Source: Escherichia coli
Lineage (GTDB): Bacteria > Pseudomonadota > Gammaproteobacteria > Enterobacterales > Enterobacteriaceae
Assembly: GCF_051903065.1 (NCBI RefSeq)
Contig: NZ_CP178438.1
Strand: one strand, 5' to 3'
DNA length: 64,000 bases
In this document: positions 1-64,000 of the stretch, one piece after another
Position numbering within the stretch: the first letter of the stretch is position 1
Layout: each line of letters starts with the position of its first letter
Notes under the pieces: generated by a model
Database searches by the model: none
Told to the model about the DNA's origin: nothing
What the model saw: only the letters and a program-made list of their open reading frames with translations
Translations under genes and position numbers: made by a program

Positions 1-148
1 CATGTCACGTTGGGCTTTTTTTGCGAAATCAGTGGGAACCTGGAATAAAAGCAGTTGCCGCAGTTAATTTTCTGCGCTTAGATGTTAATGAATTTAACCC
101 ATACCAGTACAATGGCTATGGTTTTTACATTTTACGCAAGGGGCAATT

Positions 149-1153
149 GTGAAACTGGATGAAATCGCTCGGCTGGCGGGAGTGTCGCGGACCACTGCAA
201 GCTATGTTATTAACGGCAAAGCGAAGCAATACCGTGTGAGCGACAAAACCGTTGAAAAAGTCATGGCTGTCGTGCGTGAGCACAATTACCACCCGAACGC
301 CGTGGCAGCTGGGCTTCGTGCTGGACGCACACGTTCTATTGGTCTTGTGATCCCCGATCTGGAGAACACCAGCTATACCCGCATCGCTAACTATCTTGAA
401 CGCCAGGCGCGGCAACGGGGGTATCAACTGCTGATTGCCTGCTCAGAAGATCAGCCAGACAACGAAATGCGCTGTATTGAGCACCTTTTACAGCGTCAGG
501 TCGATGCCATTATTGTTTCGACGTCGTTGCCTCCTGAGCATCCTTTTTATCAACGCTGGGCTAACGACCCGTTCCCGATTGTCGCGCTTGACCGCGCCCT
601 CGATCGTGAACACTTTACCAGCGTGGTTGGTGCCGATCAGGATGATGCCGAAATGCTGGCGGAAGAGTTACGTAAGTTTCCCGCCGAGACGGTGCTTTAT
701 CTTGGCGCGCTGCCGGAGCTTTCTGTCAGCTTCCTGCGTGAACAAGGTTTCCGTACTGCCTGGAAAGATGATCCGCGCGAAGTGCATTTTCTGTATGCCA
801 ACAGCTATGAGCGGGAGGCGGCTGCCCAGTTATTCGAAAAATGGCTGGAAACGCATCCGATGCCGCAGGCGCTGTTCACAACGTCGTTTGCGTTGTTGCA
901 AGGGGTGATGGATGTCACGCTACGTCGCGATGGTAAACTGCCTTCTGACCTGGCAATTGCCACCTTTGGCGATAACGAACTGCTCGACTTCTTACAGTGC
1001 CCGGTGCTGGCAGTGGCTCAACGTCACCGCGATGTCGCAGAGCGTGTGCTGGAGATTGTCCTGGCAAGCCTGGACGAACCACGTAAGCCAAAACCTGGTT
1101 TAACGCGCATTAAACGTAATCTCTATCGCCGCGGCGTGCTCAGCCGTAGCTAA
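149..1153 (+). CDS. cra: Catabolite repressor/activator Cra (FruR), LacI-family regulator
   Basis: 334-codon ORF with GTG start at 149; N-terminal HTH ([15 protein letters not shown]) and periplasmic-binding-like fold typical of LacI/GalR family; matches Cra in length and sequence as recalled. Confidence 0.96.
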
Positions 1154-1169
1154 GCTGCGAACAAAAATA

Positions 1170-1197
1170 CGCGCCAGGTGAATTTCACTCTGGCGCG
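1170..1197 (+). terminator. Inverted repeat (8-bp stem CGCGCCAG/CTGGCGCG, 12-nt loop) 17 nt after cra stop; possible cra 3' hairpin, no U-tract
   Basis: Perfect inverted repeat read directly from sequence; IS1 is inserted immediately 3' of it. Confidence 0.35.
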
Positions 1198-1199
1198 TA
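1191..1199. repeat. IS1 target-site duplication, left copy (TGGCGCGTA)
   Basis: Identical 9-mer found again at 1968-1976, immediately flanking both IS1 ends. Confidence 0.85.
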
Positions 1200-1254
1200 G
1201 GTGATGCTGCCAACTTACTGATTTAGTGTATGATGGTGTTTTTGAGGTGCTCCA

Positions 1255-1530
1255 GTGGCTTCTGTTTCTATCAGCTGTCCCTCCTGTTCAGCTACTGACG
1301 GGGTGGTGCGTAACGGCAAAAGCACCGCCGGACATCAGCGCTATCTCTGCTCTCACTGCCGTAAAACATGGCAACTGCAGTTCACTTACACCGCTTCTCA
1401 ACCCGGTACGCACCAGAAAATCATTGATATGGCCATGAATGGCGTTGGATGCCGGGCAACAGCCCGCATTATGGGCGTTGGCCTCAACACGATTTTACGT
1501 CACTTAAAAAACTCAGGCCGCAGTCGGTAA
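1255..1530 (+). CDS. insA: IS1 InsA (transposition inhibitor / N-terminal part of InsAB' transposase)
   Basis: 91-aa ORF with zinc-finger-like CPSC...CSHC motif and HTH, typical IS1 InsA. Confidence 0.93.
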
Positions 1531-1952
1531 CCTCGCGCATACAGCCGGGCAGTGACGTCATCGTCTGCGCGGAAATGGACGAACAGTGGGGCTATGTCGG
1601 GGCTAAATCGCGCCAGCGCTGGCTGTTTTACGCGTATGACAGGCTCCGGAAGACGGTTGTTGCGCACGTATTCGGTGAACGCACTATGGCGACGCTGGGG
1701 CGTCTTATGAGCCTGCTGTCACCCTTTGACGTGGTGATATGGATGACGGATGGCTGGCCGCTGTATGAATCCCGCCTGAAGGGAAAGCTGCACGTAATCA
1801 GCAAGCGATATACGCAGCGAATTGAGCGGCATAACCTGAATCTGAGGCAGCACCTGGCACGGCTGGGACGGAAGTCGCTGTCGTTCTCAAAATCGGTGGA
1901 GCTGCATGACAAAGTCATCGGGCATTATCTGAACATAAAACACTATCAATAA
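1449..1952 (+). CDS. insB: IS1 InsB reading frame (expressed as InsAB' fusion by -1 frameshift)
   Basis: 167-codon ORF in the -1 frame relative to insA, overlapping its 3' end; matches IS1 InsB. Confidence 0.9.
1504..1514 (+). other. IS1 programmed -1 ribosomal frameshift motif (A6C slippery run)
   Basis: TTAAAAAACTC located in the insA/insB overlap, at the position expected for IS1 frameshifting. Confidence 0.6.
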
Positions 1953-1967
1953 GTTGGAGTCATTACC

Positions 1968-1976
1968 TGGCGCGTA
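1968..1976. repeat. IS1 target-site duplication, right copy (TGGCGCGTA)
   Basis: Direct repeat of 1191-1199. Confidence 0.85.
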
Positions 1977-2450
1977 GAGTACGGGACTGGACATCAATAT
2001 CCTTAAAGTAAATAAGACTATTCCTGACTATTATTGATAAATGCTTTTAAACCCGCCCATTAATTAACTCACCAGCTGAAATTCACAATAATTAAGTGAT
2101 ATCGACAGCGCGTTTTTGCATTATTTTGTTACATGCAGAGATGAATTGCCGATTTAACAAGCACTTTTCTTTGCTTTTGCGCAAACCCGCTGGCATCAAG
2201 CGCTACACAGACGCAACAGGGACTGTTAACCGGGGAAGATATGTCCTAAAATGCCGCTCGCGTCGCAAACTGACACTTTATATTTGCTGTGGAAAATAGT
2301 GAGTCATTTTAAAACGGTGATGACGATGAGGGTTTTTTTCTTACAGCTATTCATAACGTTAATTTGCTTCGCACGTTGGACGTAAAATAAACAACGCTGA
2401 TATTAGCCGTAAACATCGGGTTTTTTACCTCGGTATGCCTTGTGACTGGC

Positions 2451-2480
2451 TTGACAAGCTTTTCCTCCGCTCCGTAAACT
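2451..2480 (+). promoter_or_regulatory. Candidate Pmra promoter of the dcw cluster (-35 TTGACA at 2451-2456, -10 TAAACT at 2475-2480)
   Basis: Consensus -35 hexamer with 18-bp spacer to a -10-like hexamer, about 50 bp upstream of mraZ ATG; position consistent with the described mra promoter. Confidence 0.6.
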
Positions 2481-2487
2481 CCTTTCA

Positions 2488-2512
2488 GTGGGAAATTGTG
2501 GGGCAAAGTGGG
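2488..2512 (+). promoter_or_regulatory. Three direct GTGGG repeats at 10-bp spacing; MraZ operator-like
   Basis: GTGGG at 2488, 2498 and 2508 between the promoter and the mraZ start; MraZ is described as binding direct TGGGN repeats in this position. Confidence 0.6.
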
Positions 2513-2531
2513 AATAAGGGGTGAGGCTGGC

Positions 2532-2990
2532 ATGTTCCGGGGAGCAACGTTAGTCAATCTCGACAGCAAAGGGCGCTTATCAGTGCCTACCCGTTATCGG
2601 GAACAGCTGCTTGAGAACGCTGCCGGTCAAATGGTTTGCACCATTGACATTCATCACCCGTGCCTGCTGCTTTACCCCCTGCCTGAATGGGAAATTATCG
2701 AGCAAAAATTATCGCGTCTGTCGAGCATGAACCCGGTTGAGCGCCGTGTGCAGCGCCTACTGTTAGGTCATGCCAGCGAATGTCAGATGGATGGCGCAGG
2801 TCGATTGTTAATCGCGCCAGTACTGCGGCAACATGCCGGGCTGACAAAAGAAGTGATGCTGGTTGGACAGTTCAACAAGTTTGAGCTGTGGGATGAAACA
2901 ACCTGGCATCAACAGGTCAAGGAAGATATCGACGCAGAGCAGTTGGCTACCGGAGACTTATCGGAGCGACTGCAGGACTTGTCTCTATAA
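2532..2990 (+). CDS. mraZ: Transcriptional regulator MraZ
   Basis: 152-aa product starting [16 protein letters not shown] within the 2496-2990 ORF; first gene of the dcw cluster. Confidence 0.96.
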
Positions 2991-2991
2991 A

Positions 2992-3933
2992 ATGATGGAA
3001 AACTATAAACATACTACGGTGCTGTTGGATGAAGCCGTTAATGGCCTCAATATCCGTCCTGATGGCATCTACATTGATGGGACTTTTGGTCGCGGTGGTC
3101 ACTCACGTCTGATCCTCTCGCAGCTTGGCGAAGAGGGGCGTTTGCTGGCGATCGATCGCGACCCGCAGGCTATCGCCGTTGCGAAGACTATTGATGATCC
3201 GCGCTTCTCCATCATCCACGGACCTTTCTCCGCGCTGGGCGAATACGTTGCCGAGCGCGATCTTATCGGCAAGATCGACGGCATTCTCCTCGATCTTGGT
3301 GTCTCTTCACCGCAACTTGATGATGCTGAACGCGGCTTTTCCTTTATGCGCGATGGTCCGCTGGACATGCGTATGGACCCAACCCGTGGGCAGTCAGCCG
3401 CTGAATGGCTACAAACCGCAGAAGAAGCCGATATCGCCTGGGTATTGAAAACCTATGGTGAAGAGCGTTTTGCCAAACGCATTGCCCGCGCCATTGTCGA
3501 GCGTAACCGCGAACAGCCGATGACCCGCACCAAAGAACTGGCGGAAGTCGTGGCTGCTGCAACGCCGGTGAAAGATAAGTTTAAACATCCCGCGACCCGT
3601 ACCTTCCAGGCGGTGCGCATTTGGGTAAACAGTGAACTGGAGGAGATAGAGCAGGCGCTAAAAAGCTCGCTCAACGTGCTGGCCCCGGGGGGGCGGCTTT
3701 CGATCATCAGCTTCCACTCGCTGGAAGACCGTATTGTGAAACGTTTTATGCGTGAAAACAGCCGCGGTCCGCAAGTTCCGGCAGGGTTACCGATGACTGA
3801 AGAGCAGCTCAAAAAACTGGGTGGCCGTCAGCTGCGAGCACTAGGCAAGTTAATGCCGGGCGAAGAAGAGGTGGCTGAGAACCCTCGTGCCCGTAGTTCA
3901 GTTCTGCGTATTGCAGAGAGGACGAACGCATGA
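2992..3933 (+). CDS. rsmH: 16S rRNA m4C1402 methyltransferase RsmH (MraW)
   Basis: 313-aa product starting [16 protein letters not shown]; SAM-binding motifs; start chosen inside the longer 2863-3933 ORF, one nt after mraZ stop. Confidence 0.95.
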
Positions 3934-4295
3934 TCAGCAGAGTGACAGAAGCTCTAAGCAAAGTTAAAGGATCGATGGGAAGCCACGAGCGCCATGCATT
4001 GCCTGGTGTTATCGGTGACGATCTTTTGCGATTTGGGAAGCTGCCACTCTGCCTGTTCATTTGCATTATTTTGACGGCGGTGACCGTGGTAACCACGGCG
4101 CACCATACCCGTTTACTGACCGCTCAGCGCGAACAACTGGTGCTGGAGCGAGATGCTTTAGACATTGAATGGCGCAACCTGATCCTTGAAGAGAATGCGC
4201 TCGGCGACCATAGCCGGGTGGAAAGGATCGCCACGGAAAAGCTGCAAATGCAGCATGTTGATCCGTCACAAGAAAATATCGTAGTGCAAAAATAA
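3930..4295 (+). CDS. ftsL: Cell division protein FtsL
   Basis: 121-aa bitopic membrane protein with leucine-zipper-like periplasmic region; ATGA overlap with rsmH stop. Confidence 0.95.
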
Positions 4296-4310
4296 GGATA
4301 AACGCGACGC

Positions 4311-6077
4311 ATGAAAGCAGCGGCGAAAACGCAGAAACCAAAACGTCAGGAAGAACATGCCAACTTTATCAGTTGGCGTTTTGCGTTGTTATGCGGCTGT
4401 ATTCTCCTGGCGCTGGCTTTTCTGCTCGGACGCGTAGCGTGGTTACAAGTTATCTCCCCGGATATGCTGGTGAAAGAGGGCGACATGCGTTCTCTTCGCG
4501 TTCAGCAAGTTTCCACCTCCCGCGGCATGATTACTGACCGTTCTGGTCGCCCGTTAGCGGTGAGCGTGCCGGTAAAAGCGATTTGGGCTGACCCGAAAGA
4601 AGTGCATGACGCTGGCGGTATCAGCGTCGGTGACCGCTGGAAGGCGCTGGCTAACGCGCTCAATATTCCGCTGGATCAGCTTTCAGCCCGCATTAACGCC
4701 AACCCGAAAGGGCGCTTTATTTATCTGGCGCGTCAGGTAAACCCTGACATGGCGGACTACATCAAAAAACTGAAACTGCCGGGGATTCATCTGCGTGAAG
4801 AATCTCGCCGTTATTATCCATCCGGCGAAGTGACTGCTCACCTCATCGGCTTTACTAACGTCGATAGCCAGGGGATTGAGGGCGTCGAGAAGAGTTTCGA
4901 TAAATGGCTTACCGGGCAGCCGGGTGAGCGCATTGTGCGTAAAGACCGCTATGGTCGCGTAATTGAAGATATTTCTTCTACTGACAGCCAGGCTGCGCAC
5001 AACCTGGCGCTGAGTATTGATGAACGCCTGCAGGCGCTGGTTTATCGCGAACTGAACAATGCGGTGGCCTTTAACAAGGCTGAATCTGGTAGCGCCGTGC
5101 TGGTGGATGTCAACACCGGTGAAGTGCTGGCGATGGCTAACAGCCCATCATACAACCCTAACAATCTGAGTGGCACGCCGAAAGAGGCGATGCGTAACCG
5201 TACCATCACCGACGTGTTTGAACCGGGCTCAACGGTTAAACCGATGGTGGTGATGACTGCGTTGCAACGTGGCGTGGTGCGGGAAAACTCGGTACTCAAT
5301 ACCATTCCTTATCGAATTAACGGCCACGAAATCAAAGACGTGGCACGCTACAGCGAATTAACCCTGACCGGGGTATTACAGAAGTCGAGTAACGTCGGTG
5401 TTTCCAAGCTGGCGTTAGCGATGCCGTCCTCAGCGTTAGTAGATACTTACTCACGTTTTGGACTGGGAAAAGCGACCAATTTGGGGTTGGTCGGAGAACG
5501 CAGTGGCTTATATCCTCAAAAACAACGGTGGTCTGACATAGAGAGGGCCACCTTCTCTTTCGGCTACGGGCTAATGGTAACACCGTTACAGTTAGCGCGA
5601 GTCTACGCAACTATCGGCAGCTACGGCATTTATCGCCCACTGTCGATTACGAAAGTTGACCCCCCGGTTCCCGGTGAACGTGTCTTCCCGGAATCCATTG
5701 TCCGCACCGTGGTGCATATGATGGAAAGCGTGGCGCTACCGGGCGGCGGCGGCGTGAAGGCGGCGATTAAAGGCTATCGTATCGCCATTAAAACCGGTAC
5801 CGCGAAAAAGGTCGGGCCGGACGGTCGCTACATCAATAAATATATTGCTTATACCGCAGGCGTTGCGCCTGCGAGTCAGCCGCGCTTCGCGCTGGTTGTT
5901 GTTATCAACGATCCGCAGGCGGGTAAATACTACGGCGGCGCCGTTTCCGCGCCGGTCTTTGGTGCCATCATGGGCGGCGTATTGCGTACCATGAACATCG
6001 AGCCGGATGCGCTGACAACGGGCGATAAAAATGAATTTGTGATTAATCAAGGCGAGGGGACAGGTGGCAGATCGTAA
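4311..6077 (+). CDS. ftsI: Peptidoglycan D,D-transpeptidase FtsI (PBP3)
   Basis: 588-aa ORF with N-terminal TM anchor and transpeptidase motifs (STVK, SSN, KTG). Confidence 0.97.
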
Positions 6078-7551
6078 TTTGCGCGACCTTCTTGCTCCGT
6101 GGGTGCCAGACGCACCTTCGCGAGCACTGCGAGAGATGACACTCGACAGCCGTGTGGCTGCGGCGGGCGATCTCTTTGTAGCTGTAGTAGGTCATCAGGC
6201 GGACGGGCGTCGATATATCCCGCAGGCGATAGCGCAAGGTGTGGCTGCCATTATTGCAGAGGCGAAAGATGAGGCGACCGACGGTGAAATCCGTGAAATG
6301 CACGGCGTACCGGTCATCTATCTCAGCCAGCTCAATGAGCGTTTATCTGCACTGGCGGGCCGCTTTTACCATGAACCCTCTGACAATTTACGTCTCGTAG
6401 GCGTAACGGGCACCAACGGCAAAACCACGACTACCCAGCTGCTGGCGCAGTGGAGCCAACTGCTTGGCGAAACCAGCGCGGTAATGGGCACCGTTGGTAA
6501 CGGTCTGCTTGGGAAAGTGATCCCGACAGAAAATACTACCGGTTCCGCAGTCGATGTTCAGCATGAGCTGGCGGGGCTGGTGGATCAGGGCGCGACTTTT
6601 TGCGCAATGGAAGTTTCCTCCCACGGGCTGGTACAGCACCGTGTGGCGGCATTGAAATTTGCGGCGTCGGTCTTTACCAACTTAAGCCGCGATCACCTTG
6701 ATTATCATGGTGATATGGAACACTACGAAGCCGCGAAATGGCTGCTTTATTCTGAGCATCATTGCGGTCAGGCGATTATTAACGCCGACGATGAAGTGGG
6801 CCGCCGCTGGCTGGCAAAACTGCCGGACGCGGTTGCGGTATCAATGGAAGATAATATTAATCCGAACTGTCACGGACGCTGGTTAAAAGCGAGCGACGTG
6901 AACTATCACGACAGCGGTGCGACGATTCGCTTTAGCTCAAGTTGGGGCGATGGCGAAATTGAAAGCCATCTGATGGGCGCTTTTAACGTCAGCAACCTGC
7001 TGCTCGCGCTGGCGACACTGTTGGCACTCGGCTATCCATTGGCTGATCTGTTGAAAACCGCCGCGCGTCTGCAACCGGTTTGCGGACGTATGGAAGTGTT
7101 CACTGCGCCAGGCAAACCGACGGTGGTGGTGGATTACGCGCATACACCGGATGCACTGGAAAAAGCCTTACAGGCGGCGCGTCTGCACTGTGCGGGCAAG
7201 CTGTGGTGTGTCTTTGGCTGTGGTGGCGATCGCGATAAAGGTAAGCGTCCACTGATGGGCGCAATTGCCGAAGAGTTTGCTGACGTGGCGGTGGTGACGG
7301 ACGATAACCCGCGTACCGAAGAACCGCGTGCCATCATCAACGATATTCTGGCGGGAATGTTAGATGCCGGACATGCCAAAGTGATGGAAGGCCGTGCTGA
7401 AGCGGTGACTTGCGCCGTTATGCAGGCTAAAGAGAACGATGTGGTGCTGGTCGCGGGCAAAGGCCATGAAGATTACCAGATTGTTGGCAATCAGCGTCTG
7501 GACTACTCCGATCGCGTCACGGTGGCGCGTCTGCTGGGGGTGATTGCATGA
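6064..7551 (+). CDS. murE: UDP-MurNAc-tripeptide synthetase (meso-DAP adding) MurE
   Basis: 495-codon ORF, GTG start overlapping ftsI 3' end; Mur ligase P-loop GTNGKTT. Confidence 0.96.
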
Positions 7552-8906
7552 TTAGCGTAACCCTTAGCCAACTTACCGACATTCTCAACGGTGAACTGCA
7601 AGGTGCAGATATCACCCTTGATGCTGTAACCACTGATACCCGAAAACTGACGCCGGGCTGCCTGTTTGTTGCCCTGAAAGGCGAACGTTTCGATGCTCAT
7701 GATTTTGCCGACCAGGCGAAAGCTGGCGGCGCAGGCGCACTACTGGTTAGCCGTCCGCTGGACATCGACCTGCCGCAGTTAATCGTCAAGGATACGCGTC
7801 TGGCGTTTGGTGAACTGGCTGCATGGGTTCGCCAGCAAGTTCCGGCGCGCGTGGTTGCTCTGACGGGGTCCTCCGGCAAAACCTCCGTTAAAGAGATGAC
7901 GGCGGCGATTTTAAGCCAGTGCGGCAACACGCTTTATACGGCAGGCAATCTCAACAACGACATCGGTGTACCGATGACGCTGTTGCGCTTAACGCCGGAA
8001 TACGATTACGCAGTTATTGAACTTGGCGCGAACCATCAGGGCGAAATTGCCTGGACTGTGAGTCTGACTCGCCCGGAAGCTGCGCTGGTCAACAACCTGG
8101 CAGCGGCGCATCTGGAAGGTTTTGGCTCGCTTGCGGGTGTCGCGAAAGCGAAAGGTGAAATCTTTAGCGGCCTGCCGGAAAACGGTATCGCCATTATGAA
8201 CGCCGACAACAACGACTGGCTGAACTGGCAGAGCGTAATTGGCTCACGCAAAGTGTGGCGTTTCTCACCCAATGCCGCCAACAGCGATTTCACCGCCACC
8301 AATATCCATGTGACCTCGCACGGTACGGAATTTACCCTGCAAACCCCAACCGGTAGCGTGGATGTTCTGCTGCCGTTGCCGGGGCGTCACAATATTGCGA
8401 ATGCGCTGGCAGCCGCTGCGCTCTCCATGTCCGTGGGCGCAACGCTTGATGCTATCAAAGCGGGGCTGGCAAATCTGAAAGCTGTTCCAGGCCGTCTGTT
8501 CCCCATCCAACTGGCAGAAAACCAGTTGCTGCTCGACGACTCCTACAACGCCAATGTCGGTTCAATGACCGCAGCAGTCCAGGTACTGGCTGAAATGCCG
8601 GGCTACCGCGTGCTGGTGGTGGGCGATATGGCGGAACTGGGCGCTGAAAGCGAAGCCTGCCATGTACAGGTGGGCGAGGCGGCAAAAGCTGCTGGTATTG
8701 ACCGTGTGTTAAGCGTGGGTAAACAAAGCCATGCTATCAGCACCGCCAGCGGCGTTGGCGAACATTTTGCAGATAAAACAGCGCTTATCGCGCGTCTTAA
8801 ATCACTGATTGCTGAGCAACAGGTAATTACGATTTTAGTTAAGGGTTCACGTAGTGCCGCCATGGAAGAGGTAGTACGCGCTTTACAGGAGAATGGGACA
8901 TGTTAG
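7548..8906 (+). CDS. murF: UDP-MurNAc-pentapeptide synthetase MurF
   Basis: 452-aa ORF, ATGA overlap with murE; Mur ligase motif GSSGKTS. Confidence 0.96.
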
Positions 8907-9982
8907 TTTGGCTGGCCGAACATTTGGTCAAATATTATTCCGGCTTTAACGTCTTTTCCTATCTGACGTTTCGCGCCATCGTCAGCCTGCTGACCGCGCT
9001 GTTCATCTCATTGTGGATGGGCCCGCGTATGATTGCTCATTTGCAAAAACTTTCCTTTGGTCAGGTGGTGCGTAACGACGGTCCTGAATCACACTTCAGC
9101 AAGCGCGGTACGCCGACCATGGGCGGGATTATGATCCTGACGGCGATTGTGATCTCCGTACTGCTGTGGGCTTACCCGTCCAATCCGTACGTCTGGTGCG
9201 TGTTGGTGGTGCTGGTAGGTTACGGTGTTATTGGCTTTGTTGATGATTATCGCAAAGTGGTGCGTAAAGACACCAAAGGGTTGATCGCTCGTTGGAAGTA
9301 TTTCTGGATGTCGGTCATTGCGCTGGGTGTCGCCTTCGCGCTGTACCTTGTTGGCAAAGACACGCCCGCAACGCAGCTGGTGGTCCCATTCTTTAAAGAT
9401 GTGATGCCGCAACTGGGGCTGTTCTACATTCTGCTGGCTTACTTCGTCATTGTGGGTACTGGCAACGCGGTAAACCTGACCGATGGTCTTGACGGTCTGG
9501 CAATTATGCCGACCGTATTTGTCGCCGGTGGTTTTGCGCTGGTGGCGTGGGCGACCGGCAACATGAACTTTGCCAGCTATTTACACATACCGTATCTGCG
9601 ACACGCCGGGGAACTGGTTATTGTCTGTACCGCGATAGTCGGGGCAGGACTGGGCTTCCTGTGGTTTAACACCTATCCGGCGCAGGTCTTTATGGGCGAT
9701 GTAGGTTCGCTGGCGTTAGGTGGTGCGTTAGGCATTATCGCCGTACTGCTACGTCAGGAATTCCTGCTGGTGATTATGGGGGGCGTGTTCGTGGTAGAAA
9801 CGCTTTCTGTCATCCTGCAGGTCGGCTCCTTTAAACTGCGCGGACAACGTATTTTCCGCATGGCACCGATTCATCACCACTATGAACTGAAAGGCTGGCC
9901 GGAACCGCGCGTCATTGTGCGTTTCTGGATTATTTCGCTGATGCTGGTCCTGATTGGTCTGGCAACGCTGAAGGTACGTTAA
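8900..9982 (+). CDS. mraY: Phospho-MurNAc-pentapeptide translocase MraY
   Basis: 360-aa polytopic membrane protein; overlaps murF end. Confidence 0.96.
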
Positions 9983-9984
9983 TC

Positions 9985-11301
9985 ATGGCTGATTACCAGG
10001 GTAAAAATGTTGTCATTATCGGCCTGGGCCTCACCGGGCTTTCCTGCGTGGACTTTTTCCTCGCTCGCGGTGTGACGCCGCGCGTTATGGATACGCGTAT
10101 GACACCGCCTGGCCTGGATAAATTACCCGAAGCCGTAGAACGCCACACGGGCAGTCTGAATGATGAATGGCTGATGGCGGCAGATCTGATTGTCGCCAGT
10201 CCCGGTATTGCACTGGCGCATCCATCCTTAAGCGCTGCCGCTGATGCCGGAATCGAAATCGTTGGCGATATCGAGCTGTTCTGTCGCGAAGCACAAGCAC
10301 CGATTGTGGCGATTACCGGTTCTAACGGCAAAAGCACGGTCACCACGCTAGTGGGTGAAATGGCGAAAGCGGCGGGGGTTAACGTTGGTGTGGGTGGCAA
10401 TATTGGCCTGCCTGCGTTGATGCTACTGGATGATGAGTGTGAACTGTACGTGCTGGAACTGTCGAGCTTCCAGCTGGAAACCACCTCCAGCTTACAGGCG
10501 GTAGCAGCGACCATTCTGAACGTGACTGAAGATCATATGGATCGCTATCCGTTTGGTTTACAACAGTATCGTGCAGCAAAACTGCGCATTTACGAAAACG
10601 CGAAAGTTTGCGTGGTTAATGCTGATGATGCCTTAACAATGCCGATTCGCGGTGCGGATGAACGCTGCGTCAGCTTTGGCGTCAACATGGGTGACTATCA
10701 CCTGAATCATCAGCAGGGCGAAACCTGGCTGCGGGTGAAAGGCGAGAAAGTGCTGAACGTGAAAGAAATGAAACTTTCCGGGCAGCATAACTACACCAAT
10801 GCGCTCGCAGCACTGGCACTGGCAGACGCAGCTGGTTTGCCGCGCGCCAGCAGCCTGAAAGCATTAACCACATTCACTGGTCTGCCGCATCGCTTTGAAG
10901 TTGTGCTGGAGCATAACGGCGTACGTTGGATTAACGATTCAAAAGCGACCAACGTCGGCAGTACGGAAGCGGCGCTGAATGGCCTGCACGTAGACGGCAC
11001 GCTGCATTTGTTGCTGGGCGGTGATGGTAAATCGGCGGACTTTAGCCCACTGGCGCGTTACCTGAATGGCGATAACGTACGTCTGTATTGTTTCGGTCGT
11101 GACGGCGCGCAGCTGGCGGCGCTACGCCCGGAAGTGGCAGAACAAACCGAAACTATGGAACAGGCGATGCGCTTGCTGGCTCCGCGTGTTCAGCCGGGCG
11201 ATATGGTTCTGCTCTCCCCGGCCTGTGCCAGCCTTGATCAGTTCAAGAACTTTGAACAACGAGGCAATGAGTTTGCCCGTCTGGCGAAGGAGTTAGGTTG
11301 A
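9985..11301 (+). CDS. murD: UDP-MurNAc-L-Ala:D-Glu ligase MurD
   Basis: 438-aa ORF with Mur ligase P-loop GSNGKSTV. Confidence 0.96.
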
Positions 11302-12545
11302 TGCGTTTATCTCTCCCTCGCCTGAAAATGCCGCGCCTGCCAGGATTCAGTATCCTGGTCTGGATCTCCACGGCGCTAAAGGGCTGGGTGATGGGGTCGC
11401 GGGAAAAAGATACCGACAGCCTGATCATGTACGATCGCACCTTACTGTGGCTGACCTTCGGCCTCGCGGCGATTGGCTTTATCATGGTGACCTCGGCGTC
11501 AATGCCCATAGGGCAACGCTTAACCAACGATCCGTTCTTCTTCGCGAAGCGTGATGGTGTCTATCTGATTTTGGCGTTTATTCTGGCGATCATTACGCTG
11601 CGTCTGCCGATGGAGTTCTGGCAACGCTACAGTGCCACGATGCTGCTCGGATCTATCATCCTGCTGATGATCGTGCTGGTAGTGGGGAGCTCGGTTAAAG
11701 GGGCATCGCGTTGGATCGATCTCGGTTTGCTGCGTATCCAGCCTGCGGAGCTGACAAAACTGTCGCTGTTTTGCTATATCGCCAACTATCTGGTGCGTAA
11801 AGGCGACGAAGTACGTAATAACCTGCGCGGCTTCCTGAAGCCGATGGGCGTGATTCTGGTGTTGGCAGTGTTACTGCTGGCACAGCCAGACCTTGGTACG
11901 GTGGTGGTGTTGTTTGTGACTACGCTGGCGATGTTGTTCCTGGCGGGAGCGAAATTGTGGCAGTTCATTGCCATTATCGGTATGGGCATTTCAGCGGTTG
12001 TGTTGCTGATCCTCGCCGAACCGTACCGTATCCGCCGTGTTACTGCATTCTGGAACCCGTGGGAAGATCCCTTTGGCAGCGGCTATCAGTTAACGCAATC
12101 GCTGATGGCGTTTGGTCGCGGCGAACTTTGGGGGCAAGGTTTAGGTAACTCGGTACAAAAACTGGAGTATCTGCCGGAAGCGCACACTGACTTTATTTTC
12201 GCCATTATCGGCGAAGAACTGGGGTATGTCGGTGTGGTGCTGGCACTTTTAATGGTATTCTTCGTCGCTTTTCGCGCGATGTCGATTGGCCGTAAAGCAT
12301 TAGAAATTGACCACCGTTTTTCCGGTTTTCTCGCCTGTTCCATTGGCATCTGGTTTAGCTTCCAGGCGCTGGTTAACGTAGGCGCGGCGGCGGGGATGTT
12401 ACCGACCAAAGGTCTGACATTGCCGCTTATCAGTTACGGTGGTTCGAGCTTACTGATTATGTCGACAGCCATCATGATGCTGTTGCGTATTGATTATGAA
12501 ACGCGTCTGGAGAAAGCGCAGGCGTTTGTACGAGGTTCACGATGA
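11301..12545 (+). CDS. ftsW: Peptidoglycan glycosyltransferase / lipid II flippase-family protein FtsW (SEDS)
   Basis: 414-aa polytopic membrane protein from ATG at 11301 (ORF track begins one codon earlier at TTG 11298); ATG overlaps murD stop. Confidence 0.94.
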
Positions 12546-13609
12546 GTGGTCAAGGAAAGCGATTAATGGTGATGGCAGGCGGAACCGGTGGACATGTATT
12601 CCCGGGACTGGCGGTTGCGCACCATCTAATGGCTCAGGGTTGGCAAGTTCGCTGGCTGGGGACTGCCGACCGTATGGAAGCGGACTTAGTGCCAAAACAT
12701 GGCATCGAAATTGATTTCATTCGTATCTCTGGTCTGCGTGGAAAAGGTATAAAAGCACTGATAGCTGCGCCGCTGCGTATCTTCAATGCCTGGCGTCAGG
12801 CGCGGGCGATTATGAAAGCGTACAAACCTGACGTGGTGCTCGGTATGGGCGGCTACGTATCAGGTCCTGGTGGTCTGGCCGCGTGGTCGTTAGGCATTCC
12901 GGTTGTACTTCATGAACAAAACGGTATTGCGGGCTTAACCAATAAATGGCTGGCGAAGATTGCCACCAAAGTGATGCAGGCGTTTCCAGGTGCTTTCCCC
13001 AATGCGGAAGTGGTGGGTAACCCGGTGCGTACCGATGTGTTGGCGCTACCGTTGCCGCAGCAACGTTTGGCTGGACGTGAAGGTCCGGTTCGTGTGCTGG
13101 TAGTGGGTGGTTCCCAGGGCGCACGCATTCTTAACCAGACAATGCCGCAGGTTGCTGCGAAACTGGGTGATTCAGTCACTATCTGGCATCAGAGCGGCAA
13201 AGGTTCGCAACAATCCGTTGAACAGGCGTATGCCGAAGCGGGGCAACCGCAGCATAAAGTGACGGAATTTATTGATGATATGGCGGCGGCGTATGCGTGG
13301 GCGGATGTCGTCGTTTGCCGCTCCGGTGCGTTAACGGTGAGTGAAATCGCCGCGGCAGGACTACCGGCGTTGTTTGTGCCGTTTCAACATAAAGACCGCC
13401 AGCAATACTGGAATGCGCTACCGCTGGAAAAAGCGGGCGCAGCCAAAATTATCGAGCAGCCACAGCTTAGCGTGGATGCTGTCGCCAACACCCTGGCCGG
13501 GTGGTCGCGAGAAACCTTATTAACCATGGCAGAACGCGCCCGCGCTGCATCCATTCCGGATGCCACCGAGCGAGTGGCAAATGAAGTGAGCCGGGCTGCC
13601 CGGGCGTAA
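12542..13609 (+). CDS. murG: UDP-GlcNAc:lipid I GlcNAc transferase MurG
   Basis: 355-aa ORF, ATGA overlap with ftsW; GT28 family motifs (GGTGGH). Confidence 0.96.
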
Positions 13610-13662
13610 TTGTAGCGATGCCTTTTGCATCGTATGAATTTAAGAAGTTAATGGCGTAAAGA

Positions 13663-16051
<2,389 letters not shown>

Positions 16052-16052
16052 T

Positions 16053-16883
16053 ATGTCGCAGGCTGCTCTGAACACGCGAAACAGCGAAGAAGAGGTTTCT
16101 TCTCGCCGCAATAATGGAACGCGTCTGGCGGGGATCCTTTTCCTGCTGACCGTTTTAACGACAGTGTTGGTGAGCGGCTGGGTCGTGTTGGGCTGGATGG
16201 AAGATGCGCAACGCCTGCCGCTCTCAAAGCTGGTGTTGACCGGTGAACGCCATTACACGCGTAATGACGATATCCGGCAGTCGATCCTGGCATTGGGTGA
16301 GCCAGGTACCTTTATGACCCAGGATGTCAACATCATCCAGACGCAAATAGAACAACGCCTGCCGTGGATTAAGCAGGTGAGCGTCAGAAAGCAGTGGCCT
16401 GATGAATTGAAGATTCATCTGGTTGAATATGTGCCGATTGCGCGGTGGAATGATCAACATATGGTAGACGCGGAAGGAAACACCTTCAGCGTGCCGCCAG
16501 ATCGCACCAGCAAGCAGGTGCTTCCAATGCTGTATGGCCCGGAAGGCAGCGCCAATGAAGTGTTGCAGGGCTATCGCGAAATGGGGCAGATGCTGGCAAA
16601 GGACAGATTTACTCTGAAGGAAGCGGCGATGACCGCGCGGCGTTCCTGGCAGTTGACGCTGAATAACGATATTAAGCTCAATCTTGGCCGGGGCGATACG
16701 ATGAAACGTTTGGCTCGCTTTGTAGAACTTTATCCGGTTTTACAGCAGCAGGCGCAAACCGATGGCAAACGGATTAGCTACGTTGATTTGCGTTATGACT
16801 CTGGAGCGGCAGTAGGCTGGGCGCCCTTGCCGCCAGAGGAATCTACTCAGCAACAAAATCAGGCACAGGCAGAACAACAATGA
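16053..16883 (+). CDS. ftsQ: Cell division protein FtsQ
   Basis: 276-aa bitopic protein with POTRA-like periplasmic domain; starts 1 nt after ddlB stop. Confidence 0.95.
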
Positions 16884-18142
16884 TCAAGGCGACGGACAGA
16901 AAACTGGTAGTAGGACTGGAGATTGGTACCGCGAAGGTTGCCGCTTTAGTAGGGGAAGTTCTGCCCGACGGTATGGTCAATATCATTGGCGTGGGCAGCT
17001 GCCCGTCGCGTGGTATGGATAAAGGCGGGGTGAACGACCTCGAATCCGTGGTCAAGTGCGTACAACGTGCCATTGACCAGGCAGAATTGATGGCAGATTG
17101 TCAGATCTCTTCGGTATATCTGGCGCTTTCTGGTAAGCACATCAGCTGCCAGAATGAAATTGGTATGGTGCCTATTTCTGAAGAAGAAGTGACGCAAGAA
17201 GATGTGGAAAACGTCGTCCATACCGCGAAATCGGTGCGTGTGCGCGATGAGCATCGTGTGCTGCATGTGATCCCGCAAGAGTATGCGATTGACTATCAGG
17301 AAGGGATCAAGAATCCGGTAGGACTTTCGGGCGTGCGGATGCAGGCAAAAGTGCACCTGATCACATGTCACAACGATATGGCGAAAAACATCGTCAAAGC
17401 GGTTGAACGTTGTGGGCTGAAAGTTGACCAACTGATATTTGCCGGACTGGCATCAAGTTATTCGGTATTGACGGAAGATGAACGTGAACTGGGTGTCTGC
17501 GTCGTCGATATCGGTGGTGGTACAATGGATATCGCCGTTTATACCGGTGGGGCATTGCGCCACACTAAGGTAATTCCTTATGCTGGCAATGTCGTGACCA
17601 GTGATATCGCTTACGCCTTTGGCACGCCGCCAAGCGACGCCGAAGCGATTAAAGTTCGCCACGGTTGTGCGCTGGGTTCCATCGTTGGAAAAGATGAGAG
17701 CGTGGAAGTGCCGAGCGTAGGTGGTCGTCCGCCGCGGAGTCTGCAACGTCAGACCCTGGCAGAGGTGATCGAGCCGCGCTATACCGAGCTGCTCAACCTG
17801 GTCAACGAAGAGATATTGCAGTTGCAGGAAAAGCTTCGCCAACAAGGGGTTAAACATCACCTGGCGGCAGGCATTGTATTAACCGGTGGCGCAGCGCAGA
17901 TCGAAGGTCTTGCAGCCTGTGCTCAGCGCGTGTTTCATACGCAAGTGCGTATCGGCGCGCCGCTGAACATTACCGGTTTAACGGATTATGCTCAGGAGCC
18001 GTATTATTCGACGGCGGTGGGATTGCTTCACTATGGGAAAGAGTCACATCTTAACGGTGAAGCTGAAGTAGAAAAACGTGTTACAGCATCAGTTGGCTCG
18101 TGGATCAAGCGACTCAATAGTTGGCTGCGAAAAGAGTTTTAA
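16880..18142 (+). CDS. ftsA: Cell division protein FtsA (actin-like ATPase)
   Basis: 420-aa ORF; ATGA overlap with ftsQ; actin/Hsp70 fold motifs. Confidence 0.97.
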
Positions 18143-18202
18143 TTTTTATGAGGCCGACGATGATTACGGCCTCAGGCGACAGGCACAAATCGGAGAGAAA
18201 CT

Positions 18203-19354
18203 ATGTTTGAACCAATGGAACTTACCAATGACGCGGTGATTAAAGTCATCGGCGTCGGCGGCGGTGGCGGTAATGCTGTTGAACACATGGTGCGTGAGCG
18301 CATTGAAGGTGTTGAATTCTTCGCGGTAAATACCGATGCACAAGCGCTGCGTAAAACAGCGGTTGGACAGACGATTCAAATCGGTAGCGGTATCACCAAA
18401 GGACTGGGCGCTGGCGCTAATCCAGAAGTTGGCCGCAATGCGGCTGATGAGGATCGCGATGCATTGCGTGCGGCGCTGGAAGGTGCAGACATGGTCTTTA
18501 TTGCTGCGGGTATGGGTGGTGGTACCGGTACAGGTGCAGCACCAGTCGTCGCTGAAGTGGCAAAAGATTTGGGTATCCTGACCGTTGCTGTCGTCACTAA
18601 GCCTTTCAACTTTGAAGGCAAGAAGCGTATGGCATTCGCGGAGCAGGGGATCACTGAACTGTCCAAGCATGTGGACTCTCTGATCACTATCCCGAACGAC
18701 AAACTGCTGAAAGTTCTGGGCCGCGGTATCTCCCTGCTGGATGCGTTTGGCGCAGCGAACGATGTACTGAAAGGCGCTGTGCAAGGTATCGCCGAACTGA
18801 TTACTCGTCCGGGTTTGATGAACGTGGACTTTGCAGACGTACGCACCGTAATGTCTGAAATGGGCTACGCAATGATGGGTTCTGGCGTGGCAAGCGGTGA
18901 AGACCGTGCGGAAGAAGCTGCTGAAATGGCTATCTCTTCTCCGCTGCTGGAAGATATCGACCTGTCTGGCGCACGCGGCGTGCTGGTTAACATCACAGCG
19001 GGCTTCGACCTGCGTCTGGATGAGTTCGAAACGGTAGGTAACACCATCCGTGCATTTGCTTCCGACAACGCGACCGTGGTTATCGGTACTTCTCTTGACC
19101 CGGATATGAATGACGAGCTGCGCGTAACTGTTGTTGCGACAGGTATCGGCATGGACAAACGTCCTGAAATCACTCTGGTGACCAATAAGCAGGTTCAGCA
19201 GCCAGTGATGGATCGCTACCAGCAGCACGGGATGGCTCCGCTGACCCAGGAGCAGAAGCCGGTTGCTAAAGTCGTGAATGACAATGCGCCGCAAACTGCG
19301 AAAGAGCCGGATTATCTGGATATCCCAGCATTCCTGCGTAAGCAAGCTGATTAA
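18203..19354 (+). CDS. ftsZ: Cell division GTPase FtsZ
   Basis: 383-aa ORF with tubulin signature GGGTGTG and conserved C-terminal peptide DIPAFLR. Confidence 0.98.
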
Positions 19355-19433
19355 GAATTGACTGGAATTTGGGTTTCGAGGCTCTTTGTGCTAAACTGGC
19401 CCGCCGAATGTATAGTACACTTCGGTTGGATAG

Positions 19434-20372
<939 letters not shown>

Positions 20373-20398
20373 CGACATTTATACTGTCGTATAAAATT

Positions 20399-21115
<717 letters not shown>

Positions 21116-21176
21116 CAACAATAAACCTTTACTTCATTTTATTAACTCCGCAACGCGGGGCGTTTGAGATTTTATT

Positions 21177-23882
21177 ATGCTAATCAAATTATTAACTAAA
21201 GTTTTCGGTAGTCGTAACGATCGCACCCTGCGCCGGATGCGCAAAGTGGTCAACATCATCAATGCCATGGAACCGGAGATGGAAAAACTCTCCGACGAAG
21301 AACTGAAAGGGAAAACCGCAGAGTTTCGTGCACGTCTGGAAAAAGGCGAAGTGCTGGAAAGTCTGATCCCGGAAGCTTTCGCCGTGGTACGTGAGGCAAG
21401 TAAGCGCGTCTTTGGTATGCGTCACTTCGACGTTCAGTTACTCGGCGGTATGGTTCTTAACGAACGCTGCATCGCCGAAATGCGTACCGGTGAAGGTAAA
21501 ACCCTGACCGCAACGCTGCCTGCTTACCTGAACGCACTAACCGGTAAAGGCGTGCATGTAGTTACCGTCAACGACTACCTGGCGCAACGTGACGCCGAAA
21601 ACAACCGTCCGCTGTTTGAATTCCTTGGCCTGACTGTCGGTATCAACCTGCCGGGCATGCCAGCACCGGCAAAGCGCGAAGCTTACGCAGCTGACATCAC
21701 TTACGGTACGAACAACGAATATGGCTTTGACTACCTGCGCGACAATATGGCGTTCAGCCCTGAAGAACGTGTACAGCGTAAACTGCACTATGCGCTGGTG
21801 GACGAAGTGGACTCCATCCTGATCGATGAAGCGCGTACACCGCTGATCATTTCCGGCCCGGCAGAAGACAGCTCGGAAATGTATAAACGCGTGAATAAAA
21901 TTATTCCGCACCTGATCCGTCAGGAAAAAGAAGACTCCGAAACCTTCCAGGGCGAAGGCCACTTCTCGGTGGACGAAAAATCTCGCCAGGTGAACCTGAC
22001 CGAACGTGGTCTGGTGCTGATTGAAGAACTGCTGGTGAAAGAGGGCATCATGGATGAAGGGGAGTCTCTGTACTCTCCGGCCAACATCATGCTGATGCAC
22101 CACGTAACGGCGGCGCTGCGCGCTCATGCGCTGTTTACCCGTGACGTCGACTACATCGTTAAAGATGGTGAAGTTATCATCGTTGACGAACACACCGGTC
22201 GTACCATGCAGGGCCGTCGCTGGTCCGATGGTCTGCACCAGGCTGTGGAAGCGAAAGAAGGTGTGCAGATCCAGAACGAAAACCAAACGCTGGCTTCGAT
22301 CACCTTCCAGAACTACTTCCGTCTGTATGAAAAACTGGCGGGGATGACCGGTACTGCTGATACCGAAGCTTTCGAATTCAGCTCCATCTACAAGCTGGAT
22401 ACCGTCGTTGTTCCGACCAACCGTCCAATGATTCGTAAAGATCTGCCTGACCTGGTCTACATGACTGAAGCGGAAAAAATTCAGGCGATCATTGAAGATA
22501 TCAAAGAACGTACTGCGAAAGGCCAGCCGGTGCTGGTGGGTACAATCTCCATCGAAAAATCGGAGCTGGTGTCAAACGAACTGACCAAAGCCGGTATTAA
22601 GCACAATGTCCTGAACGCCAAATTCCACGCCAACGAAGCGGCGATTGTTGCTCAGGCAGGTTATCCGGCTGCGGTGACTATCGCGACCAACATGGCGGGT
22701 CGTGGTACAGATATTGTGCTCGGTGGTAGCTGGCAGGCAGAAGTTGCCGCGCTGGAAAATCCGACCGCAGAGCAAATTGAAAAAATTAAAGCCGACTGGC
22801 AGGTACGTCACGATGCGGTACTGGCAGCAGGTGGCCTGCATATCATCGGTACCGAGCGTCACGAATCCCGTCGTATCGATAACCAGTTGCGCGGTCGTTC
22901 TGGTCGTCAGGGGGATGCTGGTTCTTCCCGTTTCTACCTGTCGATGGAAGATGCGCTGATGCGTATTTTTGCTTCCGACCGAGTATCCGGCATGATGCGT
23001 AAACTGGGTATGAAGCCAGGCGAAGCCATTGAACACCCGTGGGTGACCAAAGCGATTGCTAACGCCCAGCGTAAAGTTGAAAGCCGTAACTTCGACATTC
23101 GTAAGCAACTGCTGGAATATGATGACGTGGCTAACGATCAGCGTCGCGCCATTTACTCCCAGCGTAACGAATTGCTGGATGTTAGCGATGTGAGCGAAAC
23201 CATTAACAGCATTCGTGAAGATGTGTTCAAAGCGACCATTGATGCCTACATTCCACCACAGTCGCTGGAAGAAATGTGGGATATTCCGGGGCTGCAGGAA
23301 CGTCTGAAGAACGATTTCGACCTCGATTTGCCAATTGCCGAGTGGCTGGATAAAGAACCAGAACTGCATGAAGAGACGCTGCGTGAGCGCATTCTGGCGC
23401 AGTCCATCGAAGTGTATCAGCGTAAAGAAGAAGTGGTTGGTGCTGAGATGATGCGTCACTTCGAGAAAGGCGTCATGCTGCAAACGCTTGACTCCCTGTG
23501 GAAAGAGCACCTGGCAGCGATGGACTATCTGCGTCAGGGTATCCACCTGCGTGGCTACGCACAGAAAGATCCGAAGCAGGAATACAAACGTGAATCGTTC
23601 TCCATGTTTGCAGCGATGCTGGAGTCGTTGAAATATGAAGTTATCAGTACGCTGAGCAAAGTTCAGGTACGTATGCCTGAAGAGGTTGAGGAGCTGGAAC
23701 AACAGCGTCGTATGGAAGCCGAGCGTTTAGCGCAAATGCAGCAGCTTAGCCATCAGGATGACGACTCTGCAGCCGCGGCTGCACTGGCGGCGCAAACCGG
23801 TGAACGCAAAGTAGGACGTAACGATCCTTGCCCGTGCGGTTCTGGTAAAAAATACAAGCAGTGCCATGGTCGCCTGCAATAA
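21177..23882 (+). CDS. secA: Preprotein translocase ATPase SecA
   Basis: 901-aa ORF with DEAD-like motor motifs and C-terminal zinc finger [14 protein letters not shown]. Confidence 0.98.
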
Positions 23883-23900
23883 AAGCTAACAGTTGAAGTA

Positions 23901-23928
23901 AAAGGCGCAGGATTCTGCGCCTTTTTTA
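23901..23928 (+). terminator. Candidate rho-independent terminator after secA
   Basis: GGCGCAG-gatt-CTGCGCC hairpin followed by TTTTTTAT. Confidence 0.6.
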
Positions 23929-23941
23929 TAGGTTTAAGACA

Positions 23942-24331
23942 ATGAAAAAGCTGCAAATTGCGGTAGGTATTATTCGCAACGAGAACAATGAAATCTTTAT
24001 AACGCGTCGCGCAGCAGATGCGCACATGGCGAATAAACTGGAGTTTCCCGGCGGTAAAATTGAAATGGGTGAAACGCCGGAACAGGCGGTGGTGCGTGAA
24101 CTTCAGGAAGAAGTCGGGATTATCCCACAACATTTTTCGCTATTTGAAAAACTGGAATATGAATTCCCGGACAGGCATATAACTCTGTGGTTCTGGCTGG
24201 TCGAAAGCTGGGAAGGGGAGCCGTGGGGTAAAGAAGGGCAACCCGGTAAGTGGATGTCGCTGGTCGGTCTTAATGCCGATGATTTTCCGCCAGCCAATGA
24301 ACCGGTAATTGCGAAGCTTAAACGTCTGTAG
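23942..24331 (+). CDS. mutT: 8-oxo-dGTP diphosphatase MutT (Nudix)
   Basis: 129-aa ORF with intact Nudix box GGKIEMGETPEQAVVRELQEEVGI. Confidence 0.95.
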   Translation: MKKLQIAVGIIRNENNEIFITRRAADAHMANKLEFPGGKIEMGETPEQAVVRELQEEVGIIPQHFSLFEKLEYEFPDRHITLWFWLVESWEGEPWGKEGQPGKWMSLVGLNADDFPPANEPVIAKLKRL

Positions 24332-24332
24332 G

Positions 24333-24528
<196 letters not shown>

Positions 24529-24546
24529 TGCGGCATCAGACAAATG

Positions 24547-24744
24547 TCACTGCTTTGGCTCTTCGCTCCAGTCATCGCTTTCGGAAAGATCGCCACTGCT
24601 GGGGATTCGTTTTTCTTCAGCAGCCCATTCTCCGAGGTCGATCAGCTGACAACGTTTGGAGCAAAATGGCCGAAACGGGCTGATTTCACCCCACACCACC
24701 GTTTTCCCGCAGGTTGGGCAATTCACCGTAATAGTTTCTGACAT
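24547..24744 (-). CDS. yacG: DNA gyrase inhibitor YacG (zinc-binding)
   Basis: 65-aa ORF with CPTC...CSKRC zinc-ribbon. Confidence 0.92.
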
Positions 24745-24753
24745 TTTTACTCC

Positions 24754-25497
24754 TTAGCAACAGGCCAGTTCGAAATCCAGACGTTCCGGTACCTGTCCGT
24801 TTTCAGTGTCCAGCGGCATAAAACGAATGGCAAAACGGCTCTTATGTCCGGAAATTTGCGGATAAAGCTGTGAATCGAGCGACAGATTCAGGCGCAGCAA
24901 GTCGGCATCGCCACCGTTATCCTGATAAAAACCATTCAGGCTGGTTTGTTTACGGAAGGGGGCCGACTGGCGAATTAAATCCAGCACCATGGTAAGTGCC
25001 TGGGTGAGCGGATTCAGGCTGGCAATCCAGGTTTCTACCTGGCTGTCGCGCTGCGCCTGGGGTAGATGCAGCCAAATGTGCAATGTAGGTAAATCAAAGC
25101 TGCAACAGCCGCCTGGGATGCTCAGTCGCTGACGCACCAGAGCAATCAAACGATCTTCACGCAGAAATTGCCCGATACGCGGCGCGGAGATTAATACGCT
25201 CCCCGCCGCTTTTAACTGCTGAATTAATGCTTCAATACGGCTCTGGTCCACGCCAGGCACGCCAATCCAGGTCTGGAGTTTACGTTGCTGCCGGTCAAGT
25301 TCTTTCAACAGCTCAGTGCGGACTTCGCCGCGCTCGAAAACATCCAGTAATTCACTGACATTACGGAAGAAATGCAGCGCGCCAGCGTGGTCAACGATGG
25401 GTAAATTAACGGTGAGTTGCTGAATCAAAAACTCAATGCGCAGCCATGTACGCATTTTTTCATTTAGTGGATGTTCAAAAAGGACCTGGGTCTGCAT
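24754..25497 (-). CDS. zapD: Cell division factor ZapD (YacF)
   Basis: 247-aa ORF matching ZapD; start overlaps coaE stop by 1 nt. Confidence 0.93.
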
Positions 25498-26117
25498 TAC
25501 GGTTTTTCCTGTGAGACAAACTGCGACGCAAGCTGCAAATAGTGTGCGTGCAGGCGGGCAACATCCGATGCGATAGCATCCGGTGCGCCGTTATTATCAA
25601 TGACGTCATCTGCCACGGCAAGGCGGGCTTCGCGCGTTGCCTGAGCAGCAAGGATTTGTTCGACATGCTCGCGAGTTACATCATCGCGCTGCATGGTGCG
25701 CTTAAGTTGCGTTTCTGGGCTGACATCCACCACCAGCACTCGATTCGCTTTTTTATACAGTGAGTTTTCTACCAGCAATGGCACAACCCACAGTACATAG
25801 GGGGAGGTTGCTTGCTGGATCTGGTGTTGCGTCTCTTGCTGAATCAGCGGATGCAGCAGGTCGTTAAGCCAGTTTTTCTCTTCCGGGTTGGCGAAGATCC
25901 GCTCGCGCAAGGCCCGGCGCTGCAATGTTCCATCAGCAGCAATCATGTTAGCGCCAAAGTGATCAGCAATGGCATGTAGCGCAGGTGCACCTGGTTCAAC
26001 CACCTGACGCGCAATAATATCGGCATCAATGACGTTAATTCCGAGATCAGCAAACGCATTGGCAACGGTACTCTTGCCACTGCCAATGCCTCCCGTTAAG
26101 GCAACTATATACCTCAT
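25497..26117 (-). CDS. coaE: Dephospho-CoA kinase CoaE
   Basis: 206-aa ORF with P-loop GGIGSGKST. Confidence 0.95.
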
Positions 26118-26341
26118 AATTTATATTCCCGGGAATTCATCATGATTATCAAAACGTTAAAAATGAGCGCACGAAAGCGAAATTGATGAAACGTTCGCTC
26201 ACTATTTACCAGGTAAATTTATGGGATTGTAGCGTAAAAAAAGACAATTTCGCAGTCTTGCGCCGCATTGATTAGTGCGTATGATAGCGTCACTGGAGTT
26301 GCGCTCTTACCCTTATAGCCATTAACCCCAGGAATCCGCAC

Positions 26342-27385
26342 ATGCGTATTGAAGAAGATCTGAAGTTAGGTTTTAAAGACGTTCTCATCCGCCCTAAACG
26401 CTCCACTCTTAAAAGCCGTTCCGATGTTGAACTGGAACGTCAATTCACCTTCAAACATTCAGGTCAGAGCTGGTCCGGCGTGCCGATTATCGCCGCAAAT
26501 ATGGACACCGTAGGCACATTTTCTATGGCCTCTGCGCTGGCTTCTTTTGATATTTTGACTGCTGTGCATAAACACTATTCTGTCGAAGAGTGGCAAGCGT
26601 TTATCAACAATTCTTCCGCTGATGTGCTGAAACATGTGATGGTTTCTACCGGTACGTCTGATGCGGATTTCGAAAAAACTAAACAGATTCTCGACCTGAA
26701 CCCGGCATTAAACTTCGTTTGTATTGATGTGGCGAATGGTTATTCCGAACACTTCGTGCAGTTCGTTGCGAAAGCGCGTGAAGCGTGGCCGACCAAAACC
26801 ATTTGTGCTGGCAACGTAGTGACTGGTGAAATGTGTGAGGAGCTTATCCTCTCCGGTGCCGATATCGTTAAAGTTGGCATTGGCCCAGGTTCTGTTTGTA
26901 CAACTCGCGTCAAAACAGGCGTCGGTTATCCGCAACTTTCTGCGGTAATCGAATGTGCCGATGCTGCGCACGGTCTGGGCGGAATGATCGTCAGCGATGG
27001 TGGCTGCACCACGCCGGGCGATGTCGCGAAAGCTTTTGGCGGCGGTGCCGATTTCGTCATGCTTGGTGGCATGCTGGCGGGCCACGAAGAGAGCGGCGGT
27101 CGCATCGTTGAGGAGAACGGCGAGAAATTTATGCTGTTCTACGGCATGAGCTCCGAGTCTGCGATGAAACGTCACGTTGGCGGCGTTGCTGAATATCGCG
27201 CAGCAGAAGGTAAAACCGTTAAGCTGCCGCTGCGAGGCCCGGTTGAAAATACCGCGCGTGATATTTTGGGCGGCCTGCGTTCAGCTTGTACATACGTTGG
27301 GGCTTCACGCCTGAAAGAACTGACCAAGCGCACCACATTTATCCGTGTGCAGGAACAAGAAAACCGCATCTTCAACAACCTGTAA
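26342..27385 (+). CDS. guaC: GMP reductase GuaC
   Basis: 347-aa IMPDH/GMPR-family TIM-barrel ORF. Confidence 0.96.
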
Positions 27386-27393
27386 TCTTCCAA

Positions 27394-27419
27394 CGCTGGT
27401 GTGGAGCAACACGCCAGCG
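27394..27419. terminator. Imperfect hairpin between convergent guaC and hofC
   Basis: CGCTGGTGT-ggagca-ACACGCCAGCG inverted repeat. Confidence 0.35.
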
Positions 27420-28622
27420 TTATCCCATCCCACTCATCGCATCGCCTAAATGGAAAATTGGTAGATACATCGCCACCACCAGCGTACCGATAATTCCTCC
27501 CGTTATGATCAGCAACGCCGGTTCCAGTAAGGCTGCTAGGTTATCCGCCAGCGCCATTGTGTTATCCCGATGATGATGGGCGATGTTGTCTAACATGAGA
27601 TCCAGCGAGCCGGAGGCCTCTCCCGTTCTCACTAATTGCAAACAGAGCGGGCTAAACTCACCGGCATTTTTTAACGCCAGCCAGATGGGATGACCGTTAC
27701 TGATATCGTGCTGGATTTGTGTCAGAAGTTGCACCCAGTACGGGCAGCGCATTGTTTCTCTGACGCTCTCTACGCCCTGTAAAAAAGTAATGCCTGCACT
27801 TTGAGTCAGCGCCAGAATCGTAAAGATCTGCGTGAGTTTTTGTCCCCGCATCAGTGACCCCATAATCGGGATGCGTAACAGCAATTTCTGCCGCGCGATA
27901 AGCCAGGTCGGGCGGCGCATCAGCAACTTATTGGCTATCGTCAGCATAATGCCGAACAACACCAGCAGCCAGCCCCATTCGCCACTAAAGTCTGCCAGCG
28001 TCATGATCCCCTGCGTTAGTGCCGGTAGTGGGGTGTTGAAGGTCTTATATATAGCGGCAAACTCCGGCAGAACAAAATGCAGCATTGCCACAACCACCAT
28101 GATTGCCATCGCTAAAATGATGATGGGATAACGCAACGCTGATTTCACTTTGTCGGTCAACTGACGCTGGGCTTTTTGCTGACGCGCCAGTTCAAAGCAG
28201 CATTCATCCAGCTTACCGGTCAGTTCACCCGTGCGGATCATCGCCTGATAGAGCGGCGGAAATACCTCTGACCAGGGTAATAAGGCATTGGAAAAAGCAA
28301 TGCCCTGTTCGAGATCGTGCGCCAGCGATTGCAGCAACGCTTGCCATTGCTTACTGGGATGCTGTTCCGCCAGCAGAGCCAGCCCTTCAGAAAGAGTTAA
28401 CCCGGCTTTAAGTAGCGTCGCCAGTTGATGAATGACTTCCGCGCTTTTATCTCCTCGCCACTGCGCAGAATTGATAGCAATTCGCTTCAGGCTTAGTGGA
28501 GTAACCATCTGTTGCTGTAGTGCCATGAGCAGCAAAGCACGGCTCTCTGCCCATCGCATCCCATCTTGCGCATTGCCGTCGCCGGTTATGCCATGCCAGC
28601 GCCAGAGTTGCTTACTCGCCAT
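27420..28622 (-). CDS. hofC: Type IV pilus assembly platform protein HofC (PilC/GspF family)
   Basis: 400-aa polytopic membrane ORF with duplicated GspF-like domains. Confidence 0.93.
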   Translation of the reverse strand: MASKQLWRWHGITGDGNAQDGMRWAESRALLLMALQQQMVTPLSLKRIAINSAQWRGDKSAEVIHQLATLLKAGLTLSEGLALLAEQHPSKQWQALLQSLAHDLEQGIAFSNALLPWSEVFPPLYQAMIRTGELTGKLDECCFELARQQKAQRQLTDKVKSALRYPIIILAMAIMVVVAMLHFVLPEFAAIYKTFNTPLPALTQGIMTLADFSGEWGWLLVLFGIMLTIANKLLMRRPTWLIARQKLLLRIPIMGSLMRGQKLTQIFTILALTQSAGITFLQGVESVRETMRCPYWVQLLTQIQHDISNGHPIWLALKNAGEFSPLCLQLVRTGEASGSLDLMLDNIAHHHRDNTMALADNLAALLEPALLIITGGIIGTLVVAMYLPIFHLGDAMSGMG

Positions 28623-29997
28623 GCGGCATCCCCAATACGCGGATTAACTCTTCAAAGGTGGTTAAGCCTTGCTCCACGGCCAGGCAGCCGTTTTCAAAAA
28701 GCGTTCGCATACCCGCCTGTCGGGCGTGCGTTTCCAGCGATTCAACGTCGGTATTAGCGGAAATAAGCTGACGTATGACCGGTGTTATGGGCAGAACTTC
28801 AAATAAGGCAGTGCGACCATAAAAACCGTGGTAGCAATGTACACAACCGGGTGCCTGCCAATGGGGCAGCGGCGACGGCCATACATTGTCTGGAATATGG
28901 ATGAGCTCCCCTTGCTGTCGGCGACAATGTGGGCAAAGTTTACGTACCAGACGCTGGGCTATTACCAGCGTAAGCGCCGATGATAGCATCCAGCGGGCGA
29001 CCCCCATTTGCTGTAAACGTACCAGCGTTTCAGTGGTGGAATTGGTGTGTAGCGTGGACAACACCAGGTGACCGGTTTGCGCGGCTTTAATGGCAATTTC
29101 TGCCGTTTCGCCATCGCGGATCTCTCCGATCATGATGACGTCAGGATCCTGGCGCAATAACGCACGCAAAACGCCCTGAAAGGTGAGCCCGGCACGCGGA
29201 TGGATTTGCGTCTGGTTTAGTCCGGCTATGGGGATCTCAACCGGATCTTCGACGCTACAAATATTAATGTCAGCGGTATTCAGCTTTTGCAGGGCACTAT
29301 AAAGTGTGACCGTTTTGCCGCTGCCGGTAGGGCCAGTTACCAGCACCAGTCCCTGCGGTTGTTGCAAGGCATGAGCAAAGTCCGCCAGTTGTAACGGCTG
29401 CATTCCCAGCGTGTTAACATCCAGTGCCTGGCTCACCTGCTGTAACAACCTTAATACCACCTTTTCACCACCCCGACATGGTAAGGTCGCAATACGAAAT
29501 GAGACGGCGTTTCCTGCCAGTTCGACAGTGAATTGCCCGTCCTGCGGCAGGCGATGTTCCGCAATATCCAGGTTTCCCAGCACTTTTAATCTGGCGGTTA
29601 ATGCGACTCCGGCATCCGGTGAAACATCCGGTAAAGGATGCAATACGCCGTCGATACGCAAGCGGATGCGGTAGGCATTGTCCGCTGGTTCGATATGAAT
29701 ATCAGACGCGCGTTGTTCCAGCGCAGATTGTAACGTTCGAGTCAGCAACTCTGCTTTGGGCTGATGCTTCTCCTGAACAGCTACGGGCAATGTCTGTTGT
29801 GTGCGACTGGCGTGACCTTCCATTTGTTGGCGCGTCCAGCAGGTGATCTCAATACGTTTGGTGGTAGCGAAATGCAATGCGTCCAGCAACTCATGTGAGG
29901 GGGCATCGACCACCGCAACATGAACCACTTCTTCGCTGGCATCCAGCAAGACTCCCTGATAACGCAGGCACAGGGCCGTGAGCTGTGGAATATTCAT
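28612..29997 (-). CDS. hofB: Type IV pilus assembly ATPase HofB (PilB/GspE family)
   Basis: 461-aa ORF with Walker A GPTGSGKT and tetracysteine motif. Confidence 0.94.
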   Translation of the reverse strand: MNIPQLTALCLRYQGVLLDASEEVVHVAVVDAPSHELLDALHFATTKRIEITCWTRQQMEGHASRTQQTLPVAVQEKHQPKAELLTRTLQSALEQRASDIHIEPADNAYRIRLRIDGVLHPLPDVSPDAGVALTARLKVLGNLDIAEHRLPQDGQFTVELAGNAVSFRIATLPCRGGEKVVLRLLQQVSQALDVNTLGMQPLQLADFAHALQQPQGLVLVTGPTGSGKTVTLYSALQKLNTADINICSVEDPVEIPIAGLNQTQIHPRAGLTFQGVLRALLRQDPDVIMIGEIRDGETAEIAIKAAQTGHLVLSTLHTNSTTETLVRLQQMGVARWMLSSALTLVIAQRLVRKLCPHCRRQQGELIHIPDNVWPSPLPHWQAPGCVHCYHGFYGRTALFEVLPITPVIRQLISANTDVESLETHARQAGMRTLFENGCLAVEQGLTTFEELIRVLGMPHGE

Positions 29998-30006
29998 TGC
30001 CGCTCC

Positions 30007-30447
30007 TTAGTTGGCGTCATCAAAGCGGAAGACATCTTCGCAGGCTTGCTGCAATGCGCTGTCACTTTGAATATTGCAGTTGCGCGCCCAGCCGGTGACG
30101 CCGTTTGCGTTATCCCAACCTGGCGTCATGACGACGCTTAGCCCATTGAGACTTTCTTGCCCGGTCAGCGACACCACGCCCTTTGCCACACTCATGGCTG
30201 AAACATAGCGGGTGGTGGTAGGCGAGGGAATGCCATTGCTGCCACCGTCGCAGGTATCTAATCCACCATGTTCCAGCGCGCACAACTCTACGGCGGTACG
30301 GTAAGGCACAAAGGTTTGTAGCATGTCGGTGAGTGCGGCTTTGCGCAGGTAGTTTTGATAAGCGGGAATACCAATGGCGCTTAAAATGGCAATGATGCCA
30401 ATAACCACCATCAGTTCGATAAGTGTAAAACCGCGTTGCTTGTCCAT
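30007..30447 (-). CDS. ppdD: Prepilin-type major pilin PpdD
   Basis: 146-aa ORF with class III leader and N-methylation site GFTLIELMVV. Confidence 0.94.
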   Translation of the reverse strand: MDKQRGFTLIELMVVIGIIAILSAIGIPAYQNYLRKAALTDMLQTFVPYRTAVELCALEHGGLDTCDGGSNGIPSPTTTRYVSAMSVAKGVVSLTGQESLNGLSVVMTPGWDNANGVTGWARNCNIQSDSALQQACEDVFRFDDAN

Positions 30448-30649
30448 CTGTTTCGCTCCTTGATTTGGTTGGTGCTACTTTGGCAAACGCCATCAGCACA
30501 GGCGAGGGGCAAAAAACGAAACGGGAAAGCTGCTTCCGAGGTTTTTTATTTCGTTGCAGCGAAAGACAAGAAATTTGCGAGGCGTTACGAAGAAGGTTGG
30601 GGAAGGGGAGATTATCCGCCCACTATGGAGCGGATAAATCTGTCAGCAA

Positions 30650-31603
<954 letters not shown>

Positions 31604-31630
31604 TTAGCACCACATATAAGGAGATCCTGC

Positions 31631-32182
31631 ATGTTGTTAGAACAGGGGTGGCTGGTTGGCGCGCGCCGCGTTCCCTCACCACATTACGATTGCCGCCCGG
31701 ATGACGAAACACCCACCCTGCTGGTTGTGCACAATATTAGCCTGCCGCCAGGCGAGTTTGGCGGTCCGTGGATCGACGCATTATTCACTGGAACTATTGA
31801 TCCGCAGGCACATCCTTTCTTTGCTGAGATCGCCCATTTGCGCGTCTCCGCTCACTGTTTGATTCGCCGTGATGGTGAAATAGTCCAGTATGTTCCTTTC
31901 GATAAACGTGCATGGCATGCGGGAGTCTCTCAGTATCAGGGGCGCGAACGCTGCAATGATTTTTCTATTGGGATTGAGCTTGAAGGCACCGATACGCTGG
32001 CGTATACCGATGCGCAGTATCAACAGCTTGCGGCGGTTACGCGGGCACTGATTGATTGCTATCCGGATATCGCTAATAACATGACGGGCCATTGTGATAT
32101 TGCGCCGGATCGGAAAACCGATCCCGGTCCTGCATTTGATTGGGCACGGTTTCGTGCGCTGGTCAGCAAGGAGACAACATGA
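31631..32182 (+). CDS. ampD: Anhydro-N-acetylmuramyl-L-alanine amidase AmpD
   Basis: 183-aa amidase_2 family ORF. Confidence 0.95.
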
Positions 32183-33033
32183 CGCTATTTACAACCTTAC
32201 TGGTGTTAATTTTCGAGCGCCTGTTTAAGTTGGGCGAGCACTGGCAGCTTGATCATCGTCTTGAAGCGTTCTTTCGGCGGGTGAAACATTTTTCTCTCGG
32301 GCGCACGTTAGGCATGACCATTATTGCGATGGGCGTGACTTTTTTACTGTTACGCGCATTGCAGGGAGTATTGTTCAACGTTCCCACGCTGCTGGTGTGG
32401 CTGCTGATTGGTTTGCTGTGTATTGGCGCAGGTAAAGTTCGTCTTCATTATCATGCTTATCTGACAGCTGCTTCACGTAATGATAGCCATGCCCGTGCCA
32501 CGATGGCTGGCGAACTCACCATGATTCACGGCGTCCCGGCAGGCTGCGACGAACGTGAGTATTTGCGTGAGCTGCAAAATGCATTGCTGTGGATTAACTT
32601 TCGTTTTTATCTTGCACCGCTGTTCTGGCTGATTGTGGGGGGAACCTGGGGACCCGTTACGCTGATGGGGTATGCGTTCTTGCGTGCATGGCAATACTGG
32701 CTGGCGCGATACCAGACGCCGCATCATCGTTTACAGTCCGGCATTGATGCCGTGCTTCATGTACTGGATTGGGTGCCGGTTCGTCTTGCGGGTGTGGTAT
32801 ATGCCTTGATCGGTCATGGTGAGAAAGCGTTACCGGCCTGGTTTGCTTCGCTGGGTGATTTCCATACTTCGCAATATCAGGTATTAACGCGTCTGGCGCA
32901 GTTCTCTCTGGCGCGTGAACCGCATGTCGATAAGGTGGAGACGCCGAAGGCAGCGGTTTCAATGGCGAAGAAAACCTCGTTCGTGGTCGTGGTGGTGATT
33001 GCGCTACTGACGATTTACGGGGCGTTGGTGTAA
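32179..33033 (+). CDS. ampE: Inner membrane protein AmpE
   Basis: 284-aa membrane protein starting [10 protein letters not shown]; ATGA overlap with ampD. Confidence 0.93.
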
Positions 33034-33075
33034 AGATTATTGCCCTCACCCTGTACGGGTGAGGGCGTAGAGAGA

Positions 33076-34449
33076 TTAATGCGCTTTTACGGCTTTGGCG
33101 GTTTTCTCTTTAAACAGATAGCCGATACCTAACACGATCAGCCATACCGGGATCAGGTATACCGAAATCGCCATTCCTGGGGTCATCAGCATAATCACCA
33201 GTACCGCCGCCATAAACAGCAGGCAGATCCAGTTACCCAGCGGATAAAGCAGAGCAGGGAAGCGAGTTACCACGCCTTGTTCCTGCTTGGCGCGACGGAA
33301 CTTCATATGCGCCAGACTGATCATCGCCCAGTTGATCACCAGTGCGGATACCACCAGTGCCATTAACAGGCCAAATGCGGATTCCGGAGCAAGATAGTTA
33401 ATCAATACGCACAATGCTGTAACCAGCGCAGACACCAGAATGGTGTTAACCGGTACGCCGCGTTTATCGACAGACGCCAGCGCTTTTGGCGCATTACCCT
33501 GTTGTGCCAGACCAAACAGCATACGGCTGTTGCAATATACGCAGCTGTTGTACACGGAGAGCGCCGCAGTCAGTACCACGATGTTCAGCGCATTCGCCAC
33601 AAAGGTATCGCCTAACTCGTGGAAGATCAGCACAAACGGACTGGTATCGGCGGTAACGCGGGTCCACGGCATCAGTGAGAGCAGAACGGCTAACGAACCA
33701 ATATAGAAAATCAGGATGCGGTAGATAACCTGGTTAGTCGCTTTCGGGATACTTTGCTCCGGGTTATCAGCTTCTGCTGCGGTGATCCCCACCAGTTCCA
33801 GACCACCGAACGAGAACATGATAATCGCCATCATCATCACCAGCCCGGTGAAGCCGTGCGGCAGGAAACCGCCCTGATCCCACAGGTTGCTAACGCTTGC
33901 CTGCGGACCGCCGTTACCACTGAACAGCAGCCAGCCGCCGAAGATGATCATCGCTACTACCGCAATAACTTTGATAATGGCAAACCAGAACTCCATCTCA
34001 CCAAACACTTTTACGTTGGTCAGGTTGATGGCGTTAATCACCACAAAGAACACGGCGGCAGAAACCCAGGTTGGGATTTCCGGATACCAGAACTGAATGT
34101 ATTTACCCACAGCAGTCAGCTCTGCCATGGCAACTAAAACGTACAGTACCCAGTAGTTCCAGCCAGAGGCGAAACCGGCAAAACTGCCCCAGTATTTATA
34201 AGCAAAGTGGCTAAAGGAGCCTGCGACAGGTTCTTCGACCACCATTTCACCCAGCTGACGCATGATCAGAAAGGCGATAAAACCAGCAATGGCGTATCCC
34301 AGGATAATCCCTGGCCCTGCGGACTGTATTACGGAGGCGCTACCCAGGAATAACCCGGTCCCTATCGCGCCACCCAGCGCGATAAGCTGAATATGGCGGT
34401 TTTTAAGGCCGCGCTTTAGCTGCTCGCCGTGCTGTTGACCTTCCATCAT
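33076..34449 (-). CDS. aroP: Aromatic amino acid:H+ symporter AroP (APC family)
   Basis: 457-aa 12-TM permease ORF. Confidence 0.96.
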   Translation of the reverse strand: MMEGQQHGEQLKRGLKNRHIQLIALGGAIGTGLFLGSASVIQSAGPGIILGYAIAGFIAFLIMRQLGEMVVEEPVAGSFSHFAYKYWGSFAGFASGWNYWVLYVLVAMAELTAVGKYIQFWYPEIPTWVSAAVFFVVINAINLTNVKVFGEMEFWFAIIKVIAVVAMIIFGGWLLFSGNGGPQASVSNLWDQGGFLPHGFTGLVMMMAIIMFSFGGLELVGITAAEADNPEQSIPKATNQVIYRILIFYIGSLAVLLSLMPWTRVTADTSPFVLIFHELGDTFVANALNIVVLTAALSVYNSCVYCNSRMLFGLAQQGNAPKALASVDKRGVPVNTILVSALVTALCVLINYLAPESAFGLLMALVVSALVINWAMISLAHMKFRRAKQEQGVVTRFPALLYPLGNWICLLFMAAVLVIMLMTPGMAISVYLIPVWLIVLGIGYLFKEKTAKAVKAH

Positions 34450-34941
34450 GAAACCTCGTGCGGTGATTGTTTTTTTGATCTACGCAGTGATGCGTGTGTA
34501 AGTTTGCAATTCCGTTTGTTGTATTAATTTGTTTACATCAAAGAATTTTGAATTGTTACAAAAAGACTTCCGTCAGATCAAGAATAATGGTATGCGGCAG
34601 CGAATGCACCCGCTTTATGCATGGTTGAAGATGAGTTGCTTAAAAAGAAACCGTTTGTAAAGCTCAGCCTCAACCCCTCTCAATATGCAGAATGAATTTA
34701 AATTCGTTTTAATTGAATTAAAAATCACAAAATTGGTAAGTGAATCGGTTCAATTCGGATTTTTATAGTTTAATAATCGTTAAAAAATCCCTTTCCTACG
34801 TAAAGTCTACATTTGTGCATAGTTACAACTTTGAAACGTTATATATGTCAAGTTGTTAAAATGTGCACAGTTTCATGATTTCAATCAAAACCTGTATGGA
34901 CATAAGGTGAATACTTTGTTACTTTAGCGTCACAGACATGA

Positions 34942-34958
34942 AATTGGTAAGACCAATT
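34942..34958. promoter_or_regulatory. PdhR box (AATTGGTAAGACCAATT palindrome) in the pdhR promoter region
   Basis: Perfect 17-bp palindrome matching the ATTGGT-N3-ACCAAT PdhR operator consensus, 32 bp upstream of pdhR ATG. Confidence 0.8.
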
Positions 34959-34989
34959 GACTTCGGCAAGTGGCTTAAGACAGGAACTC

Positions 34990-35754
34990 ATGGCCTACAG
35001 CAAAATCCGCCAACCAAAACTCTCCGATGTGATTGAGCAGCAACTGGAGTTTTTGATCCTCGAAGGCACTCTCCGCCCGGGCGAAAAACTCCCACCGGAA
35101 CGCGAACTGGCAAAACAGTTTGACGTCTCCCGTCCCTCCTTGCGTGAGGCGATTCAACGTCTCGAAGCGAAGGGCTTGTTGCTTCGTCGCCAGGGTGGCG
35201 GCACTTTTGTCCAGAGCAGCCTATGGCAAAGCTTCAGCGATCCGCTGGTAGAGCTGCTCTCCGACCATCCTGAATCACAGTATGACTTGCTCGAAACACG
35301 ACACGCCCTGGAAGGTATCGCCGCTTATTACGCCGCGCTGCGTAGTACCGATGAAGACAAGGAACGCATCCGTGAACTCCACCACGCCATAGAACTGGCG
35401 CAGCAGTCTGGCGATCTGGACGTGGAATCAAACGCCGTACTCCAGTATCAGATTGCCGTCACCGAAGCGGCCCACAATGTGGTTCTGCTTCATCTGCTAA
35501 GGTGTATGGAGCCGATGTTGGCCCAGAATGTCCGCCAGAACTTCGAATTGCTCTATTCGCGTCGCGAGATGCTGCCGCTGGTGAGTAGTCACCGCACCCG
35601 CATATTTGAAGCGATTATGGCCGGTAAGCCGGAAGAAGCGCGCGAAGCATCGCATCGCCATCTGGCCTTTATCGAAGAAATTTTGCTCGACAGAAGCCGT
35701 GAAGAAAGCCGCCGTGAGCGTTCTCTGCGTCGTCTGGAGCAACGAAAGAATTAG
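34990..35754 (+). CDS. pdhR: Pyruvate dehydrogenase complex repressor PdhR (GntR family)
   Basis: 254-aa product starting [17 protein letters not shown] within the longer ORF; GntR HTH plus FCD domain. Confidence 0.95.
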
Positions 35755-35914
35755 TGATTTTTCTGGTAAAAATTATCCAGAAGATGTTGTAAATCAAGCG
35801 CATATAAAAGCGCGGCAACTAAACGTAGAACCTGTCTTATTGAGCTTTCCGGCGAGAGTTCAATGGGACAGGTTCCAGAAAACTCAACGTTATTAGATAG
35901 ATAAGGAATAACCC

Positions 35915-38578
35915 ATGTCAGAACGTTTCCCAAATGACGTGGATCCGATCGAAACTCGCGACTGGCTCCAGGCGATCGAATCGGTCATCCGTGAAGAAGG
36001 TGTTGAGCGTGCTCAGTATCTGATCGACCAACTGCTTGCTGAAGCCCGCAAAGGCGGTGTCAACGTAGCCGCAGGCACCGGTATCAGCAACTACATCAAC
36101 ACCATCCCCGTTGAAGAACAACCGGAGTATCCGGGTAATCTGGAACTGGAACGCCGTATTCGTTCAGCTATCCGCTGGAACGCCATCATGACGGTTCTGC
36201 GTGCGTCGAAAAAAGACCTCGAACTGGGCGGCCACATGGCGTCCTTCCAGTCTTCCGCAACCATTTATGATGTGTGCTTTAACCACTTCTTCCGTGCACG
36301 CAACGAGCAGGATGGCGGCGACCTGGTTTACTTCCAGGGCCACATCTCCCCGGGCGTGTACGCTCGTGCTTTCCTGGAAGGTCGTCTGACTCAAGAGCAG
36401 CTGGATAACTTCCGTCAGGAAGTTCACGGCAATGGCCTCTCTTCCTATCCGCACCCGAAACTGATGCCGGAATTCTGGCAGTTCCCGACCGTATCTATGG
36501 GTCTGGGTCCGATTGGTGCTATTTACCAGGCTAAATTCCTGAAATATCTGGAACACCGTGGCCTGAAAGATACCTCTAAACAGACCGTTTACGCGTTCCT
36601 CGGCGACGGTGAAATGGACGAACCGGAATCCAAAGGTGCGATCACCATCGCTACCCGTGAAAAACTGGATAACCTGGTCTTCGTTATCAACTGTAACCTG
36701 CAGCGTCTTGACGGCCCGGTCACCGGTAACGGCAAGATCATCAACGAACTGGAAGGTATCTTCGAAGGTGCTGGCTGGAACGTGATCAAAGTGATGTGGG
36801 GTAGCCGTTGGGATGAACTGCTGCGTAAAGATACCAGCGGTAAACTGATCCAGCTGATGAACGAAACCGTTGACGGCGACTACCAGACCTTCAAATCGAA
36901 AGATGGTGCGTACGTTCGTGAACACTTCTTCGGTAAATATCCTGAAACCGCAGCACTGGTTGCAGACTGGACTGACGAACAGATCTGGGCACTGAACCGT
37001 GGTGGTCACGATCCGAAGAAAATCTACGCTGCATTTAAGAAAGCGCAGGAAACCAAAGGCAAAGCGACGGTAATCCTTGCTCATACCATTAAAGGTTACG
37101 GCATGGGCGACGCGGCTGAAGGTAAAAACATCGCGCACCAGGTTAAGAAAATGAACATGGACGGTGTGCGTCATATCCGCGACCGTTTCAATGTGCCGGT
37201 GTCTGATGCAGATATCGAAAAACTGCCGTACATCACCTTCCCGGAAGGTTCTGAAGAGCATACCTATCTGCACGCACAGCGTCAGAAACTGCACGGTTAT
37301 CTGCCAAGCCGTCAGCCGAACTTCACCGAGAAGCTTGAGCTGCCGAGCCTGCAAGACTTCGGCGCACTGCTGGAAGAGCAGAGCAAAGAGATCTCTACCA
37401 CTATCGCTTTCGTTCGTGCCCTGAACGTGATGCTGAAGAACAAGTCGATCAAAGATCGTCTGGTACCGATCATCGCCGACGAAGCGCGTACTTTCGGTAT
37501 GGAAGGTCTGTTCCGTCAGATTGGTATTTACAGCCCGAACGGTCAGCAGTACACCCCGCAGGACCGCGAGCAGGTTGCTTACTATAAAGAAGACGAGAAA
37601 GGTCAGATTCTGCAGGAAGGGATCAACGAGCTGGGCGCAGGTTGTTCCTGGCTGGCAGCGGCGACCTCTTACAGCACCAACAATCTGCCGATGATTCCGT
37701 TCTACATCTATTACTCGATGTTCGGCTTCCAGCGTATCGGCGATCTGTGCTGGGCGGCTGGCGACCAGCAAGCGCGTGGCTTCCTGATCGGCGGTACTTC
37801 CGGTCGTACCACCCTGAACGGTGAAGGTCTGCAGCACGAAGATGGTCACAGCCACATTCAGTCGCTGACTATTCCGAACTGTATCTCTTACGACCCGGCT
37901 TACGCTTACGAAGTTGCTGTCATTATGCATGACGGTCTGGAGCGTATGTACGGTGAAAAACAAGAGAACGTTTACTACTACATCACCACGCTGAACGAAA
38001 ACTACCACATGCCGGCAATGCCGGAAGGTGCTGAGGAAGGTATCCGTAAAGGTATCTACAAACTCGAAACCATTGAAGGTAGCAAAGGTAAAGTTCAGCT
38101 GCTGGGCTCCGGTTCTATCCTGCGTCACGTCCGTGAAGCGGCAGAGATCCTGGCGAAAGATTACGGCGTAGGTTCTGACGTTTATAGCGTGACCTCCTTC
38201 ACCGAGCTGGCGCGTGATGGTCAGGATTGTGAACGCTGGAACATGCTGCACCCGCTGGAAACTCCGCGCGTTCCGTATATCGCTCAGGTGATGAACGACG
38301 CTCCGGCAGTGGCATCTACCGACTATATGAAACTGTTCGCTGAGCAGGTCCGTACTTACGTACCGGCTGACGACTACCGCGTACTGGGTACTGATGGCTT
38401 CGGTCGTTCCGACAGCCGTGAGAACCTGCGTCACCACTTCGAAGTTGATGCTTCTTATGTCGTGGTTGCGGCGCTGGGCGAACTGGCTAAACGTGGCGAA
38501 ATCGATAAGAAAGTGGTTGCTGACGCAATCGCCAAATTCAACATCGATGCAGATAAAGTTAACCCGCGTCTGGCGTAA
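35915..38578 (+). CDS. aceE: Pyruvate dehydrogenase E1 component AceE
   Basis: 887-aa ORF. Confidence 0.98.
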
Positions 38579-38592
38579 GAGGTAAAAGAATA

Positions 38593-39480
38593 ATGGCTAT
38601 CGAAATCAAAGTACCGGACATCGGGGCTGATGAAGTTGAAATCACCGAGATCCTGGTCAAAGTGGGCGACAAAGTTGAAGCCGAACAGTCGCTGATCACC
38701 GTAGAAGGCGACAAAGCCTCTATGGAAGTTCCGTCTCCGCAGGCGGGTATTGTTAAAGAGATCAAAGTCTCTGTTGGCGATAAAACCCAGACCGGCGCAC
38801 TGATTATGATTTTCGATTCCGCCGACGGTGCAGCAGACGCTGCACCTGCTCAGGCAGAAGAGAAGAAAGAAGCAGCTCCGGCAGCAGCACCCGCGGCTGC
38901 GGCGGCAAAAGACGTTAACGTTCCGGATATCGGCAGCGACGAAGTTGAAGTGACCGAAATCCTGGTGAAAGTTGGCGATAAAGTTGAAGCTGAACAGTCG
39001 CTGATCACCGTAGAAGGCGACAAGGCTTCTATGGAAGTTCCGGCTCCGTTTGCAGGTACCGTGAAAGAGATCAAAGTGAACGTGGGTGACAAAGTGTCTA
39101 CCGGCTCGCTGATTATGGTCTTCGAAGTCGCGGGTGAAGCAGGCGCGGCAGCTCCGGCGGCTAAACAGGAAGCGGCTCCGGCAGCGGCCCCTGCACCAGC
39201 AGCTGGCGTGAAAGAAGTTAACGTTCCGGATATCGGCGGTGACGAAGTTGAAGTGACCGAAGTGATGGTGAAAGTGGGCGACAAAGTTGCCGCTGAACAG
39301 TCACTGATTACCGTAGAAGGCGACAAAGCTTCTATGGAAGTTCCGGCGCCGTTTGCAGGCGTCGTGAAGGAACTGAAAGTCAACGTTGGCGATAAAGTGA
39401 AAACTGGCTCGCTGATTATGATCTTCGAAGTTGAAGGCGCAGCGCCTGCGGCAGCTCCTGCGAAACAGGAAGCGGCAGCG
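38593..39480 (+). repeat. Three tandem ~300-bp repeats encoding the three lipoyl domains of AceF
   Basis: Near-identical protein segments ([37 protein letters not shown]) repeated three times. Confidence 0.85.
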
Positions 39481-40485
39481 CCGGCTCCGGCAGCAAAAGC
39501 TGAAGCCCCGGCAGCAGCACAAGCTGCGAAAGCGGAAGGCAAATCTGAATTTGCTGAAAACGACGCTTACGTTCACGCGACTCCGCTGATCCGCCGTCTG
39601 GCACGCGAGTTTGGCGTTAACCTGGCGAAAGTGAAGGGCACTGGCCGTAAAGGTCGTATCCTGCGCGAAGACGTTCAGGCTTACGTGAAAGAAGCTATCA
39701 AACGTGCAGAAGCAGCTCCGGCGGCGACTGGCGGCGGTATCCCAGGCATGCTGCCGTGGCCGAAGGTGGACTTCAGCAAGTTTGGTGAAATCGAAGAAGT
39801 GGAACTGGGCCGCATCCAGAAAATCTCTGGTGCGAACCTGAGCCGTAACTGGGTGATGATCCCGCATGTTACTCACTTCGACAAAACCGATATCACCGAG
39901 CTGGAAGCGTTCCGTAAACAGCAGAACGAAGAAGCGGCGAAACGTAAGCTGGATGTGAAGATCACCCCAGTTGTCTTCATCATGAAAGCCGTTGCTGCAG
40001 CGCTTGAGCAGATGCCTCGCTTCAACAGTTCGCTGTCGGAAGACGGTCAGCGTCTGACCCTGAAGAAATACATCAACATCGGTGTGGCGGTGGATACCCC
40101 GAACGGTCTGGTTGTTCCGGTATTCAAAGACGTCAACAAGAAAGGCATCATCGAGCTGTCTCGCGAGCTGATGACTATTTCTAAGAAAGCGCGTGACGGT
40201 AAGCTGACTGCGGGCGAAATGCAGGGCGGTTGCTTCACCATCTCCAGCATCGGCGGCCTGGGTACTACCCACTTCGCGCCGATTGTGAACGCGCCGGAAG
40301 TGGCTATCCTCGGCGTTTCCAAGTCCGCGATGGAGCCGGTGTGGAATGGTAAAGAGTTCGTGCCGCGTCTGATGCTGCCGATTTCTCTCTCCTTCGACCA
40401 CCGCGTGATCGACGGTGCTGATGGTGCCCGTTTCATTACCATCATTAACAACACGCTGTCTGACATTCGCCGTCTGGTGATGTAA
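38593..40485 (+). CDS. aceF: Dihydrolipoamide acetyltransferase E2 component AceF
   Basis: 630-aa ORF with three tandem lipoyl domains, Ala/Pro-rich linkers and C-terminal catalytic domain (DHRVIDG). Confidence 0.98.
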
Positions 40486-40491
40486 GTAAAA

Positions 40492-40518
40492 GAGCCGGCC
40501 CAACGGCCGGCTTTTTTC
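40492..40518 (+). terminator. Candidate rho-independent terminator after aceF
   Basis: AGCCGGCC-caac-GGCCGGCT hairpin followed by TTTTTT. Confidence 0.65.
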
Positions 40519-40692
40519 TGGTAATCTCATGAATGTATTGAGGTTATTAGCGAATAGACAAATCGGTTGCCGTTTGTTGTTTAAAAATTGTTAACAATTT
40601 TGTAAAATACCGACGGATAGAACGACCCGGTGGATAATGGGCGTCATAAAAAAAACGTCAGACCCGCCGGAGATAAATATATAGAGGTCATG

Positions 40693-61857: not shown

Positions 61858-62652
61858 TTAATGGAAACTGTGTTCTTCGCCCGGATAAACGCCGGACTCC
61901 ACTTCAGCCATATACTGCCGCACAGCCGCGCGGATGTCGCCCGTTTCAGCGAGGAAATTTTTGGCAAATTTAGGGATATGGCCGCCGGTAATGCCGAACG
62001 CATCGTGCATCACGAGGATCTGCCCGTCAGTGACGTTGCCTGCGCCAATGCCAATAACCGGGATCACCAGTGCTTCGGTAATACGTTTTGCCAGTTCAAC
62101 CGGCACGCATTCCAGCACCAGCAACTGTGCACCAGCGGCTTCTAAGGCTAATGCATCGCTAAGCAGTCGATCGCTCGCTTCATCGCCGCGCCCCTGAACT
62201 TTGTAGCCACCGAAAATATTCACTGACTGTGGGGTTAAACCTAAGTGACCACATACAGGAACGGCACGTTCGGTCAGCATTTTTACGGTTTCGACCAGCC
62301 ACTCACCGCCTTCAATTTTGACCATGTTAGCACCGGCACGCATAACCGTTGCGGCGTTTTCAAACGCCTGTTCCGGCGTGGAATAGGCCATAAACGGCAG
62401 GTCAGCCAGCAGCAGGCAGTTTGGCGCACCGCGGCGCACCGCGGCGGTGTGATAGGCGATATCTTCAACGGTAACGGGAAGGGTGGATTCATGCCCCTGC
62501 ACGGTCATCCCCAGCGAATCACCCACCAGCATCACGTTCAGACCTTCGTCAGCAAACAGTTTGGCGAAGCTATAGTCGTAAGCGGTGATGGTGGCGAAGC
62601 GTTTTTTTTCCTGCTTACATTTCTGCAATGAAGCAATAGTGGTCGGTTTCAT
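61858..62652 (-). CDS. panB: 3-methyl-2-oxobutanoate hydroxymethyltransferase PanB
   Basis: 264-aa ORF. Confidence 0.96.
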
Positions 62653-62738
62653 AACGTATCCTGATGGCTAAAGTCAGATCGATCGCATTCTAACAGTCGA
62701 AATCAGGCGGGCAATGGTTTTTAGTGTGGGGAAAATGT

Positions 62739-62761
62739 TCGCACCAGAGCAGAACTCTGGT
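62739..62761 (-). terminator. Hairpin downstream of yadC (minus strand)
   Basis: GCACCAGAG-cagaa-CTCTGGTGC perfect inverted repeat 27 nt past the yadC stop. Confidence 0.4.
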
Positions 62762-62787
62762 GCGATGAGGAAGGAATGACGTTTTAC

Positions 62788-63900
62788 TTATTCGTAGGTA
62801 AAGGAGAAGGTCGCGTTACCTGAAAAGGTTCCAACACCGACAGCAGCACCACTGCCATCCGGTACCAGCTGCGCCGTAAAAGGTAAAAGCAGCAGGTTGT
62901 TTGACCAGACGGCGAAGTTATAGTCAACCGTGTTGCTACCATCTGCTTTTAACAATACTTTGCTATTGTCATAAGTTGAATTTACTTTTACAGCCACGCC
63001 TGAAGCCGAGCCAGTCGTTTTACCCACCAGTGTGGCATCGCTGGGTTTATTTGCCGCTTTCAACTTAACCGTAATTTTACTGGCATAACAGTATTCAGCA
63101 CGGATAGAAAAAGGGATTTCCCGCGTAAGCCCATTTTTCACTTCCGAAACATAGCTGTTCCCAAGCGTTACCTGGTTGCCACTGACGTTGCCCTGATCTT
63201 GTGCCAGGGCAACTGTTGCACAGGTCGGTTCGTCAACGTAAAAATGAACGGAGCTTGTATCAACGAAAAAATTTATCCATGGTTGGTCATTATTGCCTAT
63301 ATACCAGGAAGCTATTTTACCTGGCATCGCAGTTCCTTCTGAAACCCCATTTTGAGGTTTAAATTCCGGGGTCCAGTAAAAACGAAATCGTAAATACCAG
63401 CTATCGTCACTATACTCATAGGCCCACTTTGAGCTGGCGTTATCTGTATGATTATCTGCACCACTTTGTGCAGGAAGATACAAATCAAGCTCCTCCGCGG
63501 CTCCACAACTTGTACATACTAATTCTACTGAATAAACAATACCGGGAACGGTTGTTTTCAATAAAGCATTGCCATGGTTGGTAGTATAGGTTGATAAGAG
63601 GCTGGCATCAGCAGTATTAAGAAAATGCACCGAGCTTGTGTTACTACCTAAGGATTTACAACCAATCTTATCGCCCCGAAGATCAATATGAGAATCCCAG
63701 GTCGCGAAGGATATTTCTTCCGGGACTGTGACCATCGCTGACTGTATACTGAAGGGCTTTGGGTTTATCACCATATCATAAGGCCCTTCAGCATTTCTCT
63801 CTATATAACATTCATTCGCCAATGCATACCAGGATGTGGTAAAAAATAGCAGTATCGCACTGCATAACTGAATCAACAGTTTATTGCCTTTCCTTTGCAT
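62788..63900 (-). CDS. yadC: Fimbrial tip adhesin-like protein YadC (chaperone-usher fimbrial subunit family), divergent allele
   Basis: 370-aa ORF with signal peptide and C-terminal pilin-like domain ending ...ATFSFTYE; position between panB and yadK matches yadC; shorter than the 412 aa I recall for K-12. Confidence 0.85.
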   Translation of the reverse strand: MQRKGNKLLIQLCSAILLFFTTSWYALANECYIERNAEGPYDMVINPKPFSIQSAMVTVPEEISFATWDSHIDLRGDKIGCKSLGSNTSSVHFLNTADASLLSTYTTNHGNALLKTTVPGIVYSVELVCTSCGAAEELDLYLPAQSGADNHTDNASSKWAYEYSDDSWYLRFRFYWTPEFKPQNGVSEGTAMPGKIASWYIGNNDQPWINFFVDTSSVHFYVDEPTCATVALAQDQGNVSGNQVTLGNSYVSEVKNGLTREIPFSIRAEYCYASKITVKLKAANKPSDATLVGKTTGSASGVAVKVNSTYDNSKVLLKADGSNTVDYNFAVWSNNLLLLPFTAQLVPDGSGAAVGVGTFSGNATFSFTYE

Positions 63901-63911
63901 AATTATCCTTA

Positions 63912-64000
63912 TTATTCGTAAGATACGTTAACAATAACCTGGCTTCTCACCATTCCCGATTCAGGAGGAAGGGCATTATTCACCCGCTGCATACGGGAAT
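63912..64000 (-). CDS. yadK: 3' end of an upstream fimbrial subunit gene (yadK-like), partial
   Basis: Only one minus-strand frame is open across the last 89 bp, ending ...SQVIVNVSYE-stop 11 nt upstream of the yadC start with GGA ribosome-binding site between; context matches the yad fimbrial operon. Confidence 0.45.
   Translation of the reverse strand, partial: SRMQRVNNALPPESGMVRSQVIVNVSYE

Follow-up and report, generated by a model that had tools for sequence, protein, structure and literature searches.

By definition IS1 is ~768 bp long, with imperfect inverted repeats of ~23 bp at its ends. It inserts through a staggered cut in the target whose repair leaves a duplication, typically of 9 bp and occasionally of 8 bp, and it is reportedly drawn to AT-rich regions, a preference said to have been described by Zerbib et al. 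in 1985. Its internal promoter, pIRL, is weak and repressed by InsA, and the element is classically polar through Rho-dependent termination. An outward-facing -35 element has been documented in the IS1 inverted repeat (PMC8764528; PMC9330008), and IS1 forms hybrid promoters solely when a -10 element sits at the right distance from it (PMC8764528). The region ahead of the dcw cluster has its own precedent: a transposon screen showed a benefit under meropenem for insertions that lie before or within mraZ and bear an outward promoter in dcw orientation (PMC11731830). Here we consider an IS1 copy that lies between cra and mraZ in a 64,000-nucleotide stretch of Escherichia coli DNA, hereafter the window. 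We hold it highly probable that this copy reflects a simple, recent and lineage-specific transposition into the cra-mraZ spacer, most probably with a neutral or very small effect.

The preliminary description of this DNA reported a complete 768-bp IS1 with its ends, insA, insB and the A6C motif, and all of these features are present (Table 1). Length, ends, reading frames with the A6C motif, transposase model, target duplication and identity to a reference copy all mark the element as IS1, its 768 bp being the full length of a complete copy. A repeat finder placed the terminal inverted repeats at 1199-1222 and 1945-1968, with arms of 24 nt that are 79% complementary. InsA matches the NCBIfam model for the IS1/IS1595 Zn domain (NF050000). 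The IS1 transposase model (NF033558, transpos_IS1) is matched by the InsA part with 91.3 bits over model positions 1-81 and by InsB' with 145.6 bits, above the cutoff of 100. A -1 shift at AAAAAAC would yield a predicted InsAB' fusion of 232 aa.

Table 1. Features of the cra-mraZ region in the window (positions are those of the window).
Feature	Position	Strand	Details
cra (fruR)	149-1153	+	intact upstream neighbour; 334-aa ORF; WP_000762401.1 in the near-identical genome 23CRST027
Hairpin after cra	1168-1199	+	arms TACGCGCCAG (1168-1177) and CTGGCGCGTA (1190-1199); 10 nt, 100% complementary
Target-site duplication, left copy	1191-1199	.	9 bp, TGGCGCGTA; single in uninterrupted alleles
IS1	1200-1967	+	insA direction is that of cra and mraZ; RefSeq annotation: IS1A-family transposase
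IRL, IS1 left inverted repeat	1200-1222	+	canonical left end GGTGATGCTGCCAACTTACTGAT, from 1200
Promoter-like site CTGCCA-16-TATGAT	1207-1234	+	consensus scan; consistent with IS1's own promoter pIRL
insA	1255-1530	+	ORF list, 91 aa; zinc-finger/HTH regulator
insB' reading frame	1449-1952	+	ORF list; catalytic part of the InsAB' transposase
AAAAAAC, A6C programmed -1 frameshift motif	1506-1512	+	insA to insB'; register checked
IRR, IS1 right inverted repeat	1945-1967	+	ATCAATAAGTTGGAGTCATTACC; canonical right end ...AAGTTGGAGTCATTACC, up to 1967
Target-site duplication, right copy	1968-1976	.	9 bp, TGGCGCGTA; exact match to the left copy
Remaining AT-rich cra-mraZ spacer	1977-2450	+	40% G+C; collinear with K-12, no indels
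Pmra, TTGACA-18-TAAACT	2451-2480	+	intact
Pmra with three GTGGG repeats	2451-2515	+	intact

The copy is structurally intact and therefore potentially still mobile, as far as its sequence can tell. It carries a GGGG run (1696-1699) that reads GGG in 23CRST027 and 23CRST031, the two other genomes that hold this insertion, and RefSeq accordingly annotates the IS1 of both, with its 1-bp deletion, as a frameshifted pseudogene. The shorter run is either real decay of the IS1 copy or a homopolymer sequencing error. The earlier suggestion that the element makes a hotspot for IS1-mediated rearrangement holds, in the generic sense in which it would hold for any IS copy.

The mark of transposition is plain at both junctions. 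A 9-bp direct repeat had been said to flank the element, and the two exact copies of TGGCGCGTA that do so are the sole two across 64 kb, against a chance expectation of ~4e-6 for the match of a given 9-mer. The repeat finder called an 11-nt direct repeat, CTGGCGCGTAG, at a spacing of 777 bp; it reads as 11 nt because the terminal C and G of IS1 extend the 9-mer by coincidence. The same 9-mer occurs once at the uninterrupted site of K-12 MG1655 and of strain 14EC033, whose allele is the closest uninterrupted one (99.8% identical), as the insertion reading had anticipated, and K-12 itself lacks the element at this site. From cra to mraZ the spacer is 1378 bp long in the window, against 601 bp in K-12; the excess is exactly 777 bp, or 768 + 9, just as first proposed. 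Once IS1 and one copy of the repeat are taken out, the spacer can be aligned with its K-12 counterpart over 610 bases with 0 indels and 12 SNPs.

These junctions bear directly on whether mis-assembly of repeats could have put IS1 wrongly between cra and mraZ. Such an error is conceivable in a lineage with about 35 IS1 copies, a classic cause of mis-joins, and two RefSeq assemblies are one base off the window in the G-run of the element. Against it, 9 bp that occur once in uninterrupted alleles are exactly duplicated here, the hallmark of genuine transposition; the flanks keep perfect collinearity with K-12; and the same structure stands in two separately deposited complete genomes as well as in the window. 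We therefore regard an artefact as barely credible.

We searched 5426 complete E. coli genomes for both forms of the locus. A 424-nt query for the uninterrupted site (window 1000-1199 joined to 1977-2200) was found contiguous in 5416 of them, K-12 MG1655 included; three of the matching places are on plasmids. Seven genomes held no place with at least 80% of this query covered. Three of the seven are IS1 carriers, and the other four may have other spacer disruptions or assembly breaks. The query for the occupied site (window 900-2300, at least 80% coverage) was covered in three genomes, those of 23CRST027, 23CRST031 and 1585m1. The first two, sister isolates from human faeces in Santo Domingo, Ecuador, match the window at 99.9% with identical junctions, and they alone carry the same insertion (2/5426). 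The alignment to reference genomes that had been proposed thus places the element in one lineage, and the initial view of it as a strain-specific insertion stands. The two junction sequences, for which TCTGGCGCGTAGGTGATGCTGCC and GTCATTACCTGGCGCGTAGAGTACGG are 25-nt k-mers, had no match in 241 million metagenome records, which is weak evidence of rarity, IS copies often breaking short-read contigs. A literature search combining IS1 with mraZ or cra, and using the strain names, returned no paper describing the insertion; it is already known as an annotation, made by PGAP in two RefSeq genomes.

Two substitutions and a single-base indel, the latter in the G-run of IS1, are all that set the window apart from 23CRST027 over 64 kb; the window therefore comes from a very close sibling of that isolate. 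Over 24 kb it is 100% identical to 23CRST027 and 23CRST031, and the next-closest genomes reach 99.5%. One of the substitutions, at 41149 in lpdA, is C in the window and T in 23CRST027, where the RefSeq protein (WP_497752004.1) has a very recent accession, which suggests a variant private to that isolate. The other, at 24343, falls within the first of two naRNA4 matches described below. The carrier lineage is IS1-rich and multidrug-resistant, with about 35 IS1 copies; on the chromosome of 23CRST027 (NZ_AP045789.1) 37 places match IS1, where the median per genome is 11. A Shigella or EIEC origin, considered in view of this IS1 load, was set aside, as an E. coli isolate from faeces matches the window at 100% over 24 kb. 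The plasmid pCRST027 (108,535 bp) carries CTX-M-55, aph(3')-IIa, sul2, tet(A) and floR, several IS26 and IS91-family copies and an IS1 fragment; its first 50 kb contain no carbapenemase gene.

On its left side, the element begins 46 bp past the cra stop codon, directly 3' of a hairpin. As the preliminary description had it, the 9-mer that was duplicated forms the 3' arm of this hairpin, and the positions of the arms bear this out. Because that arm was duplicated by the insertion, the left junction retains the entire hairpin. Its predicted fold on the + strand amounts to -25.4 kcal/mol, compared with -24.4 kcal/mol for the reconstructed uninterrupted site. The stem is G+C-rich, with perfect 10-bp arms and about -22 to -25 kcal/mol; no U-tract follows it on the + strand, where the sequence reads GAGTACGGG in uninterrupted alleles and GGTGATGCT here, so the structure falls outside the definition of an intrinsic (Rho-independent) terminator on that strand, and the terminator scanner did not report it. 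An A-run precedes the hairpin on the + strand. Read on the minus strand, the hairpin has TTTTTGTT, a T5 run, after it and looks terminator-like; a 65-nt minus-strand fold (window 1215 to 1151) gives -30.7 kcal/mol, which includes pairing in the flanks beyond the hairpin. This arrangement would tend to stop leftward transcription from IS1 before it reached cra. A scan of the cra-mraZ spacer showed no evident minus-strand gene or promoter-like site.

We also observed a perfect complementarity of 12 nt between 1168-1179 (TACGCGCCAGGT) and 1965-1976 (ACCTGGCGCGTA), that is, between the 5' arm of the hairpin and the terminal ACC of IS1 with the right repeat. In principle such pairing could loop IS1 out of a read-through RNA; it is probably a coincidence of three extra bases. 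An account of target choice through an IHF site was rejected, as the exact consensus match lies at 1944-1956, within IRR, and the target spacer has none.

Could the element alter cra, through the formation of its mRNA 3' end, the stability of the message or antisense interference from IS1? The insertion lies just 46 bp past the stop codon and immediately after the hairpin, and a hairpin devoid of a + strand U-tract would probably let cra transcripts run on into IS1. Yet the complete hairpin is kept with nearly the same predicted stability, a U-tract is missing downstream both with and without the insertion, the left end of IS1 offers no outward promoter candidate, and the terminator-like minus-strand hairpin with its T-run would keep leftward transcription out of cra. 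In its coding sequence, moreover, cra matches the common allele WP_000762401.1 exactly. We judge an effect on cra very improbable. If the hairpin forms the cra 3' end, it most likely serves as a stabilising stem, and it is unchanged. Since it is complete at the left junction, the altered cra 3'-end formation that was first envisaged is not expected from the hairpin itself.

On the right, the promoter and operator of mraZ had been described as intact and about 480 bp away. Pmra and the three downstream GTGGG repeats, which we take to be the MraZ operator, are indeed unaltered, with Pmra 483 bp and the mraZ start codon 564 bp past the end of IS1. One SNP falls in the promoter spacer (2468, C in the window versus A in K-12); it is shared with 14EC033 and is therefore a natural polymorphism. 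Rfam, at its gathering threshold, recorded no known RNA family in positions 1-2600, and therefore no annotated sRNA or leader is disrupted.

This geometry leaves room for another reading, in which outward transcription from the right end of IS1 adds to Pmra and raises mraZ and dcw expression, with a selectable benefit, for example under a beta-lactam. The transcript would come either from read-through of pIRL or from a weak hybrid promoter, TTGGAG-15-TAGAGT. Several observations suit it: IS1 and dcw share their orientation, an outward -35 is known in the IS1 inverted repeat (PMC8764528; PMC9330008), outward-promoter insertions before mraZ pay off under meropenem (PMC11731830), the carriers are CTX-M-55 isolates, and in strain 1585m1 an IS1 of independent origin lies 25 bp away and points the same way. 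In addition, a scan of the + strand between IS1 and mraZ showed no intrinsic-terminator-like site, so a trickle of read-through is possible.

The promoter itself is a poor candidate, however. An outward -35-like TTGGAG lies at 1954-1959 in IRR, 8 nt from the end of the element, and the best partner in the flank is TAGAGT at 1975-1980, after 15 nt; the two hexamers match in 3/6 and 4/6 positions and stay below the scanner thresholds. A hybrid promoter joining the outward -35 to a flanking -10 would call for 16-18 nt, and the best candidate has 15 nt. The consensus promoter scan reported nothing at either junction, and a scan of both junctions with relaxed criteria gave no outward candidate on the left. 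Also against this reading, pIRL is established as weak and InsA-repressed and IS1 as polar via Rho, Pmra is 483 bp from IS1, and the allele is confined to one lineage among 5426 genomes, with no sign of its recurrent selection. We consider enhanced dcw transcription unlikely. The idea in the preliminary description that transcription might run toward Pmra survives as a possible trickle of read-through, but not as a good outward promoter at the junctions; the consequences that it lists as possible are generic and, on present evidence, mostly unlikely.

The IS1 of strain 1585m1 (NZ_CP086391.1; silver gull, Australia) warrants separate treatment. It lies 25 bp downstream of the window site, at about 3326-4093 of the extracted NZ_CP086391.1 locus (equivalent to window position about 2001), in the same cra-mraZ spacer and the same orientation. 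It nevertheless departs from the window IS1 at 5 positions and bears an IS1B-family annotation, its target duplication is 8 bp (TCAATATC) rather than 9 bp, and its flanking SNP haplotype is unlike that of the window. Given the other site, duplication, IS1 variant and haplotype, it is an independent event. Two IS1 events within 25 bp, among 5426 complete genomes, suggest that the stretch is tolerated and perhaps preferred; two events carry no statistical claim. The insertion site sits at the edge of the AT-rich spacer, of which the first 100 bp have 36% G+C, against 52% for the window. The shared orientation of two insertions 25 bp apart could hint, against neutrality, at local target preference or selection. 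The fullest version of that idea, a recurrent IS1 landing site within some tens of bp past the cra hairpin that feeds dcw transcription and confers a small advantage such as beta-lactam tolerance on a multidrug-resistant lineage rich in IS1, seems to us clearly improbable.

We thus return to a simple, recent transposition of little effect. InsAB' would have cut the target with a 9-bp stagger at TGGCGCGTA, which forms the 3' arm of the hairpin past cra, and repair of that cut would have duplicated the 9-mer. The resulting insertion, one of about 35 IS1 copies in the lineage, most likely persists by drift. A neutral or very small effect is what we infer from its sequence context, because the left junction restores the cra hairpin in full, because Pmra and the MraZ operator are unchanged 483 bp past the right end, because neither junction forms a good hybrid promoter, and because the IS1 promoter is classically weak and InsA-repressed. 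On this footing the insertion is of little import in itself; it offers a useful lineage marker, with a PCR-typable junction for the 23CRST027/031 clone, and one further instance of IS1 expansion among multidrug-resistant commensal E. coli. It would matter more if dcw or cra expression shifted, the dcw promoter region governing essential division and wall-synthesis genes.

Some features elsewhere in the window deserve a record. Rfam places PssrA ('plasmid-encoded Shigella sRNA A') at 18122-18211 (+) with 105.5 bits, at the ftsA-ftsZ junction or ftsZ leader, a chromosomal location to which the family name is ill-suited. Gathering-level matches also comprise STnc40 at 23858-23927 (+), at the secA-mutT junction; two tandem naRNA4 copies at 24331-24524 (+), between mutT and yacG; and tp2 at 35799-35912 (-), antisense between pdhR and aceE. 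RefSeq further annotates a truncated hypothetical-protein pseudogene fragment in the rpnC-panC gap, just past rpnC (window about 60480-60660, RefSeq locus 10719-10898).

Set beside described IS1 insertions, the locus shares its parts and departs in its setting. The IS1 hybrid promoters known for afaA in ST131, acrEF and blaTEM use the same outward -35-like hexamer as the window IS1 (PMC8764528; PMC9330008), whereas the window flank supplies just TAGAGT at 15 nt, and the nearest gene start, that of mraZ, is 564 bp off, with the strong promoter of mraZ itself in between; a working hybrid promoter is thus not predicted at this junction. The 9-bp target duplication is the usual one for IS1. The IS1A of K-12, in the nhaR-rpsT region, has the same 768 bp, inverted repeats, insA, insB' and A6C site and is 767/768 (99.87%) identical; the lone difference, at IS1 position 444, gives Arg here and Ser in K-12 InsB, the K-12 residue being deduced from the nucleotide difference. 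Copies on many plasmids of E. coli, Salmonella and Citrobacter are 100% identical. Apart from position 444 in K-12, then, what distinguishes the window IS1 from the K-12 and plasmid copies is its insertion site, and this near-complete identity to IS1A and complete identity to plasmid copies therefore identify it, at the sequence level, as the ubiquitous enterobacterial IS1 rather than a variant.

Follow-up and report, generated by a model that had tools for sequence, protein, structure and literature searches.

The segment at positions 2451–2531 of the Escherichia coli DNA analysed here (contig NZ_CP178438.1; the window is the whole stretch of 64,000 nucleotides) is the sigma-70 promoter Pmra (mraZ1p) of the mra/dcw operon together with the MraZ operator, a reading to which we assign a probability of roughly 95%. 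Both elements are already known; together they are the textbook control region of this E. coli operon for division and the cell wall. A first-pass annotation of the same sequence had described a dcw promoter, TTGACA-N18-TAAACT, followed by GTGGG repeats at 2488, 2498 and 2508. The coordinates of both hexamers and all three repeats are exact, as is the 10-bp spacing, and the distance of about 20 bp from the repeats to the mraZ start measures 19 nt. The window also contains an IS1 element upstream of the promoter, at a site where K-12 has none. Coordinates of all features are listed in Table 1.

Table 1. Features of the cra-mraZ region, in window coordinates.
Feature	Position	Strand	Basis or description
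cra (fruR)	149–1153	+	334-aa ORF; LacI and Peripla_BP Pfam domains; annotated cra in matching genomes
GC-rich hairpin directly 3' of cra	1168–1199	+	TACGCGCCAGGTGA-ATT-TCACTCTGGCGCGTA; RNA fold -23.2 kcal/mol
IS1 target-site duplication, left copy	1191–1199	.	TGGCGCGTA; direct read
IS1 (IS1A-like), 768 bp	1200–1967	+	insA 1255–1530, insB frame 1449–1952
IS1 target-site duplication, right copy	1968–1976	.	TGGCGCGTA; direct read
Pmra (mraZ1p) -35 hexamer TTGACA	2451–2456	+	read from sequence; consensus scan
Pmra -10 hexamer TAAACT	2475–2480	+	after 18-nt spacer AGCTTTTCCTCCGCTCCG
dcw/mra operon transcription start	2487–2488	+	MG1655 89589 and 89590 transferred
MraZ box 1 GTGGG	2488–2492	+	direct read, pattern search
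MraZ box 2 GTGGG	2498–2502	+	direct read, pattern search
MraZ box 3 GTGGG	2508–2512	+	direct read, pattern search
Shine-Dalgarno-like GAGG	2523–2526	+	5 nt before mraZ ATG; direct read
mraZ	2532–2990	+	152 aa; Pfam PF02381, E = 4.2e-47
rsmH (mraW), second operon gene	2992–3933	+	Pfam MraW methylase, E = 7e-124

Pmra, its start site and the MraZ boxes

In a simple consensus scan of 1100–2700, TTGACA-18-TAAACT is the top promoter-like site, with 10/12 matches. Its spacer of 18 bp is suboptimal in length and falls within the 16–19 bp of sigma-70 promoters, and the mapped start lies within the 5–9 nt after the -10 hexamer that such promoters use. Transcription start positions were carried over from MG1655 coordinates, and the mapping was verified on identical sequence. 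The Cappable-seq start at 89590 on the + strand (score 27.2; PMC4782308 supplement) is the strongest of the cra-mraZ intergenic region in MG1655 and corresponds to G2488 in the window, while the 5'-end profiling of Kim 2012 places the mraZ start at 89589 (29 reads, 45-nt UTR; PMC3415461 supplement), corresponding to A2487; the promoter sequence given there with the mapped start ends ...CCGTAAACTCCTTTCA. The two genome-wide datasets, which are independent of each other, give mraZ a 5' UTR of 44–45 nt in MG1655 and place the start 6–7 nt past TAAACT, the geometry expected for such a hexamer, in agreement with the earlier call of a dcw promoter. Comparison with the mapped Pmra start had been proposed as a check on that call, and in MG1655 the strongest mapped start falls at 2487/2488. 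The orthologous K. pneumoniae start also has a 45-nt UTR, with identical -35 and -10 hexamers (PMC3415461). An older mraZ UTR of 38 nt, as quoted in PMC5089854, would put the start at A2494, within the operator and 13 nt past TAAACT. The newer datasets differ from this position by 6–7 nt and fit TAAACT better, the 38-nt-UTR start suiting it poorly. Weaker Cappable-seq starts on the + strand occur at 89237 (score 2.1) and 89360 (score 9.4), equivalent to window positions 2135 and 2258, both between IS1 and Pmra; the sequence TAAAAT at 2247–2252 precedes the latter.

The GTGGG boxes repeat with a 10-bp period and are separated by the 5-nt spacers AAATT and GCAAA; the 19 nt from box 3 to the mraZ ATG (2532), AATAAGGGGTGAGGCTGGC, include the GAGG Shine-Dalgarno sequence. 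GTGGG-N5-GTGGG-N5-GTGGG has a single occurrence on both strands of the 64-kb window and appears in 0 of 100 dinucleotide-preserving shuffles, and a looser search (TGGG-N6 x3, one mismatch permitted) returned the MraZ boxes as its sole match in the window. Inspection by eye showed no fourth in-phase box; the GTG that follows, at 2521, comes 13 nt past box 3 and is part of the Shine-Dalgarno region. According to the published accounts, E. coli MraZ binds repeats upstream of mraZ and represses Pmra from a site 3' of the -10 box (Eraso 2014, via PMC7761207), and the repeats have been termed "MraZ boxes" (PMC8475190). The general motif is given in PMC12957436 as three GTG(G/T) boxes with 6-nt spacers that are bound cooperatively, and MraZ boxes are defined there as at least three such direct repeats with a 10-bp period, which is what the window holds at 2488–2512. 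The order of elements (-10 end at 2480, start at 2487/2488, boxes over 2488–2512, ATG at 2532) is likewise that of an MraZ operator. Judged by every sequence-level criterion, the window element is the MraZ operator. The first-pass view that the operator follows the promoter stands insofar as the boxes lie 3' of the -10 hexamer; the array is not wholly downstream, since it overlaps the start site, which sits at the 5' edge of box 1 with G2488 as the first base of the box. An operator that overlaps the start site fits autorepression.

The locus has the same organization as in K-12, where Pmra and an MraZ operator of three direct repeats were described (Hara 1997, Eraso 2014) between cra and mraZ-rsmH-ftsL-ftsI, and the rest of the dcw cluster after rsmH is collinear with that of K-12. 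First, the stretch 2475–2534 is found verbatim in MG1655, so that the -10 hexamer, the three boxes and all sequence up to the ATG are identical. From the -35 hexamer to the ATG there is one difference, in the promoter spacer, where the window has C2466 and K-12 has A; most E. coli carry C, which K. pneumoniae also has at this position. Second, 3,507 of 5,423 complete E. coli genomes match the window at 100% identity over the 96 bp at 2445–2540. Third, the gene after the boxes encodes a bona fide MraZ, with two PF02381 stretches and the DXXXR motifs DSKGR and DGAGR (D11-R15, D87-R91). The match to the MraZ autoregulatory operator that had been proposed is borne out by the K-12 identity from -10 to ATG and by the MraZ gene downstream. 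The protein differs from K-12 MraZ at one residue, 41 (codon at window 2652–2654), which is His in the window and Tyr in K-12. The same protein, WP_001295770.1, occurs in strains 23CRST027, 1585m1 and WS3294A, and the shared accession suggests that the His41 form is probably a common allele.

Strain WS3294A (NZ_CP035819.1) is the most divergent of the 5,423 genomes across the 96-bp core. A 5-bp deletion, CAGTG, aligned to 2486–2490, removes the mapped start and the GTG core of box 1, and WS3294A is by its sequence a natural operator/start-site variant in which box 1 is missing.

Relative to MG1655, the remaining window is collinear at 98–99% identity. Differences were seen between aceF and lpd, where ~148 bp of K-12 sequence are replaced by ~30 bp (40633–40664); near rpnC/panC, where there is a small rearranged junction (60618–60722) with 91.6% identity downstream; and at the yadC fimbrial-adhesin end (62665–64000), which does not align. 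No IS other than the IS1 at 1200–1967 emerged from this whole-window comparison.

The promoter/box architecture is widely conserved, and the -35 hexamer is shared across Enterobacterales. One genome per species, 100,044 species in all, was scanned for GTGG-N6-GTGG-N6-GTGG-N(11-41)-ATGTTYMGNGG, and at least 120 loci match, against a rough chance expectation of ~4. All 123 matches listed precede an ORF homologous to E. coli MraZ (27–96% identity), a specificity that is partly built in, as the pattern contains the MFRG start codons. The matches listed span Enterobacterales, Pasteurellales, Alteromonadales, Legionellales, Beta- and Deltaproteobacteria, Rokubacteria and a Firmicutes MAG. Among the 117 non-identical loci in the matches listed, TTGAC lies no more than 50 nt upstream of box 1 in 99, with a modal distance of 37 nt, as in the window, and a TANNNT hexamer lies 4–9 nt before box 1 in 87. 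In the same 117 listed loci, the three positions before each GTGG are ~60% A, the GTGG core keeps a strict 10-bp phase, and the fifth box position is G in 49%.

MraZ arrays of other bacteria share with the window GTG(G/T) cores, a 10-bp period and A-rich spacers, as well as a position at or after the -10 hexamer that overlaps the start and is directly upstream of mraZ. They differ in detail. Mycoplasma genitalium has a 4-box AAAGTG[T/G]-N3 array, compared with three boxes with GTGGG cores in the window, and its start falls inside box 1 as described in PMC12957436; the Bacillus subtilis array is GTGG[A/T]G x3, and its repeats are reported to be needed for repression (bioRxiv 2022.02.09.479790); Burkholderia cenocepacia has 4 repeats. 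In the window, 19 nt lie between box 3 and the ATG; in other taxa the gap, counted from the 4-nt GTGG core, is mostly 20 or 30–31 nt. Mutation of the boxes is reported to cause a stepwise, cooperative loss of binding and repression (PMC12957436).

An IS1 element between cra and Pmra

The inserted element has the hallmarks of the IS1 family: a length of ~768 bp, terminal repeats of ~23 bp (the imperfect inverted repeats GGTGATGCTGCCAACTTACTGAT and GGTAATGACTCCAACTTATTGAT), the insA/insB frameshift layout, and a target-site duplication, TGGCGCGTA, that is perfect over 9 bp, the family norm being 8–9 bp. It is the single IS1 copy in the window, its transposase is directed towards mraZ, and in strain 23CRST027 it is annotated as "IS1-like element IS1A family transposase". 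Compared with IS1 insertions in other E. coli intergenic regions, the element itself is ordinary. Its right end is 483 nt before the -35 hexamer, so the IS1 noted earlier at about 480 bp upstream is real; 564 nt of the cra-mraZ intergenic region remain between IS1 and mraZ, and removal of IS1 and one copy of the duplication restores the K-12 intergenic length of 601 bp. Within the element, positions 1694–1697 read GGGG in the window and GGG in 23CRST027, whose transposase is annotated as frameshifted; the difference is either real or a homopolymer sequencing error in one assembly.

The insertion lies exactly at the 3' foot of the GC-rich hairpin that follows cra, and the duplication TGGCGCGTA is the 3' arm of this hairpin. 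The hairpin has no T-run after it and was not called a terminator in the scan; candidate roles are a cra terminator, an mRNA stabiliser or a REP-like element. An IS1 at or near this site is present in 4 of 5,426 complete E. coli genomes, and three of the 5,426 match the IS1-bearing segment 1100–2600 end to end. The segment in strains 23CRST027 and 23CRST031 (both from human faeces, Ecuador) is that of the window apart from the one-base G-run indel inside IS1. In 1585m1, an IS1B is inserted 26 bp further downstream with the duplication TCAATATC (about 1626–2400 of locus L002), and WEM25 carries an inverted IS1 at the exact TGGCGCGTA target (2737–3504 of locus L127) between K-12-like flanking alleles, a different allelic background that identifies it as an independent insertion event. 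In a query with the empty site, 7 of 5,423 genomes have an interruption no more than 200 bp away from it, and four of these were identified. The stretch 2475–2534 is intact in all four IS1 carriers. At least three independent insertions at or near the site point to a local IS1 hot spot just 3' of cra. The further proposal that TGGCGCGTA is a strong natural IS1 hot spot, and that IS1 there might alter cra 3'-end formation or read-through into dcw, is doubtful and rather improbable as a whole; if true, an IS1 insertion would have consequences for the dosage of cell-division genes.

A related question is whether a Pmra that is intact in sequence could nevertheless be affected from a distance, with IS1 altering dcw or cra expression and its presence being selected rather than neutral. 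This could occur by polarity that blocks cra read-through, by transcription reading out of insAB, or by changed DNA bending or nucleoid-protein binding. The transposase faces mraZ, a search of the + strand between IS1 and Pmra found no intrinsic terminator or terminator-like site, IS1 has arrived at the site, or within 26 bp of it, on three or more separate occasions in E. coli, and the WEM25 insertion uses the identical 9-bp target in opposite orientation. Yet 483 bp separate IS1 from the -35 hexamer, every mapped start (2135, 2258 and 2487/2488) is downstream of it, and insertions in both orientations argue for a target preference and not for a directional effect on expression. Just 7 of 5,423 genomes are interrupted at the site, and the carriers are IS1-rich: the number of places holding an IS1 is 37–40 per genome, the median being 11, in keeping with passive accumulation. 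The fragment associated with PdhR (primer matches at ~2311–2590) is also kept. An effect of IS1 on expression is therefore unlikely, and the element would be expected to leave Pmra and its operator, whose sequence is untouched, functionally untouched as well. A literature search on IS1 insertions upstream of mraZ returned nothing relevant.

Searches for other regulatory elements were negative. No PdhR box (ATTGGTNNNACCAAT, no more than 3 mismatches) lies in the intergenic region, and the total in the window is below the shuffle mean; the sole perfect PdhR box in the window, at 34943, is that of the known pdhR operator region. A weak interaction of PdhR with mraZ has been reported, with 1.7-fold enrichment by ChIP. 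A permissive Rfam scan of 1100–2700 found no RNA family.

G-tracts and alternative promoters

The G-rich character of the boxes raises a second alternative, in which the G-tracts act mainly as a G-quadruplex, instead of or besides protein-binding boxes, and throttle dcw transcription or translation. Positions 2490–2521 on the + strand fit the canonical four-tract pattern G3+N1-7 x4 as GGG-AAATTGT-GGGG-CAAAGT-GGG-AATAA-GGGG, with loops of 7, 6 and 5 nt, and the motif extends over the MraZ boxes into the Shine-Dalgarno region. With the start at 2487/2488, the transcript includes all four tracts. The structure could form either in DNA, on the non-template strand, or in the RNA of the 5' UTR; in the latter, the fourth tract reaches into the Shine-Dalgarno region. 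A 2025 paper describes an intramolecular G-quadruplex downstream of Staphylococcus aureus PmraZ and claims its conservation in Gram-negatives (PMC11796246). Against this, the window holds 3 such motifs compared with a mean of 1.7 in mononucleotide shuffles, which is not exceptional; the minimum-free-energy fold that ViennaRNA, run with its G-quadruplex option, gives for the 5' UTR contains no quadruplex; loops of 5–7 nt give weak quadruplexes; and a GTGG core in strict 10-bp phase, with G at only 49% of fifth positions among the 117 listed loci, is more what one expects of a protein-recognition box than of a G3 tract. A G-quadruplex as the main function of the repeats would thus be surprising, and this reading was not adopted for a motif that is unenriched over shuffles and outside the predicted fold.

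A third alternative places the main dcw promoter at another point of the 601-bp intergenic region and makes TTGACA-18-TAAACT and the repeats incidental. Its likelihood is negligible: the further + strand starts at 89237 and 89360 are the observations in its favour, but they are far weaker than 89590 by Cappable-seq score, Kim 2012 lists 89589 as the sole mraZ start, and the -35/-10/box layout is conserved from Enterobacterales to Deltaproteobacteria.

Proposed autoregulation at the start site

With Pmra and the MraZ operator as the preferred reading, the following mechanism is proposed. RNA polymerase would use TTGACA-18-TAAACT and initiate at A2487/G2488, the point from which the three GTGGG boxes follow at intervals of exactly one helical turn. 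MraZ, a ring-forming protein of the AbrB/SpoVT type with its two DXXXR motifs, is encoded first on the transcript and may bind the boxes cooperatively such that neighbouring subunits touch successive boxes on one face of the DNA. Bound MraZ would occlude the start site and the initial transcribed region; with box 1 starting at +1 and the array reaching to +25, it should block open-complex formation or promoter escape. The result would be a negative autoregulatory loop over mraZ-rsmH-ftsL-ftsI and the genes downstream. MraZ binding and Pmra repression are in this scheme carried over from the literature on K-12 and, by analogy, on other species.

The first-pass annotation had also held that the promoter and operator were left intact despite the nearby IS1. 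This agrees with the position of the element upstream of the starts at 2135, 2258 and 2488, and with a 96-bp core that the window has in common with most complete E. coli genomes. The nearby IS1 spares the promoter, the operator and the mapped starts, and so the sequence gives no grounds for expecting dcw to be regulated differently in this strain.

Follow-up and report, generated by a model that had tools for sequence, protein, structure and literature searches.

The ppdD-hofB-hofC pilus operon of an Escherichia coli strain: intact genes, a CRP-S site, and conserved promoter blocks

Does an intact set of pilus genes imply a working pilus? We asked this of a 64,000-nt stretch of the E. coli contig NZ_CP178438.1 (the window). 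An initial annotation of this DNA had recognized full-length hofC, hofB, and ppdD genes and had argued that their intactness implies retained function in this strain. We are highly confident that these genes form E. coli's chromosomal ppdD-hofB-hofC operon, which encodes a major type IVa pilin, an extension ATPase, and an inner-membrane platform protein (Table 1).

Table 1. Features of the operon and its upstream region, with positions in the window.
Feature	Position	Strand	Basis or remark
hofC, PilC/GspF-type inner-membrane platform protein, 400 aa	27420..28622	-	ORF, Pfam, NCBIfam
hofB, PilB/GspE-family assembly ATPase, 461 aa	28612..29997	-	ORF, Pfam, NCBIfam, motifs
ppdD, type IVa major prepilin, 146 aa, 6-residue leader	30007..30447	-	ORF, N_methyl, PpdD equivalog
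ppdD Shine-Dalgarno AAGGAG	30456..30461	-	read from sequence; near-invariant in 78 sequences
TGCCAAAGT (TGnCAnAGT)	30477..30485	-	near-invariant columns
T-run then CCCCTCGCC, invariant TCG	30501..30516	-	invariant or near-invariant columns
Inverted repeat GGAA-N6-TTCC, conserved core GAA-N6-TTC	30524..30537	-	alignment of 78 sequences
Conserved TGCAAC-N4-TAAAAA block	30543..30558	-	conserved columns, 78-sequence alignment
CRP-S-type site TTCGTAACGCCTCGCA	30576..30591	-	centre 136.5 nt upstream of ppdD ATG
Hairpin TTATCCGC...GCGGATAA directly past nadC stop codon	30612..30637	-	read from sequence

The ORF listing has three minus-strand reading frames with ATG starts and zero internal stops, which together span exactly 27420-30447. 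Their products have the same lengths as in K-12. There is an 11-nt overlap between hofB and hofC, and 9 nt separate ppdD from hofB. Each protein passes the NCBIfam cut-off for its own family: 660.7 bits for HofC (NF007861, cut-off 401), 822.4 bits for HofB (NF007755, cut-off 617), and 268.7 bits for PpdD (NF007862, cut-off 138). The gene identities and full lengths given in the initial annotation were right, and the motifs that it listed (Walker A and tetracysteine in HofB, a class III leader in PpdD) are all present in the translations.

HofC has the two T2SSF domains of a PilC/GspF platform protein, as this Pfam family matches it in two stretches, and its closest solved structure is PilC (3jc8, 4e-44). 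HofB matches T2SSE (7.6e-147), with the Walker A motif GPTGSGKT at residue 222 and the tetracysteine motif as CPHC at 355 and CVHC at 385. In an alignment of 78 sequences, the Walker A motif is invariant and the four cysteine positions are conserved. HofB is thus predicted to be a hexameric ATPase of the PilB/GspE family with a tetracysteine zinc motif; its best solved relatives are PilB structures (1e-104 to 1e-101). PpdD matches N_methyl and TIGR02532. It begins with MDKQRG followed by FTLIELMVV, which gives it the short leader, G-1, F+1, E+5, and hydrophobic N-terminal helix of a major prepilin. Residues 7-146 are 100% identical to the solved mature chain in PDB 6GV9, A121 included; because that chain aligns from residue 7, it is consistent with cleavage of a class III leader after G6.

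RefSeq calls the product of hofB "type II secretion system protein GspE", and HofB and HofC match GspE and GspF models with strong E-values, which might suggest that they are components of type II secretion. However, HofB reaches just 458.7 bits where the GspE equivalog requires 630.25 (it is also below the cut-off of the PilB equivalog), and HofC reaches 264.2 bits against a GspF cut-off of 424, while both pass the models specific to HofB and HofC. Also, the two genes lie directly behind a type IVa pilin gene and their neighbors are ppdD, guaC, and nadC, not a gspC-M cluster, and the best matches among solved structures are PilB and PilC. We consider a role in type II secretion very improbable.

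The ppdD-hofBC locus was found in 5423 of 5426 complete E. coli genomes, so it belongs to the core genome of the species. We compared 13 genomes (K-12, the window, and 11 spread-sampled genomes), and 12 of them have no broken gene among the three. An intact ppdD-hofBC is the default state of E. coli, and the genes, the structure, and the control by Sxy and CRP have already been published. The original finding is correct and ordinary.

At least 363 of the 5426 genomes, including that of the ST131 strain EC958, have a nonsense mutation in hofB (W380*). The operon is therefore dispensable in a successful lineage. The mutation makes this large clade a natural pilus-ATPase knockout, which is of modest practical interest. 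A "pseudogene" flag on hofB in strain GN03204 is an artefact: the record begins inside the gene, and codon 380 is TGG there.

The locus would have lost interest had its alleles been identical to those of K-12, and they are not. Nucleotide identity to K-12 is about 97%: hofC, hofB, and ppdD have 33, 45, and 3 nucleotide differences, which change 11, 4, and 1 amino acids, respectively. All four substitutions in HofB fall at positions that vary among the 78 sequences, and we read the non-K-12 alleles as ordinary lineage polymorphism at variable positions. The promoter region (202 bp) has 9 substitutions relative to K-12, with 0 in the CRP-S core. Over 25 kb, the window matches strains 23CRST027 and 23CRST031 at 100% identity, and the 23CRST027 lineage comes from human faeces.

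Averaged over pairs of sequences, dN/dS is 0.11 for hofC, 0.09 for hofB, and 0.14 for ppdD. These values are 3-6 times higher than those of the flanking genes (0.017 for guaC and 0.039 for nadC). As judged from these ratios, purifying selection on ppdD-hofBC is real, yet relaxed. Relatives of ppdD were found in 136 genome stretches, and the 80 loci that we kept come from many genera of Enterobacteriaceae and are 78-99% identical. Outside Escherichia, the pilin is more conserved than the ATPase: PpdD has 78-92% identity, as compared to a median of 67% for HofB.

The operon had been described as poorly expressed in the laboratory, and the literature agrees. Unless Sxy is supplied artificially, neither K-12 nor any of the 72 ECOR strains tested makes detectable PpdD, and natural transformation was never seen (PMC3330819). 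In K-12, Sxy raised the level of the transcript 90-fold, and this depended on CRP and cAMP (PMC1635313). Because the 90-fold induction was measured with hofB primers (PMC1635313), hofB is co-induced.

An upstream CRP-S site had been proposed as a check on this control, and one is present and conserved in position. TTCGTAACGCCTCGCA matches 8 of the 10 core positions of TGCGA-N6-TCGCA, including both C6 and G17. It is unchanged in K-12 and falls inside the fragment used for EMSA in PMC1635313. Among 78 Enterobacteriaceae sequences, a best-scoring CRP-S site recurs at this position in 68, and 48 have an exact TCGCA half. A match to CRP-S is not by itself above chance, with 32 matches in the window and 44 expected. 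No sigma-70 consensus promoter was found in the region, which fits activator dependence. Also, sxy is intact in the genome that is identical to the window over 25 kb (NZ_AP045789.1).

Silence in laboratory culture, in both K-12 and the ECOR strains (PMC3330819; PMC2649431), could also mean that the operon is a cryptic relic that is functionless in this strain and is intact because there has been too little time for decay. The hofB W380* clade and the higher dN/dS relative to neighboring housekeeping genes would fit with this. On the other hand, dN/dS near 0.1 is far below neutrality, few of the compared genomes have a broken gene, the catalytic motifs are invariant, and both the pilin (across the 80 loci) and blocks of the promoter are conserved across many genera. 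Furthermore, pilus reconstitution (bioRxiv 10.1101/856302) and Sxy-induced DNA uptake (PMC3330819) both work. A relic therefore seems improbable.

Function of the pilus requires at least 10 genes outside the window, and thirteen genes suffice for assembly of the PpdD pilus (bioRxiv 10.1101/856302). We looked for the partner genes, which lie beyond the window, in the matching genome of 23CRST027 (NZ_AP045789.1; identical over the same 25 kb). The genes for the alignment subcomplex and secretin (hofMNOPQ) and for the minor pilins PpdA, PpdB, YgdB, and PpdC (ppdAB-ygdB-ppdC) are intact, with all nine annotated, and dprA and yggR are intact as well. The gspC-O cluster of K-12 is absent from this genome. 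The only gene of the prepilin peptidase family that we saw in it encodes a short Peptidase_A24 protein of 155 aa, which has 41% identity to the C-terminal part of K-12's GspO and which no NCBIfam model matches. This is a putative, and uncertain, prepilin peptidase for PpdD in this strain. Thus, the strain encodes most parts of the PpdD pilus. Its assembly genes, minor pilins, and Sxy activator are intact, while the prepilin peptidase is uncertain, and the operon is therefore probably inducible like that of K-12.

So, what does intactness tell us? The step from intactness to function is weak, as K-12 and 72 ECOR strains have this operon intact and keep it silent. Purifying selection (dN/dS of about 0.1), together with intact partner genes in an identical genome, does make a retained capacity plausible. 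The conclusion of the initial annotation is partly supported.

In the reading that we favor, ppdD-hofB-hofC is one of three scattered clusters (the others are hofMNOPQ and ppdAB-ygdB-ppdC) whose products make the PpdD pilus with the help of a prepilin peptidase. A weak, activator-dependent promoter upstream of ppdD, bearing the CRP-S site, would transcribe the operon. Expression would therefore need active cAMP-CRP as well as the active co-activator Sxy, and the operon would otherwise be silent. Once PpdD is expressed, the prepilin peptidase would remove its six-residue leader, and HofB hexamers would drive HofC to polymerise PpdD through the HofMNOP/HofQ envelope complex. The resulting fibre would be used in low-level DNA uptake and, in some pathotypes, in adhesion. 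We infer from its genes that this strain would express the operon, process the leader, assemble the pilus, and take up DNA.

The operon had also been linked to DNA uptake and to DNA's use as a nutrient. Sxy-induced DNA uptake has been shown, and it requires the secretin HofQ, which is encoded elsewhere (PMC3330819); the shown dependence is on a gene outside this operon. The operon might instead serve mainly in adhesion or virulence, through the pilus known as the "haemorrhagic coli pilus" (HcpABC). In its mature form, PpdD has the same sequence as the solved pilus subunit 6GV9, an entry from enterohaemorrhagic E. coli (EHEC). PpdD pili are assembled by EHEC grown on minimal casein medium, and HofQ, which this operon does not encode, contributes to kidney colonisation by UPEC (PMC2649431). 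In contrast, the promoter bears a competence-type CRP-S site and not the signature of a virulence regulator, the host strain came from human faeces, and the greater conservation of PpdD than of HofB would be unusual for a surface-exposed adhesin under immune pressure. We think that adhesion is unlikely to be the main role, although it has a real chance of being so, and the two roles are not mutually exclusive.

Besides CRP-S, the region upstream of ppdD contains conserved blocks, in the order TGCAAC-N4-TAAAA, GAA-N6-TTC, a T-run then CCnCTCGCC, and TGnCAnAGT, with rigid spacing across about 78 Enterobacteriaceae sequences. In 55 of the 78, the centres of the inverted repeat and the CRP-S site lie exactly 53 bp apart, and TGCCAAAGT is 48.5 bp from the repeat's centre in 58. 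TAAAAA is a candidate -10 element, and TGCCAAAGT is an alternative candidate, as an extended -10 element. TGCAAC-N4-TAAAAA is also found in the ppdA promoter at the same distance from the CRP-S site. When the two promoters are compared in register without gaps, 32 of 53 positions are identical, which 0 of 200 shuffles reach; the shared parts are CRP-S, CTGCAACG, and the TAAA part. Local alignments of the ppdD promoter to the ppdA and hofM promoters gave marginal scores (reached by 8/500 and 10/500 shuffles). TGCAAC may resemble a CytR half-site, as in deoP2, where CRP sites are 53 bp apart. Our literature search found no paper linking CytR to the regulation of ppdD.

We considered several identities for GGAA-N6-TTCC. 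Its pairs G-C, A-T, and A-T are kept in 76, 69, and 67 of the 78 sequences, respectively, with weak covariation. We rejected an RNA hairpin or attenuator: the outer pair alone varies, 16 sequences changed on both sides and 27 have unpaired cells, and slid controls score similarly, without convincing covariation. By eye, against consensus sequences, we found no support for a sigma-54 promoter (Enterobacter-type sequences lack the GG), a sigma-32 promoter (the spacing is wrong), a sigma-E promoter, or a second CRP site (half-site position 7 is A).

In the E. coli ppdD leader, GUUUCGUUUUUUG pairs with CAAGGAGCGAAAC (MFE -36.9 kcal/mol, z = -3.05). We rejected a structured 5' leader that sequesters the Shine-Dalgarno sequence as a conserved feature, as RNAalifold gave no consensus structure for the 78 sequences, and the leader matched no family in Rfam. 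The hairpin TTATCCGC...GCGGATAA is likely the nadC terminator; other genera have G+C-rich hairpins at the equivalent place.

We propose, tentatively and with considerable doubt, that the ppdD promoter or leader carries undescribed regulatory elements besides CRP-S. If so, the blocks could be where Sxy or another regulator acts, or they could make up an unusual core promoter, and could in this way help explain the tight silence of the E. coli competence pilus. The blocks are of modest practical interest as well, as a guide for studies of what keeps the competence genes of E. coli off.

It is useful to compare this operon to better-known systems. The type IVa proteins PilA, PilB, and PilC of Pseudomonas and Myxococcus have the same type of prepilin leader and a homologous ATPase and platform, but HofB is shorter than PilB by about 100-120 residues at the N-terminus (residues 75-454 of HofB align with 173-558 or 195-577 of PilB). 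We know of no twitching motility by the PpdD/Hof system. The pilABCD operon of Haemophilus influenzae has the same order (pilin, ATPase, platform), a CRP-S site with C6 and G17, and dependence on Sxy (PMC1635313). However, it includes pilD, while the E. coli operon does not, and the prepilin peptidase of E. coli is encoded elsewhere. Also, the left half-site of the E. coli CRP-S site is degenerate (TTCGT), and natural transformation of E. coli is undetectable without help from lambda Red (PMC3330819). The EHEC pilus (hcpA-hcpB-hcpC, or PpdD; PDB 6GV9 and 6GMS) has a 100% identical mature pilin; the host differs, as ours belongs to a human faecal isolate lineage (23CRST027), and the pilin is the part that we compared. 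Finally, ppdD-hofB-hofC of E. coli K-12 (b0108-b0106) has the same gene order, lengths, junctions, and CRP-S site, and the same flanking genes, guaC and nadC-ampD-ampE.

The window contains a full-length ORF for each of the type IV pilus genes ppdD, hofB, and hofC (27420-30447, minus strand), with exactly the coordinates in the initial annotation. The ppdD-hofB gap is 9 nt and hofB and hofC overlap by 11 nt, which fits a single operon. Its neighbours are guaC (plus strand) at one end and nadC, ampD, and ampE at the other, and its G+C (0.52-0.56) is unremarkable.

Features of the ppdD-hofB-hofC region and of hofB alleles with the W380* stop codon
Feature	Position	Strand	Remarks
hofC ORF	27420..28622	minus	400 aa, ATG start, 0 internal stops (six-frame ORF list)
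hofB ORF	28612..29997	minus	461 aa, ATG start, 0 internal stops (six-frame ORF list)
ppdD ORF	30007..30447	minus	146 aa, ATG start, 0 internal stops (six-frame ORF list)
CRP-S-type site TTCGTAACGCCTCGCA	30591..30576	minus	within the 202-bp nadC-ppdD spacer
CTGCAAC and TAAAA blocks	ppdD upstream		conserved across genera
GAA-N6-TTC inverted repeat	ppdD upstream		centre exactly 53 bp from CRP-S centre in 55/78 sequences
T-run then CCnCTCGCC	ppdD upstream		TCG invariant
TGnCAnAGT	ppdD upstream		48.5 bp beyond inverted repeat in 58/78 sequences
hofB with W380*, CRKP-1	L011:2313-3698
hofB with W380*, H105	L015:1404-2789
hofB with W380*, EC958	L023:5413-6798

The platform protein, ATPase, and prepilin had been identified accurately, down to each motif. 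In Pfam, HofC matches T2SSF in two stretches, HofB matches T2SSE (7.6e-147) and part of the MshEN domain, and PpdD matches the N-terminal methylation motif. The NCBIfam equivalogs for HofC, the HofB-type ATPase (NF007755), and PpdD all scored well above their cut-offs; those for GspE, GspF, and PilB also matched, with scores below the cut-offs. The Walker A motif of HofB, GPTGSGKT, is at residue 222, and its two CxxC pairs are at 355 and 385. PpdD begins with the leader MDKQRG followed by FTLIE, and its residues 7-146 are identical to the chain of PDB 6GV9, a solved PpdD pilus.

To see how common the operon is, we compared a 3.4 kb query spanning it to 5426 complete E. coli genomes. It matched in 5424 of these, near full length in 5423, and just 319 of the matched genomes had at least 99% identity. 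The alleles are not identical to those of K-12: hofC departs from it at 33 nucleotides and 11 residues, hofB at 45 and 4, and ppdD at 3 and 1 (T121A). Over 25 kb, 23CRST027 and 23CRST031, both isolated from human faeces in Ecuador, match the window with 100% identity. A further comparison covered 13 genomes, namely K-12, the window, and 11 others evenly spaced in the ranking by identity. Residues that depart from K-12 are mostly the majority state among these, and HofB P365L is private to the window's allele. In an alignment with 77 other species, all four HofB positions that differ from K-12 are variable, while the Walker A motif is invariant and the cysteine positions are conserved. The differences from K-12 are ordinary lineage polymorphism.

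Twelve of the 13 genomes carry ppdD, hofB, and hofC intact. The exception is strain CRKP-1, whose hofB has TGA in place of TGG at codon 380 (W380*), which falls between the CxxC pairs; the window has TGG (28858-28860). An 83-mer with this stop codon has an exact copy in 363 of the 5426 complete genomes, including CRKP-1, H105, and EC958 (the reference strain for ST131), whose hofB is flagged in RefSeq with an "internal stop". Our literature search found no paper that mentions hofB together with ST131. The hofB of GN03204 (NZ_CP095540.1) is flagged as an incomplete pseudogene, which is an artefact: the circular record has its origin within hofB, and the 1359 nt seen contain no stop codons.

Mean pairwise dN/dS is 0.11 for hofC, 0.09 for hofB, and 0.14 for ppdD, versus 0.017 for guaC and 0.039 for nadC. 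By this measure, selection on the pilus genes is clearly purifying, and looser than on their housekeeping neighbours. With 12 of 13 genomes intact as well, intactness is the default state of this operon. The initial annotation took intactness to imply retained function in this strain; intactness speaks for a capacity kept by the species, and this does not extend to activity in the strain itself.

As to its suggestion to look for a CRP-S site upstream of ppdD, we found TTCGTAACGCCTCGCA, which matches 8 of the 10 core positions of the consensus, although matches of this quality are not rare by chance (32 observed in the window versus 44 expected). The site has the diagnostic C6 and G17, and K-12 carries it unchanged. 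Across 78 Enterobacteriaceae sequences, the best-scoring site lies 130.5-139.5 nt from the ppdD ATG in 68, with an exact TCGCA half in 48; Klebsiella and relatives have the better-matching TGCGA as the left half. Cameron and Redfield reported that a fragment containing this position binds CRP weakly, and that Sxy gives a 90-fold induction that is wholly dependent on CRP and cAMP (PMC1635313). Because the induction was measured with hofB primers, it also supports co-transcription. CRP-S promoters are described as Class I-like (PMC6728893). Neither candidate -10 element (TAAAAA or TGnCAnAGT) gives the textbook geometry, and we found no sigma-70 consensus promoter across 27300-30750.

Besides the CRP-S site, several blocks of the ppdD upstream region are conserved between genera (~78 Enterobacteriaceae sequences; about 1080-1200 in the compared stretches L024-L103, window 30477-30558, minus strand), with rigid spacing among them. 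In Escherichia, a 13-bp helix can form between GUUUCGUUUUUUG and the Shine-Dalgarno region CAAGGAGCGAAAC (window 30448-30522, minus strand; fold z-score -3.05). This pairing is not kept in other genera, so we rejected a Shine-Dalgarno-sequestering fold as a conserved feature. Since we also found no RNA structure conserved in the blocks, little covariation in the inverted repeat, and no Rfam family that matches the region, the blocks appear to be DNA-level elements. The ppdA promoter of 23CRST027 (NZ_AP045789.1; L018:8918-9101) shares a CRP-S-like site, CTGCAACG, and TAAA with that of ppdD (window 30543-30595), in register. The two are identical at 32 of 53 positions without gaps, and none of 200 shuffles scored as high.

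Outside Escherichia, PpdD is 78-92% identical (L024-L103, ppdD at 1201-1638), and the median identity of the first 390 residues of HofB is 67% (same stretches). Across genera, PpdD is more conserved than HofB. A major pilin that is more conserved than the ATPase is the reverse of the usual situation for surface pilins.

The link to DNA as a nutrient reportedly comes from Palchevskiy and Finkel 2006. That the operon is poorly expressed in the laboratory agrees with the literature: neither K-12 nor any of 72 ECOR strains made detectable PpdD unless Sxy was provided artificially, whereupon processed pilin appeared (PMC3330819). Sxy-induced DNA uptake was low, depended on the secretin HofQ, and was detectable only with lambda Red (PMC3330819). 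EHEC assembles PpdD pili on minimal casein medium; in UPEC, mutation of hofQ lowers kidney colonisation (PMC2649431). Also, ppdD plus twelve assembly genes suffice for pili to form in E. coli (bioRxiv 10.1101/856302).

The pilus also depends on partner genes outside the window; for these, we used NZ_AP045789.1, where hofMNOPQ, ppdA-ppdB-ygdB-ppdC, dprA, yggR (PilT-like), and sxy are all annotated as intact. The gspA-O/chiA cluster of K-12 (including gspC-O) is absent. The rpsJ-bfr interval has one orphan Peptidase_A24 gene (L020:1274-1741; 3921273-3921740), whose 155-aa product shares just 41% identity with the C-terminal portion of GspO from K-12 and matches no NCBIfam model. In the same genome, tRNA-Phe (pheV) is immediately followed by a tyrosine integrase gene (L021:20562-22001), suggesting that a genomic island takes the place of K-12's yghD-pppA-yghJ region. 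Also, tufA is annotated as frameshifted (L020:2664-3846), which may reflect either an erroneous indel in the assembly or a genuine lesion. If this genome does contain assembly errors, then intactness calls elsewhere in it depend on correct assembly.

Overall, the initial annotation's interpretation was largely right, and overstated on function. Here ppdD-hofB-hofC, a textbook core-genome operon, is in its usual state and hence of little interest. K-12 has the same arrangement of the operon and its flanking genes, with identical gene lengths.

Follow-up and report, generated by a model that had tools for sequence, protein, structure and literature searches.

The spacer between aceF and lpd exists in two forms in Escherichia coli, and the form found in the 64-kb stretch of E. 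coli DNA analysed here (the window) lacks the ERIC/IRU element that occupies part of the lpd leader in K-12. The two alleles differ by replacement of one segment by another, not by a clean insertion or deletion. Taking the evidence together, we consider it highly probable that the window allele is ancestral and that the ERIC replacement in the lpd leader is derived, arose a single time, was spread by recombination and has a small effect. The difference belongs to an ordinary, already known kind of polymorphism. What our analysis adds is its polarity, its nature as a replacement, its placement in the 5' UTR, the frequencies of the two alleles and the finding of the same element at the corresponding site of a second genus, all of which is of modest interest. 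The finding is real, had been rightly interpreted in a preliminary description made from the window alone, is ordinary, and matters little.

Two forms of the aceF-lpd spacer

In the window, aceF (pyruvate dehydrogenase E2) is an open reading frame of 630 aa on the plus strand (38593..40485 including the stop; closest record aceF), followed on the same strand by lpd (lipoamide dehydrogenase E3; 40693..42117 including the stop; closest record lpdA). Because aceF ends at 40485 and the ATG of lpd stands at 40693, the spacer comprises 40486..40692, or 207 bp. Window and K-12 proteins are identical at 629/630 positions of AceF and at 474/474 of Lpd, the sole difference being P310Q in the Ala/Pro-rich linker of AceF (39520-39522). 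In K-12 MG1655 (NC_000913.3), the last base of aceF is 127587 and the first of lpd 127912, which gives a spacer of 324 bp, longer than that of the window by exactly 117 bp. The preliminary description had given a K-12 excess of roughly 117 bp that includes an ERIC/IRU-type element; the number turns out to be exact and the element to be a 127-bp ERIC that aligns gap-free, and the K-12 spacer, checked for being of about 207 bp as well, is not.

Pairwise alignment finds the two spacers identical except for one segment, which is 30 bp long in the window (ATAATGGGCGTCATAAAAAAAACGTCAGAC, 40634..40663 on the plus strand, present there in one copy) and 147 bp long in K-12 (genome 127736-127882), where it consists of 19 bp (TGGTTAGGGTATTACTTCA), the 127-bp ERIC and 1 bp, with the outline AGGGTATTA...ATRCCCTATGGATTTCTGG...GACGGGTATGA. 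The replaced segment aside, there are zero substitutions from aceF position -750 to lpd position +300, and the terminator, the promoter, the start-site region, the basal stem of the leader and the ribosome-binding site are base-for-base the same in both alleles. Chance is no concern here, because two sequences are compared directly. The difference had been proposed to be a presence/absence polymorphism next to the internal lpd promoter. Two alleles do segregate in the population, but they are related by replacement, 30 bp against 147 bp; and the segment begins at about +20, and therefore lies inside the 5' UTR, downstream of the promoter and outside it.

The remaining architecture of the short spacer is as first proposed: gene coordinates and feature scans bear out a 207-bp spacer with the aceF terminator and an AT-rich lpd promoter, and an inverted-repeat search agrees with the claim that it lacks a REP-like palindrome. 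The intrinsic terminator of aceF (40488..40518, plus strand) is a hairpin, AAAAGAGCCGGCC/GGCCGGCTTTTTT, followed by a T-run, and is the same in K-12; the inverted-repeat search and the terminator scan returned the repeat at 40488-40517 and a terminator-like stem at 40493-40512. Beyond this terminator and a palindrome of 18 bp, rich in A+T, within the promoter, no other inverted repeats were found in the window spacer, and, besides the terminator, no G+C-rich palindrome of ~35 bp of the REP/BIME kind. The promoter scan places the lpd promoter at 40580..40608 on the plus strand, with a -35-like TTTAAA/TTAAAA at 40580/40581 and the -10 TAAAAT at 40603-40608. Between the two lies the palindrome, perfect over its 18 bp (AAAATTGTTAACAATTTT, that is AAAATTGTT|AACAATTTT; 40584-40601) and conserved in most genera examined; it overlaps TGTTAA...TTGTAAA direct repeats, which we take to resemble an ArcA box. 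The promoter region as a whole is conserved across genera.

In K-12, the ArcA-regulated lpd promoter has its start 195 nt upstream of the ATG, according to the original mapping as reported in PMC2759082. Subtracting 117 bp from this distance puts the start in the window at G40615, which falls 7 nt after the -10 TAAAAT, so that the lpd 5' UTR would span 40615..40692 (plus strand) and measure about 78 nt, against 195 nt in K-12. The Shine-Dalgarno sequence AGAGG (40683..40687, plus strand) is the same in both alleles and invariant in 45 orthologues, and the start codon context is likewise shared by both alleles and invariant across genera. The polymorphic segment is transcribed from the lpd promoter and is also contained in the read-through pdhR-aceEF-lpd mRNA.

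Both leaders are predicted to keep a 7-bp stem, CCGGUGG/CCGCCGG. In the window, its left arm CCGGTGG lies at 40627..40633 and its right arm CCGCCGG at 40664..40670, both on the plus strand and both predicted in the MFE folds of the two alleles and by RNAalifold. The window leader is predicted to carry a small hairpin on this basal stem (GGCGU 40640-40644 paired with ACGUC 40655-40659; -17.7 kcal/mol, z = -0.9), and the K-12 leader a long ERIC hairpin stacked upon it (-81.8 kcal/mol, z = -5.3). The same 7 basal pairs appear in an RNAalifold consensus of 45 ERIC-free orthologues. These orthologues contain no compensatory changes in the basal stem, only one-sided compatible ones (U·G to C-G or U-A, and G-C to G·U), and for want of compensatory double changes we treat the stem as predicted and conserved but unproven. 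On these folds, a stem-loop is predicted at +13..+56 of the lpd leader, and the segment would form its apical part.

That the K-12 element is an ERIC is apparent from the core AATCCCCAGGAGCTTACATAAGTAAGTGACTGGGGTGAG, which is present in the K-12 aceF-lpd spacer, and from its full length of 127 bp (NC_000913.3 127755-127881), which aligns gap-free to the ERIC of the yeiL-psuT spacer with 92/127 positions identical. The canonical copies used for comparison, from the ybhJ-ybhI and yeiL-psuT spacers, have a core identical to that of the lpd copy, whose arms have strongly diverged. The lpd copy is an imperfect palindrome whose arms pair together in the leader fold (RNA folding), and the palindrome is kept because the changes in the arms (ATACCC...GGGTAT) are mutually compatible. 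Being intergenic between aceF and lpd and downstream of the lpd start site, it lies in the transcribed region. It is not a simple TA-duplicated insertion as expected of a MITE: 30 ancestral bp are missing, and 19 extra bp are present. Near matches to ERIC number a median of 5 per E. coli genome. From the 64-kb window, the ERIC core (central inverted repeat, ERIC-PCR primer region, ...CCCCAGGAGCTTACATAAGTAAGTGACTGGGG...) is absent at <=3 mismatches, and a sensitive blastn search with the K-12 lpd ERIC (word size 7, E <= 1e-3) found no match in it; the window spacer is thus ERIC-free, as had been claimed, and the consensus search suggested for the two strains finds the core in the K-12 spacer and misses it in the window. 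Rfam returned nothing at the gathering threshold over a 5-kb K-12 locus, and sub-threshold matches only, nearly all on the terminator hairpin, over window positions 40400-40800 (E <= 10). A full-text literature search for ERIC with lpd and aceF returned irrelevant papers only.

Several features of the surrounding DNA may be recorded alongside. An IS1A-family element at about 1256-1952 of the window, between cra and mraZ and frameshifted according to the annotation of the closest record, accounts for the multi-copy and plasmid matches of the first 25 kb; at 100%, those 25 kb are matched only by 23CRST027 (human faeces, Ecuador) and 23CRST031, the next best match being 99.1%. The yacH gene (42188-44041, minus strand) is of strain-variable length: it measures 1854 nt in the window, as in K-12, IAI39, 042 and CB9615, whereas CFT073 has a version of 1782 nt and IAI1 and SMS-3-5 have one of 1758 nt. 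CFT073 and SMS-3-5 have, between aroP and pdhR, an island coding for tssD and several bacteriocin-immunity proteins; it is missing from the window, where the two genes are adjacent (about 33076-35754). The aceF gene of CFT073 is a frameshifted pseudogene in the RefSeq annotation.

Frequency and polarity of the two alleles

Within E. coli, and within Escherichia as a whole, the two alleles coexist. The locus is present in 5,424 of 5,426 complete E. coli genomes surveyed, and each of these carries either the short allele (1,991 genomes, 37%) or the ERIC allele (3,433 genomes, ~63%), with no third state among them. The short allele is that of O157:H7, ST131/EC958, Nissle 1917, 83972, CFT073, IAI39, SMS-3-5, 042 and O55:H7 CB9615; the ERIC allele is that of K-12, the B strains, IAI1 and O145:H28 RM13514. 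In terms of phylogroups, the former presumably belongs to B2, D, E and F and the latter to A and B1, O145:H28 being exceptional. Elsewhere in the genus, the ERIC allele occurs in E. albertii and Escherichia sp. E1V33, where it is 100% identical to that of K-12 (in E. albertii over 150 bp), in E. whittamii (98.7% identical to K-12) and in 'E. coli' E69, a separate GTDB species representative (99.3%). The short allele, with Escherichia-type flanks, is also carried by L013 and L073, which represent two other species of the genus. The second of these, Escherichia sp. MOD1-EC7003, has a spacer of 359 bp that combines the short UTR allele with a REP/BIME-like insert of ~150 bp (GCCGGATGCGGCGTGAACGC...TAGGCCTGATAAGCG), which breaks the aceF terminator hairpin. 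Other ERIC loci vary in their occupancy as well, with 289/5426 genomes occupied at yeiL-psuT and 5324/5426 at ybhJ-ybhI.

For the wider comparison, species-representative genomes were scanned for the exact first 26 nt of lpd, which gave 75 loci from Enterobacteriaceae and Edwardsiella; the comparison covers the species so matched, the 26-mer having no match in E. fergusonii, Salmonella enterica subsp. enterica and S. bongori. Of these 75 loci, 72 allowed the end of aceF to be placed; the spacers, from about 70 other species, mostly measure 196-213 bp. Outside Escherichia and one Raoultella lineage, none of the 72 loci contains an ERIC. The 30 bp of the window are homologous to GGATGATGGGCGTAAnAACAATAGCGTCAGAC at the same site in C. 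freundii, Klebsiella (including K. pneumoniae and K. oxytoca), Atlantibacter, Franconibacter and others. A second type of loop, which is shorter, is found in Salmonella and several Citrobacter. Because the 30 bp are shared with other genera and ERIC-free spacers of 196-213 bp prevail, we read the short allele of the window as ancestral and the ERIC allele of K-12 as derived.

Probable origin and spread of the ERIC allele

How might such a replacement have come about? The identical position is occupied by a related ERIC, at 92% identity, in 'Enterobacter sp. 10-1' (L066), a genome that shares 98.2% identity in lpd with Raoultella terrigena; R. terrigena itself has an ERIC at this site too, of which the right half alone is visible in the stored locus. 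Escherichia and L066 have the right junction GGGTATGA|CCGCCGG in common, both lack the ancestral right arm, and both have a 19-bp left extension containing AGGGTATTA; these shared features favour one origin followed by lateral spread via the conserved flanks. We envision that a 147-bp unit, made up of 19 bp, a diverged 127-bp ERIC and 1 bp, took the place of the 30-bp apex of the stem-loop, that the resulting allele arose once and would then have been passed on by homologous recombination in the strongly conserved flanks, and that later recombination may have brought back the native flanks as far as the non-homologous segment. Lateral spread of this kind would account for the substitution-free flanks between the window and K-12. 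Two points speak against this explanation. A single origin would demand transfer between genera, yet the foreign tract in L066 ends within ~8 bp of the element on both sides. The other difficulty is the replacement of the 30 bp itself, the canonical insertion at yeiL-psuT being clean and TA-flanked.

Alternatively, the loop of the UTR may be a preferred target, and Escherichia and the Raoultella lineage may each have acquired the same unusual ERIC subtype there independently, in which case lateral transfer of one allele would not be needed. The flanks of the L066 element are indeed genus-specific right up to the element, and the same spot has been hit in different ways elsewhere: the UTR loop has received insertions of 20-45 bp in Siccibacter (L007, L032) and at two further loci (L018, L025), an Enterobacteriaceae MAG (L064) carries another insertion there, and Buttiauxella has lost the hairpin. 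An identical right junction, the loss of the right arm and a 19-bp left extension would nevertheless be an unlikely coincidence, and no further copy of the lpd subtype was seen in E. coli genomes, where the other ERIC copies resemble the lpd copy in the core only, at 88-90%. We therefore regard two independent entries as unlikely, although the genus-specific flanks keep them in consideration, and continue to prefer a single origin with lateral spread.

Two of these loci deserve a description of their own. In L064, which has a spacer of 396 bp, the insertion of ~190 bp in the UTR loop is unrelated to the ERIC, and its ends, GTACCC...GGGTATAA (TACCC...GGGTA), are like those of the lpd-type ERIC. 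In Buttiauxella gaviniae, B. brennerae and B. agrestis, the whole UTR stem-loop is deleted and the spacer is 153 bp long. The hairpin is thus dispensable in Buttiauxella, where the promoter runs almost straight into the ribosome-binding site.

Possible effect on lpd and relation to known ERIC elements

The two alleles would differ in the length and structure of the lpd leader, and the effect on lpd would probably be small, touching mRNA stability or processing at most. On the simplest reading, the ERIC in the leader would be a neutral or weakly modulating passenger, because promoter, start, basal stem and ribosome-binding site are unchanged and because 37% of E. coli and almost every other genus are ERIC-free. 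It is conceivable, however, that the element is functional and kept by selection, altering the stability, processing or translation of lpd mRNA, so that the dosage of Lpd relative to AceE/AceF and SucA/SucB would differ between strains. Between K-12 and E. albertii, the ERIC has 0 substitutions in 150 bp and the 324-bp spacer has 1 SNP, although lpd is 4.5% different (95.5% identical); this comparison uses lpd identities only, since ungapped identities over 900 bp of aceF are distorted by linker indels and were ignored. Such invariance could mean purifying selection and hence function. The arm changes that preserve the palindrome point the same way, as do ERICs of Yersinia, which affect the stability of co-transcribed mRNAs according to accounts that cite De Gregorio 2005 (PMC2229807; PMC3184786). 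Against this, the ERIC-free spacer is equally conserved between species, so that constraint on the whole spacer, or its exchange by recombination, explains the low divergence equally well; the element is missing from 37% of E. coli and from nearly every other genus; and a global search for RNase III sites in K-12 gives, in its main results table, a site at pdhR-aceE and none in aceF-lpd (PMC5371410). A selected function in the leader accordingly strikes us as rather improbable, and the passenger reading as the simpler one.

A more far-reaching version combines these ideas: the UTR loop would be a hotspot across genera, and the 147-bp unit, exchanged between Escherichia and Raoultella, would be selected because it tunes lpd mRNA and the E3:E1/E2 ratio. 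We judge this combination very unlikely. If it were true, E. coli would keep two functionally different lpd leaders, and the E3:E1/E2 stoichiometry common to the pyruvate and 2-oxoglutarate dehydrogenase complexes would be affected.

The polarity that we favour, with the short allele ancestral, could also be turned around by supposing that the lineage of this strain descends from an ERIC-bearing ancestor and has lost the element through excision or deletion. The ERIC allele of E. albertii, E. whittamii and Escherichia sp. E1V33 may be older than E. coli, as such a loss would need, but the short allele is found in Escherichia lineages L013 and L073 too, and the 30 bp are no deletion scar: they have homologues at this position across genera of the Enterobacteriaceae, which a deletion would be unable to recreate. 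We reject secondary loss as extremely improbable. That the short spacer might be an assembly artefact, a collapsed or skipped repeat, is practically out of the question and refuted by an identical 88-bp junction in 1,991 independent complete genomes and by a spacer of 207 bp in six reference strains as well.

Holding to an ancestral short allele and a derived, laterally spread ERIC allele, we note that at this locus it is K-12 that is derived, and that 37% of the E. coli sequenced, O157:H7 and ST131 among them, have an lpd leader shorter by 117 nt. This is relevant whenever lpd promoter or UTR constructs, primers or regulatory maps are moved from K-12 to other strains. The locus also offers a clean biallelic natural experiment on an ERIC hairpin in the 5' UTR of a gene of central metabolism.

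How does the lpd element compare with what is known of its family? Wilson & Sharp (2006; Mol Biol Evol 23:1156) reportedly compared ERIC loci between sequenced genomes of E. coli and Shigella, with the outcome that many of the loci are polymorphic. The difference between the window and K-12 is of the same kind as this strain-to-strain ERIC polymorphism in E. coli. Reviews trace the ERIC/IRU family to Sharples & Lloyd 1990 and Hulton et al. 1991 and treat it as a MITE, and, where they deal with its presence or absence among E. coli strains, show this to have been long known, citing Wilson & Sharp 2006 too (PMC2229807, PMC3184786). Set against the ArcA-regulated lpd promoter described for K-12 (PMC2759082), that of the window is identical in sequence and drives a leader that would be 117 nt shorter. 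Set against the ERIC/IRU family, the window spacer contains no ERIC, whereas the K-12 lpd copy is like other members in its canonical core, in being a 127-bp imperfect palindrome, and in being intergenic and transcribed. It departs from canonical copies in its ends, which read ATACCC/GGGTAT instead of TATACTC/GAGTATA, with 72% identity overall. It departs from the yeiL-psuT copy, a clean TA-flanked insertion when compared with empty-site strains, in the additional 19 bp on its left and in the 30 bp that it replaced.

Follow-up and report, generated by a model that had tools for sequence, protein, structure and literature searches.

The gene at 62788-63900 on the minus strand of the window, by which we mean the whole 64,000-nucleotide stretch of Escherichia coli DNA analysed here, most probably encodes the two-domain tip adhesin of a lineage-II Yad/Sta-type (gamma4) fimbria of the O157:H7 type that carries a mosaic lectin cassette, a reading to which we assign a probability of about 0.85. 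Judged by sequence comparison, its 370-aa product and K-12 YadC are remote homologues and not alleles in the usual sense. The gene is nonetheless ordinary strain variation that is already catalogued in public databases. The features on which the argument draws are as follows, in the direction of transcription of the tip gene.

63912-64000, minus strand: 3' end of a yadK-like minor-subunit gene, last 29 codons, with a translation ending in VIVNVSYE and a stop
63901-63911, minus strand: yadK-yadC intergenic spacer of 11 bp, with a Shine-Dalgarno AAGGA at 63906-63910, 5 nt before the ATG (direct reading of the sequence)
62788-63900, minus strand: tip-adhesin gene in the yadC position, ATG start, 370 codons and a TAA stop at 62788-62790 (open reading frame list)
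63817-63900, minus strand: codons 1-28, putative Sec signal peptide, found by inspection, with cleavage presumed after Ala28
63256-63816, minus strand: codons 29-215, predicted N-terminal receptor-binding (lectin) domain, GC 41.5%, C31 and C81 invariant
62791-63255, minus strand: codons 216-370, C-terminal pilin domain, C227 and C271 invariant
63226-63810, minus strand: codons 31-225, cassette that varies against the O157:H7-type allele (nucleotide identity binned at 45 nt)
62653-62787, minus strand: yadC-panB spacer of 135 bp (sequence)
62741-62749 and 62755-62763, minus strand: 9-bp inverted repeat in the yadC-panB spacer, a possible operon terminator
62714-62687, minus strand: panB promoter-like site (promoter scan)
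61858-62652, minus strand: panB (open reading frame list)

Both the open reading frame list and RefSeq, which annotates the same start and stop (CDS WP_021574442.1, "fimbrial protein") in two genomes with identical DNA, bear out the first-pass annotation of an intact 370-codon frame in the yadC position between panB and the 3' end of yadK. Of the operon, the window holds only the tip gene and 89 bp of yadK, and the remaining operon genes are deduced from the record of another genome. The yadK-like gene is cut by the window end and its full extent would reach 64502; its 3' end is identical to positions 11423-11509 of L013, the 23CRST027 record, where the annotation gives a fimbrial-like protein of 196 aa. 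E. coli 23CRST027 (NZ_AP045789.1), which comes from human faeces in Ecuador, matches the last 11,511 bases of the window at 100% identity, and TUM13936 is also 100% identical over 62600-64000 but only 98.5% identical over 10.4 kb. A terminator scan did not call the hairpin at 62741-62763, whose T-run is weak, such that it stays a candidate. Further along the window, rpnC (59749-60621) encodes 290 aa here vs 300 aa in K-12, and beside it a 69-aa reading frame at 60690-60899 resembles the RpnC C-terminus (TLAQWFEEKG, GMSREDVAE and LPLTEIDKLIN); the RefSeq annotation of related genomes treats this frame as a pseudogene truncated at its N-terminus, and K-12 has no such annotation.

In 23CRST027 the seven-gene operon is intact and the order reads folK, major pilin, chaperone, usher, three minor pilins, tip gene and panB, which places the tip gene in an operon with a chaperone and an usher, as seen in that genome rather than in the window itself. 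Tested on the same record, the usher scored 1563 bits on NF007337 (cut-off 830) and the chaperone 420 bits on NF007398 (cut-off 285), and because these are equivalog models covering HtrE and YadV, the operon is of Yad/Sta type at the level of its assembly machinery. The minor pilins scored best on the StaA, StaD and StaE models, with all Sta scores below the cut-offs. All seven genes between folK and panB have diverged from K-12, with protein identities of 61% for the usher, 62% for the chaperone, 40-48% for the four pilins and 26% for the tip; in the flanks, panB, panC and folK keep 93-99% identity. Other operons fall to either side of the same divide. The B2-type operon of strain AVS0970 groups with K-12 (usher 97% identical, 417-aa YadC 68% identical), and the operons of the O157:H7 type, of O145:H28 and of the A23 type fall on the side of the window (ushers 81-98% identical). 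Tip proteins measure 403-430 aa in lineage I (K-12 and B2 strains); in lineage II, that of the window, the range is 366-376 aa for Escherichia and Salmonella, and a relative at a neighbouring site in Enterobacter mori has 380 aa. On these comparisons, the window operon is a second deep lineage of the Yad/Sta-type (gamma4) chaperone-usher operon.

The two lineages bear on how the names "yadC" and "Yad" are used, as these cover two operon lineages between which the N-terminal lectin halves of the tip proteins cannot be aligned, a situation that the literature consulted here does not clearly state. Wurpel et al. 2013 (PMC3559732) classed all operons at the site as one core-associated "Yad" type equivalent to Salmonella Sta, and Gonyar et al. 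2024 (PMC11287998) studied the yad locus in EHEC. A 2026 survey (PMC13245861) took >=80% identity to the HtrE of EC958 as its definition of Yad and found phylogroup E 0% and phylogroup D 5% Yad-positive. The window-lineage usher lies below that level, at 60-61% identity to the HtrE of K-12 and of AVS0970, which were the two references compared here rather than EC958. A second lineage at 61% identity accounts for the survey scoring phylogroup E as Yad-negative while others study the "Yad" of O157:H7, and surveys at an 80% threshold will call such strains negative despite a syntenic, intact operon. Under laboratory conditions, Yad operons are also reported to be cryptic as a rule and silenced by H-NS (PMC13245861), which means that the tip gene may rarely be expressed. 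The yadN-folK intergenic region, presumed to be regulatory (L013 17273-17614, beyond the window), has 28.4% GC, compared with 47% in the operon and 52% in the window, and this AT-richness fits the H-NS silencing reported for yad loci (PMC13245861).

The tip protein itself shows how remote its relation to K-12 YadC is. By position it corresponds to yadC, being the last gene of a fimbrial operon between folK and panB, and as the first-pass annotation stated, K-12 MG1655 YadC (b0135) has 412 aa and the panB-yadC spacer differs in length, at 113 bp in K-12 (149602-149714) vs 135 bp here (62653-62787); between yadC and yadK, K-12 has 49 bp and the window 11 bp. BLASTP aligned the two proteins at 26% identity over the C-terminal 188 aa, which is the pilin domain only, and gave no significant match in the N-terminal half. 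Profile-profile comparison (hhalign) of lineage-II with lineage-I tips reached further (probability 100%, E=7e-45, residues 108-370 vs K-12 112-412), with the alignment beginning at a common L-x-K-T-x-V-P-G-I-x-Y motif and the first ~80 mature residues unalignable, so that the protein is not alignable over its full length to YadC (PRK09723 'fimbrial-like adhesin'). Among the NCBIfam YadC-type models (NF007267-NF007270) it matches NF007269 only, at 25.4 bits vs a cut-off of 473 and hence outside the family, whereas K-12 YadC scores 884.6 bits on its own model NF007268 (cut-off 382). Xylose and annexin A2 have been reported as receptors of K-12 and CFT073 YadC, which are lineage-I proteins (PMC12442223; PMC13245861). 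As the lectin half cannot be aligned between the lineages, these receptor data do not transfer to the 370-aa protein and should not be carried to O157-type or related strains.

One could still read the gene as an ordinary divergent K-12-type yadC allele that was shortened by deletion and whose lectin domain was driven apart by diversifying selection. Its position and orientation are those of yadC, 35 of the 46 residues that vary within its 90%-identity cluster lie in the lectin domain, the lectin dN/dS against the closest allele exceeds that of the pilin domain (0.53 vs 0), and lectin-biased variation of YadC has been published for the Yad-positive set of the 2026 survey (PMC13245861). Weighed against this are the 26% identity confined to the pilin domain, the divergence of all seven operon genes and not of the tip gene alone, the retention of a length of ~370 aa across genera, and by-domain ratios that never exceed 1, with dS saturated in the variable segment, and we regard such an allele as very unlikely. 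The "divergent allele of yadC" of the first-pass annotation thus stands as to the great difference from K-12 but understates it, in that the whole operon is a separate lineage. "Shorter" likewise holds as arithmetic, with 42 aa fewer spread over several indels. Truncation or deletion is ruled out, as the Escherichia and Salmonella tips of this lineage normally have 366-376 aa and nothing has been deleted. High identity and equal length to common yadC alleles, which would have spoken against any divergence, are not seen against K-12.

The reading of a lineage-II tip adhesin draws its architectural support from domain models and a predicted structure. The N-terminus (MQRKGNK-LLIQLCSAILLFFTTSWYALA, followed by NE after the presumed cleavage) has by inspection the charged, hydrophobic and A-x-A (A-L-A) layout of a Sec signal peptide; model residues 7-23 form a helix at low pLDDT, and A28 is almost invariant in the alignment of the tip-protein family. 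Pfam PF00419 (Fimbrial) matches residues 225-369 only (E=1.6e-10, 41.9 bits vs a cut-off of 25.6), supplying the C-terminal pilin domain of FimH/PapG/F17G-type tip adhesins and confirming the pilin-like C-terminus of the first-pass annotation. A search of the family profile against PDB chains gave a match confined to this pilin domain and none for the N-domain, and for this reason the N-domain was approached via predicted structure. The full-length AF2 model has two domains (pLDDT 91.3, pTM 0.81) and places a receptor-binding beta-sandwich at the N-terminus, where it replaces the donor-strand extension. The model thereby shows, as a prediction, a two-domain tip-adhesin architecture for the 370-aa protein. 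Cysteines 31, 81, 227 and 271 are invariant across 48 homologues, a pattern consistent with one disulfide per domain.

By analogy with FimH and PapG, the protein would be exported by Sec and its 28-residue signal peptide removed after Ala28, whereupon a YadV-like chaperone would hold the incomplete pilin domain via donor-strand complementation. The tip protein would be the first subunit brought to the HtrE-like usher, where the N-terminal extension of the YadK-like adaptor would complete the pilin fold and leave the lectin domain at the distal tip, free to bind a putative receptor. The allele is a mosaic. Its signal peptide and pilin domain, like most of the operon, hardly differ from the O157 version, and the ~585-bp lectin segment is an old, separately diverged cassette that would have entered by homologous recombination.

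This mosaic structure is evident in the comparison with the O157 allele, where nucleotide identity is 56-87% across codons 31-225 and 96-100% across codons 1-30 and 226-370. At the protein level, YadN, YadV, the usher and YadK match their O157 counterparts at 96-99% and the tip pilin domain at ~96%, with the tip lectin domain at 72% and YadL at 66%. Together with the 35 of 46 variable residues given above, these values show the N-terminal receptor-binding domain to be the most variable part of the protein. By the method of Nei and Gojobori, dS against O157 reaches 1.86 for the lectin part, compared with 0.08 for the pilin part and 0.01-0.26 for most of the other operon genes, such that the excess divergence of the lectin part is mostly synonymous, which fits recombinational exchange of old segments. 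The dN/dS of the lectin part was 0.11 against O157 and ranged over 0.11-0.53 across seven pairwise comparisons, and no by-domain pairwise comparison gave a value above 1. The diversifying selection invoked in the first-pass annotation is therefore not borne out, and the pattern points to old lectin cassettes exchanged by recombination under purifying selection. Long-term balancing selection may act on the set of lectin cassettes. Cassette-like behaviour of a lectin domain fits existing knowledge of fimbrial adhesins, and the practical importance of the results as a whole is small.

The same substitution ratios bear on whether the gene could be a decaying or cryptic pseudogene remnant that yields no working adhesin, for which one might cite the poor laboratory expression of Yad operons (PMC13245861) and a GC content of 43.9% in the tip gene vs 52.2% in the window. 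We hold this to be highly improbable, since the reading frame is intact behind a good Shine-Dalgarno, the exact protein (WP_021574442.1) is already public, occurring on 310 contigs and under many NCBI accessions, dN/dS lies far below 1, none of the disulfide cysteines varies, the fold is confidently predicted, and six of six partner genes are intact in 23CRST027. Measured by these ratios, the tip gene is shown to be under purifying selection and not decaying.

Sequence on either side of the tip gene also departs from its surroundings. Beyond the window end, the yadL-like gene (L013 12034-12645, which would be 64523-65134 in window coordinates) is a second mosaic gene in the operon, with a dS of 1.09 for the 66%-identical YadL of O157 and with 79-89% identity to other close relatives, compared with 91-99% for its neighbours; nucleotide identity falls to 64-66% across L001 11001-11400, which is the yadL-like region. 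On the other side, the 5' half of panB together with the panB-yadC spacer (61990-62787) is unusually diverged for a core housekeeping gene. Binned at 200 nt, its identity to K-12, O157 and others is 86-92%, compared with 94-100% for panC and panD. Among 5426 complete E. coli genomes, this segment is matched at >=99% identity in 2, at 95-99% in 301, at 90-95% in 4357 and at 80-90% in 779. The divergence of this half of panB is probably due to recombination-tract hitch-hiking beside the fimbrial locus.

To place the allele among its relatives, we evaluated the same 5426 complete genomes for both tip types. The lineage-II tip gene was found in 621 (blastn) and the K-12-type yadC in 3551 (megablast), 1327 of the latter at >=99% identity, and in the remaining genomes neither query matched at the blastn and megablast sensitivities used. 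By nucleotide identity to the window gene, the 621 lineage-II genomes are distributed as follows.

>=99%: 8 genomes
95-99%: 20 genomes
90-95%: 45 genomes
80-90%: 359 genomes, essentially O157:H7
60-80%: 189 genomes

Beyond E. coli, the lineage-II tip has named relatives in Escherichia sp. E2661 and, at the identities given, in E. albertii (77%), E. fergusonii (54%), Salmonella serovar Kotte (50%) and Enterobacter mori (38%). Lineage-I tips come from E. coli, E. fergusonii, E. whittamii and further Escherichia species. As both tip types are present in E. coli and in E. fergusonii, both lineages segregate in more than one Escherichia species. In Salmonella Kotte a seven-gene operon occupies the exact folK-panB site, with an usher 71% identical to that of the window lineage vs 61% to that of K-12. 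In E. mori, folK directly adjoins panB and a related five-gene operon lies a few kb away between yadE and yadI (L016/L017 5461-11143), and this other placement means that the fimbrial insertion point differs between genera.

This distribution also bears on a recent horizontal import of the whole operon from another genus, that is, an island replacement and not an old Escherichia resident. Such an import could explain why the neighbouring half of panB matches most E. coli at no more than 86-92%, with a match at >=99% in 2 of the 5426 genomes, and why relatives are found in Salmonella and Enterobacter. However, the lineage is present in 621 of the 5426 E. coli genomes, in several sub-classes at 56%-100% amino acid identity, and also in E. 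albertii and E. fergusonii; the site is always the same, the operon has no mobility genes of its own, and the nearest tip protein from outside Escherichia is only 50% identical. We therefore think a recent import unlikely, and the sequence comparisons point to long residence with recombination among Escherichia lineages.

A broader reading of the lineage-II operon would have two ancient folK-panB operon lineages, one of them common to Salmonella at the same site, as a trans-species and possibly balanced polymorphism, with the lectin cassette (codons 31-225) exchanged independently of the rest of the operon. We put this forward tentatively, as something that may well not hold. If it is true, the receptor specificity of the rare allele would differ from that of both the O157 tip and K-12 YadC.

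YadC is said to have been listed by Perna et al. in 2001 among the most divergent orthologues of K-12 and EDL933. Our literature search turned up no previous account of yadC as hypervariable between K-12 and O157. What the first-pass annotation called strain-level variation in a known gene family, not a new system, is an apt description of a public protein from an O157-type Yad/Sta operon, and the known systems to which it can be compared range from distant adhesins to that operon.

Salmonella StkG (NF011833) is the best-scoring named model, aligning residues 94-370 with model positions 82-353 (E=1e-17), but its score of 64.1 bits vs a cut-off of 329 places the 370-aa protein outside that family. 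Against the solved receptor-binding domains GafD/F17G, MrkD1P, Abp1D, UclD, AtfE, LpfD and CupB6, for which the predicted model was used, sequence identity is 8-13%, and because the pockets of these domains are not conserved among themselves, a ligand cannot be read from the comparison. The five-gene chaperone-usher operon of E. mori is shorter, with a 380-aa tip that is 38% identical to the window tip. The Salmonella Kotte operon, which is Sta-type by its best NCBIfam hits, shares the site and the seven-gene order and has a 366-aa tip that is 50% identical over its full length, although it belongs to a different genus and its lectin sequence is substantially different. K-12 YadC occupies the same position, as the last operon gene adjoining panB, and both proteins are two-domain tip adhesins, whereas its partner proteins are 40-62% identical to those of this operon.

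The closest studied relative is the O157:H7 'Yad' (loc2) tip, encoded by the final gene of ECs0139-0145 in Sakai and by its counterpart in EDL933. When Elpers and Hensel 2020 (PMC7098969) expressed the Sakai operon, thin and flexible fimbriae were visualised that gave no increase in adhesion to HeLa, MDCK or Caco-2 cells, such that an adhesive role is not established even for this relative. The O157 gene shares the folK-panB locus and gene order with that of the window, its tip has 369 aa vs 370, and the two proteins differ chiefly where the mosaic cassette lies, with the pilin domains close and the lectin domains far less so. They differ too in frequency, the window allele being rare among complete genomes, at >=99% nucleotide identity in 8 of 5426, compared with the 359 that carry the O157 type.
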